From IMG/VR virus record IMGVR_UViG_3300048538_000042, positions 1 to 55,760 of that record: DNA of 55,760 nucleotides; one strand, 5' to 3'. The DNA is from a virus. Lineage: Duplodnaviria > Caudoviricetes. The notes under the pieces were generated by a model. It saw only the letters and a list, made by a program, of their open reading frames with translations. It had not been told where the DNA came from and ran no database searches. This document shows positions 1-55,760 of this stretch, piece by piece (positions within the stretch are counted from its first letter, which is position 1; every line of letters starts with the position of its first letter). The position numbers were made by a program, and so were the translations under genes.

Positions 1-123
1 GTCCCAGTAACGCCAGTCCCAGTAACGCCAGTCCCAGTAACGCCAGTCCCAGTAACGCCAGTTGCTATGGTTCCTATACCTCCTGTGCCTCCTGTGCCTC
101 CTGTGCCTCCTGTGCCTCCTGTG
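1..123 (-). repeat. Coding tandem repeats: 15-mer (TGVTG) x4 and 9-mer (GGT) x5
   Basis: GTCCCAGTAACGCCA x4 (1-60); CCTCCTGTG x5 (79-123). Confidence 0.95.
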
Positions 124-145
124 CCTGTTCCGACAACTTCACTTA
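1..145. repeat. Terminal overlap, copy 1 (circular assembly join)
   Basis: 1-145 matches 55598-55760 except that the 9-mer CCTCCTGTG occurs 5 times here and 7 times at the end. Confidence 0.95.
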
Positions 146-3100
146 ACGGTTTAACAACCTTACCGTTTTCGTACAAAGTATCGTTAATCACACCATTCGC
201 CGTAACACCAAGAGACGGATTACCGACATATGTAACACCGCCCTGTGTGTAAAGCGTGTTAGGGTCATACTGACCAAAAATAGAAACTACATTTGTGTCA
301 GTCCCAGTAACGCCAGTGCCTCCCAAAAGTGCCTCAGACGCTGTGGGACGCGCCGCATCAGCGTCATCTGTGCCACCACCAAGAAGCGTTTCAGAAGCTG
401 TCGTATCAACCACCGTTGCACCAGCAGCCGCAGCCGCATTCGCGTCACTGTTCTGAACAGCGTTCGTCGCATTGATTAAGTTGGCATTAGTTCCAGCCCC
501 AACTGCCGCCGTGAAACCCGTGTTTTCGTTAGTTAGTGTAAGATTCCCACCGACATTAGAAACCACTACATTCTGGTCCGTGCCCCCGAGTACAGCGTCC
601 TCAGTCCTCTGAAGATCCGATACCTTCGTCTCGTCGCCAGTTAAAGTATCGCCTGTGCTAAATGAACCCCCTACAGTAGCCGATTGATTCGTGTCGTTGT
701 CCGTAAGAACCAATTTACCTTCGTCATCCGTAGATACCGTGACATTTTCTCCAGACTGCAGAATCTCACTAGCGGTTAACTTTGCAACCGTTGTCTCATT
801 GCCAGTTAAAGTACCACCAACACCAAGCGCAAGGTCCGACGCCGAAGCCTCCGCAGAAGTGTCAAACTCATTACCCAACGCATCAAAAAACTTTCCTTGA
901 GTGCCCGTCTTCTTAGATTCGCCGACAGTCGTCAATAACCCGCCCAAATCATCATATCCAGAACCTGTCGCCTTTGCGTTGTCCACTGCGTTGTTATACG
1001 TTGCTAAGTTCTTTGCCGTATTAACTCCGGTTTCAATCGCGTCCGTTGTCACGGCAGCACCCGCTCCGGCAAGAGAACCCGTAACAAAATTACCACTGGC
1101 ATCTTGGAAAATGTTTAGTTTGTCGTCTCCCGTAAGATTAAGAACATTGTTTACCGCGTTAGACACAAACGCCGCCTCCGCAACCTCTTGAGCACCTTCA
1201 CCCAAAGCCTTACCTATCTTGCCCTTAATCGCTGCGTCCGTTGCACCCGTCGCAGAAACTTCAAGAATCGAACTCGCTAAAACTTCGTTGGCAAGATAAT
1301 CCAACGCACCTTGCTCACCAAGAATCCCAACAGCCTTCAAATACGTCGGGTTGTTCTGTAACTTACCCTCATCATATAACGTCTGAATAGCACCATCAGC
1401 CTGTTGTTTTGCTGCTTCAGTCGCCTCACCCGCACCCACAACACCTATAGCACCCAGAGCTAACGGATTACGAGTCATCATCATCACAGCCAGATCAACA
1501 AATTCTTCACCAACCTCTTGGCCCAGCTGAAGAGCCGTGCCCAATGTTGTTCCTGCTATCTCCAAATCTTGAGGCAATGTACCTAAAATCGCAGACGTGT
1601 TTTTTTCCGCAATCTCTCTGGGAGTCAGTATTTTCGACTGAAGTTTGTCCCCTAGACCACTGACAAACTCACCCGCCTTACCAACAATACCCTGTTGATA
1701 CGAGTCGAAATTCTTCATCTTGGTAGTTTCAGAGTCGTCTAAAAACGCTCCCGATTCACGACCAGCCTCACCAAACGACATCGAGTATTGATTCTCCGTG
1801 TAAGTTTCGTCCGCTAAAGCATTCTCTATCGCACGAAGAGCTTGGTCCTTCTGTATATCTACACCCTGTAACCCCTGACCAAGGCCCGTCAACATCCCAG
1901 GAAGGTACGCACCCGCTGTCTTTCGAGCCGCGTCTAAGAAACCGCTGTCCTCTGCAGAAGTCTCCGCACCAACAAAATTAGTAGCCGTAGTATCAACCTC
2001 CGGAGGCAACAACGCCGCTACATCCGCATCCGTAAGATCGTTGCCCTCTATCAAATTTAAAGTCGCAAGGGCCTCATCTACACCAATGTCCCCCGCACCC
2101 ATCTCACCCGTGAGATTAAGAAGCGCATCCGTAACATTGTTCGCACCACCTACAGTGTCTACTGTAATAGTCCCAGCATCCGCGCCCGTCTTTAAATCAA
2201 TCCCAGACAAAGCCTCCTGGTCTACATCAAAACCTAAATCGCTCAACGCAACCAAGTCTTGAGGCAAAATAGTGTCTCCCTCTTGGTAAATATCCGACAA
2301 ACCCAACTCCAGAGCCAACTGAGGAGTCATCGGACTGCCAACAGTAAGAGATGAATATTCCGCAGCAGGCAACGCACCAGGAACAAAGGTCCCAGGTCCG
2401 CCAGTCGGAATAAAAGGAGTCGTGTCTACAGCAGGAGCAAGATCCGTCGTGTAAACTCCACCATTCCACTCAAACGTATCGTTCCCCGCAGCGCGGTTCG
2501 CAGCAAACGCCTCGTCAAACGTCTGTTCCGTTACCGCAGCACCCGCAGCCGCACCCGTCTCAAACGTACCCGTCTCAGCATCAAAGCCAACCGAAGGTAC
2601 ATCCGTCGTCTCTCCAGTAACAATATTCTCCAGTAACTGCGTAAAACCAATAAACTCAGGTACATCCGTGCTGCCACCAGCAGCCGCTACCTCATCAGAA
2701 AACGTCTCCGCTACATAATCAGATACATTCCCTCCAAACGTCGGACCCTGGCTGTTGTCCTGCGGATCAATGCTGTAATCCCGGCCTACAGTATTAGAAT
2801 TAGGGTTCTTAACTACAGTATACCAATTCCCACTGTCATCCTGCTTGATTGTCCCAGCATCAGAACTCGCATCCCCCACCGCAACTCCGTAATAAGGACC
2901 GTCACTCTCCGACTCACGAACCTCCTTCGCATAAGCAGACTCACCCTTCTCCGCCCGCTCTTGAACCTTCTTCATCTCCCTGCGATCATCCGCATCCCTC
3001 GGCTCATACGTCCCAGCAATCATAGCCAGCTTACGGTCGTTCTCACGCTTCCAATCCGTGTAATCCTCATTCGCAATGCTCTTCACATTACCAAACGCAT

Positions 3101-3257
3101 CCTCAACCGTATAATTCCCACTACTCCTGCCCAAAACAACAGTCTCCGTAACAGGCGACGGACTCGTGTAACTAACCGCATTCCCACTATCGTCAAAGTC
3201 ATAGTTACTAACATTCAAACCAGTGTTCTTCTCAATCCAGCCGAATAACCCAACCAT
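1..3257 (-). CDS. 5' part of a giant (~1375 aa) acidic, Gly/Thr-rich protein spanning the contig join; probable virion/ejection-type protein
   Basis: GGAGA RBS then ATG at 3257 (MVGLFGWIEKNTGL...). The frame appears open to position 1 (absent from the ORF track because no stop lies in range) and continues through the overlap in the frame of 54727..55389. Contains FDEAFAANRAAGNDTFEWNGGVYTT and GEGAQEVAE motifs. Confidence 0.85.
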   Translation of the reverse strand, partial: MVGLFGWIEKNTGLNVSNYDFDDSGNAVSYTSPSPVTETVVLGRSSGNYTVEDAFGNVKSIANEDYTDWKRENDRKLAMIAGTYEPRDADDRREMKKVQERAEKGESAYAKEVRESESDGPYYGVAVGDASSDAGTIKQDDSGNWYTVVKNPNSNTVGRDYSIDPQDNSQGPTFGGNVSDYVAETFSDEVAAAGGSTDVPEFIGFTQLLENIVTGETTDVPSVGFDAETGTFETGAAAGAAVTEQTFDEAFAANRAAGNDTFEWNGGVYTTDLAPAVDTTPFIPTGGPGTFVPGALPAAEYSSLTVGSPMTPQLALELGLSDIYQEGDTILPQDLVALSDLGFDVDQEALSGIDLKTGADAGTITVDTVGGANNVTDALLNLTGEMGAGDIGVDEALATLNLIEGNDLTDADVAALLPPEVDTTATNFVGAETSAEDSGFLDAARKTAGAYLPGMLTGLGQGLQGVDIQKDQALRAIENALADETYTENQYSMSFGEAGRESGAFLDDSETTKMKNFDSYQQGIVGKAGEFVSGLGDKLQSKILTPREIAEKNTSAILGTLPQDLEIAGTTLGTALQLGQEVGEEFVDLAVMMMTRNPLALGAIGVVGAGEATEAAKQQADGAIQTLYDEGKLQNNPTYLKAVGILGEQGALDYLANEVLASSILEVSATGATDAAIKGKIGKALGEGAQEVAEAAFVSNAVNNVLNLTGDDKLNIFQDASGNFVTGSLAGAGAAVTTDAIETGVNTAKNLATYNNAVDNAKATGSGYDDLGGLLTTVGESKKTGTQGKFFDALGNEFDTSAEASASDLALGVGGTLTGNETTVAKLTASEILQSGENVTVSTDDEGKLVLTDNDTNQSATVGGSFSTGDTLTGDETKVSDLQRTEDAVLGGTDQNVVVSNVGGNLTLTNENTGFTAAVGAGTNANLINATNAVQNSDANAAAAAGATVVDTTASETLLGGGTDDADAARPTASEALLGGTGVTGTDTNVVSIFGQYDPNTLYTQGGVTYVGNPSLGVTANGVINDTLYENGKVVKPLSEVVGTGTGGTGGTGGTGGTGGIGTIATGVTGTGVTGTGVTGTGVTG

Positions 3258-3342
3258 ACTTCTCTCCTAAAAATCCATGAAAACACAATACCCCAATCCC
3301 AAATGAAAATACACCCGCGATTTTTCCAACCCAATGGGTCCC

Positions 3343-3597
3343 CTAATGTACCTGCGCCTTCTTCGCTCCACGCGTCCGACGATAACTCCGGTTCTTACTA
3401 GCAGAAAGCACCCCAAGATTCTTCCCACTGTTGTCCCTCGGGTTCCCGTTCCGATGAGTAACGTCCTTCCCATCACCCTTCTTTACCTTGCCAGACTTCA
3501 ATAACTTAGCTCGGGCCGCGTTCCTCGATGCTCGGTTCTTCTTCTGCTTGTCCGAGGAATGATAATTATCATACTCAGACCTATAATCTCGGCCCAT
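3343..3597 (-). CDS. Small basic HNH-like endonuclease
   Basis: KGDGKDVTHRNGNPRDNSGKNLGVLSASKNRS resembles the phage HNH signature; GGAG RBS before ATG 3597. Confidence 0.7.
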   Translation of the reverse strand: MGRDYRSEYDNYHSSDKQKKNRASRNAARAKLLKSGKVKKGDGKDVTHRNGNPRDNSGKNLGVLSASKNRSYRRTRGAKKAQVH

Positions 3598-3626
3598 GGT
3601 CCGTGCTCCTTTTGTTCTCAAACAGT

Positions 3627-3655
3627 ATTATACACGAATGAATCTACAACACCAA
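3627..3655 (-). promoter_or_regulatory. Putative sigma70-type promoter for the HNH / giant ORF / terL (late) operon
   Basis: TTGGTG-17 nt-TATAAT on the minus strand. Confidence 0.6.
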
Positions 3656-3874
3656 CATTATAGGGGGCGCACAGCACAACCGTCCCGCAAATAAGGGGGT
3701 GATGGGGGTCGGACCCCTGCACAATATCAATAGGTATTCGGCCCAGTAACCCCTAACGCATGTGTGTAGCAGAGTGGTCATTGGTTCTAGGACCTGTGCT
3801 CTGGGTAAGCTCGTTTCTATACCCCCGGGGGTGCTGCAAGTTCCAGAAAAGTTTTAGTCTCGACCCTTTGTTTT

Positions 3875-3904
3875 TTGGTGGGAACAGATGCGATGTATTA
3901 TACT
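3875..3904 (+). promoter_or_regulatory. Putative rightward promoter for the structured RNA and early genes
   Basis: TTGGTG-18 nt-TATACT; the core TGTATTATACTG is 11/12 identical to TGTATAATACTG of the divergent promoter. Confidence 0.45.
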
Positions 3905-3909
3905 GCTGC

Positions 3910-4250
3910 TTAGTCTGGGCGACGCCCGGGCTGTCGTGAACCAAGCCCCTTCAGGTCTTGGCCCTTCGGGCTTCCATCCCTGTCGCACTCTCGTGAACAG
4001 AAGGAGAGTTGATCGGGAATCGTCCGAGGCGACGGGTCAACCGTGCAGTGGCGCGGTCGTCCCGCTCGGCTCGGACTGTTCGACGGACAAGACCGCGACC
4101 CAGCCACCTACAGTATCCGAGGTCATGATGGTCGCGGTTGTTGTCCTGCGTTGGTAATCACGAGTTGCGCGACGCGGTTTCCAGCCTTTGTGTGGCCTGT
4201 CGAACGTCCTCGCTGACGCTGCGGGCGTCGGCCACGGGCTGGTATCGCCC
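3910..4250 (+). ncRNA. Putative multi-stem structured non-coding RNA, family unknown
   Basis: At least 8 helices, several with G-U pairs that work only in the + orientation, e.g. 3912-3920/3924-3932, 3979-3986/4029-4036, 4040-4046/4051-4057, 4091-4100/4130-4139; no credible ORF. Confidence 0.6.
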
Positions 4251-4299
4251 TGTTAGTTCAGTGTGCTGTACTCAATGTTGGTTAAGGGGCTCAAGATGA

Positions 4300-4321
4300 A
4301 TAGATCCCTGTGGGGATCTAT
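4300..4321. other. Perfect 9-bp hairpin
   Basis: ATAGATCCC-tgtg-GGGATCTAT. Confidence 0.7.
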
Positions 4322-4499
4322 AGTTATTTATTTATTGAAATGTCCTGCCGCTTTCCGTACCGGACGCGGAAACTTAAACCCTGAGTAAAGGTGGAACGCT
4401 GCATCAAACCTCAAGTGGTTTGACGCTGCATTCCATTGACTCAGGGTTTAAGTTTGCGTTGAGTTACTTCATCGGCCAGACGTTTCAATAAAAAAACTA
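4321..4499. ncRNA. ~170-nt rod-like inverted repeat with central bubble (6S-RNA-like architecture, or a DNA cruciform)
   Basis: Perfect 17-bp arm 4370-4386/4439-4455; 14-bp arm 4331-4344/4479-4492; 12x12-nt bubble 4351-4362/4461-4472. Confidence 0.5.
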
Positions 4500-4532
4500 A
4501 AGTCGATATTAACTCAAACATAGGAGGCCAGC

Positions 4533-4787
4533 ATGGCTACTTCAAACTATACTAACACAGACGATATGCCCATCAGCCTGAACATCACAGTTCGGGAACT
4601 CAAGTCAATCGAACGCCTTATGACTGAGCACGGCTCAGAGTGGAACGGTTGGAGTACCGAACGTCAACTGCACAAGGATCTTCGTAAGGTTCTAACACAG
4701 GCGTTCGTATCTATGGCCGACAGCAGCAGCTACGGTCAACGCGAGTATGACTCAGTCGTCGAGTACAAAGCGAAAGACGCCGCTTAA
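4533..4787 (+). CDS. Hypothetical early protein
   Basis: AGGAGG RBS, 84 aa ORF. Confidence 0.8.
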   Translation: MATSNYTNTDDMPISLNITVRELKSIERLMTEHGSEWNGWSTERQLHKDLRKVLTQAFVSMADSSSYGQREYDSVVEYKAKDAA

Positions 4788-4966
4788 TGGAACGAATCAA
4801 CCTGTTCCACACACCATACGATTGGGACGAGTTGATGGATTGGGTGAACCGACACAGTAAGTCGGAACGCCCACATCTTCTCACCGCTGCAGCCATGGGT
4901 TGGAACCTGGCTGTAGCAACAAATGAATCCATCCAAAAGGAGAAATCAGATGGAAAATCAAACTAA
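4787..4966 (+). CDS. Hypothetical early protein, 59 aa (MERINLFHTPYDWDELMDW...)
   Basis: TAATG coupling to the upstream gene; below the ORF-track cutoff, translated by hand. Confidence 0.75.
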   Translation: MERINLFHTPYDWDELMDWVNRHSKSERPHLLTAAAMGWNLAVATNESIQKEKSDGKSN

Positions 4967-5189
4967 CCAACTAGCCGATCTAATCATGGCCATCATTCAA
5001 GAGAAGGTCGACGAACGTATCGAGCAGAAGGTCAACGATCTTCAGGACGGTATGAACACCGCATCCATCGACGAGTTCGACATACACGATCACTCACAAG
5101 ATATCGTAGACATGATCGACGAGTTCGACATCGACCACAAGATCGAGCAGTGGTTCCAGAACAACACCTTCTCAGTCACGGTCGACTAA
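4950..5189 (+). CDS. Acidic hypothetical protein with a duplicated IDEFDI motif
   Basis: AAGGAG RBS before ATG 4950. Confidence 0.8.
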   Translation: MENQTNQLADLIMAIIQEKVDERIEQKVNDLQDGMNTASIDEFDIHDHSQDIVDMIDEFDIDHKIEQWFQNNTFSVTVD

Positions 5190-5197
5190 CTTCAACC

Positions 5198-5217
5198 GCG
5201 GGGGCTTCGGCTCCCGC
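5198..5217 (+). terminator. GC-rich cUUCGg hairpin without U-tract, copy 1
   Basis: GCGGGGGC-TTCG-GCTCCCGC just after a stop codon. Confidence 0.5.
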
Positions 5218-5236
5218 ACCTTCAAAGGATCATCTA

Positions 5237-5584
5237 ATGAGACAAGAAACTGACAAGATCGCACGGGCTTTCTTCCGTCGCAGAGCAGCCAACGCAGCAC
5301 GGACAAGCACCAACGGTGAGATCGTCTGGCTACACGGCAACCGCATCGCATGGCGTACACTCGACGGCGACATCGGCTTTACCCTCGCAGGGTGGCCCAC
5401 CGTCACAACACGCGAGCGCATCAACGGCATACTCACCACATTCGGATACCGATACTGGGGCGTAGCACAACGCAACCACGATCAGTATCTGGTACTCGGT
5501 GCGGACAAGATGATGCCGCTCGGAGAGCACGATCACTTCTACCTCAGTGAGCTACGGGCCATGGAGCCGCTATCATGCGCATAG
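5237..5584 (+). CDS. Hypothetical protein (LHGNRIAW...GWPTVTTRERINGI, a common phage family)
   Basis: AAGGA RBS, ATG 5237. Confidence 0.8.
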   Translation: MRQETDKIARAFFRRRAANAARTSTNGEIVWLHGNRIAWRTLDGDIGFTLAGWPTVTTRERINGILTTFGYRYWGVAQRNHDQYLVLGADKMMPLGEHDHFYLSELRAMEPLSCA

Positions 5585-5595
5585 GTGGATATCAG

Positions 5596-5772
5596 ATGAA
5601 GGACCTCGGCTATGGTGTCGAGGTCCGCGAATATGAAGCAGGCTGGTCGTTCTTCATACAGGGCGACGATGCACAGCAGTTTCGTGAAGAGTGGGAGAAG
5701 TGGGAAGACCTCGTTAGTAGCGACTTCCGACACTTCCTTTCAACCCACGAATACGACACATTGTTCAAATAG
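5596..5772 (+). CDS. Hypothetical protein
   Basis: ATG 5596, colinear with neighbours. Confidence 0.7.
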   Translation: MKDLGYGVEVREYEAGWSFFIQGDDAQQFREEWEKWEDLVSSDFRHFLSTHEYDTLFK

Positions 5773-5781
5773 GAGACGAAC

Positions 5782-5982
5782 ATGAAAATCGAAAAGAACA
5801 TTCCAATTCCGTTAAAACGCTCAAGATTGAGAGACATTTTAAATCAAATGGACGTTGGAGACAGCGTCCTCCTCGACACCAGATCTGAATGTGTAGCAAT
5901 GAGACACTCAGCGTTGAGTCTAGGTTTCACAATCGCTACACGAACCATAGATGACAAAATCAGATTATGGAGAACGTCATGA
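5782..5982 (+). CDS. Small phage protein (MKIEKNIPIP...MDVGDS), possibly DNA-binding
   Basis: AGGAG RBS; recognisable phage small-protein motif. Confidence 0.8.
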   Translation: MKIEKNIPIPLKRSRLRDILNQMDVGDSVLLDTRSECVAMRHSALSLGFTIATRTIDDKIRLWRTS

Positions 5983-6197
5983 AACCAATGTTCGAATGGA
6001 ACGACGACGAGATCCGCGACTACTATGACATCAACCCTGACCTCTCAATCCTGACATACGCCGGGATGCTCGGACTGTCAGGAGGTGAGCTCAAGGATAT
6101 CCTGATGACAGACGGTAGCGCCGTCGACAAGGAAGAAGCAAAGACAGCAGAGGAGATGTTCGAAACCGAAGCGCCAACAACGCGCAACTACTGGTAA
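5979..6197 (+). CDS. Hypothetical protein
   Basis: GGAG RBS, ATGA overlap with the upstream stop. Confidence 0.75.
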   Translation: MKPMFEWNDDEIRDYYDINPDLSILTYAGMLGLSGGELKDILMTDGSAVDKEEAKTAEEMFETEAPTTRNYW

Positions 6198-6202
6198 CTA
6201 AC

Positions 6203-6220
6203 GGGGGGCTTCGGCTCCCC
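6203..6220 (+). terminator. GC-rich cUUCGg hairpin without U-tract, copy 2
   Basis: GGGGGGC-TTCG-GCTCCCC closing the first early block. Confidence 0.55.
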
Positions 6221-6354
6221 CAACTACTATCATAAATAGAGTCACGCTAGTCGCGTGACAAATTTTGGTAAAAATTGAGTCTCGTTCCTCGACACTTGTT
6301 TAATAGGCTCGGCTCCCTCGTCCCTCGGTCGCCTCGAAAAGAAAATGCGCGCGT

Positions 6355-6396
6355 GGGGCCGCAGGGCTTACCGCTGCGCGAGGGGCCGCAGGGCTT
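6355..6396. repeat. 15-bp direct repeat GGGGCCGCAGGGCTT x2
   Basis: 6355-6369 and 6382-6396, straddling the nuclease stop codon. Confidence 0.8.
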
Positions 6397-6760
6397 CGAA
6401 CATCGAGCCAAGACCCTCGAACCTGTGTCCAGCCGTCCCAGACAGCCCGTGATCATGCAAACTAGACCCCTTGTACCCCTCAAACAAATATAGCACCTTC
6501 AAAGAGGGGGCCTTTACCAAGAAGAAAGTCGCGCCGCCGCGAGCCCAATATGCAGCATTCCACGCAATTTGATGAGGCGAGAGACGGACGGCGTAGGAGT
6601 TTGCTACCTTCAATTCCATCCAAAACGGGACGCCATCCCAGACAGCATGGACATCCGGAACCCCGCCCCCGTGCTTGTTTTCAATCCTCGTGGCGAAGCA
6701 CTTCTTCGGCAGATTTGTCCTGATCGATTGCCAAAAGTTCGCTTCCGGTCCCTTGCTCAT
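6368..6760 (-). CDS. VRR-NUC / PD-(D/E)xK nuclease (Holliday junction resolvase-like)
   Basis: RIEN...GVPD...FWMELK...LSPHQIAW motifs. Confidence 0.8.
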   Translation of the reverse strand: MSKGPEANFWQSIRTNLPKKCFATRIENKHGGGVPDVHAVWDGVPFWMELKVANSYAVRLSPHQIAWNAAYWARGGATFFLVKAPSLKVLYLFEGYKGSSLHDHGLSGTAGHRFEGLGSMFEALRPLAQR

Positions 6761-7253
6761 CTGGTGTGATGTCCTTTGCCGTGCCGTCGATCACAAACGC
6801 CTGCGGATATTGTTTCTGCAATGCGGCAAGGCGAGATGTGATCTCGTCCCGCGACATCTGATCGATGGTGTTTATGTTTTCTCTCCGGTCGACTGTAAGG
6901 CCCCCCAAAGCAGCGCGGATCTTTTCGGCGTTGATGGCTGCTGAAAACTGCCCCGCCTCCTCTGCGCCCGATGACAGCTTGTACAGCCGTTCTAACTGCC
7001 CGATGGTGCTGACGCCATATCGACGCTGCCTTTCCTCCCTGAGTTCGACAACATATTCCAAAACGTGCGGGTAATCCCGTCCGTTGAGCAGCTTTGACGC
7101 GCTGGTGTTCGCCACTTCTGCTGAGTACCCAGCCTTTCGAGCAGCTTCTGCATTCGAGTAAATCCCTTCGACAATGTGTCTCGCAAAGGTCCGTTGTCGG
7201 TTGGTCAAGACCCGCCCATGTTCTTCTTCGATCTTCTTTTCCAGCTTTCCCAT
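6681..7253 (-). CDS. terS: Terminase small subunit
   Basis: LTNRQRTFARHIV...NAEAARKAGYS...ASKLL N-terminal HTH typical of TerS; GAGGTG RBS before ATG 7253. Confidence 0.75.
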   Translation of the reverse strand: MGKLEKKIEEEHGRVLTNRQRTFARHIVEGIYSNAEAARKAGYSAEVANTSASKLLNGRDYPHVLEYVVELREERQRRYGVSTIGQLERLYKLSSGAEEAGQFSAAINAEKIRAALGGLTVDRRENINTIDQMSRDEITSRLAALQKQYPQAFVIDGTAKDITPDEQGTGSELLAIDQDKSAEEVLRHED

Positions 7254-7309
7254 GCACACCTCACTTGTGGTCTACCAACAATTTACAACAGCCCGCCTTC
7301 CTTTGCAAG

Positions 7310-7495
7310 AAGCCTATATATAGCACTTTTCTCCAGCTAAATGTCCTCATGTCCTCACAAGTGTACTCAAATGAGGGCAGATTAACGAGTGAAATCAATG
7401 GTGAGGACAGTTGAGGACGGTGGGGACACCATATTTGGAATGAAAAAAAAAAAAAACAAAAAAACTGTGGGGAAGTGTCTATACTGTACTCAGCC
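7310..7495. other. Putative replication origin: inverted arrays of octamer iterons plus A-tract
   Basis: TGTCCTCA 7342 and 7350; TGTACTCA 7362 and 7485; inverse TGAGGGCA 7372, TGAGGACA 7402, TGAGGACG 7412, TGGGGACA 7421; A-tract ~7443-7464; strand composition switches here. Confidence 0.65.
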
Positions 7496-7497
7496 CC

Positions 7498-7550
7498 TTG
7501 ACTTCCCCTTCGACTTGTGGTTTAGTTGTTCTCGAAGCACAAGTGCTTCG
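7498..7550 (+). promoter_or_regulatory. Possible promoter (-35 TTGACT) followed by an operator-like palindrome
   Basis: TTGACT at 7498 with only a weak -10; CGAAGCAC-aa-GTGCTTCG at 7533-7550. Confidence 0.4.
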
Positions 7551-7579
7551 TTATCTATTTATTTATCTAGGAGACTAAG

Positions 7580-7816
7580 ATGTATTCATATCATGCTATA
7601 TGCGAGGACGGCGTCCTGTTGAGCCCCACCCAGAAAACGATCAAGGACCTACGGTCGAGGTACTTCCGCAATCGTGAGATGTTCGAGGACCGCGGTCCGG
7701 TGACTGAGATTGTTGTATTCAAGGGTCGTAAGATCCACGGATATTACACTTCGGAGTTTAAGTTGGATCGTAGCAAGCCTGTTGATATTCACAATATTTT
7801 ATATGGGTTGGTATGA
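7580..7816 (+). CDS. Hypothetical protein
   Basis: AGGAG RBS, 78 aa. Confidence 0.8.
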   Translation: MYSYHAICEDGVLLSPTQKTIKDLRSRYFRNREMFEDRGPVTEIVVFKGRKIHGYYTSEFKLDRSKPVDIHNILYGLV

Positions 7817-8058
7817 TGGGATATAATGGTTGGAGCAATAAAGAGACTTGGTTGGTAAACTTGTGGTTAGGCGACAGCTTAACCATGGACCAAGAGGCGG
7901 GGTTCACGATTGACGCTGCTTACATCGAGCAGATTGTTGAGGATTTAATTGAGGACAGTGGATCGCGGGTCAACGGCTTTGTTGGTGACATATTGAACTG
8001 TGCGTTGTGTGAGATTGATTATGATGAGCTTGCTTCGCATTACGAGGAGGATGAGTGA
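7813..8058 (+). CDS. Conserved phage protein (YNGWSNKETWLVNLW family)
   Basis: Recognisable N-terminal motif; ATGA overlap. Confidence 0.85.
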   Translation: MMGYNGWSNKETWLVNLWLGDSLTMDQEAGFTIDAAYIEQIVEDLIEDSGSRVNGFVGDILNCALCEIDYDELASHYEEDE

Positions 8059-8375
8059 TGTTTAGTTTTGATTGTGTGGATAGGCAGATGGAGTTGGCTT
8101 GGGATCCGGCGTCATACAAGACGCGGGCTGGTGCGGCGAAGGGGTTGTATCGAGCGTTGTGCGACTGGTGTCGCAAGGTTGGCATGGATCCGAGTTACGA
8201 GGTTCACATCAAGACCCCAGAGGAGCGCAAGGAGCAGGGGTACGAAAAGGTTTGGCATGTATCATTTGAGGCTGGTCCGTATGAGTGGGCTGTGTTTGCT
8301 TCGATGCAGATCCCTGATTGCGAGTGGGGATATGTTGAGCCTTATTATTCTTTTGATTTAGATTTTGTGGAGTGA
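8058..8375 (+). CDS. Hypothetical protein (VSFEAGPYEWA motif)
   Basis: GAGGAGG RBS, coupled start. Confidence 0.8.
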   Translation: MFSFDCVDRQMELAWDPASYKTRAGAAKGLYRALCDWCRKVGMDPSYEVHIKTPEERKEQGYEKVWHVSFEAGPYEWAVFASMQIPDCEWGYVEPYYSFDLDFVE

Positions 8376-8378
8376 CTG

Positions 8379-8666
8379 ATGGCATATTTATTTAATCAGG
8401 AGATATTGAACATTGGCGTGTACCGCCCTGAGTTGAGCACGAAGGATGGTCCTGTGGTTCATTCATTTGACAATGGGATTGCGGAATACAGTGCGTCTGT
8501 CATGCGGGATCATTTCTGCACGGCGGAAAAGACTGCCCGCATGTTTGGTGGTGATATCAAGTTATGCGTTTATGTGGAATTTTCATGTGACGGCATCACC
8601 TCGCATAAGGGTTGGAGAAATTTGGAAGATTACAATGACATTACTGATGGAGGTTCCCATGCCTAA
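8379..8666 (+). CDS. Hypothetical protein
   Basis: GGAG RBS, 95 aa. Confidence 0.7.
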   Translation: MAYLFNQEILNIGVYRPELSTKDGPVVHSFDNGIAEYSASVMRDHFCTAEKTARMFGGDIKLCVYVEFSCDGITSHKGWRNLEDYNDITDGGSHA

Positions 8667-9162
8667 TCATTGTGATCAGCAGGTCCGTATTGAGGGGCCG
8701 CATTACTTGGTATCCATGCTTTACAATGGATTGACTGAGAACGGGTACGATCCTCATCGTGGGGGTCGTGCCAAGAACCCGCAATTTTGTCAGTTGGTTT
8801 GTCCGATGCCGTTTGAGCAGTGGCAAGCGCCCATGACCCAATGGCAGGGGTACGATGTTCAGGGTTGGTATGACTGGCGTGTTAATAACTGGGGCACGAA
8901 GTGGGATGTTTGTGACGTTGAGATTGACGAGGAGCTTGCGCATGATCAGGGTCGTTATTTGTTTGATGCGGATACGAAGTCATGGTTCGAGTTCCGGTGT
9001 TGGACGGCATGGGGTCCTCCTATTCCTGTTTGGGACAAGCTGTATGAGATGGGTGTTAAGGTTCATGCTACTTATCAGGACGAGGGTGGCATGTTCGAGG
9101 GCGAGTACTTGAACGGTGAGGACAATACTTGGGAGCCTGAGTTTGAGGAGGAGGAAGCGTGA
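8659..9162 (+). CDS. DUF1281/YubB ferredoxin-like domain protein
   Basis: MPNHC...WYDWRVNNWGTKWD...TAWGPP signature; GGAGG RBS before ATG 8659. Confidence 0.8.
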   Translation: MPNHCDQQVRIEGPHYLVSMLYNGLTENGYDPHRGGRAKNPQFCQLVCPMPFEQWQAPMTQWQGYDVQGWYDWRVNNWGTKWDVCDVEIDEELAHDQGRYLFDADTKSWFEFRCWTAWGPPIPVWDKLYEMGVKVHATYQDEGGMFEGEYLNGEDNTWEPEFEEEEA

Positions 9163-9428
9163 TGGGTAAGATGAAAAACATGTTGATCGAGATGCAAGAG
9201 ACGCCGATCATGGACCCATGTTCTAATTGTGATGGGTTGGGTCAGGTATTTTACGAGGTTGTTCGACCGCAGGGTTTTGGTCGTGACGTTGGTTATTTGG
9301 ACGAGGTCCAAGAGCCGTGTATCGAGTGCAGTGGTGATGGAGAGATGCCGCGATTGTGTGATTGCGGTGAGGAGGTGACTCTTGGAATGGGTCACGATGT
9401 TTATATTTGCGAGGAGTGTGCAAGATGA
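9162..9428 (+). CDS. Zinc-finger protein with DnaJ-type CxxCxGxG repeats
   Basis: CSNCDGLG and CIECSGDG plus CDC and CEEC. Confidence 0.8.
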   Translation: MGKMKNMLIEMQETPIMDPCSNCDGLGQVFYEVVRPQGFGRDVGYLDEVQEPCIECSGDGEMPRLCDCGEEVTLGMGHDVYICEECAR

Positions 9429-9670
9429 ATTTACTGCAAAAGATATGGTCGAATATCAGGAAGAACTCTAGGGCTAAGAAGCTGACGCGTAGGCAGCAGA
9501 TTTTCCAAGAGTTGTCTCGTGGCGAGGGCACGGCGCGTCAACTGTCGGATCGTTTGGGTTTACGTTTAACGCTTATTCGGACGTATTTATCTACGTTGCA
9601 TCGAGAGGGCTTGGTTAAGTCTACTGGCAAGAAGGTTGGGAAGGAGCAAGTTTGGAGGATAAAGGAGTGA
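9425..9670 (+). CDS. Winged-helix HTH DNA-binding protein
   Basis: RRQQIFQELSRGEGTARQLSDRLGLRLTLIRTYLSTLHREGLV. Confidence 0.75.
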   Translation: MNLLQKIWSNIRKNSRAKKLTRRQQIFQELSRGEGTARQLSDRLGLRLTLIRTYLSTLHREGLVKSTGKKVGKEQVWRIKE

Positions 9671-9735
9671 CGGACAGGGAGATGGATCAAATGTTGGATG
9701 AGGTGTTTCGCAAGGTATTTGGGAGGGACTGGTGA
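9667..9735 (+). CDS. 22-aa micro-ORF (MTDREMDQMLDEVFRKVFGRDW)
   Basis: Exactly fills the gap, with GTGA and TGATG overlaps; GGAGG upstream. Confidence 0.55.
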   Translation: MTDREMDQMLDEVFRKVFGRDW

Positions 9736-9977
9736 TGGTTGAGTATTTCACGGCGTTGGTTTTGCATTACGAGTTGCAGGGCAAGGAGCTTGAGACGGTG
9801 GTTTGGTTTGAGAACGAGGCCCATTGTCAGGAGGTTTTGCGGAACGATGCGGCGATGCCGTTGTACGAGGAGCTTTATGACTTGTATGGCAACAACATCA
9901 TGATGTTTTGCGAGGTAACGGAGGACGCTTCGAGGGTTGTTCGGCCACGAGCAAGACCGGAGGTTGGCAATGGGTGA
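9735..9977 (+). CDS. Hypothetical protein
   Basis: GGGAGG RBS, coupled start. Confidence 0.75.
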   Translation: MVEYFTALVLHYELQGKELETVVWFENEAHCQEVLRNDAAMPLYEELYDLYGNNIMMFCEVTEDASRVVRPRARPEVGNG

Positions 9978-10158
9978 TCAAGACTTAACGAGTTTTCAAT
10001 CGGCTCAATTAAAATGGTTAAAGCGTCAGGTTGATGCGTTGCAGGAGGAGCGTTACCGCCGTGATGCGCGGCCCAATGTGCAGATGGAATTGTTTGCAGC
10101 GCGTGAGGAGCTTGACACATACGTTAAGAACCTTCGGGAAGTGGGGAAACAGATATGA
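9970..10158 (+). CDS. Small coiled-coil hypothetical protein
   Basis: GGAGG RBS before ATG 9970. Confidence 0.75.
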   Translation: MGDQDLTSFQSAQLKWLKRQVDALQEERYRRDARPNVQMELFAAREELDTYVKNLREVGKQI

Positions 10159-10505
10159 AACTGAAGATACCGCACCGCAAAGAATACGAGGTTGTGTATA
10201 GGGAATATTGGTTGGTCCAGAACAAACAGGACAAGGCTGACAACCCTCGTTTTAATGGAAGTAAAGAGCCCAATGCTCCGATGGTTAATATGTTTCAAGT
10301 CAACGGCAGGATGGGTGGCAGACCTTTGAAGCTGACCAAGGAGGCGGAGAAGTTAAACAAACTTTTGTCGAATGGTCTTACGTTAAAGGATGCAACGTTT
10401 ATAATGGACATGACGATGCAAGCGTTGTCCCAGATCAAAGCTAAATACAAACTTCCAAGGAAAAAAAATGAATCCGTTTCTAACGTACATCCCGACGAGG
10501 ATTAA
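10155..10505 (+). CDS. Hypothetical protein, possible C-terminal HTH
   Basis: ATGA overlap; GGRP followed by a helical segment. Confidence 0.7.
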   Translation: MKLKIPHRKEYEVVYREYWLVQNKQDKADNPRFNGSKEPNAPMVNMFQVNGRMGGRPLKLTKEAEKLNKLLSNGLTLKDATFIMDMTMQALSQIKAKYKLPRKKNESVSNVHPDED

Positions 10506-10638
10506 AGAATTAGATAAACAGATCGATGACATACTGTGGGAAGAAACCGCAGATCCGAGGATCGAGCAGCTAGTAGAAGAACTAAATTACCTAAAGGAGA
10601 AAGAAGAAAATGGTGAACTATACGAACCCGATTTTTAA
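10468..10638 (+). CDS. 56-aa acidic hypothetical protein (MNPFLTYIPTRIKELDKQ...YEPDF)
   Basis: AAGGA RBS; translated by hand, fills the gap between genes. Confidence 0.65.
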   Translation: MNPFLTYIPTRIKELDKQIDDILWEETADPRIEQLVEELNYLKEKEENGELYEPDF

Positions 10639-11044
10639 CGGCATCTTAAAAGAGGCATCGATTATTGTCTTGGACGTAATGAATACGCAGACAGCGTTTG
10701 GGATTACGGACGAGGGGGAGCGATGTTTTATACCTGCTAAGGTGGTAAAGACCTTTGGCCTTGAGGAGGGGCTGGAGACAAACGCCGTCATGGTGTGCAA
10801 CACGGGGGATTTCAAAGGCGATGTACCGTGGCGGGTTATCAAGACCTTGAGCGTGGGGCCGCAGGACCAAGCTATAAGTTTACAGAAGAACCTTCGAAAG
10901 GCTATGGGTGACGGCGATGCGCCTGATCTATACAGTTTGAGGGAGTTATCTGAAACAGTGGGGGCCTCTGAAGAGAACGTCGAGAAGGCTCTGAAGACCA
11001 TGGAAGATGTGGGAACGGAGACGATGTACTACTACGAGACGTAA
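10610..11044 (+). CDS. Hypothetical protein (possible OB-fold plus HTH)
   Basis: AAGGAG RBS, 144 aa. Confidence 0.75.
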   Translation: MVNYTNPIFNGILKEASIIVLDVMNTQTAFGITDEGERCFIPAKVVKTFGLEEGLETNAVMVCNTGDFKGDVPWRVIKTLSVGPQDQAISLQKNLRKAMGDGDAPDLYSLRELSETVGASEENVEKALKTMEDVGTETMYYYET

Positions 11045-11045
11045 C

Positions 11046-11083
11046 TTGCGTGTCGCCCACATGTGTGATACCTGTGGGCGACA
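11046..11083 (+). promoter_or_regulatory. Putative promoter overlapped by a perfect 11-bp inverted repeat (operator)
   Basis: TGTCGCCCACA (11051-11061) / TGTGGGCGACA (11073-11083); TTGCGT-17 nt-TACCTG. Confidence 0.55.
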
Positions 11084-11101
11084 ACTTTTAGAGGATTGCT
11101 T

Positions 11102-11281
11102 ATGGCTAAGAAACAAAAACCCCAGCAGCCACTGCCTAAGTTTAGAAACGTGGCGATGTTGCTGGATGATCACGAGATGCTTCGTGAGATGGCGGACAAA
11201 GAGCAGAGGGCCATGGCCCGTCAACTGTCTGTTTTGGTAAGAAAAGCCTATGCAGCGTTAGAAAACTCTGATACTCTTTAA
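11102..11281 (+). CDS. Ribbon-helix-helix (Arc/MetJ-like) regulator
   Basis: FRNVAM strand then helices DHEMLREMADKE and MARQLSVLVRKAY; GAGGA RBS. Confidence 0.7.
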   Translation: MAKKQKPQQPLPKFRNVAMLLDDHEMLREMADKEQRAMARQLSVLVRKAYAALENSDTL

Positions 11282-11331
11282 TCACTGCTCGACGAGGCCC
11301 ACGCCTGTGGCCTTATCTGCTCCTCATTAAC

Positions 11332-11382
11332 TAACCCCGACCCGGCTAGGTTTCGCACTGCAACGGTTGGGGTTATTTTTTT
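11332..11382 (+). terminator. Intrinsic terminator with an unusually long loop, between convergent genes
   Basis: TAACCCCGACC / GGTTGGGGTTA stem followed by a T-run. Confidence 0.65.
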
Positions 11383-11615
11383 GCCTCGTTAGGCTTTCCC
11401 TTTTTCCCTGCAATTTGGTAGTCCTTTTCTTTGGAGTACCCACGGATCTGTGTGACGTTGCTTCTTTTCATATCTTTAAGGAAGGCGGCGGCAATATCTG
11501 GGGAGAGCCCAGCTAATTCGCCGAGCTCCTCCTTTGCGCTTTTAAGGTTTGTCCATCCTTTTCTGTAATCACAGATTGCCTCGATCATTTCGTCGTGGGT
11601 TTCAGACTTAGTCAC
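11373..11615 (-). CDS. Hypothetical protein
   Basis: GGAG RBS then GTG at 11615, inside the 3' end of the HNH gene. Confidence 0.7.
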   Translation of the reverse strand: MTKSETHDEMIEAICDYRKGWTNLKSAKEELGELAGLSPDIAAAFLKDMKRSNVTQIRGYSKEKDYQIAGKKGKPNEAKK

Positions 11616-12192
11616 GGTAATTCTCCATTTCAAAGTTTAGTCGAGCATATTTACCAAACAACTCTAACGCTTTTGCGTCTCGTTTTCGTGCGATTTTTTC
11701 TGGATGGTCTTTGGAGAACCCACAGTAATAATCTTTCCCACGATGGTGAACTTTCCCCACGTACCCACCTAATCTTTTGTTCCAGCATACGCCAATAAAA
11801 CTGCTTGTTTTGCCATGCCTTCTTTTGTTTTGGGCATTTTCAAAATGGTTTGCCTCTCTAAGGTTTGACCATCTATTATCTAATTTATCGCCATTTATGT
11901 GGTCCAAAAGTTGTTTAGGCCAACCCCCTGTTTGAATGAAGAAAGCCACCCGATGAAGTAAAAATCGACGGCCTGATACCGTACCTGTTCTGTACCCGTG
12001 ACTACCAATAGAAGTGAAAGCCTCTGAATAAGCAAACCTAGAGTTCCAATTCGCGGCACAGTGTTCTGCTGTTCTATTATTAGTATTAGAGAACATATAC
12101 ACAGGACGCTCAAGCCATGTTAATGACCCTGTTTTAGGATCATACAAAAGACTTTCGTTAATTATTTTTTCGATGGTTTTAATTGTAGCCAT
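11608..12192 (-). CDS. Free-standing HNH homing endonuclease (HNH plus AP2-like DNA-binding domain)
   Basis: LLYDPKTG; HRVAF...LDHINGDKLDNRWSNLREA; SSFIGVCW...ARKRDAKALELFGKYARLNF. Confidence 0.9.
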   Translation of the reverse strand: MATIKTIEKIINESLLYDPKTGSLTWLERPVYMFSNTNNRTAEHCAANWNSRFAYSEAFTSIGSHGYRTGTVSGRRFLLHRVAFFIQTGGWPKQLLDHINGDKLDNRWSNLREANHFENAQNKRRHGKTSSFIGVCWNKRLGGYVGKVHHRGKDYYCGFSKDHPEKIARKRDAKALELFGKYARLNFEMENYRD

Positions 12193-13634
12193 TTCTGCGC
12201 CTCTTCTCCTAAAACTTTCGCACTGATGTCGATTTTATTGCGAAGTGTTTCCACGATCCGTTCGTCGATTGTGCCTTCCGATATGAGATCAATGTATGTC
12301 ACGTTATTCTTTTGTCCGATCCGGTGGCAACGATCCTCACTTTGTATACGCTCTTCAAGTGAATAGCTGTTGGCATAGTAAACCACGAGGTTAGCTTCTG
12401 TCAACGTGAGCCCGTAGCCAGCGGTTGCTGGGTTGCCTACGAAGAACTTAAGCGGGTGGTTTGGGTCTTGGAAGTTTTTAACGATGCGGTTGCGTTCATC
12501 GTCGGATGTATCTCCGTAATATGATGCAGCGGATCCTTCCCCAAACTTATCGTTCAGCATGGCTGTAATTTGTTGGATGTCGTACCGGAAGCGCGACCAG
12601 ATGATTGCTTTACCATCGTGCTCTTCCATGATCTCGAACAGCGCATCCATGCGGGATGATTTAAAGGTCAGGATGTCTCCGTCATCTGTCTTGAGGTGGC
12701 CGGACATAATCTGTTGCAGCCTGAGTAGCTGGGTAATGACCGCGGGCGCAGACACGAGGTCCCCGTTATCGAGGAGCAAGAGCGCCTGTTCTTTGATCTG
12801 GTTGTACATCTTCAGTTGCTCGTCGGTCAGGGTGACGTATCGAGCGGTGTAGACTTTATCGGGGAGATCGAGGCAGTCTTTTTTGAGCACTCGATAGGAA
12901 AAGTTTTCGATGCGCCACGTTAATTCATCTAGGTTTTTGAACCCGACGATTTGCTGGAATGAATTATGTCCCATGGTGCGCTTTTGCGTGACGGCATACC
13001 GTCCTTGGAACGCATAGAAACTATCATACCCTAGCAGCCCCTCCCTTAAAAATTCACACTGCGAATAAATATCCATCGGACTTTTTGTAACTGGAGAGCC
13101 TGTCAACAATCTTTTGTACTTGAAGTTCGACGCGATTTTCATCAGGTTCTTGGTGCGCTTGGCCTTATGGTTTTTGATGGTGGTTGATTCGTCGATTGCG
13201 ATTAGACCATTTGAGCCCAGCGCACGACCCATCCACTCACCAGCGGTTTTACCTTTGACCGAGGAGAACGCTTCGACGTTCATGACAAAGATTGTCAGTC
13301 CGTTGAACCTGTCTTTGACGGAGCGCATTTCTTCTTGTTGTTTTTTGTTTGGCGAAGACACCCAGCGAATCACTCGATGCTCAACGTCATCGGACATATG
13401 CTCGGGGATTTCTTTGGCTACCCAGTTGCGATAGACGCCCTTGGGCGCGATGACCAAAGCAAAATCGATGAGCCCTGCCTGGTACAGCATACCCATGTTG
13501 TCGATCAGAACTTTGGATTTGCCTGTTCCCATCTCCATAAACAAGCCGAACTCGATGCGATCCCACCCTGTGTTCAGAGCATGTTTTTGATGATCAAATG
13601 GTTTTAGTTTAAAATTGTAGTTGACATTCATCAT
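12162..13634 (-). CDS. SNF2-family (superfamily 2) DNA helicase
   Basis: MEMGTGKS, IDES, LTGSP, QSEDRCHRIGQ motifs. Confidence 0.95.
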   Translation of the reverse strand: MMNVNYNFKLKPFDHQKHALNTGWDRIEFGLFMEMGTGKSKVLIDNMGMLYQAGLIDFALVIAPKGVYRNWVAKEIPEHMSDDVEHRVIRWVSSPNKKQQEEMRSVKDRFNGLTIFVMNVEAFSSVKGKTAGEWMGRALGSNGLIAIDESTTIKNHKAKRTKNLMKIASNFKYKRLLTGSPVTKSPMDIYSQCEFLREGLLGYDSFYAFQGRYAVTQKRTMGHNSFQQIVGFKNLDELTWRIENFSYRVLKKDCLDLPDKVYTARYVTLTDEQLKMYNQIKEQALLLLDNGDLVSAPAVITQLLRLQQIMSGHLKTDDGDILTFKSSRMDALFEIMEEHDGKAIIWSRFRYDIQQITAMLNDKFGEGSAASYYGDTSDDERNRIVKNFQDPNHPLKFFVGNPATAGYGLTLTEANLVVYYANSYSLEERIQSEDRCHRIGQKNNVTYIDLISEGTIDERIVETLRNKIDISAKVLGEEAQKWLQLKPSKK

Positions 13635-13650
13635 ATACCTCCACTATTGT
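13621..13650 (+). promoter_or_regulatory. Putative sigma70 promoter of the replication operon
   Basis: TTGACA-18 nt-TATTGT, followed by an imperfect inverted repeat at 13657-13680. Confidence 0.55.
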
Positions 13651-13707
13651 CTTCTTTACGGATAGCACGAGGCTACCGTATAAATCAACCCTGAAGAGGA
13701 AAAACTT

Positions 13708-14268
13708 ATGAACGATATATTTGAAGACTACTTCGACGAATCGGAGGCGTTAGCGTCTGTCGATACTGGAACCGGAAAGCAGCTAAGTCAACTGGTTCGA
13801 ACCCTGCGTAATGTTGAGCAGCAAATCAGCGATGCGGAGGAGCACTTGAAGGCACTCAAGCAAGAGAAGCACAAACTCTCTGTCGAGAACATTCCAGTTC
13901 TGATGGACGAGATGGGCGTTGAGCGTCTTGATGTGGACGGTGCGATAGTCGAGCGCAAGATGATTGTGTCTGCCTCGATACCCAAGGACCGCAAGGACGA
14001 AGCCTTGGGTTGGTTACGCGACAACGGTCTGGACGATATCATCAAGAACGATATCACAGTTTCGTTTGGTAAGGGCGAGGACAATGTTGCGGGGGACGTT
14101 GTTGGTCTGCTGCAAGATCGTGGTTTCGATCCACAAACCAAAACCCACGTTCATCCATCCACACTCAAAGCGTTTGTCAAAGAGCGCGTGACGGATGGTA
14201 AACCGCTTGACCTCGATTTGTTCGGGGCATTCATTTCAAACACCGCACAGATCCGGAGGAAAGCATAA
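13708..14268 (+). CDS. Conserved phage replication-module protein (coiled coil; VHPSTLKAFVKE)
   Basis: GAGGA RBS; motif common next to phage SSB genes. Confidence 0.85.
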   Translation: MNDIFEDYFDESEALASVDTGTGKQLSQLVRTLRNVEQQISDAEEHLKALKQEKHKLSVENIPVLMDEMGVERLDVDGAIVERKMIVSASIPKDRKDEALGWLRDNGLDDIIKNDITVSFGKGEDNVAGDVVGLLQDRGFDPQTKTHVHPSTLKAFVKERVTDGKPLDLDLFGAFISNTAQIRRKA

Positions 14269-15059
14269 TGGGTGCAGTAGCAAAAAAGAAAAGTGCAGAG
14301 TTAAGCACAGATGTCATGGACGATATCTTAGAGTTCGCGGGCGAAGGTGCGACATACGACAGCAGCGAGATGCAGATCCCGTTCATTCGTATTTTGCAAG
14401 CGATGTCTCCTCAACTCAAGAAGCGTGAAGCGCAGTACATCGAAGGCTCTGAGCAGGGTGACATGTTTAACAACGTGACCATGGAACTGTTTACGGGCGA
14501 AGAAGGTGTAACAGTCGTTCCCTGTTTTCAAACCACCAAGTACCTTGAGTTTGTTCCTCGTGAGCAAGGCGGTGGTTTCCAAGGGGAGATCCCAGCAACC
14601 GATCCGGTGCTTCAGAAAACAACGCGTAGTGGGGCCAAGGAAATCCTGCCCAACGGTCACGAGTTGGTTAAATCGGATCAGCATTTCTGTTTGATTGTCG
14701 GCACGGACGGACTTACCCAGCCCGTTGTGATCGATATGAAATCATCGCAGTTGAAAGTCAGCCGCCGTTGGAAGACGCAGATTGCTATGCAGAAGATCAA
14801 GCATCCAAAGACAGGGCAGATGGTTCTGCCTCCGTTGTTTGCTACTCAGTGGAAGTTTTGCACTGTCGAAGAGAGCAATGACCAAGGGTCATGGTTCAAC
14901 TACACTATTGAGAAGATCGGCTTGGTCGAGGACCGCGATCTAATGCTCGAAGCCAAAGCCTTCCGCGACAGTGTTGCGGCTGGCGAAGTGAAAGCTGCTG
15001 CGGAGGAGGGAAACCCAACTTCCAATCCTCCAATTAAGGAAGATGAAATTCCTTTCTAG
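14268..15059 (+). CDS. Putative single-stranded DNA-binding protein
   Basis: IPFIRILQAMSPQ motif, acidic C-terminus EDEIPF, position in the replication module. Confidence 0.7.
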   Translation: MGAVAKKKSAELSTDVMDDILEFAGEGATYDSSEMQIPFIRILQAMSPQLKKREAQYIEGSEQGDMFNNVTMELFTGEEGVTVVPCFQTTKYLEFVPREQGGGFQGEIPATDPVLQKTTRSGAKEILPNGHELVKSDQHFCLIVGTDGLTQPVVIDMKSSQLKVSRRWKTQIAMQKIKHPKTGQMVLPPLFATQWKFCTVEESNDQGSWFNYTIEKIGLVEDRDLMLEAKAFRDSVAAGEVKAAAEEGNPTSNPPIKEDEIPF

Positions 15060-15066
15060 TAGCCTC

Positions 15067-15103
15067 GGGGGACGGTTTTGAGAGTTAGCCGTCCCTCATT
15101 TTT
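15067..15103 (+). terminator. Putative intrinsic terminator after the SSB gene
   Basis: GGGGGACGGTT / AGCCGTCCCTC stem then ATTTTT. Confidence 0.55.
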
Positions 15104-15119
15104 CACTTGGGAGCAGTAA

Positions 15120-16646
15120 ATGTCACAATCTAAAAAGCTGCTTGCCGCGTTTGCCGGAGCCAAGAATGCTCATGGTACAACGACTGTTGGACGAATTGGC
15201 AGGAACGGCAAAGCAGACAGCAAAAGCAAGATTATACGAGAGCCATTGACCGAGGCGCTAGTACAGGCGCACATTGATGGCAAGCAGGGGGTCGGGGCTA
15301 TCCCGATCAACGAAGAAAACAAGTGTAGGTTTGGAGCGATTGACGTTGATGTCTACGATCTGAACCAGAAGGAATTGCAAGACAAGATCCAGAAGCTCCA
15401 GCTTCCGCTGTTGCACTGTCGATCTAAGTCTGGTGGGGCGCATCTGTATTTGTTTCTCAAGGAGTGGGAGCAAGCAGCCGTGGTCCGCGAATACTTGACC
15501 GAGATGTCGATCATGCTGGGTCACAGTGGGGTAGAGATATTCCCAAAGCAAGACACGATTATCGTTGAGCGCGGGGATGTGGGGAACTTTATTAACATGC
15601 CATACTTCGATGCGGAGATGCCCCAGCGGTATTGCTTCGATGAGAAGGGCGAGTCCATGGAGCTTGATGAGTTTCTGGATGCTATCGACAAGAAGAGTGT
15701 GCTGCTATCGGATCTGGAGGCTATTCGCAGCACGACGCAGACGCGCAAGCATTTTGATGATGGGCCTCCGTGTATTCGAAACATCTTTTCGGATGGGCCG
15801 CAGAGTGAGCCGCGCAACAAGCTGCTCTTTTTTATGGGCGTATATTGCAAGAAGAAGTTTCCGGACAGTTGGCAGAATGCGCTGGAGGAGTATAACCGGA
15901 CGTTGTTTTCTCCTCCGCTGCCATCGACGGAAGTCATGACGGTAATCAAGCAGCACGAGAAGAAAGACTGGGGCTACACCTGTAAGGAAGAACCGTTCAA
16001 GTCGTACTGTGATCCATCGTTATGCGTGTTGGCAAAGCACGGGATTAGCGACGATGCTCCGGATGCACCACAGGTGGGTGGTCTAACGATTATGCTATCT
16101 GAGCCGCGCTTATACTTCATGGATGTAAACGGGCTGCGGATTCAGTTGAGCACCGAGCAGCTACAGAACCAGACGCTTTGGCAGCGGGCTTGTATGGAGC
16201 AGTGTAACTTCATGCCTCCGACTACCAAGGCCAACAAGTGGCAGCAGATGGTCAACAGCTTGATGAGCCAAGCAACATACATCGATGTGCCGGAAGAGGA
16301 AACGTATGCGGGGCAGTTCAAGAACCATTTGGCTTCTTACTGCACGAGCCACATACGGGCGATGGCACCGGAAGAGATCGAGATGAACAAGCCGTGGACC
16401 GATGACGGTGTAACGAAGTTTAAGATCGAGGGGCTGTTGGAATACCTGCATCATCGCAGATTCACTGCGCTGGGCCGAGCCCAGATCATTCAGATGATCA
16501 GGGACATGGGCGGCGATAGTGGCAGTCAGAATATTGTAAAGCGAGGTGGGAAGAGAACCAAGATACGTTGTTGGTGGGTTCCTGCATTTGAAGATGACGA
16601 GGTAGAATTACCCGTACAGGAGATAAGTAATGAAATCCCATTCTAA
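15120..16646 (+). CDS. Archaeo-eukaryotic-type primase with PriCT-like domain
   Basis: AIDVD motif I, RSKSGGAHLYLF motif II, RNKLLF...PPL..EV PriCT-like region with a Cys cluster. Confidence 0.8.
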   Translation: MSQSKKLLAAFAGAKNAHGTTTVGRIGRNGKADSKSKIIREPLTEALVQAHIDGKQGVGAIPINEENKCRFGAIDVDVYDLNQKELQDKIQKLQLPLLHCRSKSGGAHLYLFLKEWEQAAVVREYLTEMSIMLGHSGVEIFPKQDTIIVERGDVGNFINMPYFDAEMPQRYCFDEKGESMELDEFLDAIDKKSVLLSDLEAIRSTTQTRKHFDDGPPCIRNIFSDGPQSEPRNKLLFFMGVYCKKKFPDSWQNALEEYNRTLFSPPLPSTEVMTVIKQHEKKDWGYTCKEEPFKSYCDPSLCVLAKHGISDDAPDAPQVGGLTIMLSEPRLYFMDVNGLRIQLSTEQLQNQTLWQRACMEQCNFMPPTTKANKWQQMVNSLMSQATYIDVPEEETYAGQFKNHLASYCTSHIRAMAPEEIEMNKPWTDDGVTKFKIEGLLEYLHHRRFTALGRAQIIQMIRDMGGDSGSQNIVKRGGKRTKIRCWWVPAFEDDEVELPVQEISNEIPF

Positions 16647-16851
16647 TAAATTGCTACGGGTCGGAGAGGTTGCCGATCTGTTGGGAGTATCACGGTCTTA
16701 CGTCTACAAGCTGGCACAGATGACGGAGGACTTTCCGAAACCCATTGTTCTTGGGTCCGATGACAATCGACGCTCGGCTTCGCGCTGGGTTCTGTCGGAG
16801 ATCGAGGACTGGGTAAACAGCAGACCAAGAGGAAAAGAATATGATACCTAA
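16630..16851 (+). CDS. AlpA/excisionase-like HTH protein
   Basis: LLRVGEVADLLGVSRSYVYKL...FPKPI...RWVLSEIEDW. Confidence 0.85.
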   Translation: MKSHSNKLLRVGEVADLLGVSRSYVYKLAQMTEDFPKPIVLGSDDNRRSASRWVLSEIEDWVNSRPRGKEYDT

Positions 16852-18370
16852 AGCGGAACTTGTTCTAGGCCCACCAGGCACTGGTAAGACATACTACCTC
16901 ATTCAGCAGATTAAACAGGCGTTGGAGAACGGAGCGCATCCATCTCGACTTGGGGTTATTTCATTCACTCGCAAGGCCATTGAAGAGATGGTGATGAGAG
17001 CCTGTGCAGAATTTAATCTGGAAGCCAAAGACTTTCCCCATATGCGGACGAGCCATTCGTTTGGGTTTCGGGGGCTTGGCCTACAGACACAAGACATCAT
17101 GAACAAAGAGGACTACGACAACATCGGTCGAGACATCGGACTGACCTTCGAGGGAAAGATTCGGACAAACCTAGAGGACGGGTTGTCGATGCCCACGCTT
17201 GGAGGATCGGGGTCCAAGTACCTACAGCTAGAGAACCGCGCTCGGTTGCGGATGATTGATCTGGATACAGAGTTCAATCTGGAGGGTGACAGAGACTTGT
17301 TCTTTCCCAAGCTGGAGCAGTTATCCAAGCAGCTTATTGAGTACAAGGCTGCAACCAACAAGTACGATTATGTGGATATGATCGAGAAGTACATCACGCT
17401 GGGGATTCCACCGAACCTTGATTATTTGTTTATCGACGAGGCACAAGACTTCACGCCATTGCAGTGGCGCATGGCCGAGAAGATAGCGGAGAAGTCGGAG
17501 AAGGTTTATATCGCTGGCGATGACGATCAGGCCATTCACAGATGGACAGGCGTGGATGTTAAGCTGTTTAACAAAAGCTCGCCCAACGTGAAAGTCTTGG
17601 AGCAGAGTTACCGCATTCCAAGGGCCGTGCATCAAGTGGCAAGCACAATCGCTCAACGGATCGATGATCGGCACGTTAAGCAGTTCGATGCTCGGGACGA
17701 GGAGGGCACCGTTGAGTACGTTTACCATCTGGAAGACATCCCGTTGCACGAGGGATCGTGGACAATCATGGCTCGGATCAATGGGTACGTCTATGATCTG
17801 GCGAAGCGCATTCGAGCAGCGGGGTTTAAGTATTCGATTAAGGGTAAGCCCAGCATCCCACTTGAACTGGTGGGGAATCTAGGAACGTGGAACGATCTAT
17901 GTGCTGGCAAAAGCGTGGGGCTGCAGCGCATTATGGATCTCTACTCGGCGGTCCCCAAGCAGGGCAAGAATGCTGTGGTGCGTCGAGGCAGTCAGCAAAT
18001 GCTTGAGCTTCTGCCTCCGGAGGCAGAGTTGGATATGGAAATACTACAGCTACAGTACGGGTTGTTGGCTGGTGCGGAGCAGAGCGCCTATGAGGTGATG
18101 CGCGTGGGCAAAGATGATCAGGATTATATTGACGCCATGTCACGAAGAGGCGATGATTTAATGTCCGAGCCTCGCATCAAGCTGTCCACATTCCATGCAA
18201 TGAAAGGCGGGGAGGATGACAACTGCGTTGTGTACACGATGTCGACCGCGGCGTGTGTAAACAGCGATCATCCCGACGATGAGCATCGAGCGTTTTACGT
18301 TGGCGTAACCCGAGCGCGTCACACGTTATACATTCTTCAGAGCAACAATAAGTATAGGTACACGATATGA
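16841..18370 (+). CDS. UvrD/Rep-family (superfamily 1) helicase
   Basis: GPPGTGKT, IDEAQD, GDDDQAI, QSYR, STFHAMKGGE, YVGVTRA. Confidence 0.95.
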   Translation: MIPKAELVLGPPGTGKTYYLIQQIKQALENGAHPSRLGVISFTRKAIEEMVMRACAEFNLEAKDFPHMRTSHSFGFRGLGLQTQDIMNKEDYDNIGRDIGLTFEGKIRTNLEDGLSMPTLGGSGSKYLQLENRARLRMIDLDTEFNLEGDRDLFFPKLEQLSKQLIEYKAATNKYDYVDMIEKYITLGIPPNLDYLFIDEAQDFTPLQWRMAEKIAEKSEKVYIAGDDDQAIHRWTGVDVKLFNKSSPNVKVLEQSYRIPRAVHQVASTIAQRIDDRHVKQFDARDEEGTVEYVYHLEDIPLHEGSWTIMARINGYVYDLAKRIRAAGFKYSIKGKPSIPLELVGNLGTWNDLCAGKSVGLQRIMDLYSAVPKQGKNAVVRRGSQQMLELLPPEAELDMEILQLQYGLLAGAEQSAYEVMRVGKDDQDYIDAMSRRGDDLMSEPRIKLSTFHAMKGGEDDNCVVYTMSTAACVNSDHPDDEHRAFYVGVTRARHTLYILQSNNKYRYTI

Positions 18371-18726
18371 AACGAGATGAAGTGTTGGACACAGCCAAAG
18401 AACTGATCAACGGTCAGAGGGCCGCGGACTACGGTGATGCATACGATAACCATGGCCGGATTGCGGAGGGGTGGAACATTATTATTGGCGGCGCATTAAA
18501 GAGCCACGGTCATGTAACTCCTGCGCATGTTGCGCTGATGATGGATTGGGTAAAGAGTGCGCGTTTGGTTGAGAACATCGACCACGAGGATTCGTGGGTT
18601 GATAAGGCTGGTTACAGTGCATTGGGATCGGAGCACATAGACAGGGATAAGAAAGCCGTGCCGTCTATTTTATTACCTCGACACAAAGAAATCATCCAAA
18701 GGATGCGTGAAAAGAATGCAAAGTAA
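18367..18726 (+). CDS. DUF6378-type protein
   Basis: NGQRAADYG...VALMM..VK.AR...DSWVDKAGY. Confidence 0.8.
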   Translation: MKRDEVLDTAKELINGQRAADYGDAYDNHGRIAEGWNIIIGGALKSHGHVTPAHVALMMDWVKSARLVENIDHEDSWVDKAGYSALGSEHIDRDKKAVPSILLPRHKEIIQRMREKNAK

Positions 18727-20650
18727 TTTATTTGGCAGTGCGCTGCATCACCAGATTAAAAACGAGTTGGATCTGATCGACGCTGACTGGAACATTCCAC
18801 CGGAGTATCCCGATCTTACGGGCTACAAAGAAGTGGCAGTGGATCTGGAAACCTATGATCCCAACATTAAAACCTTGGGTCCAGGATGGGCTCGCAAAGA
18901 CGGGCATATCATAGGGATTGCTGTGGCAGCGGGGGAGTATAAAGGCTACTTCCCGATCCGCCATGAAAACTCCCACAACCTTGACCCAAAGTTTACGCTG
19001 CGCTGGCTCAAGAAGCAGATGTCGGTGCCTGATATGAATGTGATCATGCACAACGCGACCTACGATGCGGGATGGATGAGGGCCGAGGGCATAGAAATCA
19101 AGGGTCGGATTATCGACACGATGATTACTGGCGCACTGGTCAACGAGAACCGCTGGTCCTTTGGCCTCGATGCTATGGCCCGAGACTTTGTTTCGCTGCG
19201 CAAGAACGAGAAGCTGCTGCAAGCTGCCGCCAAGGAGTGGGGCGTGGATCCCAAGGCAGAGATGTACAAGCTGCCGCCTAAGTATGTAGGAGCTTACGCA
19301 GAGCAAGATGCGGTGGCTACGCTTAAACTGTGGCAGGCTCTCAAGATCGAGCTAGAGGATCAGGAACTCTGGCATATCTGGGACATAGAGAACGGGTTGA
19401 TCCCCTGCATGTTGGACATGCGGACCCAAGGGGTGCGGGTGGATCTCGACAAGGCAGAGCGGAACAAGAAGTTTATTCGAAAACAATCCAAGCTGATTCG
19501 CGGACAGATTGAAAAAGAAGCTGGGATGGAGGTGGATATCTGGGCCTCTGCATCCATAGCTAAAATGTTCGACAAGCTCGACATGGAATACCCAAGAACC
19601 CAGATCAAAGAAGACGAGGAAACAGGGAAGGTAACGGGTGGATCTCCGTCGTTTACCAAAGCGTGGCTGAACAACCACCCCGCAGAAATCTGCCAGCAGT
19701 TGGTCAAGCTGCGTGAGTTCGACAAGGCGGACGCCACGTTTATCGACAGCATCCTGCGGCACGAGCACAACGGTCGCATCCATACTGAACTGCACTCCAC
19801 CCGTAGGGATGAGGGCGGTACGGTAACGGGTCGGTTCTCTTCCTCAAACCCCAACCTACAGCAAATCCCGGCGCGGGATCCCGATATTAAGAAGATGATC
19901 CGCGGATTGTTTATTCCAGAGGAGGGCATGAAGTGGGGATCGTTTGACTATTCGAGCCAAGAACCGAGGCTCTTGGTGCATTTTGCGGCGAGCGTACCGT
20001 CTGCGTTGCGTAGTCATGTGGTTGATAACGTAGTGGATGAGTTCAATAGTGGCGATGTGGATCTGCACCAGATGGTTGCGGATCTTGCAAGCATTACGCG
20101 TAAGCAAGCCAAGACGGTTAACCTTGGGATTATGTACGGTATGGGCGTAGCCAAGCTGGCAGATCAGCTTGGCATTCCCTCAGAGGATGCCAAGGATTTA
20201 ATCAAGCGGCACCGCAGCAAGGTTCCGTTTGTTAAGCAGCTTGCGGACATGGCTACCAAACAGGCGGACAGTAACGGTCAGATACGCACTCTGCTGGGCC
20301 GTAAGTGCAGGTTTCACCTGTGGGAGCCCGTCACCTTCGGAACAGGCAAACCCCTGCCTCACGAGGAAGCTCTGAAGGAGTACGGTAAAAACATCAAGAG
20401 GGCCTTCACATACAAGGCGCTGAACCGCCTGATCCAAGGATCAGCGGCGGACCAAACCAAGAAAGCTATGCTTGATTGTTACAACGAGGGACTTACTCCT
20501 ATGCTCACGGTTCATGATGAGCTATGCTTTAACATAGAGAGCCAAGAGCAAACGGCTAGGATTAAGGAGATCATGGAGACAGGCGTTCCGCTCAAAGTCC
20601 CTTCGAAGATTGACGTAGACATAAAGGATGATTGGGGAGAGATCGAATGA
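18716..20650 (+). CDS. polA: Family A DNA polymerase with 3'-5' exonuclease
   Basis: DLET, HNATYD, YAEQD exonuclease motifs; TGRFSSSNPNLQQIP, DYSSQEPR, KTVNLGIMYGMG, VHDE. Confidence 0.97.
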   Translation: MQSNLFGSALHHQIKNELDLIDADWNIPPEYPDLTGYKEVAVDLETYDPNIKTLGPGWARKDGHIIGIAVAAGEYKGYFPIRHENSHNLDPKFTLRWLKKQMSVPDMNVIMHNATYDAGWMRAEGIEIKGRIIDTMITGALVNENRWSFGLDAMARDFVSLRKNEKLLQAAAKEWGVDPKAEMYKLPPKYVGAYAEQDAVATLKLWQALKIELEDQELWHIWDIENGLIPCMLDMRTQGVRVDLDKAERNKKFIRKQSKLIRGQIEKEAGMEVDIWASASIAKMFDKLDMEYPRTQIKEDEETGKVTGGSPSFTKAWLNNHPAEICQQLVKLREFDKADATFIDSILRHEHNGRIHTELHSTRRDEGGTVTGRFSSSNPNLQQIPARDPDIKKMIRGLFIPEEGMKWGSFDYSSQEPRLLVHFAASVPSALRSHVVDNVVDEFNSGDVDLHQMVADLASITRKQAKTVNLGIMYGMGVAKLADQLGIPSEDAKDLIKRHRSKVPFVKQLADMATKQADSNGQIRTLLGRKCRFHLWEPVTFGTGKPLPHEEALKEYGKNIKRAFTYKALNRLIQGSAADQTKKAMLDCYNEGLTPMLTVHDELCFNIESQEQTARIKEIMETGVPLKVPSKIDVDIKDDWGEIE

Positions 20651-20889
20651 AACTTGAGGACATTAAAACGGTTGGTCTGAAAGACATGCATCCCATGCAG
20701 GTCCGTCTCCTGATGGAAATGCTGGGCATGACCTTGAACCTTGCTGCTATGACCAGAGACGCGGACATACTTGAGGAAACAGAAGCGTGTTGCGACGAGT
20801 TGATTAAGCTGTTTGGCGGGGTGGGTGTTTCGATGTCCATCGAGATTGACCCAGGCCCTACTCACGGCGGCTCGCAATCTATGCATTAG
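20647..20889 (+). CDS. Hypothetical protein
   Basis: GGGGAG RBS, ATGA overlap with polA. Confidence 0.75.
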   Translation: MKLEDIKTVGLKDMHPMQVRLLMEMLGMTLNLAAMTRDADILEETEACCDELIKLFGGVGVSMSIEIDPGPTHGGSQSMH

Positions 20890-20899
20890 CCGCCGCTTG

Positions 20900-23800
20900 T
20901 TACTGAGATCTACCTAGAGACTTAGCCAGTGCCTGGGTTGCCGGATCATTGCCAAGGATTGCGGGGTCCACTCGACCCTGCGGAGTTGAAATGGGCGGGG
21001 CCGGAGGGGTCACAGGAGCTTGGTTGAACATGTCCGGTGTTAACCCTTCAAGGGGGTTAGGGGCTTGGTTGAACATGTCCGGTGTTAACCCTTCAAGGGG
21101 GTTAGTTCCAACTAAGGCGTCTCGCATTCGAGACGGCACAAACGTACCTTCTGCTTTGCGCTTGCTTATTGTTGCCAAAGGAGAATCGATAGCTTCGCGG
21201 ACCATAAGGAACATCTCATCATACGGAAGATCCGAAATAGATTGAAAGTCGTTTTCTTTCCTGCGTCTCTCAATAGAGTTTACTAAATCTTCCGATAGAG
21301 GTTTAACATACAAACGACCACGGGCTATTTGGTTGGCCTCCGCAGAGGACATGTTAGCGTCTTCCACTAACGCTCGAATAATATCTCGTGTAGATGCTCC
21401 AAGGATTCGAGCATTTTCAATGTTAACATAAAGCTCGTTTTGTTGTGCTCGATAGGCTTCAATAAGATCAGCAAACTCTTGAGTCTTTTGTTCGCGAGTA
21501 GTATCCCCGGCTCTTACAATTCTCTTTACCGCAGAAAGAGAAGCGTTTCGTCCGTCAGCATATTTTATTGCATCGAACTTAATTGCGTCCGTTGCGGTGT
21601 GAGTCATCGGTGTAAGTCCGGTAAGCATACGAGCAAACTCTGCTTCAGGAAGGCTAAACCTTCCGCTGGCACTAGGCTCCCCAGTTAACGCTTTAAGCGT
21701 TTTTCCTTTTTTTAACTCTCCGCCTTTTTCTTCGTAAAACTCCAACCAATAACGTGGGATCATACCTTCCGCTAGGTGTAAGAAGATTTTGGAACCACGA
21801 TCTCCAAGTAACTTTTCGTCTGTGCGATTCTTATCGTAGACATACGACCCTGTTTTTGTTCTTCCTTCCCGCAGCGTGACATCCAAGATCCGTTCCGTCA
21901 TCATTGTTTCACTTGCGAAAGGTTCTGCCATTTTAGTAATAAAAGTTGCTAAAGACCCTTCTAGTAGTTTTTGAGCTTCACCTTGGTCAAGTTCCCCACG
22001 CTCAGTATAACTTTGCAATGCTGCTCGAACAGCAGAGCGGATGTAACCCCATGGGTTGTGATAACTTGTGTCCACAAAAGTAATGTTCCCCTTATGATCA
22101 TTATCTATAATCATAAGGTCCCCGCCCTTCATGTAAGGTTGAACAGAGGATTCTAAGGCGTCTAACTCTTCCTGAGTTGTGCCTGTTAGTTTCATAGACA
22201 GTCGTGTTAATTGCTGCGGAACAGTGTTAACAACAACCATCGTGTTCACTAAACGCTGAGATCCATTGGATTGAACAGCCTTTTCGAACTCTGAAACTGC
22301 GCGTAAAACTTCGTCTTTTGGAATGCCTTTTGTTGCCTCTTGCGCGATAAGCGCATCGACTTTCCCGAGAGGAACCTTGAAAGAAACCTCTCGCATACCA
22401 AGGTCTGCGATATTAAATATGTTACGAATGTTTTCAGAAGCAAACGACGTAAAGTTGCCAACAACTGGAATACGGTCCACAAAACGCAACGCTTGTGGAA
22501 TCATGTTGTACATGGGCATTGTTTTTTTTACGAGGTTCGCAGCGCCCTCTTCTAATACACTTAAATCCTCAAGGGTTCGTGTGCTTCTAGCGAAGATACC
22601 AGCGTCCTGAAGAGATCCCAATAGAAGTGGATTATCTTCTCTAAATCCGGACTTGGCAAAGGCTTTAGAATACTTGTTGTACTCGCCATTAAACGCAAGA
22701 AGTTTAAAGAACGCGTCTTGCCCTCCGTATAGTTTGTCGAAAGTCTTCATAAAAGGAATGAAATCTTCAGCCCGATCCAACGCTTTACCAACCGCTTGAC
22801 CTTTGGAAGTCTCTCTACCAAATTGTTGGTATTCTTTTAGAGTTTTGTAAACAGCGTTGCTGTCCATTAAACCGGATTGATTAGCTATTTTAGCTAAACG
22901 ACGAAGACCATCATCATCTACATTAACGAGCGACTGTGTGAGTAGATAAAAATTATCGATAAGATTCGTTCCACGATGCGTGTTTCCGTTGGAAACAAGC
23001 ATTGACATGTTGCCTAGTAAGTTTCGGATCTGCCCAGGTAAACTTGGAACGATAGTCATACGTTGAGAAAAAGATCTGATTTGCTGCATTATCGCCGCCA
23101 AGTCATTGAGAGGCGATAAATTCAGAGCCTGTTTCATCGCTCTGTACATTTCAGGAGTAACATACGCATTTTGAAGACGACCAAACTGTCCGCCAAAAAT
23201 AGTGCTAAAACCTTCCGCCTCATCTTTGGCGAGTCCCGCCAAAGGGACATAGTTGCGCTGCTCAAGAACCGTCACAGCATCTTCCATAAACTTCAATTCA
23301 TCAGGAATATTGTTCGTCCCAAGACGATCTCGAATCTCTAATAGAGCAGCCCGTGTTGGGTCGTTTGCATCAAGAGCCTCCTGAACTGTTCGTGTATCAT
23401 TACCGAGTGTTACCATTAGTTTATTACGAGCACTGATGTCTTCCGGAGAGGGCATCATAACAATGTGAGGTCGGCTTCCGTTTTGGATTAAGTCGAGGGC
23501 TCTTGTAAGTCGAGGGGCAATTCCTTGATCTACAGCAAGTTTCCCATAGAACTCATTAGCCGCCCACGACTCAGACAAATCACTCATTGTCCGAGTATAC
23601 ATTTCTTCTGGATCAGTTATTTCTCCTAAGAACTCGCGCAAAGAGTCGCTTTCTTCCAGTATAGGTTTTCTTGAAATCAAGAAGTCTTCTTTAATGGACA
23701 GCTTGGGGGTATCGGCTGTAAGAAAACCTCTTTTTGTCCGGCCTTCTTTTATAGATTCTATGGCATCTTTAAGAACTTTTCCTACGTCTACCCCTGGAGT

Positions 23801-25483
23801 GTTTAAAGCACTTAGTCCCGCGGTGTTGTTTACAAGTTCTTGTGCCTGTTTGCGAATAACTTCAGGAGCTAACCCGCGAGTTTCATCTAATGTTCCAAGA
23901 ACGTTTGAAACTTCTTTAATCGCCTTATTGTAAAGGGGATGATTTAATGTAAACCCTTCTTTCTCAAGTCGGTTTAAAAAGGCTACAGGGTTTTCTTTCG
24001 CTTCAAAAACTCGACGTAAGTACCCTATCCCAGCCTCATCCGATTGACGTATAATTTCAAGGGCTTCTTCAGCCTTACGTCTTTTATCCGATCCCACAGG
24101 AGCGCGTTCTATTTCCAACTCTAATTGCGCGACGTTCCTGTCTATTAAATTCTGTTTAGCGTCCACCATTTTTTGAGCAGCTTTTTCTGCTTTCGCACCA
24201 TATGCTGAAGTAAACTCTTCTGGAGTAGTAAAACCCCGTAACCGTTTTTCAAGATCATTTCGTAAGGCAGTCGCTCCAGGGCGGCTACGTTTTAAAAATC
24301 TAGTAGCTTTTAAAACACTGCCTGTGGCTTCATGAAACTCGTCCATTGCTTGTATACCAGGGCGAACTAAAGAATCCTTCATATCAATAGTGTCTCTAAG
24401 CATTTGTGAGACAAAGGGATCTGCGCCTCCGTCCGGAGTAAACCATGTAACAAGTTTCTTTTTTGCAGCAGGAGCTAAAGGCTTTACCTTGGTACTAAGA
24501 GCTTTTCCAAATGAAGAGCCCATTAGATCCTGAACAACCGCGTTCTGTGCGACTTGAGTTCCTGCGTATTCGGCACTGTCTTTTACAAAGTCTGCTGTTT
24601 TTTTAGCTGTAGTGACCCCGCCACGAACTACGCCTCTTACGGGAGCCGTTCGTGCTACAGTACCAGCACCATATAATCCCAAGTCTACCCCAACGGATAA
24701 AAGAGCTTGTTCTGATGCTTTCTTTAATCGGTTTTTAAAAAAACGTTCCGCGTTGTCTCTACCCGTCAGACCAGTGTCCTCTTCCGTATATAACCAATCT
24801 AAAGGGATGGCCGCGTCCGTAAAAGGTAGAGGTATTTCTTCTATAGTGGTTGAAAGTGTAGGACGACCGTCAGGACTAAACATGAAAGTGCCAACACCTG
24901 TGGCTGCGGTAACAGGTAGACTTGAGGCAGCAAGCTGTGAGAACCGAGAAGCATTGTTTGCCGTTAAGGCTCTTCCTGTTTTTGATTTGCCATACGACTG
25001 TGCGGCACGACCAAACAAAGATTTAGCAGGTTCGACTGCTTTCCCTGCATTTGCCAATCGAGAAGCCTGACTAGCGGTTCGTAAAAAACTTACCGCAGGA
25101 ATTAACGCCGCACCTATTTCTCCTCCAACTTCCGTAACTTGACCAACAGTGTACTTAGGTTCATAGGGTTTTCCAGCGCGTTCCATAAAAGCTGAAACAT
25201 CGTTTAATGTGTCTGTATCAAAAATCGTGTCAAGAACACCCGCGCCTAGTTCCGTTATACCAGTGGCAATATTCCAAGGAACAGATACCGCAGCGCGTCC
25301 AACGTCCGCTATTTTATCAACCCCGGTTAAGACATTGTCAGCTATTCGTGAGACACGAGATTCTTTATTGGACGCATTGAACATTTCAGGAGTAAGACCT
25401 TCAAGCGGATTAGCCGAAGGTTCAACCGGAGTTTGATTGAACATTTCAGGAGTAAGACCTTCAAGCGGATCAGAGTCAGCCAT
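20900..25483 (-). CDS. Large internal virion / DNA-ejection protein (1527 aa)
   Basis: Size, helical composition and position at the end of the podovirus structural arm. Confidence 0.7.
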   Translation of the reverse strand: MADSDPLEGLTPEMFNQTPVEPSANPLEGLTPEMFNASNKESRVSRIADNVLTGVDKIADVGRAAVSVPWNIATGITELGAGVLDTIFDTDTLNDVSAFMERAGKPYEPKYTVGQVTEVGGEIGAALIPAVSFLRTASQASRLANAGKAVEPAKSLFGRAAQSYGKSKTGRALTANNASRFSQLAASSLPVTAATGVGTFMFSPDGRPTLSTTIEEIPLPFTDAAIPLDWLYTEEDTGLTGRDNAERFFKNRLKKASEQALLSVGVDLGLYGAGTVARTAPVRGVVRGGVTTAKKTADFVKDSAEYAGTQVAQNAVVQDLMGSSFGKALSTKVKPLAPAAKKKLVTWFTPDGGADPFVSQMLRDTIDMKDSLVRPGIQAMDEFHEATGSVLKATRFLKRSRPGATALRNDLEKRLRGFTTPEEFTSAYGAKAEKAAQKMVDAKQNLIDRNVAQLELEIERAPVGSDKRRKAEEALEIIRQSDEAGIGYLRRVFEAKENPVAFLNRLEKEGFTLNHPLYNKAIKEVSNVLGTLDETRGLAPEVIRKQAQELVNNTAGLSALNTPGVDVGKVLKDAIESIKEGRTKRGFLTADTPKLSIKEDFLISRKPILEESDSLREFLGEITDPEEMYTRTMSDLSESWAANEFYGKLAVDQGIAPRLTRALDLIQNGSRPHIVMMPSPEDISARNKLMVTLGNDTRTVQEALDANDPTRAALLEIRDRLGTNNIPDELKFMEDAVTVLEQRNYVPLAGLAKDEAEGFSTIFGGQFGRLQNAYVTPEMYRAMKQALNLSPLNDLAAIMQQIRSFSQRMTIVPSLPGQIRNLLGNMSMLVSNGNTHRGTNLIDNFYLLTQSLVNVDDDGLRRLAKIANQSGLMDSNAVYKTLKEYQQFGRETSKGQAVGKALDRAEDFIPFMKTFDKLYGGQDAFFKLLAFNGEYNKYSKAFAKSGFREDNPLLLGSLQDAGIFARSTRTLEDLSVLEEGAANLVKKTMPMYNMIPQALRFVDRIPVVGNFTSFASENIRNIFNIADLGMREVSFKVPLGKVDALIAQEATKGIPKDEVLRAVSEFEKAVQSNGSQRLVNTMVVVNTVPQQLTRLSMKLTGTTQEELDALESSVQPYMKGGDLMIIDNDHKGNITFVDTSYHNPWGYIRSAVRAALQSYTERGELDQGEAQKLLEGSLATFITKMAEPFASETMMTERILDVTLREGRTKTGSYVYDKNRTDEKLLGDRGSKIFLHLAEGMIPRYWLEFYEEKGGELKKGKTLKALTGEPSASGRFSLPEAEFARMLTGLTPMTHTATDAIKFDAIKYADGRNASLSAVKRIVRAGDTTREQKTQEFADLIEAYRAQQNELYVNIENARILGASTRDIIRALVEDANMSSAEANQIARGRLYVKPLSEDLVNSIERRRKENDFQSISDLPYDEMFLMVREAIDSPLATISKRKAEGTFVPSRMRDALVGTNPLEGLTPDMFNQAPNPLEGLTPDMFNQAPVTPPAPPISTPQGRVDPAILGNDPATQALAKSLGRSQ
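21018..21105 (-). repeat. 43-bp repeat x2 encoding NPLEGLTPDMFNQA (C-terminus)
   Basis: 21018-21060 and 21063-21105. Confidence 0.9.
25376..25470 (-). repeat. 35-bp repeat x2 encoding PLEGLTPEMFN (N-terminus)
   Basis: 25376-25410 and 25436-25470. Confidence 0.9.
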
Positions 25484-25492
25484 GGTGTTCTC

Positions 25493-26746
25493 CTATCCTT
25501 GCTTCACAACATTTCCGGACAGATCTCGAACTGTGCCATCCTCGTCTATTGTTCCGACCTTAGTTGTAGTACCGTCAGGATTTACTTGGATAACATCGGT
25601 GCCTTCTGTTCGTATTGTCGCGGAAGGCGTTTGTTCGCCACCCCCATCTCGAGGCGTCTCAGCCCCACCAATAACCCCTGCGGCACGAGCATCCCTTACA
25701 AGCCCTGGAGCAGCAGCTTCTAAATCGACCAACACTTCGTCAATGCCTCTGGTTCCGCCTCCGCTATATTCTTTCCATAAGGTTATAAACGCTTTTCCGT
25801 CCGCGGTACTAAGCCATTGACCATCTTTCGAAGCATCTTTTCCTGCCGCCCTCGCCCGAGCCTGCGCAAGTGCAGCTTCCTGTGCTGCACGACGCTGTGC
25901 GGTTTCACGTTCCACGGCCAAGCCTTCTACCGCAGCTTGAGATATCCGAGCGCCTAGTGTGGGTCGTATTTCCTGCCCTGTCTGAGGGTTAACGTAGCTT
26001 CCTGAAATCGCACCCGCAAGTTTCGCACCAAAGATCGCTCTGTTTAACTGATCAATTCCCGCTTCTGCTGGAACGGCTTCGATTCCGGTGGATACCGCGG
26101 CCTTAACCAAATCTTTCTTTGTGTCCCCTGTTTGCTGATCTTCAGGAACTACATCCTTAATAATTTCCGCCGCCGCCGCTTCAGGGTTTTCTAACATCTT
26201 CGCAGGAGCCGCCATGTCCGCCCCTTTGGGCAGACCAAGTTTCGCGGGGTCCTCAGTCGTAATCGCCGTCTGACCAAACTCAAACGCTTTGTCGAATGAC
26301 ATTCCTGTGCTTTTTTCCAACTGCGACTGTAATTTAGGTGTCATGTAGTGGTTAGCAAACGCAGAGCCCCCTTCGTTAAACTTTGCCACCCCAGGTTTTT
26401 GAGCCATGGGCCGAGGAGCGGGGGCCATGGGCCGAGGAGCAGGACGAGGAGCGGGAGCCATAGGAGCAGAGCCCTGCTGTATCCCTGCGATATTAGGGAT
26501 AGGCTGAGAAGGTGGCAGCATCTGAGTCATGGGAGCGGGCATAGGCTGGGCCATAGGAGCGGGAGCTTGGGATCTAGGCAGCACAACAGGCTGACGCATT
26601 GCAACCGCCTGCATTAGTTCAGGTGAAGACGCTAAGATGCCTCCCCCCTGCGGGGGCATAGGCTGTACGCCACCCATCTGACGGAGCTTGTTTCGTGCTT
26701 CGTCAGACTTCTTTGCGAACAGCTTCCGGTTGTAAACTCCGTCCAT
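25493..26746 (-). CDS. Putative internal virion protein with Pro/Met-rich N-terminus
   Basis: 417 aa in the ejection-protein cluster; FNEGG motif. Confidence 0.65.
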   Translation of the reverse strand: MDGVYNRKLFAKKSDEARNKLRQMGGVQPMPPQGGGILASSPELMQAVAMRQPVVLPRSQAPAPMAQPMPAPMTQMLPPSQPIPNIAGIQQGSAPMAPAPRPAPRPMAPAPRPMAQKPGVAKFNEGGSAFANHYMTPKLQSQLEKSTGMSFDKAFEFGQTAITTEDPAKLGLPKGADMAAPAKMLENPEAAAAEIIKDVVPEDQQTGDTKKDLVKAAVSTGIEAVPAEAGIDQLNRAIFGAKLAGAISGSYVNPQTGQEIRPTLGARISQAAVEGLAVERETAQRRAAQEAALAQARARAAGKDASKDGQWLSTADGKAFITLWKEYSGGGTRGIDEVLVDLEAAAPGLVRDARAAGVIGGAETPRDGGGEQTPSATIRTEGTDVIQVNPDGTTTKVGTIDEDGTVRDLSGNVVKQG

Positions 26747-26752
26747 CTTTAC

Positions 26753-28015
26753 CTACCTATTTGTTATGGCACCAAGGCCAGAAGATCCGCCGTACATTTG
26801 CTGGTATGAATCAAGACCCATGGCAGTTCCGACTGTGCTACCAAGTACGTTTTGTTCCGGCGCTACACCCAAGGTTAATGACGAAGAAGGAGTACCTCTA
26901 GTTGCTGTGGCAAATATGTTTGCCAAAGACTCAAACCGTGTGAATGGCTCGTACATCTCTTCGATACCAGCTTGACGCTGTACATCATACTCAGACTGCA
27001 TCTGTGTTTGCTCTATACCACCTAAGTCCATCAAGCTCTTTACGTCTCGGCCTCCAAGAAGCTGTGCGAACTGCCCTAAGCCTGCTTGTGACGAGCCTAG
27101 ACCTTGGAAAACTTGTGCACCCGACTGACCACGGGACAGTTGATTTTCAAAGGCCGTTTGTGATCCTTTTAAAGCGTCTGTGTACCCTGCGGAGCGTAAC
27201 TGCGCCCCTGTTCGAGCCTTTTGCTGTTCGATGTTACGTTGAAGTTCCGACTCTGCAACAGCTTGACGAGATCCACCAAATGCTCCGGCACCCACCGCCC
27301 GAGCACGTTCACCAATCTTGTCGATGTCCCCCGCACGTTGAATTTCCGCCTGCGTTACGTCAATCACATCTTCAACAAACGGATCGTAAAAGTCTGATAC
27401 GCCCCCTGTGCGAACTTCTTTTCCCGTTACAGGATCAGTACGCGCAACTTGTTTAGTTGCGCCTGTTACAGGGTCAGTGACCGTATCATATACTATCTGA
27501 CCAAGAGGGTCATACGTTAGCGCCTGCCCCGTTACAGGATCAAAACCAGTGCCAAGAGCCGAGATCCCCGACTCATAGGTTTGTTTAGCCTCTTCCAGCA
27601 TTGGCGCATATGCACCAATTCCTTCGACACCTAATTTGAGCCCCGCCAGTTGCGTGTCCGTAAAAGGCAAAACATCAGGACGTGGAATGCCGCCAACAAC
27701 GTCTGGAATAGGCTGACCACGAGCATCAAGAACTAGATTACCGTCAGGGTCCCGACGGTAAAGAGGATTGCCTTCCTCGTCTACCCGTGGAGTTCCATAT
27801 AACGCAGACATCGAGCCTATACCCGCGGCATACGACTCCATTACAGGAACCTGTTCTCCCGTTTCAGGATCCGTTTCAAACCGAAGATTACCTTCCGAGT
27901 CTACCGCCTGACGCTCTTCCGTGCGGTACAGATTAGCCAAAAGGTCCTTTATAAACCGCTCTTGATACTCCGGTAAAAGGTTTAGCGTTTGATTGGTAAC
28001 AATTGTCTCTGCCAT
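26753..28015 (-). CDS. Putative DNA-transfer / ejection protein
   Basis: GAGAFGGSRQAVAESEL motif common in podovirus internal proteins. Confidence 0.65.
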   Translation of the reverse strand: MAETIVTNQTLNLLPEYQERFIKDLLANLYRTEERQAVDSEGNLRFETDPETGEQVPVMESYAAGIGSMSALYGTPRVDEEGNPLYRRDPDGNLVLDARGQPIPDVVGGIPRPDVLPFTDTQLAGLKLGVEGIGAYAPMLEEAKQTYESGISALGTGFDPVTGQALTYDPLGQIVYDTVTDPVTGATKQVARTDPVTGKEVRTGGVSDFYDPFVEDVIDVTQAEIQRAGDIDKIGERARAVGAGAFGGSRQAVAESELQRNIEQQKARTGAQLRSAGYTDALKGSQTAFENQLSRGQSGAQVFQGLGSSQAGLGQFAQLLGGRDVKSLMDLGGIEQTQMQSEYDVQRQAGIEEMYEPFTRFESLANIFATATRGTPSSSLTLGVAPEQNVLGSTVGTAMGLDSYQQMYGGSSGLGAITNR

Positions 28016-28779
28016 TATGCTCTCCGCTCAAACTGGTTCATCATCTGGTACATCTTCGCAGCCCCCGCATTTCGATTGCCGCCTCCTGCACCTTTAACAG
28101 CATCCGCCGTCATGACAAACTCCCCGTCCGAAAGCCTAGCTTCCTGAACCCGTCCTCCGTCTTGGTAAATTGCAGCGGGTATACTATCACTTTTACCCGT
28201 GCCTGGTCCTTCAATGTAGCCACCGTTCATCATCGTGGCAATTCCACGGCGATAGTCCGGAGCAGCCGTACCTTGATAATCAGGCACTCGCTCACCCGTT
28301 GCTGCCTGTCGTTTTTGCAAAGGCGTAAGAGGCGTCGCTTTGGGCTCTCCCGCTTGAAGTAATCCTGCAAGAAGTAAGTTGTCACTTATTCCCCCAAACA
28401 GACCTTGACTAGCTTGTGCCGACGGAGCAATCCCTGATCCTGCTTTTACCCCAGTTCCGATTTTAGAAATAGCGTCCCCAATAGGAGCCGTTGCCTTCAT
28501 CACACCAGGAGCAATCTTTCCAAGAGCAGCTTGTTGTGCCGCTTGCTGCGCTGCGAACTGACCAGCTATGCCTTGCATACCCATCATGCCCGCACCTTGT
28601 GCCGCCAAACCAGACACACCGGGAAGCGAGCCAATCCCATATCCCATTACACCCGCCTTTAAAGCGTCCCCGATATCACCGCCATCGGCAACAGCACCAA
28701 TAGCGCCCCCAATAGAGGCCCCCAACGGGCCAAACGCCGCTAGACCAACCAAACCCCCGATTGCAGATACAAGGCTCAT
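28015..28779 (-). CDS. Gly/Ala-rich putative internal virion protein
   Basis: Glycine-zipper-like N-terminus; GGYIEGPGTGKSDSIPA...LSDGEFV motif. Confidence 0.65.
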   Translation of the reverse strand: MSLVSAIGGLVGLAAFGPLGASIGGAIGAVADGGDIGDALKAGVMGYGIGSLPGVSGLAAQGAGMMGMQGIAGQFAAQQAAQQAALGKIAPGVMKATAPIGDAISKIGTGVKAGSGIAPSAQASQGLFGGISDNLLLAGLLQAGEPKATPLTPLQKRQAATGERVPDYQGTAAPDYRRGIATMMNGGYIEGPGTGKSDSIPAAIYQDGGRVQEARLSDGEFVMTADAVKGAGGGNRNAGAAKMYQMMNQFERRA

Positions 28780-29006
28780 TATGTTTCTCCTGAAATAGCT
28801 TGAGGCGCAGTCACTGTTATGCTTGTACTACGTTTTTCAGATCCTGTCCAAGGTTGTGAACATTGAGGACAATTACCGTCAGGGTAACTTACGATCTCTG
28901 CGGGCGTATCAACTGCGTTGTCGCAGCTTACACAATGCACTGTATCAGAACTCGTCGAAGGTTTCCACTTCGAACCGTTTGCCATTGTTAAAATAGTGTC
29001 GCTCAT
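28779..29006 (-). CDS. Small zinc-ribbon protein
   Basis: CVSC...CPQC. Confidence 0.7.
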   Translation of the reverse strand: MSDTILTMANGSKWKPSTSSDTVHCVSCDNAVDTPAEIVSYPDGNCPQCSQPWTGSEKRSTSITVTAPQAISGET

Positions 29007-29299
29007 GATGTTGTCACCGTAACTGTTCCAACCCCGCCCGTGCCAGTGGATCCGCGCACATGGGGACTGTTGCTTAGAGTTATCTTAACAAAACCGTCCT
29101 GCTGAAACAATGCCCCTGTTTCAAGACCGGAATCATCTGTCTGCAAGTCAGTCAAAGTTAACCTGGTGGCTCGTTCTTCCCCAGGGTTTTGCTGCTGCTC
29201 CATATAAACCGCGAAACTCCGCGTTAAGTTCGCGAAGTACTGCTGGTCATACTGTGCGGGTGGAACCGCGAAGAACGGAAGAATTAGGTTTCGAGACAC
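29003..29299 (-). CDS. Hypothetical structural protein
   Basis: Coupled ORF ending VGTVTVTTS. Confidence 0.75.
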   Translation of the reverse strand: MSRNLILPFFAVPPAQYDQQYFANLTRSFAVYMEQQQNPGEERATRLTLTDLQTDDSGLETGALFQQDGFVKITLSNSPHVRGSTGTGGVGTVTVTTS

Positions 29300-31209
29300 T
29301 ATCTCCTCCCGTCAGTCCGAATATCCAGCCTTGGAGATCCCAGCCTCCAACCCACACCTGAATCGTCGGACTCTACGCGCATCGCAAAGCTACGCCCTCG
29401 CAACCGCAAATGCACTTGCTCGGTAAACTGCTCCACAGGAACAGACGCCGTCTTAGTAACCTGTTTCTCCGTAGATTGCAGATAGTTTCCACCAGGGAAG
29501 TTGCGGGTCTTGATCGTAAAGTTCGCACTCGGGCTGACTGCAGTAGATCCACGGAACGTAACATCAGGTATCATCCGCCTAATGAAAGCAAACTTGTCTC
29601 CGTCCCCAATGTCTATCTGACTGGACTCGATGTACGCCGTAAATGCAGAGCCATCGTCGTCGAAGCCCGTTTCCTGAGAGTACAAATAATTGTTGGGCCC
29701 TGCCGCAATAGGCTGGTCGAAAATACCACGATCCATCCAGAAGCTGCGGGACAATGTACCATAGTACCAAATCTGCTGCTGGTAGTTGTAAACAACGTAA
29801 CGGTTGTTTACTTGGCTAGTAGCCGAGGGGTAAAACCACCAGACCTCAGAGAACGACGTGTTGCTAGAAGCTACAATCTTCTCACGCTGGTCAAGGTTAA
29901 TATCGTCAAACACATAGTCTCGAACCGTACAAGGTAGCCGTTGTACTGTACCGCCATACGCATAGAACTCTTTCAGTCCCATCCAGTACACATTGTCCTC
30001 AACAGGAATCGCCGCAAGCGGGCCCATAGTCGTGATGTTCTCTGATACCAAGTTCACACCAAAGGTAAACGGTGGTCCTAAGTATTGCATCGCGTACAAG
30101 GACTCGTCCGTAAACACCAAGACTTGCTGGCGCGTTTCAATCGCCATGACAATCTCGGACCCAGAACCAAGGCGCAACTCACCCGCAGTATTGGTCGCTG
30201 TCGCCGCCCAATCCGTCAGAGATTCTTGGGACGAGAACCGAATAGCCAACGGATCCTGCACACCAGGCTCGCTTTCCGTATCACACCCAAAAGCAATAAT
30301 ATGTCGATCACGGTCAGAAACCAAAACCTGCTTGGCAATGGTTGGCGTCGAATTAGCCCCCGACAAAGAATCAAGGCTCACGGCCCGAGAACTTGGGCCC
30401 AAGGTTTTGTCCCAGTAGTAGATCCCGCCGTTGCGTACATTTACGAGCAAGTCTTCGCCAAAGTTGTCATGTGTCCAAACGCGAAGTGTAGAGGTAATAA
30501 TAGGCGTGGAAGCGGCAGAGCCCCACGTTCCTCGGCCCCAGAAACCTACACCCCAACCCGCGCCAAAAGTGGATGTATCTAAACCTATGTTAATCTGATA
30601 CGCGCCGACAACCGCCGCGCCACCATTCCCTGTATCAGAGCCGTTCGCAGGAACAAGCGTTGGAGCAAGTTGCCCATCTACTGTAATGTCTGCAATGGTA
30701 GTGCCCGCGGTTCGAGCAGAAATAGTGTATGTGTTAGAGGTCAGTATGCCAGTAATATTATACTCTTGGTTCAATACCCCTGCGGTTATGGTCCCACCAA
30801 GACTAGCCGCGCCGCTAAAGGTCACAAAGTCTCCGGACACCGATCCGTGGTTTGCATCTGTTACGGTAATCGTTGATGACCCGTTGGTGGCGGCAAAGGT
30901 TACATCTCCCGCAGCGGTCGTAGCGCGAATTGGAGTTATGTCGGCAAAAGAACCACCGTCTTGATTTAGGTAATACTTGAGGCTCGTACCAATACCGATG
31001 TAACGACTGTTATCTAAAGCCACCCAAGGGTGCATCGCCCTGGCAGTTCCAAGGTACGAGAACCCCGAAAACTTCTCCCACCCACCAATCTTCTCGGGCA
31101 TACCGAAACGAAACCGTACCTTGTCCACATCAAACCAACCGCCCTCGTTCGTGTAGGACGTTGTTTCTCTATTAACACCAGGCTTGAACTGTAGTTTGGT
31201 AAGCGGCAT
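29299..31209 (-). CDS. Tail tube / packaged-DNA stabilisation protein (P22 gp10-like)
   Basis: MPLTKLQFKPG..., IRFSSQE, RLRGR near the C-terminus; beta-rich, 636 aa. Confidence 0.7.
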   Translation of the reverse strand: MPLTKLQFKPGVNRETTSYTNEGGWFDVDKVRFRFGMPEKIGGWEKFSGFSYLGTARAMHPWVALDNSRYIGIGTSLKYYLNQDGGSFADITPIRATTAAGDVTFAATNGSSTITVTDANHGSVSGDFVTFSGAASLGGTITAGVLNQEYNITGILTSNTYTISARTAGTTIADITVDGQLAPTLVPANGSDTGNGGAAVVGAYQINIGLDTSTFGAGWGVGFWGRGTWGSAASTPIITSTLRVWTHDNFGEDLLVNVRNGGIYYWDKTLGPSSRAVSLDSLSGANSTPTIAKQVLVSDRDRHIIAFGCDTESEPGVQDPLAIRFSSQESLTDWAATATNTAGELRLGSGSEIVMAIETRQQVLVFTDESLYAMQYLGPPFTFGVNLVSENITTMGPLAAIPVEDNVYWMGLKEFYAYGGTVQRLPCTVRDYVFDDINLDQREKIVASSNTSFSEVWWFYPSATSQVNNRYVVYNYQQQIWYYGTLSRSFWMDRGIFDQPIAAGPNNYLYSQETGFDDDGSAFTAYIESSQIDIGDGDKFAFIRRMIPDVTFRGSTAVSPSANFTIKTRNFPGGNYLQSTEKQVTKTASVPVEQFTEQVHLRLRGRSFAMRVESDDSGVGWRLGSPRLDIRTDGRR

Positions 31210-31219
31210 GTAACATATC

Positions 31220-31567
31220 CTATGCGTTTAAAGCGTCAAGATCATCCCAAACACGTTGAGCATGTGCAGCCGCGTCAAAGGCAACAGTTGCATCAGGATC
31301 ATCTGGGTCTGGATCTGTCCAGCTATTTGCTGATGCTTGCGCTGCCAGATACGTTTGCAAGTTTGCCTTAGATGTGACCTCTTCAATCGCACCAGAGACG
31401 TCTGCGCCATCTGCGGAAATACCAATCATAATCCAATCTTGCGGTGACGCAGTGCTGGGGTCAGCAACCGAGTACATGCCGCCAGTTGATTGCGGAACAC
31501 CAAACTTTAGCCACGTTGGAATGGTGCCGTTTGCTTCAAGCCGATACTTTACAACTTTATGAGCCAT
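31220..31567 (-). CDS. Hypothetical tail-region protein
   Basis: 115 aa, overlaps the upstream gene. Confidence 0.75.
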   Translation of the reverse strand: MAHKVVKYRLEANGTIPTWLKFGVPQSTGGMYSVADPSTASPQDWIMIGISADGADVSGAIEEVTSKANLQTYLAAQASANSWTDPDPDDPDATVAFDAAAHAQRVWDDLDALNA

Positions 31568-32408
31568 CAGTTTGATCCTCTATCTGCGGGGTATTCGTTA
31601 AAGATGTTTCGTCGAGTATAGCAAACCCACGGCTCTCTGCAAAGGCGCTTGGACAATGCGCCCATTTGTCAGCGCAAGCCTCTAACCACTGCACGGTGTG
31701 GTGATGCTCTGGCGCTTTGCCTTCTTTGATAAGCTCGTTTTCCCAGTTGAGATATGACATAACCTCTAGCTGCGCTTGTGCTGCGTTGATGCCAAGATCG
31801 AACAGGTAAATCATATTGCCTTCGTCGATCACACCATTGCGTGGACGGGCAGAGTTTAGAGCCTGCTTCATGCAAGTCATTATGTGGTATTTGACTTCCT
31901 CAAGCTCATAATCAGCCTCTGACAACTCATCCTTGCCGATCTTCTTCATCAGGTTGTCATACTGATTGGTAAAGAAGTTTAGCTTGCGAACAGCCGCCTC
32001 AACATAGCCACGAGATGATGCAGCGTTAGCCTCTTTCTCGTTAATCTTTATCTCAAGCATTTCGCGCTCAAGATCGTCAGCCTCATTCTCTAGCTTGCGC
32101 TCCAGCTTCTTGAGCTTGACTTCTTCCTTCTTCATACGGAAGTAGCCTTCCTGCAAGGCAGACTTGGTTTTCTCAATCTCAGCAAGCGTATGCTTCACAG
32201 AACGAATAGGCGTAATTGCTGTAACGTCTAGCGTTACGCTCATCATCTGAGAGTGCGACTTGTAAAAGTTACTAGACGCCTGTGCGATTGCAGGGGCCTT
32301 CTCTTGGATATTAGACAGCATCGACTTATACTCAGGCTTCGCAGATGGAAGCTGAATGTTAAGGTCTACCGTGGCTAATGCCGTTTCTTTCACTGTATCT
32401 TTAGGCAT
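31557..32408 (-). CDS. Coiled-coil hypothetical protein of the tail-fibre region
   Basis: 283 aa, coupled. Confidence 0.8.
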   Translation of the reverse strand: MPKDTVKETALATVDLNIQLPSAKPEYKSMLSNIQEKAPAIAQASSNFYKSHSQMMSVTLDVTAITPIRSVKHTLAEIEKTKSALQEGYFRMKKEEVKLKKLERKLENEADDLEREMLEIKINEKEANAASSRGYVEAAVRKLNFFTNQYDNLMKKIGKDELSEADYELEEVKYHIMTCMKQALNSARPRNGVIDEGNMIYLFDLGINAAQAQLEVMSYLNWENELIKEGKAPEHHHTVQWLEACADKWAHCPSAFAESRGFAILDETSLTNTPQIEDQTDGS

Positions 32409-32926
32409 TATTCGGGCTTCTCTGGAAGCGTGTGAGTATGAGGCCAGCCAGAGGCACTTGGCAAGTTACGAAGTGCTTGGCGATATGTTGCCCACTCTGC
32501 TTTCTTCTCCGTAGATAATGCGCTGTCAGGTATCTGAGTCCAATCACATTCAGCAAGAAGCGATGTTCTCGTAGACCTTGCGCTTGCGGCGGTGTCTGCA
32601 TCGACACGAGCGCGGTATGCTGTAGTTTGAGCATTAACTGTTTGCACTTCGCCATCATCGTCAGTGTATTCGGTAAATACAGGGCCAACAGAATTAACTG
32701 TGTACCAAACCCCATCATCTCCCTTTGCAACGCCCGATTCATACGAATATTCATACGGTGCAGTCGGCTTTGCGGGAGCGCCAATCAATACAGGGTCAGC
32801 ACCAAGCTGATCCAAGCGTTCCTTACTTATGCCAGCCGTAAGAACTGGACGAACCTTCTTGTTGCGAGTGCGAAAAGTCGTTTCAGTGACTACTTCGCCT
32901 GTTTCTCTTATGCGAATTTTTGCCAT
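32408..32926 (-). CDS. Tail fibre assembly chaperone
   Basis: RSTRTSLLAECDWTQ...WATYRQALRNLP signature. Confidence 0.8.
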   Translation of the reverse strand: MAKIRIRETGEVVTETTFRTRNKKVRPVLTAGISKERLDQLGADPVLIGAPAKPTAPYEYSYESGVAKGDDGVWYTVNSVGPVFTEYTDDDGEVQTVNAQTTAYRARVDADTAASARSTRTSLLAECDWTQIPDSALSTEKKAEWATYRQALRNLPSASGWPHTHTLPEKPE

Positions 32927-32937
32927 TGTAGGCCCCT

Positions 32938-35004
32938 TTATGCTATTGCGTAGAAGATGTAAGTACCCGCAGTAAAGCTGCTGGTAATCGTGAAGCCTGA
33001 CGATAGCGGGTCAATGTAGTCTGTGTTCGTAACTTCTGCCGCTGTTGAGTTTAGCAGTAAATATGGGTCATTGCCTGACACAATGCCACGCTCACTATCC
33101 CAAACATACCAATCGCCAGATGCGTCAGTGCGCTTTAGAAGCACAAATCTAGCACCTGACGTAAAGCCACAGTCCACGTTTGTTGTTCCAGAATGGGTTG
33201 CTGAACCAACTTTGGATATGCCAGCAAGGGTTGCAAATAGATAGGCTATGTAGGTGGAAGAACTTCCGTTTACGTTACCTTGTGTGCCTAAAGTAAAAAC
33301 AGATGACGTTGGTGCAGTATCGTTCCACAGTGTATTGAGGTCATATTCCGCACTGGTTTCGTTTAAGTTTATGCCATATTGTTCTGGATTAGTGCCGCCG
33401 TTTAAACCCTTGTGATAAACACGCCACAAACCTGCTGCATTTCTTTTCTTCACCCACATCATTTCAGGCGCAACACCAAGGTTATGGCTTACAGTACGCC
33501 CTGCTGTTCCGTTCCCCGTGTATGCCACTACGTCCATGTAGCTAGGCGCACGTTTCCACATCCATTGATACAGGTTAGAATTAGTAAATGTGGCTGTGCC
33601 GATACCCGTCATCAGATCATTGTGCTGACCAGCATCATCACCAACAACTTCATCGGCTTCCGTATCATTTGGTTTTAAGTATGCCTCATCACCACGCATT
33701 CTATCAAACAGACGCCAGTTTTGTGATATGTCTGCTCTTTTATAAAGATACATATCAACAGGGAAACCAGCCGTGAACAAAGGAGGCGTAGGTGATGTCC
33801 CACTGGCAGTATCAATTGCAAACACCTCAGTCGCACTCGTAGGCGGCGCAAGTGGGCCACGGCGTATGGCTATGTAGATGTAAGTTGAGCCATTAACAGA
33901 TATGTTGTTGCCTCTTACAGCAAAACCATTTGCGTGAGGGTCAATACCGTAAGTATCTGATTGCTCTGCGTCAGATGTATTAGGTTTTAAGCGAGCATCA
34001 TTTCCAGAAGGTGTACTGCCAGTGCCGCCTTGGTCTGGCATACCACGCATAACATCAAAGATCATCCAGTCTTGACTTGAGTCAGTGCGCTTAATCATTA
34101 CCCACTGCGCCTCAAAGCCTAAGTCTATTTCTTGATAATTACCGGTTCCACTATAACTCCCACACTTAATAATGTCCGAACCATCAGGGCCGAAGTCACC
34201 GTCACCGTCATTGTGTGCGAATAGGTAGGCAACGTATGAGCGGCCTGTGGCGTTTACATTGCCATCATTTCCTAATGTAAATGCAGCGCTGGTAGGTTCA
34301 GTAGCATTCCAATAAGCCGTACCAGCATTACCCTCTGCGCCTGTGTCAAACTCTAAGTACTTGCCACTACCACTGGAGCGATGGTAAATAGTCCATGCTG
34401 TAGAACTTCTGCTTGTGCATTTTACAATAATAGTTCCGACAGTAGTGCCAAGGTTATGCGCAATCTCTCGCCCAGCAGTATTGTTCCCGTCCCATGTCAC
34501 CACATCAAAGAACTTAGGGGCTTTGCGGAATGTCCAAGAGACGTAGGTTTCATTAGTAGAAGAAAACGGGCCAGTAGTGAATCCGTTTGTTAAAAAAGAA
34601 GGCCCTGAGCCTATAGAACCTGACGCACCCTCTGCGTCTGTCTTATTACTGTGCAGGTAGTCTGTACCCGTTAAACCTCTATCAGAATCATACAAGAAAT
34701 GATTAGAGTAAAAGTCGCCACTACTCCTAGCTCGTGTCTTAAACCAAACCAAACCACCTTCGCCATCAAGGTCAATCCCGTTGGTAATCGTTTGTGAAGA
34801 GCCTGTGCCAGTATACAAATAAGTGCTGAACAAATCTGTAATATCAGGAGGAAGATTACCCGGTATAGGCCAAAGGCCTGCCTTTTGGTATGCAAGCTGT
34901 TCTTCTAAAGACCACACGCCTTTCGCGGCGCTGCCTTGAAAATTACCAGCAGGCGCTGTCGGGTTCTGCGTGATGATGTTGCCAAGATAGCGTTTATCAG
35001 ACAT
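32938..35004 (-). CDS. Tail fibre / receptor-binding protein with repeated DVVTWxGN-type modules
   Basis: Repeats YTGTGS, FFDVVTWDGN, MDVVAYTGNG, YVAYLFA; adjacent to the chaperone gene. Confidence 0.75.
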   Translation of the reverse strand: MSDKRYLGNIITQNPTAPAGNFQGSAAKGVWSLEEQLAYQKAGLWPIPGNLPPDITDLFSTYLYTGTGSSQTITNGIDLDGEGGLVWFKTRARSSGDFYSNHFLYDSDRGLTGTDYLHSNKTDAEGASGSIGSGPSFLTNGFTTGPFSSTNETYVSWTFRKAPKFFDVVTWDGNNTAGREIAHNLGTTVGTIIVKCTSRSSTAWTIYHRSSGSGKYLEFDTGAEGNAGTAYWNATEPTSAAFTLGNDGNVNATGRSYVAYLFAHNDGDGDFGPDGSDIIKCGSYSGTGNYQEIDLGFEAQWVMIKRTDSSQDWMIFDVMRGMPDQGGTGSTPSGNDARLKPNTSDAEQSDTYGIDPHANGFAVRGNNISVNGSTYIYIAIRRGPLAPPTSATEVFAIDTASGTSPTPPLFTAGFPVDMYLYKRADISQNWRLFDRMRGDEAYLKPNDTEADEVVGDDAGQHNDLMTGIGTATFTNSNLYQWMWKRAPSYMDVVAYTGNGTAGRTVSHNLGVAPEMMWVKKRNAAGLWRVYHKGLNGGTNPEQYGINLNETSAEYDLNTLWNDTAPTSSVFTLGTQGNVNGSSSTYIAYLFATLAGISKVGSATHSGTTNVDCGFTSGARFVLLKRTDASGDWYVWDSERGIVSGNDPYLLLNSTAAEVTNTDYIDPLSSGFTITSSFTAGTYIFYAIA

Positions 35005-35957
35005 TATGAAAGTCCTCCGTGGGCAGTAGATACAGCACCCGTACCACCATTGCCAAAGTATAAATCCCCAAAGTCAGTTGAGTTACCCGTAGAGGATATA
35101 GTAATATACTCACAGGCAGAAGTCGCTTCTCCCACCTGTATTAAACCTCTTGTGGAATTACTTGTACCCGTAGCAAATTGTTTACCCACGCTTAAATCGC
35201 CAAAGTCTAAAGCATTGCCCGTTGAAGCTATAGTGACATATTGAATAGTATTAACTAAAGCTGAACCGCTAAAACCCCCTGCTATTATACCTCGTGTGGA
35301 ACTTGAAAGCCCCGCACAATCGCCTTGAGATGTTACTAAATTCCCAAAATCAGTAGCATTCCCAGCAGAAGCTATAGTAACATAATCAATCGTATTGACT
35401 ACCGTTGGAGTTTTGCCGCCCGCAAAAACACTTCTCGTAGGTGATGAAAAGCCAGCCAAAGAGCCTCGTGCTTGCGTGGTATCTCCAAAGTCAGTAGCAT
35501 TTCCTGTTGATGCTATGGTAATAAAACTTATCGTATTAACTATATACCCATCAACAAAAATTCCACGGGTTTCGTTTCCTGAACCGCTGTCACTTTTTAT
35601 ATTTGTGTTTTGAGCATCGCCAAAGTCACCTGTAACTCCAAGCGACCGCATAGTTACAAATTCCATTACATTAGACTTTAAGTTGCCTGTAGATTTACCA
35701 AAAGCATAAACACCACGAGTGCTTGAAGACATCCCCGCAGTGTAAAAATTACCAGCAGACAAATCTCCCCAAGTAATTCCGTTGCCCGTTGTGGTAATAA
35801 CCACATAATAAACACCTGCTTCTGCGGCCTGACCTGACGTAAACAACGCAAGATCCCCCGTTATTGGGGGCAGAGGCCAAGCCCCAGCATTCTGATACTG
35901 CGTTGAGAGCGACCATACACCTTGATAATTGGGCATTATGAAAGTCCTCCGTGGGCA
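35002..35957. repeat. 24-bp exact direct repeat flanking the 310-aa gene
   Basis: CATTATGAAAGTCCTCCGTGGGCA at 35002-35025 and 35934-35957. Confidence 0.9.
35004..35936 (-). CDS. Beta-propeller-like fibre/virion protein (IDYVTIASTGNATDFGDL repeats)
   Basis: About 6 internal repeats of roughly 45 aa. Confidence 0.75.
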   Translation of the reverse strand: MPNYQGVWSLSTQYQNAGAWPLPPITGDLALFTSGQAAEAGVYYVVITTTGNGITWGDLSAGNFYTAGMSSSTRGVYAFGKSTGNLKSNVMEFVTMRSLGVTGDFGDAQNTNIKSDSGSGNETRGIFVDGYIVNTISFITIASTGNATDFGDTTQARGSLAGFSSPTRSVFAGGKTPTVVNTIDYVTIASAGNATDFGNLVTSQGDCAGLSSSTRGIIAGGFSGSALVNTIQYVTIASTGNALDFGDLSVGKQFATGTSNSTRGLIQVGEATSACEYITISSTGNSTDFGDLYFGNGGTGAVSTAHGGLS

Positions 35958-37135
35958 TTGGATGTAGCGTTAACGCTCTCCCTGCCGCGTGAATTAGCTG
36001 TGGGTGATATTAGATCGCCAAAGTCTGTAGCGTTACCTGTAGAACCTATAGTGATATACTGAATAACCCTTGATGGATTAAAAGTAGCCTCTGTTCCCCC
36101 AGCAAAAAGACCCCTTGTCGCGTTTGCTGTGCCGCCCATTTGTTCTTGGGCCTCAAGAAGATCGCCAAAGTCTGTAGCATTACCTGTTGAAGCTATTGTT
36201 ACATATTGAATAATATTGGTAGCAGTTGGGCCACCACCAGCAATAACACCTCGTGTATTATTTGATAAACCTGACGTGTAAAAATTACTTGTATTCGTAA
36301 GATCACCAAAATCTATAGCGTTGCCTGTAGTGTCTATAGTGATGTATTGAATGACGTTACTACTACTACCGCCACCTACAAACAAACCTCTTGTTGGTGA
36401 AGCACAAGTTGATCCACCGTTAAGTTCAACGCCTATTAGATCGCCAAAGTTTGTGCTATTACCTGTTGAAGCTATGGTTACATATTCTATATTATCTTTT
36501 GACTCCCCACCACCAAAAACACCCCTTGTACCATTAGAAAGACCTGTAACACCTCTAGTAGAGTAAGAGATTTCACCAAAAGAAACAGCGTTGCCAGTGG
36601 ATGCTATCGTGATGTAATCTATATCATTTGATACTTGCTCTGGGCCGGTCTTTAATATTAACCCCCTAGTAGAACTAGCAACTGTACCACTAGCTGCATT
36701 ACTTGAAGATGTTAAATCCCCGAAATCTACCGCATCTGCTGTTGTTGCAATAGAAACATAATCTATTATATTTGTCGGGTTAGAGCGTCCCATACCACCA
36801 GAAAACACAGCACGAGATGCAGTGGGCGATGCACTACTTGTTGCGTCACTAGGTGCAGAATAACCAAAAGGATTTATAGCCCATACGTTAAACGTATAAC
36901 TTGAGCCTGAAGACAGACCACCAACGGCAATAGGCGATTCTGAACCAGACGCAGAATGTGTTCCTGTGCTGTCCTGCACATGGTAGCTAGTTATAGCAGC
37001 GCCGCCTGTATCTGTAGGAGCAGTAAAGCTAACATTTACTACAGTATCAATCCCGCCAGAAGCACTAACCCCTGTCGCTGGATCAGGTGCATTAAGTCCG
37101 TCTTGGCCTATAAAGCCGCCTTTACCATTAGACAT
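35936..37135 (-). CDS. FN3-like domain plus beta-propeller-like repeat virion protein (paralog of the neighbour)
   Basis: VSFTAPTDTGGAAITSY...YTFNVWAIN FN3-like segment, then IxYxTIASTGNAxDFGDL repeats. Confidence 0.75.
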   Translation of the reverse strand: MSNGKGGFIGQDGLNAPDPATGVSASGGIDTVVNVSFTAPTDTGGAAITSYHVQDSTGTHSASGSESPIAVGGLSSGSSYTFNVWAINPFGYSAPSDATSSASPTASRAVFSGGMGRSNPTNIIDYVSIATTADAVDFGDLTSSSNAASGTVASSTRGLILKTGPEQVSNDIDYITIASTGNAVSFGEISYSTRGVTGLSNGTRGVFGGGESKDNIEYVTIASTGNSTNFGDLIGVELNGGSTCASPTRGLFVGGGSSSNVIQYITIDTTGNAIDFGDLTNTSNFYTSGLSNNTRGVIAGGGPTATNIIQYVTIASTGNATDFGDLLEAQEQMGGTANATRGLFAGGTEATFNPSRVIQYITIGSTGNATDFGDLISPTANSRGRESVNATSNAHGGLS

Positions 37136-37147
37136 CAGAGGCTCCTA

Positions 37148-37522
37148 TTAGCTAATTTCCTCGTAGCTAACGATCACTTCAAGATCATTCGCAGTGCCAG
37201 CCGTTGCCGTGATTGAAGTGTTTTCTTCAAGATAGATTGCGGTGCTTTTATCTAACACAACTAACGATGCATCAGCAGGGACAGATATAGTTGCAGCAAG
37301 CGAATACGCCGTACCACCACCAGAGGCCGCGCTATGCACATCAACTGTAACATCGGCAGCGTTTGTGCCATCGACGTTTGCAACCTGAATCATGTTAATC
37401 TTGAAAACCTTGCTGCTTGATGCGGCGTTGCTAACCAGCGTAGTAGCAGAGGTTGAGGAAAGCGCAACGGTGGCAGATTTGCCCGTGATCGTTGCGACAT
37501 TTACAATATTCGGTGCAGCCAT
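37148..37522 (-). CDS. Small beta-rich virion protein
   Basis: MAAPNIVNV...SYEEIS. Confidence 0.8.
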   Translation of the reverse strand: MAAPNIVNVATITGKSATVALSSTSATTLVSNAASSSKVFKINMIQVANVDGTNAADVTVDVHSAASGGGTAYSLAATISVPADASLVVLDKSTAIYLEENTSITATAGTANDLEVIVSYEEIS

Positions 37523-37534
37523 TTGTTTTCTCCT

Positions 37535-38215
37535 TTAGCCAAACACGATTGCCATAGCTATGGCTTTACCAGTTGATATACCAGCACTACCAAAACTAAT
37601 AGTGCCACTTCCGTTAGTAACTAATGCTTGGCCGCTTGTGCCATCCGATGTCGGCAGAGTAAGCGCCGTTACAAATGCCTGCAAGTTTGCATCATACGCC
37701 AATACATCTGATCCAACTGCCACGCCTAGATTCGTTCGTGAGGTTCCTGCATTCGCAACATCTGATAAGTTATTCGCAGCAAGCAATGATCCCGTAGCTG
37801 GGATTGTGGCCGTAAGATCAACAACCGCGGCCCCTGATCCAGCGCCGTCGCAGTAAATAAACGCCGTGTTGCCATTAGCTACCGTTACGTTAGCCCCGCT
37901 CCCCTGTGAAAACACCGCAGACTGCCCTGAGTTGTTCTTTACGACGTAAAACTTTTGGCTGTCATTGGGAGCTACCGTAATTGTATTAGTTCCACTTGGA
38001 CTGCCAGAAAGAACCAAAACACGATACTGACCATCGGACAAAGCCCCATCCGAGGTTGTCAAAGTATGCGTTGTTCCAGACAACGTAATTGTACCAACAC
38101 CGTTGGTCAGTCGGTCCAAGATGTCGAAGTTGAGGTTAGTGGTATTGCCCCAAGTACCGGACTCATCGCCCGTCGCGATCTTTGTAATACCGCCATTTGT
38201 AGTATAGGTAGCCAT
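37535..38215 (-). CDS. Tail fibre proximal / anchor protein
   Basis: GDESGTWGNTTNLN N-terminus; LPTSDGTSGQAL...GKAIAMAIVFG C-terminus. Confidence 0.7.
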   Translation of the reverse strand: MATYTTNGGITKIATGDESGTWGNTTNLNFDILDRLTNGVGTITLSGTTHTLTTSDGALSDGQYRVLVLSGSPSGTNTITVAPNDSQKFYVVKNNSGQSAVFSQGSGANVTVANGNTAFIYCDGAGSGAAVVDLTATIPATGSLLAANNLSDVANAGTSRTNLGVAVGSDVLAYDANLQAFVTALTLPTSDGTSGQALVTNGSGTISFGSAGISTGKAIAMAIVFG

Positions 38216-38227
38216 ATTTCCTTACCT

Positions 38228-39148
38228 TTACGCTGCTATTTCAGTCCAAGTTGTGCCAGGATTTGGTCCCTCTTCAGTCCAAGTATCTCCTCCAGAAGGA
38301 GACACAGGCGTCCAAGACGTTCCTGGGTTTGGAATAATGTTATCATAAACTAGCACAGAACCAACCGTTGCGCTAGCACTAAGCCCCGTGACGTTTAAAA
38401 TCGCGTTTCCTTTAGGCTCAACCGCTCCAACTCCAGAGGTCATTATCATGCCAATGTTGTTAACAGGAACTCTTTGGAAAGTGCGTAGTTCAATGGGGTT
38501 TACAAGCCCTGATGCAGCAAGTCCCGTCACTTGGACATTTGGAGCATCACCAATTATAGTGGGCGCTGTCACCCCACCAACCGCTTCAACTCCTACAGCA
38601 TTTACATCTACACCCGTGCCTTCGATGATCGTGACACTGCCAACATTTCCCGAAGCCTCAAGACCTGTCGCCGGGGCATAAGCGTTAATAACAACAGTAA
38701 CTCCGTTAAGCGCCGTTGTTCCAAGCAACGACGCCGTAAGTGTGACCGTAACTCCCGCGCCTTCCACAACAGTGACAGCACCAACAGCCATTGTTGCTTC
38801 AAGACCTGTTGTTGGAATATTCTGCTCAGTACGAAGAGTTACATCACCAACCGTACCCGTGCCGGACACCCCAACGGCACTAACATTATTGTTGCCTTTA
38901 GCAATAACAGAACCAACGGCACTGACAGAGCCGAGTCCCGTAACCGTAACCGAAACATTCTCACGAATAACCGCAACGCCAACTTGGCCTTGCAAAGCGT
39001 CAAGAGTAGATTTTTCGCCGCCCCAAGCAGTAGTACCAAACCCTAACTCCCCCCACCCGTTAAGAGTGTGACCCACACGGACAGGAACTGCTTCATTCCA
39101 AGCAGACTCTCCCCATTCGCCACGACTCCAACCAGTGATGTTCGCCAT
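38228..39148 (-). CDS. Val/Gly/Thr-rich repeat virion protein
   Basis: GWxxxxWG and VTGxxxxGxVG repeats. Confidence 0.75.
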   Translation of the reverse strand: MANITGWSRGEWGESAWNEAVPVRVGHTLNGWGELGFGTTAWGGEKSTLDALQGQVGVAVIRENVSVTVTGLGSVSAVGSVIAKGNNNVSAVGVSGTGTVGDVTLRTEQNIPTTGLEATMAVGAVTVVEGAGVTVTLTASLLGTTALNGVTVVINAYAPATGLEASGNVGSVTIIEGTGVDVNAVGVEAVGGVTAPTIIGDAPNVQVTGLAASGLVNPIELRTFQRVPVNNIGMIMTSGVGAVEPKGNAILNVTGLSASATVGSVLVYDNIIPNPGTSWTPVSPSGGDTWTEEGPNPGTTWTEIAA

Positions 39149-39159
39149 AGGGTTGCCCC

Positions 39160-39609
39160 TTACGCGATACGAATAAGAGCGTTAGTAGCGTCAGCAGTTG
39201 GGAATACAATCTGGAAGTCACCCGCTGTAGAAGACTTGTCAGAGCCAAAGTCCAAAACAACAACAGTGTCCGTAGTACCCGACCCTGCGCCAGTGGTTGT
39301 ATTGTAAATCAACGCACCACGCGCAGTGATTGTAGCTGAGGTAAACGTCAAATCCGCAAAGTCTGTGAACGCTGTTGTACCAGAAGTTGTCGGTGTCACA
39401 TTTGTAAGTGTGCCGCCACCTGCTGAATACGAACCAGAGTTACCAACTTCGTTTGATGAAGTGTAAGCAGTTGTCGCCGCATTGAAAGAAGCACTGTTGG
39501 TATACAGAGCTAACTTAAAAGTGTCGCCTGATGAGTTTGTAAAGTTGTGACTACCAGTAAGCAATTCCTGCTTAAAAGAAGTACACATATAGTTTCCGCT
39601 GAAAGCCAT
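39160..39609 (-). CDS. Virion structural protein
   Basis: CTSFKQELL...TFKLALY...ARGALIYN motif. Confidence 0.8.
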   Translation of the reverse strand: MAFSGNYMCTSFKQELLTGSHNFTNSSGDTFKLALYTNSASFNAATTAYTSSNEVGNSGSYSAGGGTLTNVTPTTSGTTAFTDFADLTFTSATITARGALIYNTTTGAGSGTTDTVVVLDFGSDKSSTAGDFQIVFPTADATNALIRIA

Positions 39610-39611
39610 GA

Positions 39612-39908
39612 TTATAGTCTCCTTATAAGTTCAGCCAGTTCGGGGTTTCCCGCATCCTTGAGTGCATTATACACAGTTGTGCGGTCACTGCGAATAGCCT
39701 GCCGCATATAATATGCAACAAGCGTTTCGACGTGCTTCGAAAAAGCACGAGCTTGGTCCCGTATCCCTGGATGGGCAGTATCGGAAACCGAAATAATCTT
39801 CTCAACACACTGCTCCGCTAACTCGTCAGGAGTAAATCCCCGGTTGTCGGTAGTGTTTACCCCGATGACAGGAGCGTCCTTGTTGATATCTACCTTAAAC
39901 TCAAACAT
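39612..39908 (-). CDS. Hypothetical protein
   Basis: 98 aa, coupled. Confidence 0.8.
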   Translation of the reverse strand: MFEFKVDINKDAPVIGVNTTDNRGFTPDELAEQCVEKIISVSDTAHPGIRDQARAFSKHVETLVAYYMRQAIRSDRTTVYNALKDAGNPELAELIRRL

Positions 39909-40573
39909 TACGTTTTCTCCCGTAATACTTTACCTGTACGGTACTCATCCGTAGTTTCTTTTGCCTCACCAAGCTGTTTGATTCCCACCAAGGCTTCTTT
40001 AAAACGAGAGTTGTACAACGACATTATGTCCTGCTCGCCCTTCATATAAATGTAAGCCTCGATCAAAGATCCATACAACAGCGCCATTTCAGCATTTATA
40101 CTAAGCCAAGTCGTTGCGCCATCAGCACCCGCAGTCAGACTAAGTGGCCGATAAAAATAATGAAGCTCCGCAGTGTAGTTTGCACCAACCGCAGGAGCAT
40201 TTGGCGTTGGAGCCAATAGAAAGTTTTCTACGTCAAATACCCCATAGTAACGGGGCGCACCAGTTGTCGTGTCGTCCGGAGTATAGGTCTGCAAAAAGCT
40301 AGGATCCTTAAACTCAATAAAAAACCTGTCCGCGTCTGGACCCCGCAAGCTCAATGAGAAGGGAGCCAGAAAATCGGAGGGAACCGCTAAATAAGGATTG
40401 CCCGCGGTAGTTGAAGCAGTAGAGTTCTTTCTAAACAAACTAAGCTGTACATTCTTCAAGATCCGCTCTTCCGCCTGCCTAATAAACAAAGGAAGGTTTG
40501 TGACAAACGATGTCTCATCGTTCTCTGTATAATCTTGAATAGCCTGTTTAAGCTGCGCGTATGTAAAACTCAT
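39908..40573 (-). CDS. Head-tail adaptor / tail tubular protein A-like
   Basis: TYAQLKQAIQDY...LAPTP...LLYGSLIEAY. Confidence 0.7.
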   Translation of the reverse strand: MSFTYAQLKQAIQDYTENDETSFVTNLPLFIRQAEERILKNVQLSLFRKNSTASTTAGNPYLAVPSDFLAPFSLSLRGPDADRFFIEFKDPSFLQTYTPDDTTTGAPRYYGVFDVENFLLAPTPNAPAVGANYTAELHYFYRPLSLTAGADGATTWLSINAEMALLYGSLIEAYIYMKGEQDIMSLYNSRFKEALVGIKQLGEAKETTDEYRTGKVLREKT

Positions 40574-40896
40574 GTTGTCACCACCGTTACTGTTCCGACT
40601 GAGCCTTGGGCAACCAAATTATTAGAAGGACTAAGCCCTGGAATATATGCGAAGCCCACAGGATTCCAGCCCCACTGCACTGCACGTTGCTCGGCAAGCT
40701 GTGTCTCTGGACGAGGATCCCGTAATGCTTGCGGATCTGGATATGCTTTCGGCGGGTACAACTGCGGATGTTTGGGCTCGAACTCGTCTGGGCCAACTTT
40801 AGACCCCGTCCACTCCACCTTCATTTCACGAAGACGGTAACGGCGACCAGACCGATCAGATATACCCCAAGCATTTTTGCCACTAGCGTATGCCAT
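40570..40896 (-). CDS. Hypothetical structural protein
   Basis: YASGK.AWGISDRSG...EPKHPQL...DPQALRDPRP. Confidence 0.8.
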   Translation of the reverse strand: MAYASGKNAWGISDRSGRRYRLREMKVEWTGSKVGPDEFEPKHPQLYPPKAYPDPQALRDPRPETQLAEQRAVQWGWNPVGFAYIPGLSPSNNLVAQGSVGTVTVVTT

Positions 40897-41561
40897 TATA
40901 CCCTCAAATAACTTAGACTAGGCTGCAACTTCAAAGGAGTCCGACCTTGGTCCTCGTCCGCTGCGCGTTGGAACTCTTCTTCGTATACCGTCTTCAACAA
41001 CTGCACACGCTCCGGCGCACGTTTCATAGCCATATAATAGGCTAATCCCGCCACCATGCAGGGAAAGAACCTGAAGGGCATATCAGTAGTATTCACCAAA
41101 GCATCTGCATCCTGAATCCGACGCACATAATAGTAAATCAGTTGATCCGTTGAGTTCTCCGGTACAGCCCAAAGATTGATTACAGGATCAATCTGCCTAT
41201 TCAACCAGTACTGGCTGGTACGGCCTTGAGTCGTGTTGTTTGGAAGAGTTGAATATTCGCCACGGCTAATGCGCTCAACCTCAAAGTCTGTGCCATTTCG
41301 ACGAACCACCACATCAAGGAGATCAACCACATCATCCGTCAACGTCTCCTGTGCTTGACCTTGGGTAAGGGTAATCGTGCCCTGCTTGACAGTCCACAAG
41401 TTTAACCCACGGTTCGCCCAGTCTGCAAACATCAGGTTCAAAGATCTGCGAGCCGTGCGAGCATCGTAGCCCGTGCGGACCTCTAATCCACACCGCTCAT
41501 ACGCTTCTTCAATAACCTCCCCTACATCGAGGTTAAAATCTCTTGAACCTGAAGTTGCCAT
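40896..41561 (-). CDS. Putative head-tail connector protein
   Basis: IEEAYERCG...ARRSLNLMFADWANRGLNLW; position after the capsid genes. Confidence 0.65.
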   Translation of the reverse strand: MATSGSRDFNLDVGEVIEEAYERCGLEVRTGYDARTARRSLNLMFADWANRGLNLWTVKQGTITLTQGQAQETLTDDVVDLLDVVVRRNGTDFEVERISRGEYSTLPNNTTQGRTSQYWLNRQIDPVINLWAVPENSTDQLIYYYVRRIQDADALVNTTDMPFRFFPCMVAGLAYYMAMKRAPERVQLLKTVYEEEFQRAADEDQGRTPLKLQPSLSYLRV

Positions 41562-41809
41562 CAGCTGCTTCCTTTAAAAGACCCACCACGGCCAGCCATT
41601 ACACAACCGCCGTTGGCATAGCCAACCTTACCACCGCGCATCATCTTAACTGGACCGCCACGCATCATCTTAACTGGACCGCCACGCATCATCTTAACTG
41701 GACCGCCACGCATCATCTTGTTGACCCCTCGGCCTTTAAGAATATCTGCTTGTGTGACTTTACCATCTCCGGTCAAATCGGGGAATTTTTTACCTGGCAT
41801 TTTAAACAC
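41561..41809 (-). CDS. Small basic protein with a DLTGDGKVTQAD loop and KMMRGGPV repeats
   Basis: 82 aa; in-frame tandem 24-bp repeats. Confidence 0.75.
   Translation of the reverse strand: MFKMPGKKFPDLTGDGKVTQADILKGRGVNKMMRGGPVKMMRGGPVKMMRGGPVKMMRGGKVGYANGGCVMAGRGGSFKGSS
41639..41719 (-). repeat. 24-bp tandem repeat x3.4 (KMMRGGPV)
   Basis: CATCATCTTAACTGGACCGCCACG x3 plus a partial copy. Confidence 0.95.
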
Positions 41810-42245
41810 TCCTTTGTCTACGCATTAGTATATGCCGTTTATAGTCATCAGGCTCATAATTTTTATAGTAGCCTAGTTTCTCAAGTTTTGCAGCAGCATT
41901 CTCTAAATCGCTCCAACGCTGCACAAACACAACGCCTTCTGCCCCTGAATGAAATGCAAGCAGCCAAATGTCTTTATCAACATCACTGAAAAATCTGTTT
42001 AACGCATGACATCGATCTTCTAACGATTGATAGTCGTCAGTGTAATCGTAGTCGAAAAACATGGCAACTTTATACCCTTTAGCGTTAAATCCTGCACATT
42101 CGTGTAAAACATCTGACCATAAATCATCTGTTACAACAGTCTTAACCTCGCCCGCCTCGTAAACCTGCAAAGCAAACGGACAACGAGGGACGTTGTTATT
42201 AAACTCAGATGGCTGCGCCAAATCTTTTACCCAAGACTCTATCAA
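41802..42245 (-). CDS. Hypothetical protein (CPFA motif, DUF1415-like)
   Basis: WV...PRCPFA...VFVQR...L...GYY. Confidence 0.7.
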   Translation of the reverse strand: MIESWVKDLAQPSEFNNNVPRCPFALQVYEAGEVKTVVTDDLWSDVLHECAGFNAKGYKVAMFFDYDYTDDYQSLEDRCHALNRFFSDVDKDIWLLAFHSGAEGVVFVQRWSDLENAAAKLEKLGYYKNYEPDDYKRHILMRRQRSV

Positions 42246-42469
42246 AAGACCCTCACTAATCCGCCGTTAGCTTTCCAATTAATCCGTTTCGAAGACTTCT
42301 TCTTCTTTGCCGCTGACGTACACTGCGCCATAGTAGGGCGACAAGCAGGATAACCCTTACGCTTCTCCCCCTTTTGACGACCACAGGGCTTGCCAGTCTT
42401 ACAATCGACCCAACCCTTCCCGTCATTCTGGGAGAACCATTCACGCAATGAGTTCTTTTTCTTCGCCAC
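42242..42469 (-). CDS. Small basic Cys-containing phage protein
   Basis: WVDCKTGKPCGR...YPACRP. Confidence 0.8.
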   Translation of the reverse strand: MAKKKNSLREWFSQNDGKGWVDCKTGKPCGRQKGEKRKGYPACRPTMAQCTSAAKKKKSSKRINWKANGGLVRVF

Positions 42470-42750
42470 TAATACGTCCTCGTACTCTTACGTCTATTTT
42501 CTTCAACGCAACCACAACCAGAAGCGATCATCCCACCGTCTTTGTAACGATTACGCGCTACACGTTTGGGGTTGTCCACCGCAGCAATAAGACCGCCCTC
42601 AGCCTTTTTGTTAGTAGATTTTCCCCAGTTTTTTGCGCCCACCTTTCGGCACTTTGACAGGGCTCCCGAAGCGTAGGCGCTGGGCCACACCTTGTAGCGA
42701 CTTTTTACTTTGTGGTAGCAAGCGTCTTTCTTTGTCTTCTTTTCTGCCAT
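42469..42750 (-). CDS. Small basic phage protein
   Basis: DACYHKVKSRYKVWPSAYASGALSKCRK. Confidence 0.8.
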   Translation of the reverse strand: MAEKKTKKDACYHKVKSRYKVWPSAYASGALSKCRKVGAKNWGKSTNKKAEGGLIAAVDNPKRVARNRYKDGGMIASGCGCVEENRRKSTRTY

Positions 42751-42989
42751 TAGTCCGCTCCTGTGGAGGCTTGGATACTTGTTGGGCCATAGACATCCGG
42801 GTTATACTCATTGTGCGTTGCACTCCGTACTAGAAAGTCTTGCCACATTGGCTTTATCATATTGTAGTTTTCATCAACCTTATAGCTGACGACAGCCATA
42901 TTGGCGTTCATGTTATACAACTGAAAGGACCCCCAGCCTAAAAGCAAAGTTATCGTTGCGGCAAAAATATCTTGGGAGTTGATCTTCAT
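42750..42989 (-). CDS. Small protein with N-terminal transmembrane helix
   Basis: IFAATITLLLGWGSF. Confidence 0.7.
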   Translation of the reverse strand: MKINSQDIFAATITLLLGWGSFQLYNMNANMAVVSYKVDENYNMIKPMWQDFLVRSATHNEYNPDVYGPTSIQASTGAD

Positions 42990-42993
42990 ATTC

Positions 42994-43239
42994 CTACCAC
43001 ATCTTACACGACCAGTAACGAGCCGTTAACTTGTCTAACTTCTTCGTATCACACCCATGACGCGCACGGAAAGACTTGCGGCGCTTGGGGTTTGACTTCT
43101 TAATCGTCATCTTGGCATCGCCAAAGCGAATAATCTTTTCTTTGCCGTCCTTACAAGCCTTTACAACGGACTTCTTACCGCCGGAGATCTGACGTTTAGG
43201 TTTGTTGCATTTCATCTTGGACTTGTCGATCTTAGCCAT
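42994..43239 (-). CDS. Small basic phage protein
   Basis: IIRFGD...RRKSFRARHGC...ARYWSC. Confidence 0.8.
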   Translation of the reverse strand: MAKIDKSKMKCNKPKRQISGGKKSVVKACKDGKEKIIRFGDAKMTIKKSNPKRRKSFRARHGCDTKKLDKLTARYWSCKMW

Positions 43240-43241
43240 AA

Positions 43242-43526
43242 CTACTCCACAATCACTGATATGGTAGTGTTACTGGGAATCGAAGCGTACACACCTTTTT
43301 TAGCTAGTATACCATCCCCAGGAAGAAATATTTCATCCATACCTTGAGAAGTTTCATCGACTCTAAGTAATACCTTTCCTGACGCTTCTGAAGCGTTGTC
43401 GTAAAGTACGACATGCCCTGTGGCTCCTGATTCATATGTCAAAAGCACACCTTGAAGCCGACAGCGCCGTTGAACCAACGCTGCCGAAGTCTGAGAATAA
43501 AAGGACGTTACCTCACTGCCGACCAT
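43242..43526 (-). CDS. Small beta-rich virion protein (paralog of the neighbour)
   Basis: RLQGV...LYD...FLPGDGILAKKGVY. Confidence 0.8.
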   Translation of the reverse strand: MVGSEVTSFYSQTSAALVQRRCRLQGVLLTYESGATGHVVLYDNASEASGKVLLRVDETSQGMDEIFLPGDGILAKKGVYASIPSNTTISVIVE

Positions 43527-43534
43527 CTCGACAC

Positions 43535-43816
43535 CTACGACAAGATAATCGTAAGCTGATTTGCCGAACCCGTAAACGCATCAATATAAACACCTGCAGT
43601 GGCAATGATGCCATCGTCAGGTATGTTCATAACATGATGCCCTGTGGGAAACGTCTGCGTTAACAAAACAGTCCCGTTGGTGTCTCCGTTTTTAAGTGTA
43701 AACGCCCCTGCCGCAGCAGCGTAAATTACAACCTGACGGAGACGAGAACGAGTCGGACCAACAATCGCAGCCGTCGTGCCTTGAACCCAATTATATGCTG
43801 TTACTGGACCAGCCAT
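43535..43816 (-). CDS. Small beta-rich virion protein
   Basis: RLRQV...NIPDDGIIATAGVY. Confidence 0.8.
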   Translation of the reverse strand: MAGPVTAYNWVQGTTAAIVGPTRSRLRQVVIYAAAAGAFTLKNGDTNGTVLLTQTFPTGHHVMNIPDDGIIATAGVYIDAFTGSANQLTIILS

Positions 43817-43828
43817 AAAAGCCTCCTA

Positions 43829-44290
43829 TTAAGCGAGGTTATTGTTTTGCTGATACAAAATTGTAAAACGAACTAAACCCGCATTTGTTGCAGCAGAGCC
43901 AGTAACAGTTAAACGAATATCCGCTGTGCCTGTGTCTTGCCATGCTAATGCAGCACCTGCTTGCGTGGTTGGATATTTACGTCCCGCGTCTGTTCCACTT
44001 GCAAATGTATTCAAAATAGTTGCTGCACCACCTACGGTATCACCAACACTCAAGTTTGTTGAGGCATTAGCCGCCGTGATAATATCAATAACACAGTCAA
44101 TAATTTGAGAATTTGCAGGAATTACAACGTCAGTAACTTGTGCAGCTACTGCTCCGCCAGATAGATCCACTGAAAATGTCTGAGCCATAACGACTTGACC
44201 AGTGTTCTTAATATTTGATCCAAGGGTTGTACCCGTGGTTTCTTTAATGGTCCCTGCTTTAATAGGACCTGAAAAAGTTGTCGTACCCAT
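43829..44290 (-). CDS. Putative capsid decoration / minor capsid protein
   Basis: MGTTTFSGPIKAG; directly after the major capsid gene, AGGAG RBS. Confidence 0.7.
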   Translation of the reverse strand: MGTTTFSGPIKAGTIKETTGTTLGSNIKNTGQVVMAQTFSVDLSGGAVAAQVTDVVIPANSQIIDCVIDIITAANASTNLSVGDTVGGAATILNTFASGTDAGRKYPTTQAGAALAWQDTGTADIRLTVTGSAATNAGLVRFTILYQQNNNLA

Positions 44291-44364
44291 GTCGATCTCC
44301 TGTCTAGGTAAATGTCAGCCGCACCTTGCGACTGTCAGGGATGACTAAACAATACAGAAGAATA

Positions 44365-44398
44365 AAACAAAAAGAAAGGGGCAACCGAAGTCGCCCCC
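44365..44398 (-). terminator. Intrinsic terminator after the major capsid gene
   Basis: Minus strand GGGGCGAC-TTCG-GTTGCCCC then TTTCTTTTT. Confidence 0.85.
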
Positions 44399-44421
44399 AA
44401 AGACACAAACTGTATCTATTC

Positions 44422-45336
44422 TTAGGCTGCGCCTGGTGAACCAAACACCGCACGAGGATCGCTAAAGCCGAAGCTGTAACGCTCACGCGCTTTAAAGCGC
44501 ATGTTACCTGTGTCGAAGTCAGCTTCCATATTGGTGGACATTGGAGTCCGCTCAAAATGGACGAAACCACGAGGTGCGTCAGTCTTGATAAAGAACGCAT
44601 CTGGATCTGTAAGGAAGTCGTTGACGGCATAACCTTCAGGCAACATTCCCATAGAACGGATTGCGTTCGTATCATTGTCCGCTGTACCAACACGCAAGTT
44701 GGAAACCATCAAACGCTCTGCAACGAATTGCAACTGACGTGGAAGGACCAACTTCATGCCGCGTAACGCGACTTTAAGACCACGCTCGTCAACAAAACCT
44801 GCGATGTTGATCAAAGCATCTTCAAGAGATGTTTCGTTCAAATCTGCAGCTACTGCTGGTTCGTTGGCAAACGTACCACCGGAAGTAAGTGGGTGGTTAG
44901 TTGCACACAAAGCAACTCCGTCGCCACCAGCAGATGCGCCAGCGGTGAAGGCGTTGTTAAGAACTGCAGCAGCCTTAACTTGCTTTGAGTGTGCCATTGA
45001 ACGAGCCAACGCACGAGTGTAACGCGAACCAAGACGATCATAAAGATTGTCTTCGATAGCTTCCTCAGTTATTGAGAATGCCAGCGCCACTGTTTCGTGG
45101 TTGTAACGAGCAGTGTATGCTTCGTTAGCGTCGTCAAAGTTAATTGCAGAACCTTCCCCTTTGGTCGGTGCTGCGCCGAAACCAGACAACATCACTTCCT
45201 CTTCGAATGCTCGATCAGAAGACTCTGTTGTAAAGATCTCTGCGTGTTGGTTTTCGTACCGAGAGTACTCCATACCAAACAGCGCGTTGAGGCCCGGTTC
45301 TAGCTCTTTCGCTAATTGTGCGCGTGAAATAGCCAT
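44422..45336 (-). CDS. Major capsid protein
   Basis: MAISRAQLAKELEPGLNALFG...DFDTGNMRFKARERYSFG; GGAGG RBS; followed by a terminator. Confidence 0.9.
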   Translation of the reverse strand: MAISRAQLAKELEPGLNALFGMEYSRYENQHAEIFTTESSDRAFEEEVMLSGFGAAPTKGEGSAINFDDANEAYTARYNHETVALAFSITEEAIEDNLYDRLGSRYTRALARSMAHSKQVKAAAVLNNAFTAGASAGGDGVALCATNHPLTSGGTFANEPAVAADLNETSLEDALINIAGFVDERGLKVALRGMKLVLPRQLQFVAERLMVSNLRVGTADNDTNAIRSMGMLPEGYAVNDFLTDPDAFFIKTDAPRGFVHFERTPMSTNMEADFDTGNMRFKARERYSFGFSDPRAVFGSPGAA

Positions 45337-45349
45337 TTGTTAGACCTCC

Positions 45350-45985
45350 TTAAACGCCAGTAGTCGAAGGAGTACCAGCCACAATCGCGCCATTGGCGGA
45401 ATTGAAACTGTTATTCAGTCGAACAATTAATGGAATACCAGCCGCTGTGTAGTCTTGGTTCTCAGGATCGTCCTGAATTCCCATGATACGCAAATGTAGC
45501 GCAGCGGTGGCGGCGATTGTGCCTACGGCTAATTTAGCAGACGAAATACCTGTGGTTGTTGAACCACTTGCAGCTGTCGCAAAGTTAGCGTTTGCAAATA
45601 CATGACCACGAGCAGTTGCTTCGCTTGTCAATGTACCATCAGACGTGATGACGAATGTTTGCATTGGGTTGTCATACACGAAGGCTTTGACCGGATGATT
45701 AGAATCCGCGCCAGAACCGGGCCAGTAGTTTGAGAAAATTTTCTCACCATTGGTCGACGAAACGTATTCGCATCCCCAGAACACACCAACCAGACCTACA
45801 GTACCCCCTGCTGCCGCACCAACTATGTCAATAAAACCAGTTGAAAGCGGAATAACAGGAGAACCTTGATAGATCGCGTTAGTATTTCCAGAGGCGATAC
45901 GATACTCGGTCGCACCAGTGGTGTTCGCAGCCTGACCGACTACGCCAACCGGACGAAGTCCGAATGCACCGTTAGTGTTTGCCAT
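45350..45985 (-). CDS. Capsid-associated structural protein
   Basis: AFGLRPV...GVFWGCEY; immediately upstream of the capsid gene. Confidence 0.7.
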   Translation of the reverse strand: MANTNGAFGLRPVGVVGQAANTTGATEYRIASGNTNAIYQGSPVIPLSTGFIDIVGAAAGGTVGLVGVFWGCEYVSSTNGEKIFSNYWPGSGADSNHPVKAFVYDNPMQTFVITSDGTLTSEATARGHVFANANFATAASGSTTTGISSAKLAVGTIAATAALHLRIMGIQDDPENQDYTAAGIPLIVRLNNSFNSANGAIVAGTPSTTGV

Positions 45986-46002
45986 TGTAGCAATCCTCTA
46001 TT

Positions 46003-46461
46003 TTAATCAGAGTCGCGTCCGCGGCCTCCGAAAGTTACACGACTTTGCCGATTATTTTGAATCGGCATTGAAGGATGTTGTTCCTTCATAAGGTCCTGAT
46101 CTACAGCAGTCATCTGTTCGCGGGTTCTGCCCCCGTAATATGCAGTTCGTTCTGCTACTGTTTCTTCAGGTATACGGCACAGCATCAGCCCACCTTGTCC
46201 GATAATGCCCTCGTAACGACCATCGTCGATAGTTGGAGCTTCGTAGTCTGGATACTCATCCTTACGAACAGGTTCCCATCCTTCGCGAAGTTTCGCATTA
46301 ACATTCATCTTGTCTTCTTCGCCGCGCATTGCGACTCGAATCCATCGATGCACAAACCCATCAGGTGCGGGCGGTGCGGAAAGGTGACTGGGCGGTGCCC
46401 ATGGTTTTCTGCGCGTTTCTGTATCGCGGGTTTCGCTTGCGCGAGGTTTTCTATCAGCCAT
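46003..46461 (-). CDS. Conserved head-region protein
   Basis: WAPPS.L.AP...RWIR...REGWEPV...GGLMLCRIP. Confidence 0.8.
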   Translation of the reverse strand: MADRKPRASETRDTETRRKPWAPPSHLSAPPAPDGFVHRWIRVAMRGEEDKMNVNAKLREGWEPVRKDEYPDYEAPTIDDGRYEGIIGQGGLMLCRIPEETVAERTAYYGGRTREQMTAVDQDLMKEQHPSMPIQNNRQSRVTFGGRGRDSD

Positions 46462-46465
46462 GTTT

Positions 46466-47362
46466 TCAATCCTTCACATACTTGGCGTATTCTTCAAGAG
46501 GTACGCCGAGCTTCTTAGCAATCGCTACTTGTGAATGCGTCAGCTTGACCGACCTGCGCCCCTGTTTAGTGCTGCGGGATGCGGAGTTACCAGCAGAAGC
46601 GACCTGACTTCCTCCACCCGATTTCTTAGGCGTTTCGAACTTGTGAGGAAACTCACGCCGAATACGACTATCTATTGCAGTATAATACTCATCGGTCTGC
46701 GGGTCAAACCCCTCTTCCTCGATAAGTTGTTGGTTAATTGCAAACGCCGCCATCGTCATAACGCGGTCATCTCCAAACCATGCGTTTTTTTCCGCCCAAG
46801 CCTGTGCTTTAGGATCTGGGGGAGCCTGTTGCGGCTGCGCCTGCGCCTGCGGTTGTGCTTGCGGCTGCACCTGCGGTTGTTCCTGTTGACGTTGAACTTG
46901 CAACTTAGCCTGTTGTTCCGCCTTTGTTTTAGCCGATGCGTATCTCTGCTTTTCTACAGCGATTTTTGAAATCAACTCTTGAGCTTCCAGCATCTTATCC
47001 GTATCGCCGGACTCATGAGCCTCTTTGTATAGCTGCTTTGCAGATACAGTCTGGGACTCTAAACGGTTTCCGTACTCGTTCAAATAACCTGAGTCTAGGG
47101 ACTGAACACGGGACTTTAGCTTCTTGTTTTCCTCAATCAACTGCTGAGAAAGACGAACAGCCTCCGATTTATCCCGCTCTTCTTGACGGTACTTCTCCGT
47201 GAGCTTCTTTATTCTACTTTGGACACCCTTACTATACGAGTCCAGTTCCGACTCCTCAGACTCCTGCGCTGGTTCTTCTACCTTTACAGGGGATTCTTGC
47301 GCCTCGGCCTGAGTCTCTTCCTCAGTCTCTACAATAACTTCCGGTTCTTGTTCTTCAGACAT
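46466..47362 (-). CDS. Putative capsid scaffolding protein
   Basis: Acidic coiled coil; C-terminal IAKKLGVPLEEYAKY. Confidence 0.75.
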   Translation of the reverse strand: MSEEQEPEVIVETEEETQAEAQESPVKVEEPAQESEESELDSYSKGVQSRIKKLTEKYRQEERDKSEAVRLSQQLIEENKKLKSRVQSLDSGYLNEYGNRLESQTVSAKQLYKEAHESGDTDKMLEAQELISKIAVEKQRYASAKTKAEQQAKLQVQRQQEQPQVQPQAQPQAQAQPQQAPPDPKAQAWAEKNAWFGDDRVMTMAAFAINQQLIEEEGFDPQTDEYYTAIDSRIRREFPHKFETPKKSGGGSQVASAGNSASRSTKQGRRSVKLTHSQVAIAKKLGVPLEEYAKYVKD

Positions 47363-47372
47363 AACCTACCTC

Positions 47373-47861
47373 CTATACATGCTTGATATCGTCCGGCTCT
47401 AAGAGCGTTGCGATAACTTCGTCATCATTAATAATGCGAACCTCACCGCCATCGATCTTAAATCGAGATCCAGAATACCGACCAATACACACCCACTGAC
47501 CTTCTTCGCACCAGGGTTCCCCCTCTGGACCGAACTTATCAGTGTCTTTGTATGCCAAAGGACCGAGCTTCATCACATAGGCCACAACGGTAGCCACAGA
47601 TTCGCGCTCTCGGATCTCATCAGGGATGTATAAACCACTCGTTGTCTTAGCTTTACCTTGATAAGGCATAACTAAAACCCGCCAACCTGTGGGCTGCGGG
47701 AGACGTTCGAGTAGCGGTTTGTCTAAAAGGGACGGGTCTAGCACCCGTTCATTAGCGTCAACATATGCGCTTTTCAAAGACTCCGGTTCGGCTTTCGCCT
47801 CCCCCTTCTCTTTGTTAATTTTCTGCGCAACGTGTTCAGGAAGATATAAGGTCTTCGACAT
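47373..47861 (-). CDS. groES: Co-chaperonin GroES-like protein
   Basis: PTGWRVLV...TTSGLYIPD...RYSGSRFKIDG.EVRIINDDEVIA. Confidence 0.85.
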   Translation of the reverse strand: MSKTLYLPEHVAQKINKEKGEAKAEPESLKSAYVDANERVLDPSLLDKPLLERLPQPTGWRVLVMPYQGKAKTTSGLYIPDEIRERESVATVVAYVMKLGPLAYKDTDKFGPEGEPWCEEGQWVCIGRYSGSRFKIDGGEVRIINDDEVIATLLEPDDIKHV

Positions 47862-48048
47862 CGTCTACGTTTCTCTCCAGCAGGGCCTTAATTTCTTCTC
47901 GCGCAAAAGAGAGGCCCCGTATCTCTCCTACCGACATTTTGTACTGTTCCCAGTCTTTGACAGCACCACTTGCAAGAGCATCGGAAATTGCTTTCTCCTG
48001 CTCCTCAAGTTTCTTATACATGTACTTTGCCCAGTCGACAACATCCAT
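47836..48048 (-). CDS. Hypothetical protein
   Basis: DWEQYK..VGEIRGL motif, coupled. Confidence 0.8.
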   Translation of the reverse strand: MDVVDWAKYMYKKLEEQEKAISDALASGAVKDWEQYKMSVGEIRGLSFAREEIKALLERNVDDVEDLISS

Positions 48049-48425
48049 TATAAGTTATCCTTGTATTCTCCTTGTAGGTCGGATGTAATTGGACCACCCT
48101 CCGCCCACTCGTCACATGTGTTTTGACTACTACACACGAATTTGAGCAATTGGCAATACCCAGTGTCTCCAGACTCATCCCCAATGCACTCTTGCATGTC
48201 CTCTGTCTGGTTATACATCCCGCAAGTTCCGCAGCTTTCATCATTGCGAAATGCCACAGAGGTATTGGGCTCACGGTAATTGTACTCGTACCTCGCCATG
48301 TCACGGTTTTCCATGTTCATGTCTTCGTCCTGAGTAGGAAGAGGGCAAGAACTGCCCTCCTCATTCTCTGTCATCGTATCGACAGGTATACCATCCGGTA
48401 AAATGCTGATCATAATTGTAGGCAT
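48048..48425 (-). CDS. Cys-rich protein with HiPIP-like cysteine spacing
   Basis: CGTC...GYC...C..W. Confidence 0.7.
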   Translation of the reverse strand: MPTIMISILPDGIPVDTMTENEEGSSCPLPTQDEDMNMENRDMARYEYNYREPNTSVAFRNDESCGTCGMYNQTEDMQECIGDESGDTGYCQLLKFVCSSQNTCDEWAEGGPITSDLQGEYKDNL

Positions 48426-48676
48426 TAGTACGTCTTCCCTCGTTTGGAGTTGCTACGGACATCGCCGCCCATAGAAAACTTTTGAGTCTTTTCGTCTAGC
48501 ATATCCTCAAAAATCTCTGGGTTTTTACGCAACAATTTCTCCACCTCTTGCGCCATAAACCCCTGTTTTCCAGCGCCAGGGCTCTTTGTGTGACCCATGG
48601 CTTCCGCGCCTGTCGCACCAGACATAAACCGATCTAGCTGCTCTCGGGTAAAACTTGGTTTTCTTTTCTGTGGCAT
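48425..48676 (-). CDS. Hypothetical protein
   Basis: 83 aa, AGGA RBS, FSMGGDV motif. Confidence 0.7.
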   Translation of the reverse strand: MPQKRKPSFTREQLDRFMSGATGAEAMGHTKSPGAGKQGFMAQEVEKLLRKNPEIFEDMLDEKTQKFSMGGDVRSNSKRGKTY

Positions 48677-48684
48677 TGGCTGTC

Positions 48685-49161
48685 CTAATCTATAAGTTCA
48701 AAATGTGGACCATCAATAAACGGACGACGACCCTGTGATCTGCGTAAGTCTATGTACGCATTCATTGCTTCTTCCATTGTACCTTCCCACTTGCGAATAT
48801 CCATTGGATACGGCATCTCAGGTGTGCCCCATGCCGCACCCCAGCATATAGGAACATTTAGCTGAGTTGCCGCCTCTTTGATCGCATCAGCAAGGTCATC
48901 ATAAACAGACAATTCCCAACTCGCCCTCCCATTTATGAAGGCCATAATGTCAAAAGCCTTACCCTCAAGGTGCTTAGACTTCATCGTCTGACTGGCACCC
49001 TTGGCAACAAGCTCTTTCTGCTGCTCGATGGTTCTCATCCCCTGAACCACACCGAAATCAGTCTTAGTCAAAGTTATAGCCATCTTGATCACAGCCTGTA
49101 ACCCGTCATCAATGCCCTCAAGCCTGTCAAGGCTACGTCTACTTAACTTAAACTCGCTCAT
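48685..49161 (-). CDS. Endolysin, M15-family peptidase
   Basis: G.RT..QQ...SKH..G.A.D, WG..W, DGPHFEL; GAGG RBS before ATG 49161. Confidence 0.9.
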   Translation of the reverse strand: MSEFKLSRRSLDRLEGIDDGLQAVIKMAITLTKTDFGVVQGMRTIEQQKELVAKGASQTMKSKHLEGKAFDIMAFINGRASWELSVYDDLADAIKEAATQLNVPICWGAAWGTPEMPYPMDIRKWEGTMEEAMNAYIDLRRSQGRRPFIDGPHFELID

Positions 49162-49162
49162 G

Positions 49163-49552
49163 TTACTTCCTCTTAAAGAATGCCTGTGCCCCACGCACAC
49201 CGAAACTTGCGCTTATGGCAATACCTAAACTGTAAAAATACCAGTCCGGCGCTTTGGAAAGCTGCTCGAACCCACGGTCGACCCATCCTTCAGCACCTGG
49301 AATAAACGCCAAAATCAACGGAATAGACAGGACAATTACGAACCATTCGTCTTTCCAGCTTGACTTAGCGCCCTCTGCCATAATGCGCTCCCAGTCGGCA
49401 ACGCTTGTCTCTTTTGACAACAGTATCTGCGCTTTCGCCTTAGCCTCTGTAAGCTTCAACTCCGCAGCGGCAGCGTTCTTAGCTGCTTTGCCTTGTAGCC
49501 ATGACCCGGCTAAATCTGCTATCGGACCCAATGCGGCTGTAAAAATGCTCAT
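49163..49552 (-). CDS. Holin (3-TM, GTA-holin-like)
   Basis: SSWKDEW followed by TM segments and ASFGVR; directly upstream of the endolysin. Confidence 0.75.
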   Translation of the reverse strand: MSIFTAALGPIADLAGSWLQGKAAKNAAAAELKLTEAKAKAQILLSKETSVADWERIMAEGAKSSWKDEWFVIVLSIPLILAFIPGAEGWVDRGFEQLSKAPDWYFYSLGIAISASFGVRGAQAFFKRK

Positions 49553-49737
49553 TTCTCAGACCCCAGCCACACGGCAAACGCGCCAGTCATGGCCCCCGAG
49601 CAGATGCTAATCATTGCGGATTGTTGCGTGGACAAATCATCCAAGCTCATTCCCCACTCCAAAACGCGTATATACATGATCGTCATAACCAGCATCATAA
49701 GACGCGGCATGATCTTCCAAGCTAGTAATTTTTCCAT
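49549..49737 (-). CDS. Small two-TM membrane protein (lysis-associated?)
   Basis: Two hydrophobic segments. Confidence 0.75.
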   Translation of the reverse strand: MEKLLAWKIMPRLMMLVMTIMYIRVLEWGMSLDDLSTQQSAMISICSGAMTGAFAVWLGSEK

Positions 49738-49738
49738 G

Positions 49739-49993
49739 TCAAACCTCTATGTTCAACTTCGTTCCCTGCGGTCTATCCGCATTAGTCTTGCGGCCAAACC
49801 TATCATAACTTTCCTGTAAGTCCAATCTTTGCTTCTGGAGCCCCTCTAAATGGCTGTGGTTGGCCCTATGCTCTTTCTCTACCCTCTGCTCCGCTAAATG
49901 CGTTTCTATGCGCTCACGCGCTCTAGTTTGGGCGTGTATGTCGCTTCCCACATTAAACGGCGCGTTGCCTACTCCTGAAACACCATCAGACAT
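49739..49993 (-). CDS. Hypothetical protein
   Basis: Coupled ORF. Confidence 0.7.
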   Translation of the reverse strand: MSDGVSGVGNAPFNVGSDIHAQTRARERIETHLAEQRVEKEHRANHSHLEGLQKQRLDLQESYDRFGRKTNADRPQGTKLNIEV

Positions 49994-50436
49994 CAAATAC
50001 GACCCTGCTTTGCTAGAATAATAACCACCGTAATGCCAACCATAATAGAAACAATAATTACAGCGCCACCATAGATTACGATGCGCTCAACTATCTTTGC
50101 TTTACGCTTTCGCTCCGCTTCAGCTTTTGCTTTACGATCTTTCCTTGCTTGCACCCGTATAGCTTGCAACTCACCCCAAGCGCTAAAACCTCTGGTTGCA
50201 ATGACGATCTGCCTAAGTTCCTCCTCGGCGTCCTTGGCCCTTTGAAGATTCACAAACGTCTCCATTGCGTTTTCATCCGAGCCGGAAAACAAACTGTTCT
50301 TCTTTTTCTCATGCGCGGCGCGTAGCTCATCAACCCCGTCGAAAAACTCCCCGATCTGCTTGGTGACGTTTACAATTTCCTTGCCCGCAGACACCGCTGA
50401 CTTTACCGCCGCAAACGCTGTAAATGGATCCATCAT
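49993..50436 (-). CDS. Coiled-coil protein with C-terminal TM helix
   Basis: MMDPFTAFA...; C-terminal IVIYGGAVIIVSIMVGITVVIIL. Confidence 0.8.
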   Translation of the reverse strand: MMDPFTAFAAVKSAVSAGKEIVNVTKQIGEFFDGVDELRAAHEKKKNSLFSGSDENAMETFVNLQRAKDAEEELRQIVIATRGFSAWGELQAIRVQARKDRKAKAEAERKRKAKIVERIVIYGGAVIIVSIMVGITVVIILAKQGRI

Positions 50437-50597
50437 GTTACACGAAAGCTCCTCGGACAATAATAGTCGGGGCTAACGCGATACACGCGTTTGGGATACT
50501 CGTTATTACACTGGTAATGACACGCCTTATAGAACCAACTACCGTATCCGTTCACAAAAACGTGCCCGTATCCAACGAATACAAGCACACACAACAC
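50433..50597 (-). CDS. 54-aa Cys/Tyr-rich protein (MLCVLVFVGYGHVF...YCPRSFRVT)
   Basis: GTG start overlapping the upstream stop, GGAG RBS, ATGA overlap downstream; translated by hand. Confidence 0.6.
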   Translation of the reverse strand: MLCVLVFVGYGHVFVNGYGSWFYKACHYQCNNEYPKRVYRVSPDYYCPRSFRVT

Positions 50598-50794
50598 TAG
50601 AACTCTCCGACAAACCTCTGAGGTCGGGCTATCGGACTGAACCGTTTATTAACCGTGCCGCCAGAGGAATACTTCTTTTTCCCAGCATTGCTTAACGCAA
50701 TGGCAACCGCTTGCTTCTGCGGTTTTCCAGCAGCCATTTCAGTCTTGATGTTCTGGCTGATTACATCTTTAGATCTACCTGATTTGAGTGGCAT
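50597..50794 (-). CDS. Small basic phage protein
   Basis: MPLKSG.S..VIS.NI...[13 protein letters not shown]. Confidence 0.8.
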
Positions 50795-50795
50795 T

Positions 50796-53267
50796 TCACC
50801 CCCGCATCATCTTCTGTCGCTGCACCTCAATACGATCTTGATTAGTATCGTCCCGCTGGGCCGCGATGTCTTCTATGCTTTCAATACGAGCCGCATCCGT
50901 CGCCGCACGTTGCTGCATCTTATTCATCTCTAGCTGAATCTGAGCCGCATCGTCAATCGACTTACGCTGCAAGTCTTGCTGCTTTATCCCAAGCTCCTGC
51001 ATACGAATCTGTACCAACGGATCCTGCATAGGGTCCTCTCCCTGTGGAGTAATCTTCGGCATCAAGTCGTTCATCAACTGCATTTCCTGTAAAGCGACCA
51101 TCTTTTCGATCTCCTCCGGATTCTGCATCTGCTGCTGCACTTCCATAATCTGCTGCTGTGCCGTTTGTGGATCCACCGCGCCGGACTGAGCCATCAACTG
51201 CACTTGAGATATTAAACCCTGAACCTGTGTCATAACCATCTCACGAGCCTTCTTGGAAATATGCTCCTGAAGGTGCCCCATTAAAATTCCCATAACCTGC
51301 GGTGAAGTCATAACAATAGGCGTCTTCATAAACATAACGTGAAGTTCGATATGTGCGTCGTGGTCCTGACCATCAAACGCCATCAACAACTCACCCGTTA
51401 ACGCACGAGCGTTTTCAATTAACGGATCAAGTGGCTGCGGCTGCGGAGGCGGTGGCAGGATCTCGTCAATGTTCTGTACCTCCAGAGCCTGATACATGCG
51501 ACGGAACGCTGCGTGGAGGTTGTGTACCTGAGGATTGGACTGTGCCAACTGTAACTGCGTCTGAGCAAGCGTAACCCGCTGCGCCATAGAAAAGATGTTC
51601 GGGTCACTCACTGGAATCACATCAACACGACCATCGAAGTCCGCCGCCATGACCGTGCGATCCCCACCCGCTACATCATATGGGTACTCTTGAGGCAAGT
51701 TATCACGGAAAATCCTAGCTAAAACACGGAACTCGTTCTTCTGCGAATAGTGCAACCGTTTGTGAATAGCTGACATAACCTTCATGCCGCGCTCTAACAA
51801 CGCCACAGTAGTCCCTACAGGGGCCTCCTGGTTCATGTTTGAGGTCTGCTGGTCTGCCAGTGACACAAAACGTCTTCCGTTCTCCACAAGCGTTCCTAGA
51901 AGCTGTCCTAGCGTTGCGGAAGGCTCCTTATACGGCAGCGGCACAAGAGCATCCCGAATGTTGCCACCAGGAGCGTCAATGTCCCGAAATTCTCCAGGTT
52001 GTAAGGGTTCGTCATCATTACGAACCCTTACGCCCCGAGCCTTGAACCCAGCTGGGAGGTTTGCCAAGGTTCCGGCGTCGATCAACTGGCGAAGGATGCT
52101 GGTAGCTGCACGACCCAATCCACCAATCATGTGAATCAAACCAAAGCCATAGAACCCTAAACCAGGCATAAACTTGTAGTGAACAAAATACTGCTGCTTT
52201 TTAGCAAGATCCGCATTCTCTTCAAAATTACGACGTATCGACAGAATTTTCCCCGAACCCTCGTCAATCGTCACAATATACGGCAGCGCAATACCCGTAG
52301 GTTCCCCGTCAGGAGACATGTCCTCAAAACCTTCAAGGTCTAAGGCAACATGCATCTCTAAAATCGTATAGACCTCGTCAGTGTACCCCTTCGAAGTACC
52401 CTGAATGCTGTTGATTTTTTGACGAACCTCGTCCTCTTCTTCGTCGTACTTGCTGACTTCAACGTCACGATAGAACCCTGCAATCTGCATCTTGCGAAGT
52501 TCATTCGCGTCCATACGCAAAACATGAGTAACACGCGCCGCTGTGTGCAGATCAGACGCTGCATACGAAACAACCAAGTCTTGAGCAGGAACAAACTTAG
52601 AAACCGCTCTCTGCTTTGCTTCATCAAAGTAAATCTTCTTAAAACAAGAACCCGACAGCGGTAAATAAAACAAAAGCTGATCCATGTCCGGATCGAACTC
52701 TTCCATCACTTCCATAATCTGGTAGTTCATGAAGTCCTTGACTCGCGATGCCTGCTCCTCACGAGCCGCATCCTGCATACCAAGAACCTGAGTTTGAACA
52801 GGGCCACCCGCAGGTAGCAGTTCTTTATACGCCTGCGCCTGAAACTGAGTAACACTCTCACTAATTAACGGGTGCGTGACCCCAGAAGCTCCTTCAAACG
52901 GTTGGCTGCGCTCTTCGTACTTAACTCCAAGCTGATCCAAACCTTTTGTGTAAGTCTCTTCCCACTCTGAACGAGAGTCCATGTCATCTTCGTAAGACGC
53001 ACGAAGATCCGACGAAATTTCTCCAAGATAATCTTCACCCAAAAACTCCGCTAAGTTGTCGTTATGCGCAGGTTGAATCATCGATTCTTCCATCGCAATG
53101 ATCTCTTCAAGACTTCGAACTACTGCCCCACCTTGACCGTCTTCAACAACTTCGGCCCCATTAGGGAACATCTCAATCTGCTCCTCAACCGGAACCTCAA
53201 CAGACGCCTCATTCGGCATCATGTCCTCGGGACGAATCCCTGAATCTACAAGAGGTGGCAGTGCCAT
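50796..53267 (-). CDS. Portal protein
   Basis: 823 aa directly after terL; Gln-rich C-terminal barrel-like extension as in P22-like portals. Confidence 0.85.
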
Positions 53268-54730
53268 CAGTAATACTCCCGTTTACGACGATATTCGTCA
53301 TGTTCTTCTTCTTCGCCAAGCAGAGAAACAAAACCGCCCTGCCTAAAACGCATCAGTGCTAACGTCATGCTATCACAAAAGTCGTCATGATCGCCATTAG
53401 GAAATGAAACTACTTCTTCGATAACTTCATCCGCAAATTTCTTGTCATTTGGGGCCCATACTACACCAGCTTCGAACAATGGCGCAACCATGTGCATTCT
53501 AGTGACCTTATCTCGCCCTTTTCCCGGCGAAAATCCTAACGCAGGAATACCCCGAAGCCGCAACTCGTCAATAAGCGGTGTACCCGTCGCTTTCGCTTCG
53601 ACCACAACCATGTCCGGCTCCCAGTATTCGTGTTCTTCATGCGCAACCTCCTTCAGTTCAGGGAAATTCCACCGACCTCGCCGCGCATCTAACAATATCA
53701 AGTTGTCAGACCCACCCTCCTCCGGCTCAAACACGCCCCAAGTCGTAATCGCGCTGTAATCCGCCGATTCTTTCTTGGAAAACGCCGTATCATACGACTG
53801 AATGATGTATTTAACCGGGGGAATGTCCTTCTTATCCCACTCCTGCCACCATTCACGCTTAATAATTGCAGAATCAGAACTCGTCGGCGTCTGCTGCCAC
53901 TGCGCATTCCATTTTTGCACAGGCAAGGACGCCTTAATTCCCAATAATGCGTCTTTTTCCCAGAACTCAGGCCATAACGGCCTGTCTGACGGCAAAATAG
54001 CAGGAAATTCCACAACCTCCCACTGATCCGCCATGACATCACTGCCCTGCGCGGCCAATAAACGGCCTGTCAAGTCTTTTTTACCCCATCGAGTCATAAC
54101 AATTATGATCGCACCGCCAGGCTGAAGACGCTGACGGGGTCCAGAAGTGTACCACTCATACGCATTGTCAAACGCACTCTCACTCAAAGCGTCCTGCTCC
54201 GAGTGAGGGTCGTCAATTACAAACAAATCCGCACCACGACCCGTAACCGCAGCACCAACACCCGCCGCAAAGTACTCGCCGCCCTTGTCAGTCTGCCATT
54301 TACCCGCGCCCTTGTTGTCTTCCTTCAAGTTAGTATCAGGAAAAATATCCTTATATTGCGGATCATCTATTAAATCTCGAACCTTACGACCAAACCTAAC
54401 CGCTAACTCCGTGTTGTGCGTAGCCTGAATGATCTTTAACTTCGGATTTCGGCCCAAAAACCACGCAGGCATCAAAAAACTGGCAAACTCAGACTTAGAA
54501 TGTCGAGGAGGCATGTTGATAATCAACCGCTTCAACTTACCCTGCGCAACCAACTCCAACTTTTCAGCAATAATACGATGATGCTGGCCCTCAATAAAGT
54601 TCTCGTACACATGATGAGCAAACGGCATGAAATAATCATGCGCCTTTTCACGAGTATCCAGCTTCTTCTTGGCCTCTGTTAAAGCCAAAATCTCCTTTAA
54701 GGCGTCCTCGGGAAGTGCTTGTAAGTTCAT
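53267..54730 (-). CDS. terL: Terminase large subunit
   Basis: LIINMPPRHSKS, TGRGADLFVIDDP, VMTRW, SYDTA, FPNGDHDDFCDS. Confidence 0.95.
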   Translation of the reverse strand: MNLQALPEDALKEILALTEAKKKLDTREKAHDYFMPFAHHVYENFIEGQHHRIIAEKLELVAQGKLKRLIINMPPRHSKSEFASFLMPAWFLGRNPKLKIIQATHNTELAVRFGRKVRDLIDDPQYKDIFPDTNLKEDNKGAGKWQTDKGGEYFAAGVGAAVTGRGADLFVIDDPHSEQDALSESAFDNAYEWYTSGPRQRLQPGGAIIIVMTRWGKKDLTGRLLAAQGSDVMADQWEVVEFPAILPSDRPLWPEFWEKDALLGIKASLPVQKWNAQWQQTPTSSDSAIIKREWWQEWDKKDIPPVKYIIQSYDTAFSKKESADYSAITTWGVFEPEEGGSDNLILLDARRGRWNFPELKEVAHEEHEYWEPDMVVVEAKATGTPLIDELRLRGIPALGFSPGKGRDKVTRMHMVAPLFEAGVVWAPNDKKFADEVIEEVVSFPNGDHDDFCDSMTLALMRFRQGGFVSLLGEEEEHDEYRRKREYY

Positions 54731-55760
54731 GAGCCGTTCATCAAGTCCTCAGAAGGCAATACCGCGGCCCCCGTACCTTGCAACTCGGCCAGTTCTCGTA
54801 ACCGCGCAAGATCCAAATTCGTGCCAATGTAAGGATTTCCGTATCTCAAACCTCCTGTGGGCGATAAATAACTCGTAGGTTCATTAAATACCGGAGCCGC
54901 AGGAGTCTGATCAACACCAGGTTGTGGCCTGTAGAAAGAATACAACCCAGTTTGCTGTGGCTGGTAATACGGAGCAACCACAGGGCGCATCCTTCCTCCC
55001 GCACCAAGATCCGCAATGCCAGAAGTATACCCAGGTTGAGTCTCACCAACAGGATCAGTAGTAGGATCGCCGTCACTATCCGGAGGGGTATAAGAAGTCG
55101 GAGCCGCTACTGCGGGTTGTGGTTGACCTACTGCGGGTTGTGGTTGAACTTCTCCGTCGACTATATCATCATACTCTATGACATACTTCGCATCAACTGC
55201 TGCTTGTGTTCCTGTGGCCTGTGGCGTGGAGGTCGCCTTTACCGTAGGATCTACCGTAGGATCTACCGTAGGATCTACCGTAGGATCTACCGTAGGATCT
55301 ACCGTAGTAGTAGTCGTTCCGTCTACCGCAGCATTCACGTTAACTGTAACGCCACTATTGGTTACAACAGCCGTGTTGTTAACCGCCACATTGTCCGTAG
55401 TAGTTTCACCCGTAACATTGTTTTTCGTGGTAATCGTAGCGTTTCCTTGTGAATCTGTAGCCGTCGTAATCGTTACATTTCCGTCACTCGAGTTTGTAAC
55501 CGTCGAGTCGTTGTTGGCCGTGATCGTCGTGTTGGCGTCCCCAGTAACGCCAGTCCCAGTAACGCCAGTCCCAGTAACGCCAGTCCCAGTAACGCCAGTC
55601 CCAGTAACGCCAGTCCCAGTAACGCCAGTCCCAGTAACGCCAGTCCCAGTAACGCCAGTTGCTATGGTTCCTATACCTCCTGTGCCTCCTGTGCCTCCTG
55701 TGCCTCCTGTGCCTCCTGTGCCTCCTGTGCCTCCTGTGCCTGTTCCGACAACTTCACTTA
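54727..55760 (-). CDS. 3' part of the giant join-spanning protein (low-complexity Thr/Gly/Pro tail)
   Basis: Frame of 54727..55389 stays open to the window end (SEVVGTGTGG...); its stop overlaps the terL ATG. Confidence 0.85.
   Translation of the reverse strand, partial: SEVVGTGTGGTGGTGGTGGTGGTGGTGGIGTIATGVTGTGVTGTGVTGTGVTGTGVTGTGVTGTGVTGTGVTGDANTTITANNDSTVTNSSDGNVTITTATDSQGNATITTKNNVTGETTTDNVAVNNTAVVTNSGVTVNVNAAVDGTTTTTVDPTVDPTVDPTVDPTVDPTVKATSTPQATGTQAAVDAKYVIEYDDIVDGEVQPQPAVGQPQPAVAAPTSYTPPDSDGDPTTDPVGETQPGYTSGIADLGAGGRMRPVVAPYYQPQQTGLYSFYRPQPGVDQTPAAPVFNEPTSYLSPTGGLRYGNPYIGTNLDLARLRELAELQGTGAAVLPSEDLMNGS
55240..55307 (-). repeat. 12-bp tandem repeat x5.7 (TVDP)
   Basis: TACCGTAGGATC x5 plus a partial copy. 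Confidence 0.95.
55541..55760. repeat. 15-mer x7.8 and 9-mer x7; includes terminal overlap copy 2 (55598-55760)
   Basis: GTCCCAGTAACGCCA 55553-55657; CCTCCTGTG 55676-55738. Confidence 0.95.

Follow-up and report, generated by a model that had tools for sequence, protein, structure and literature searches.

Which molecule acts at the GC-rich, strongly folded stretch that precedes the first early gene of this phage, a new structured RNA or a folded DNA signal? A preliminary description had proposed a single novel phage RNA of about 340 nt at positions 3910 to 4250, starting right after a promoter candidate. The window, by which we mean the whole stretch of DNA that was analysed (55,760 nt), is the IMG/VR record IMGVR_UViG_3300048538_000042, a linear sequence of 55,760 bases with an estimated completeness of 97%.

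Genomic setting of the 911-nt gap

The window encodes a large terminase (53267-54730, minus strand), a portal protein (50796-53267, minus strand), a DNA polymerase (18707-20650, plus strand), a primase and helicases, and thus represents a tailed dsDNA phage. The gap under study extends for 911 nt (3622-4532) between a small HNH gene (3343-3621, minus strand; PF13392, phrog_4590) and the first early gene, which starts at position 4533 on the plus strand. No convincing gene was found in it in the ORF list or by comparison with Pfam and PHROG, and a blastn search of deposited phages with positions 3600-4540 yielded no match. The GC content reaches 0.62 to 0.64 at 3901-4200, compared with approximately 0.5 in the flanks. 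An ORF of 89 codons is open at 3888-4157, but it matched nothing in Pfam or PHROG and, when compared with L169, a relative of this part of the gap, it showed five 1-nt indels within 3990-4157. Hence it is not a conserved gene, in agreement with the earlier view that the stretch is non-coding.

An ORF of 1085 aa (3-3257, minus strand) without a Pfam or PHROG match is open at the contig start, and at the opposite end of the contig an open-ended ORF of 343 aa (54727-55758, minus strand) immediately precedes the large terminase. Both may be one gene split by the contig ends; their frames fail to join exactly when the ends are abutted.

Folding of positions 3910 to 4250

When folded as RNA and compared with dinucleotide-preserving shuffles, positions 3910-4250 rendered z-scores of -4.66 for the plus strand and -6.10 for the minus strand, and none of 100 shuffles folded as well on either strand. 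The longer segment 3905-4535, folded as minus-strand DNA, reached -9.38 with respect to its shuffles. The folding beyond chance that had been proposed was thus confirmed, for both strands. All ten helices of the preliminary description were complementary at their coordinates (62 Watson-Crick and 6 G-T pairs), the long stem 4085-4100/4130-4146 requiring one bulge, although some of them either lose to a covarying fold or vanish in relatives (see below).

A search of the whole window against Rfam 15 at the gathering threshold returned the Mu-gpT-DE RNA as the sole match (44288-44340, minus strand; 64.8 bits, gathering score 49), adjoining the head genes. Over 3300-4600, only chance-level hairpin matches were obtained at E values up to 10, so that, as anticipated, no Rfam family matched the stretch at either setting. 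Neither tRNA nor tmRNA was found in the window, also as described.

A conserved multi-helix core element

The only widely conserved part of the stretch was a core of 74 nt (3916-3989, plus strand), written here in the early-gene sense. This core is a multi-helix junction with near-invariant joining bases. It contains a closing stem, P1 (3919-3923/3982-3986), followed by P2 (3928-3932/3976-3980) and P3 (3933 with 3975, and 3938-3940/3972-3974), and two hairpins, A (3941-3961) and B (3962-3970). Since RNAalifold on a MAFFT alignment recovered only the two hairpins, the full structure was read from the alignment by hand and tested on model-made alignments. The resulting covariance model, R1, contains 23 pairs over 84 positions and derives from 90 trimmed copies. 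Run against the whole window, it produced one match, at 3916-3989 on the plus strand (84.5 bits, E value of 5.9e-22).

Covariation was quantified on alignments made with R1, which are hence fitted to the model and favour it; in these, 112 distinct copies from bacterial genomes had 93.7% of cells paired (82.5% in shuffles), 265 double-change cells (79.8 in shuffles) and a covariation score of 0.284 (0.095 in shuffles). None of 500 shuffles was as high, and slid controls paired in at most 54.8% of cells. Similarly, the 83 distinct viral copies, including that of the window and aligned in the same way, showed 94.3% of cells paired against 78.1%, 308 double-change cells against 90.7, and a score of 0.411 against 0.114. 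Rfam contained nothing over the core in the plasmid F leading region or in five other loci. The core is a new, well-supported structural family absent from Rfam, and it is tied to the known Frpo/ssi units of plasmids, as described below.

These hundreds of compensatory changes, a hairpin-loop length that varies by 4 to 18 nt across the family, the poorer folding of dinucleotide-preserving shuffles, and the lack of a family match and the five indels of ORF 3888-4157 make it most improbable that the folding is a by-product of the high GC content or that the ORF encodes a protein, even if the GC content of 0.62 to 0.64 and the open frame of 89 codons could suggest so.

The covariation-supported fold competes with two of the helices first proposed, the 5' hairpin 3912-3932 and the junction closure 3979-3986/4029-4036, neither of which holds. 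For its part, the 3' strand of P1 (3982-3986) has two possible partners, 3919-3923 and a 5-mer of identical sequence at 4030-4034; the latter pairing, contained within 3979-3986/4029-4036, is only partly kept in L169 and L131.

Variable part and upstream block

Past position 3989 the sequence is swapped between lineages. A lineage-specific chain of GC-rich hairpins, recognised in MFE folds and by compensatory changes, occupies 3990-4250 on the plus strand, and includes a domain at 4022-4076 with the hairpin 4040-4057, the long stem at 4085-4146 and the nested stems at 4181-4242. It had no homologue in L003, the closest gene-level relative, whose neighbouring genes are 90 to 95% identical to those of the window and which shares nothing with it downstream of 3989. 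Relatives of this variable part were L261 (identical), L169 (equal to L133 and L239), L131 and L191. In a comparison restricted to the few that differ from the window (L169 and its equals, L131 and L191), compensatory changes supported the long stem (4085-4099/4131-4146) and the nested stems 4181-4186/4237-4242 and 4192-4197/4230-4235 of the original proposal, as well as an additional helix, 4022-4028/4070-4076, absent from the earlier list. The helix 4204-4209/4223-4228 was invariant among these few relatives, and the proposed long-range pair 3934-3939/4158-4163 was lost in L169 and L131. The compensatory changes indicate that the whole leader consists of successive folds under selection, in a modular arrangement.

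Further downstream, a consensus scan detected a terminator-like hairpin with a 9-bp stem and a T-rich run (4300-4321, plus strand), a single site where 1.8 were expected in shuffles and thus weak alone. Directly upstream of the first early gene, positions 4327-4496 form a long, imperfectly paired hairpin, for which the MFE fold has 38 bp, with a self reverse-complement match of 72% over 170 nt and compensatory changes with respect to L191. It is the largest hairpin downstream of the element in the window, and it occupies the position of the plasmid promoter stem-loop. A consensus scan and inspection by eye revealed no sigma-70-like hexamer pair in it, bearing in mind that the promoter rules of the host may differ, and inspection by eye revealed no convincing sigma-54 boxes. 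The region 3990-4500 is a lineage-specific structured spacer plus a long hairpin.

The long hairpin contains an internal 7 x 7 bubble with the same 7-mer on both arms, in direct and not inverted orientation. L191 has retained this bubble, and the compensatory changes fall in the flanking stem. Single-strand promoters have a mismatched region of which the bubble is reminiscent, but no -35/-10 pair was detected here.

Conservation of the block upstream of the core (3622-3915) was confined to the phage lineage that carries the HNH gene. This gene served to collect 15 syntenic viral contigs, all of which aligned to the gap from 3622 to approximately 3989 but not beyond. The promoter candidate of the preliminary description, a -10-like sequence, lies on the plus strand in an insertion of about 40 nt (3888-3927) whose end extends into the start of the core. 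Of the 15 syntenic loci, only the window and L005 had this segment complete; it was partial in L015, L006, L009 and L011, and entirely absent from nine. L157 likewise carries it. A simple promoter scan did not flag the candidate, which does not hold up in this comparison.

A stretch of about 40 nt at approximately 3640-3680 was near-invariant in all 15 syntenic phage loci. On its minus strand, a TATAAT with a TTGGTT 17 nt upstream was recognised by eye about 12 nt before the ribosome-binding site of the HNH gene and, judging from these motifs, it is probably the promoter of the HNH gene and late operon.

Distribution and gene neighbours

Pattern scans built on the invariant bases of 3916-3989 matched 81 stretches of viral sequence; in metagenomes at least 120 further matches were obtained, and in named bacterial genomes 116. 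Altogether, at least 288 distinct instances of the core element were collected from phage, metagenome and bacterial loci. A copy from Pseudomonas matched 3,631 plasmid records (2,740 of them conjugative), mostly from Escherichia and Klebsiella.

No universal neighbour gene was found among the 288 instances listed. An HNH gene divergent from the element accompanied 41 of them, corresponding to the phage lineage of the window, and a small terminase gene, also divergent, accompanied 22. An ArdC anti-restriction gene was located about 300 nt downstream in 28 instances, on the same strand in 27 of them, and a cro-like HTH gene just upstream in 24, on the same strand in 22 of the 26 cluster members. 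The DNA downstream of the element was more structured than that upstream in 58 of 71 sampled instances.

These orientations favour an alternative that we regard as unlikely, though a serious one, namely that the core serves the early operon as a structured 5' leader RNA, on the plus strand. Such an RNA might promote put- or nut-like read-through of the downstream hairpins and of 4300-4321, or else act as a stabiliser or decoy. In its favour, in most dsDNA contexts the element and the genes downstream of it point the same way, as with ArdC, which also argues against a DNA signal; in 22 of the 26 cluster members the element follows a same-strand cro-like gene, which is the position of nutR and putR in lambdoid phages; and a terminator-like hairpin lies downstream of it. 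The HK022 put and lambda nut antitermination RNAs have some 70 to 85 nt and several stems, and, by description, the element resembles them in size and in being placed between an early promoter, or a cro-like gene, and terminator-like hairpins. Against the leader RNA, the promoter-like segment 3888-3927 is missing from most relatives.

Some loci contained several copies. At L117 (5668-6049), two copies of the element face each other and bracket a small ORF-like stretch, and likewise facing pairs were observed in L099, L115, L111, L098, L101, L119 and L147, which are GC-rich viral contigs; the facing copies of L117 and similar contigs are 200 to 600 nt apart. Co-oriented copies were found within one segment of about 100 kb of Pseudomonas sp. 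LS-2 scaffold4 (approximately 304-400 kb; L286, L361, L363 and L387), which suggests an integrated conjugative element with many units. Several co-oriented copies were also present at L306, L372 and L379, and multi-copy chromosomal segments held up to four R1 matches in one 8-kb locus. Upstream of ardC (for example in L163, L179, L222 and L288), the element and the ardC start are separated by a long inverted repeat, rich in GC, that is conserved among alphaproteobacterial contigs from metagenomes; this repeat is a candidate for a single-strand promoter of another sequence class.

The core element in plasmid F

R1 matched plasmid F (L400) at 8091-8176 (74.1 bits) and 13479-13564 (67.3 bits). 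Each match begins 20 nt inside one of two 559-nt repeats, 89% identical to each other, which precede ssb and the ygeA-side genes. According to Couturier 2023 (PMC9849209), these repeats hold Frpo2, on the ssb side, and Frpo1. Another IncF plasmid contained three R1 matches in its leading region, one of them upstream of ssb. Frpo1 and Frpo2 (ssp1a and ssp1b), together with ssi1-3, are class-1 single-stranded-DNA promoter units of the leading regions of IncF and IncI plasmids.

GC contents of 56.7% and 58.0% are given for Frpo2 and Frpo1 in PMC13478746, and the only F interval that reproduced both values was 8297-8453 of L400 with its partner 13686-13842 (157 nt). This stem-loop interval starts 120 nt after the core element, so that the element appears to lie outside the promoter boundaries as published. 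An upstream junction element is not mentioned in the passages considered of PMC11541004, PMC9849209, PMC12672017, PMC13478746, PMC7736820, PMC6294495 and the preprint 10.64898/2026.01.09.698686.

The core in F runs in the same sense as the leading genes, which are templated by the transferred strand according to Samuel 2024 (PMC11541004, section 8). Thus, the transferred strand carries the reverse complement of the element. As reported in PMC12672017, transcription in the IncI1 plasmid pESBL starts in the promoter stem-loops (5' RACE), and F RNA-seq agrees. With the F stem-loops lying about 120 nt downstream of the element, the transcript of that unit excludes it, which argues against a leader RNA and, the element being upstream of a stem-loop class with mapped transcription starts, sets it apart from put and nut.

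The locus of the window resembles the Frpo units in its 74-nt core, homologous by R1 (84.5 bits, versus 74.1 and 67.3 for the F copies), in its layout (element, GC-rich hairpins, long hairpin and first gene) and in the orientation of the genes relative to the element. It differs from them in that 3990-4530 has no similarity to the plasmid loci; in that the published promoter is the stem-loop of about 157 nt placed 120 nt past the element in F; in that no -35/-10 pair was detected in the long hairpin 4327-4496 (scan and inspection by eye); and in that it belongs to a dsDNA phage and not to DNA that enters single-stranded.

Orientation in Microviridae

A search of deposited phages with the core element yielded matches in Microviridae only. 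R1 matched KT264808.1 (73.8 bits) and MH572438.1 (58.8 bits) over its full length, in both cases in an intergenic position and on the strand opposite all annotated genes. In the small IMG/VR contigs L134, L159 and L087, which encode a Phage_F capsid protein, and in the related contigs L086 and L089, the large ORFs were all antisense to the element. Thus, the element was antisense to every large gene in the seven Microviridae genomes examined.

Microviruses package the coding-sense strand. What is packaged in all seven genomes is hence the reverse complement of the element, and the same is found on the transferred strand of F. The packaged microvirus strand cannot be transcribed until its complement exists, an indication of complementary-strand synthesis and not of promoter function. 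The start of complementary-strand synthesis is, most simply, the function common to Microviridae and F. A leader RNA fits poorly here, since normal microvirus transcripts carry the opposite sense; in this the element also departs from put and nut.

Wobble pairs and RNA-library contigs

The preliminary description had taken an excess of G-U pairs on the plus strand as a sign of selection on RNA. In the helices of the window this excess is real (6 G-T versus at most 1 A-C), and it favours a leader RNA over a DNA signal. Family-wide, however, it disappeared, with 55 G-T versus 47 A-C in one count and 20 versus 19 in a second one, so that there is no plus-strand RNA signature. The wobbles are symmetric and not minus-strand biased, and neither DNA strand is positively supported, a point against the DNA signal as well. 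By helix, the wobbles of P1 to P3 favour the plus strand and those of hairpin A the minus strand (11 A-C versus 1 G-T in 226 cores), the totals being equal. The loop of hairpin B reads as GNA (GAA, GTA or GCA) on the minus strand and as UNCG on the opposite one, which favours neither strand.

Symmetric wobbles, together with the fact that each strand folds far better than its shuffles, would agree with a reading in which both strands act: the minus-strand DNA fold would recruit an enzyme, and the nascent plus-strand primer or transcript would refold into a stable primer or R-loop, by analogy with RNA II at ColE1-type origins. We consider this quite improbable. The reading is purely inferential, and neutral transitions in weakly selected pairs would also produce symmetric wobbles, even though transcripts of class-1 single-strand promoters are reported to prime complementary synthesis in part of the Fraikin 2026 preprint.

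Contigs from RNA libraries of three studies cover 3606-3974, 4000-4252 and 4261-4349; they come from four runs and are contigs only, without strand or ends, and the uncovered parts carry no meaning. They count in favour of a leader RNA and against a DNA signal but may represent DNA carry-over.

Comparison with known initiation signals

Like G4 oric, the phiX174 primosome assembly site and the plasmid ssi signals, the element family is hairpin-rich, intergenic and located on the packaged strand of ssDNA phages (7 of 7 genomes), a position that is a feature of the microvirus copies and inapplicable to the window itself. Its proposed role, starting the complementary strand, would also be that of the Microviridae complementary-strand origins. 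However, R1 run on G4 and phiX174 with filters off gave a best match of 8.3 bits (E value of 1.9), which did not coincide with the annotated G4 origin (3970-3998). This lack of model similarity speaks against the DNA signal, and the junction architecture with its near-invariant joining bases also distinguishes the element from both origins; should the element prove to be a priming signal, neither G4 nor phiX174 represents its type.

At the minus-strand origin of filamentous phages, RNA polymerase recognises folded ssDNA and makes the first primer. The element could be likened to it by description, in that folded ssDNA is proposed to be recognised by a conserved host enzyme; it differs in having no evident promoter-like hexamers.

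DISCUSSION

The stretch is non-coding, structured and without an Rfam match, as the preliminary description had it. Its conservation, in contrast, is modular, and its core is shared with plasmids. A single RNA of about 340 nt is unsupported because unrelated mobile elements share the core by the hundred and the hairpins after it are lineage-specific, because the core sits in the repeat units that hold the single-stranded-DNA promoters of F, and because it is antisense to every gene in ssDNA phages, with no family-wide G-U bias. The RNA reading of the stretch is the less likely one.

Since the core is common to ssDNA phages and to the plasmid DNA that enters first, folded DNA that starts copying is a likelier explanation than a new phage RNA. 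We thus favour, with a confidence that stops slightly short of even, a core that is a DNA signal of the single-strand-initiation or origin type. The element 3916-3989, one copy of a widespread and strongly conserved structure of some 75 to 100 nt, and the hairpins up to about 4500 would be the phage counterpart of the structured units of plasmid leading regions. The element would fold as single-stranded DNA on the minus strand, complementary to the early genes, and conserved host replication or transcription machinery would recognise the fold and begin synthesis of the opposite strand. In this dsDNA tailed phage, the place that it would mark, where the late and early operons diverge, would be the origin of replication or the region of entry. 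Against this DNA signal, besides the observations already mentioned, the window encodes a tailed dsDNA phage, and we know of no single-stranded entry stage for such phages.

A bolder form of the origin-type signal, which we hold to be doubtful but worth stating, is that the junction of 75 nt is a hitherto unrecognised, near-universal recognition element for a conserved proteobacterial host factor and represents a new class of complementary-strand or origin signal. Such a signal would be common to Microviridae, to the transferred strands of conjugative plasmids and ICEs, and to the heads of dsDNA-phage early regions, and in tailed phages the region would be exposed, in the form of ssDNA or an R-loop, when infection or replication is only just beginning.

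For the window alone the outcome is more modest: the supposed new RNA turns out, in large part, to belong to a family linked with a plasmid system that is already known. The interest rests on the reach of this family across microviruses, plasmids and tailed phages. If a DNA signal of this kind is confirmed, one folded element would link ssDNA-phage infection, conjugation and early infection by tailed phages. It would provide an unstudied module beside the F single-strand promoters, themselves under active study, and the first candidate complementary-strand origin for gokushoviruses. R1 would then serve as a marker with which unannotated sequence could be searched for leading regions, origins and minus-strand origins, and the orientation of the element alone might reveal which strand of an unknown element enters the cell.
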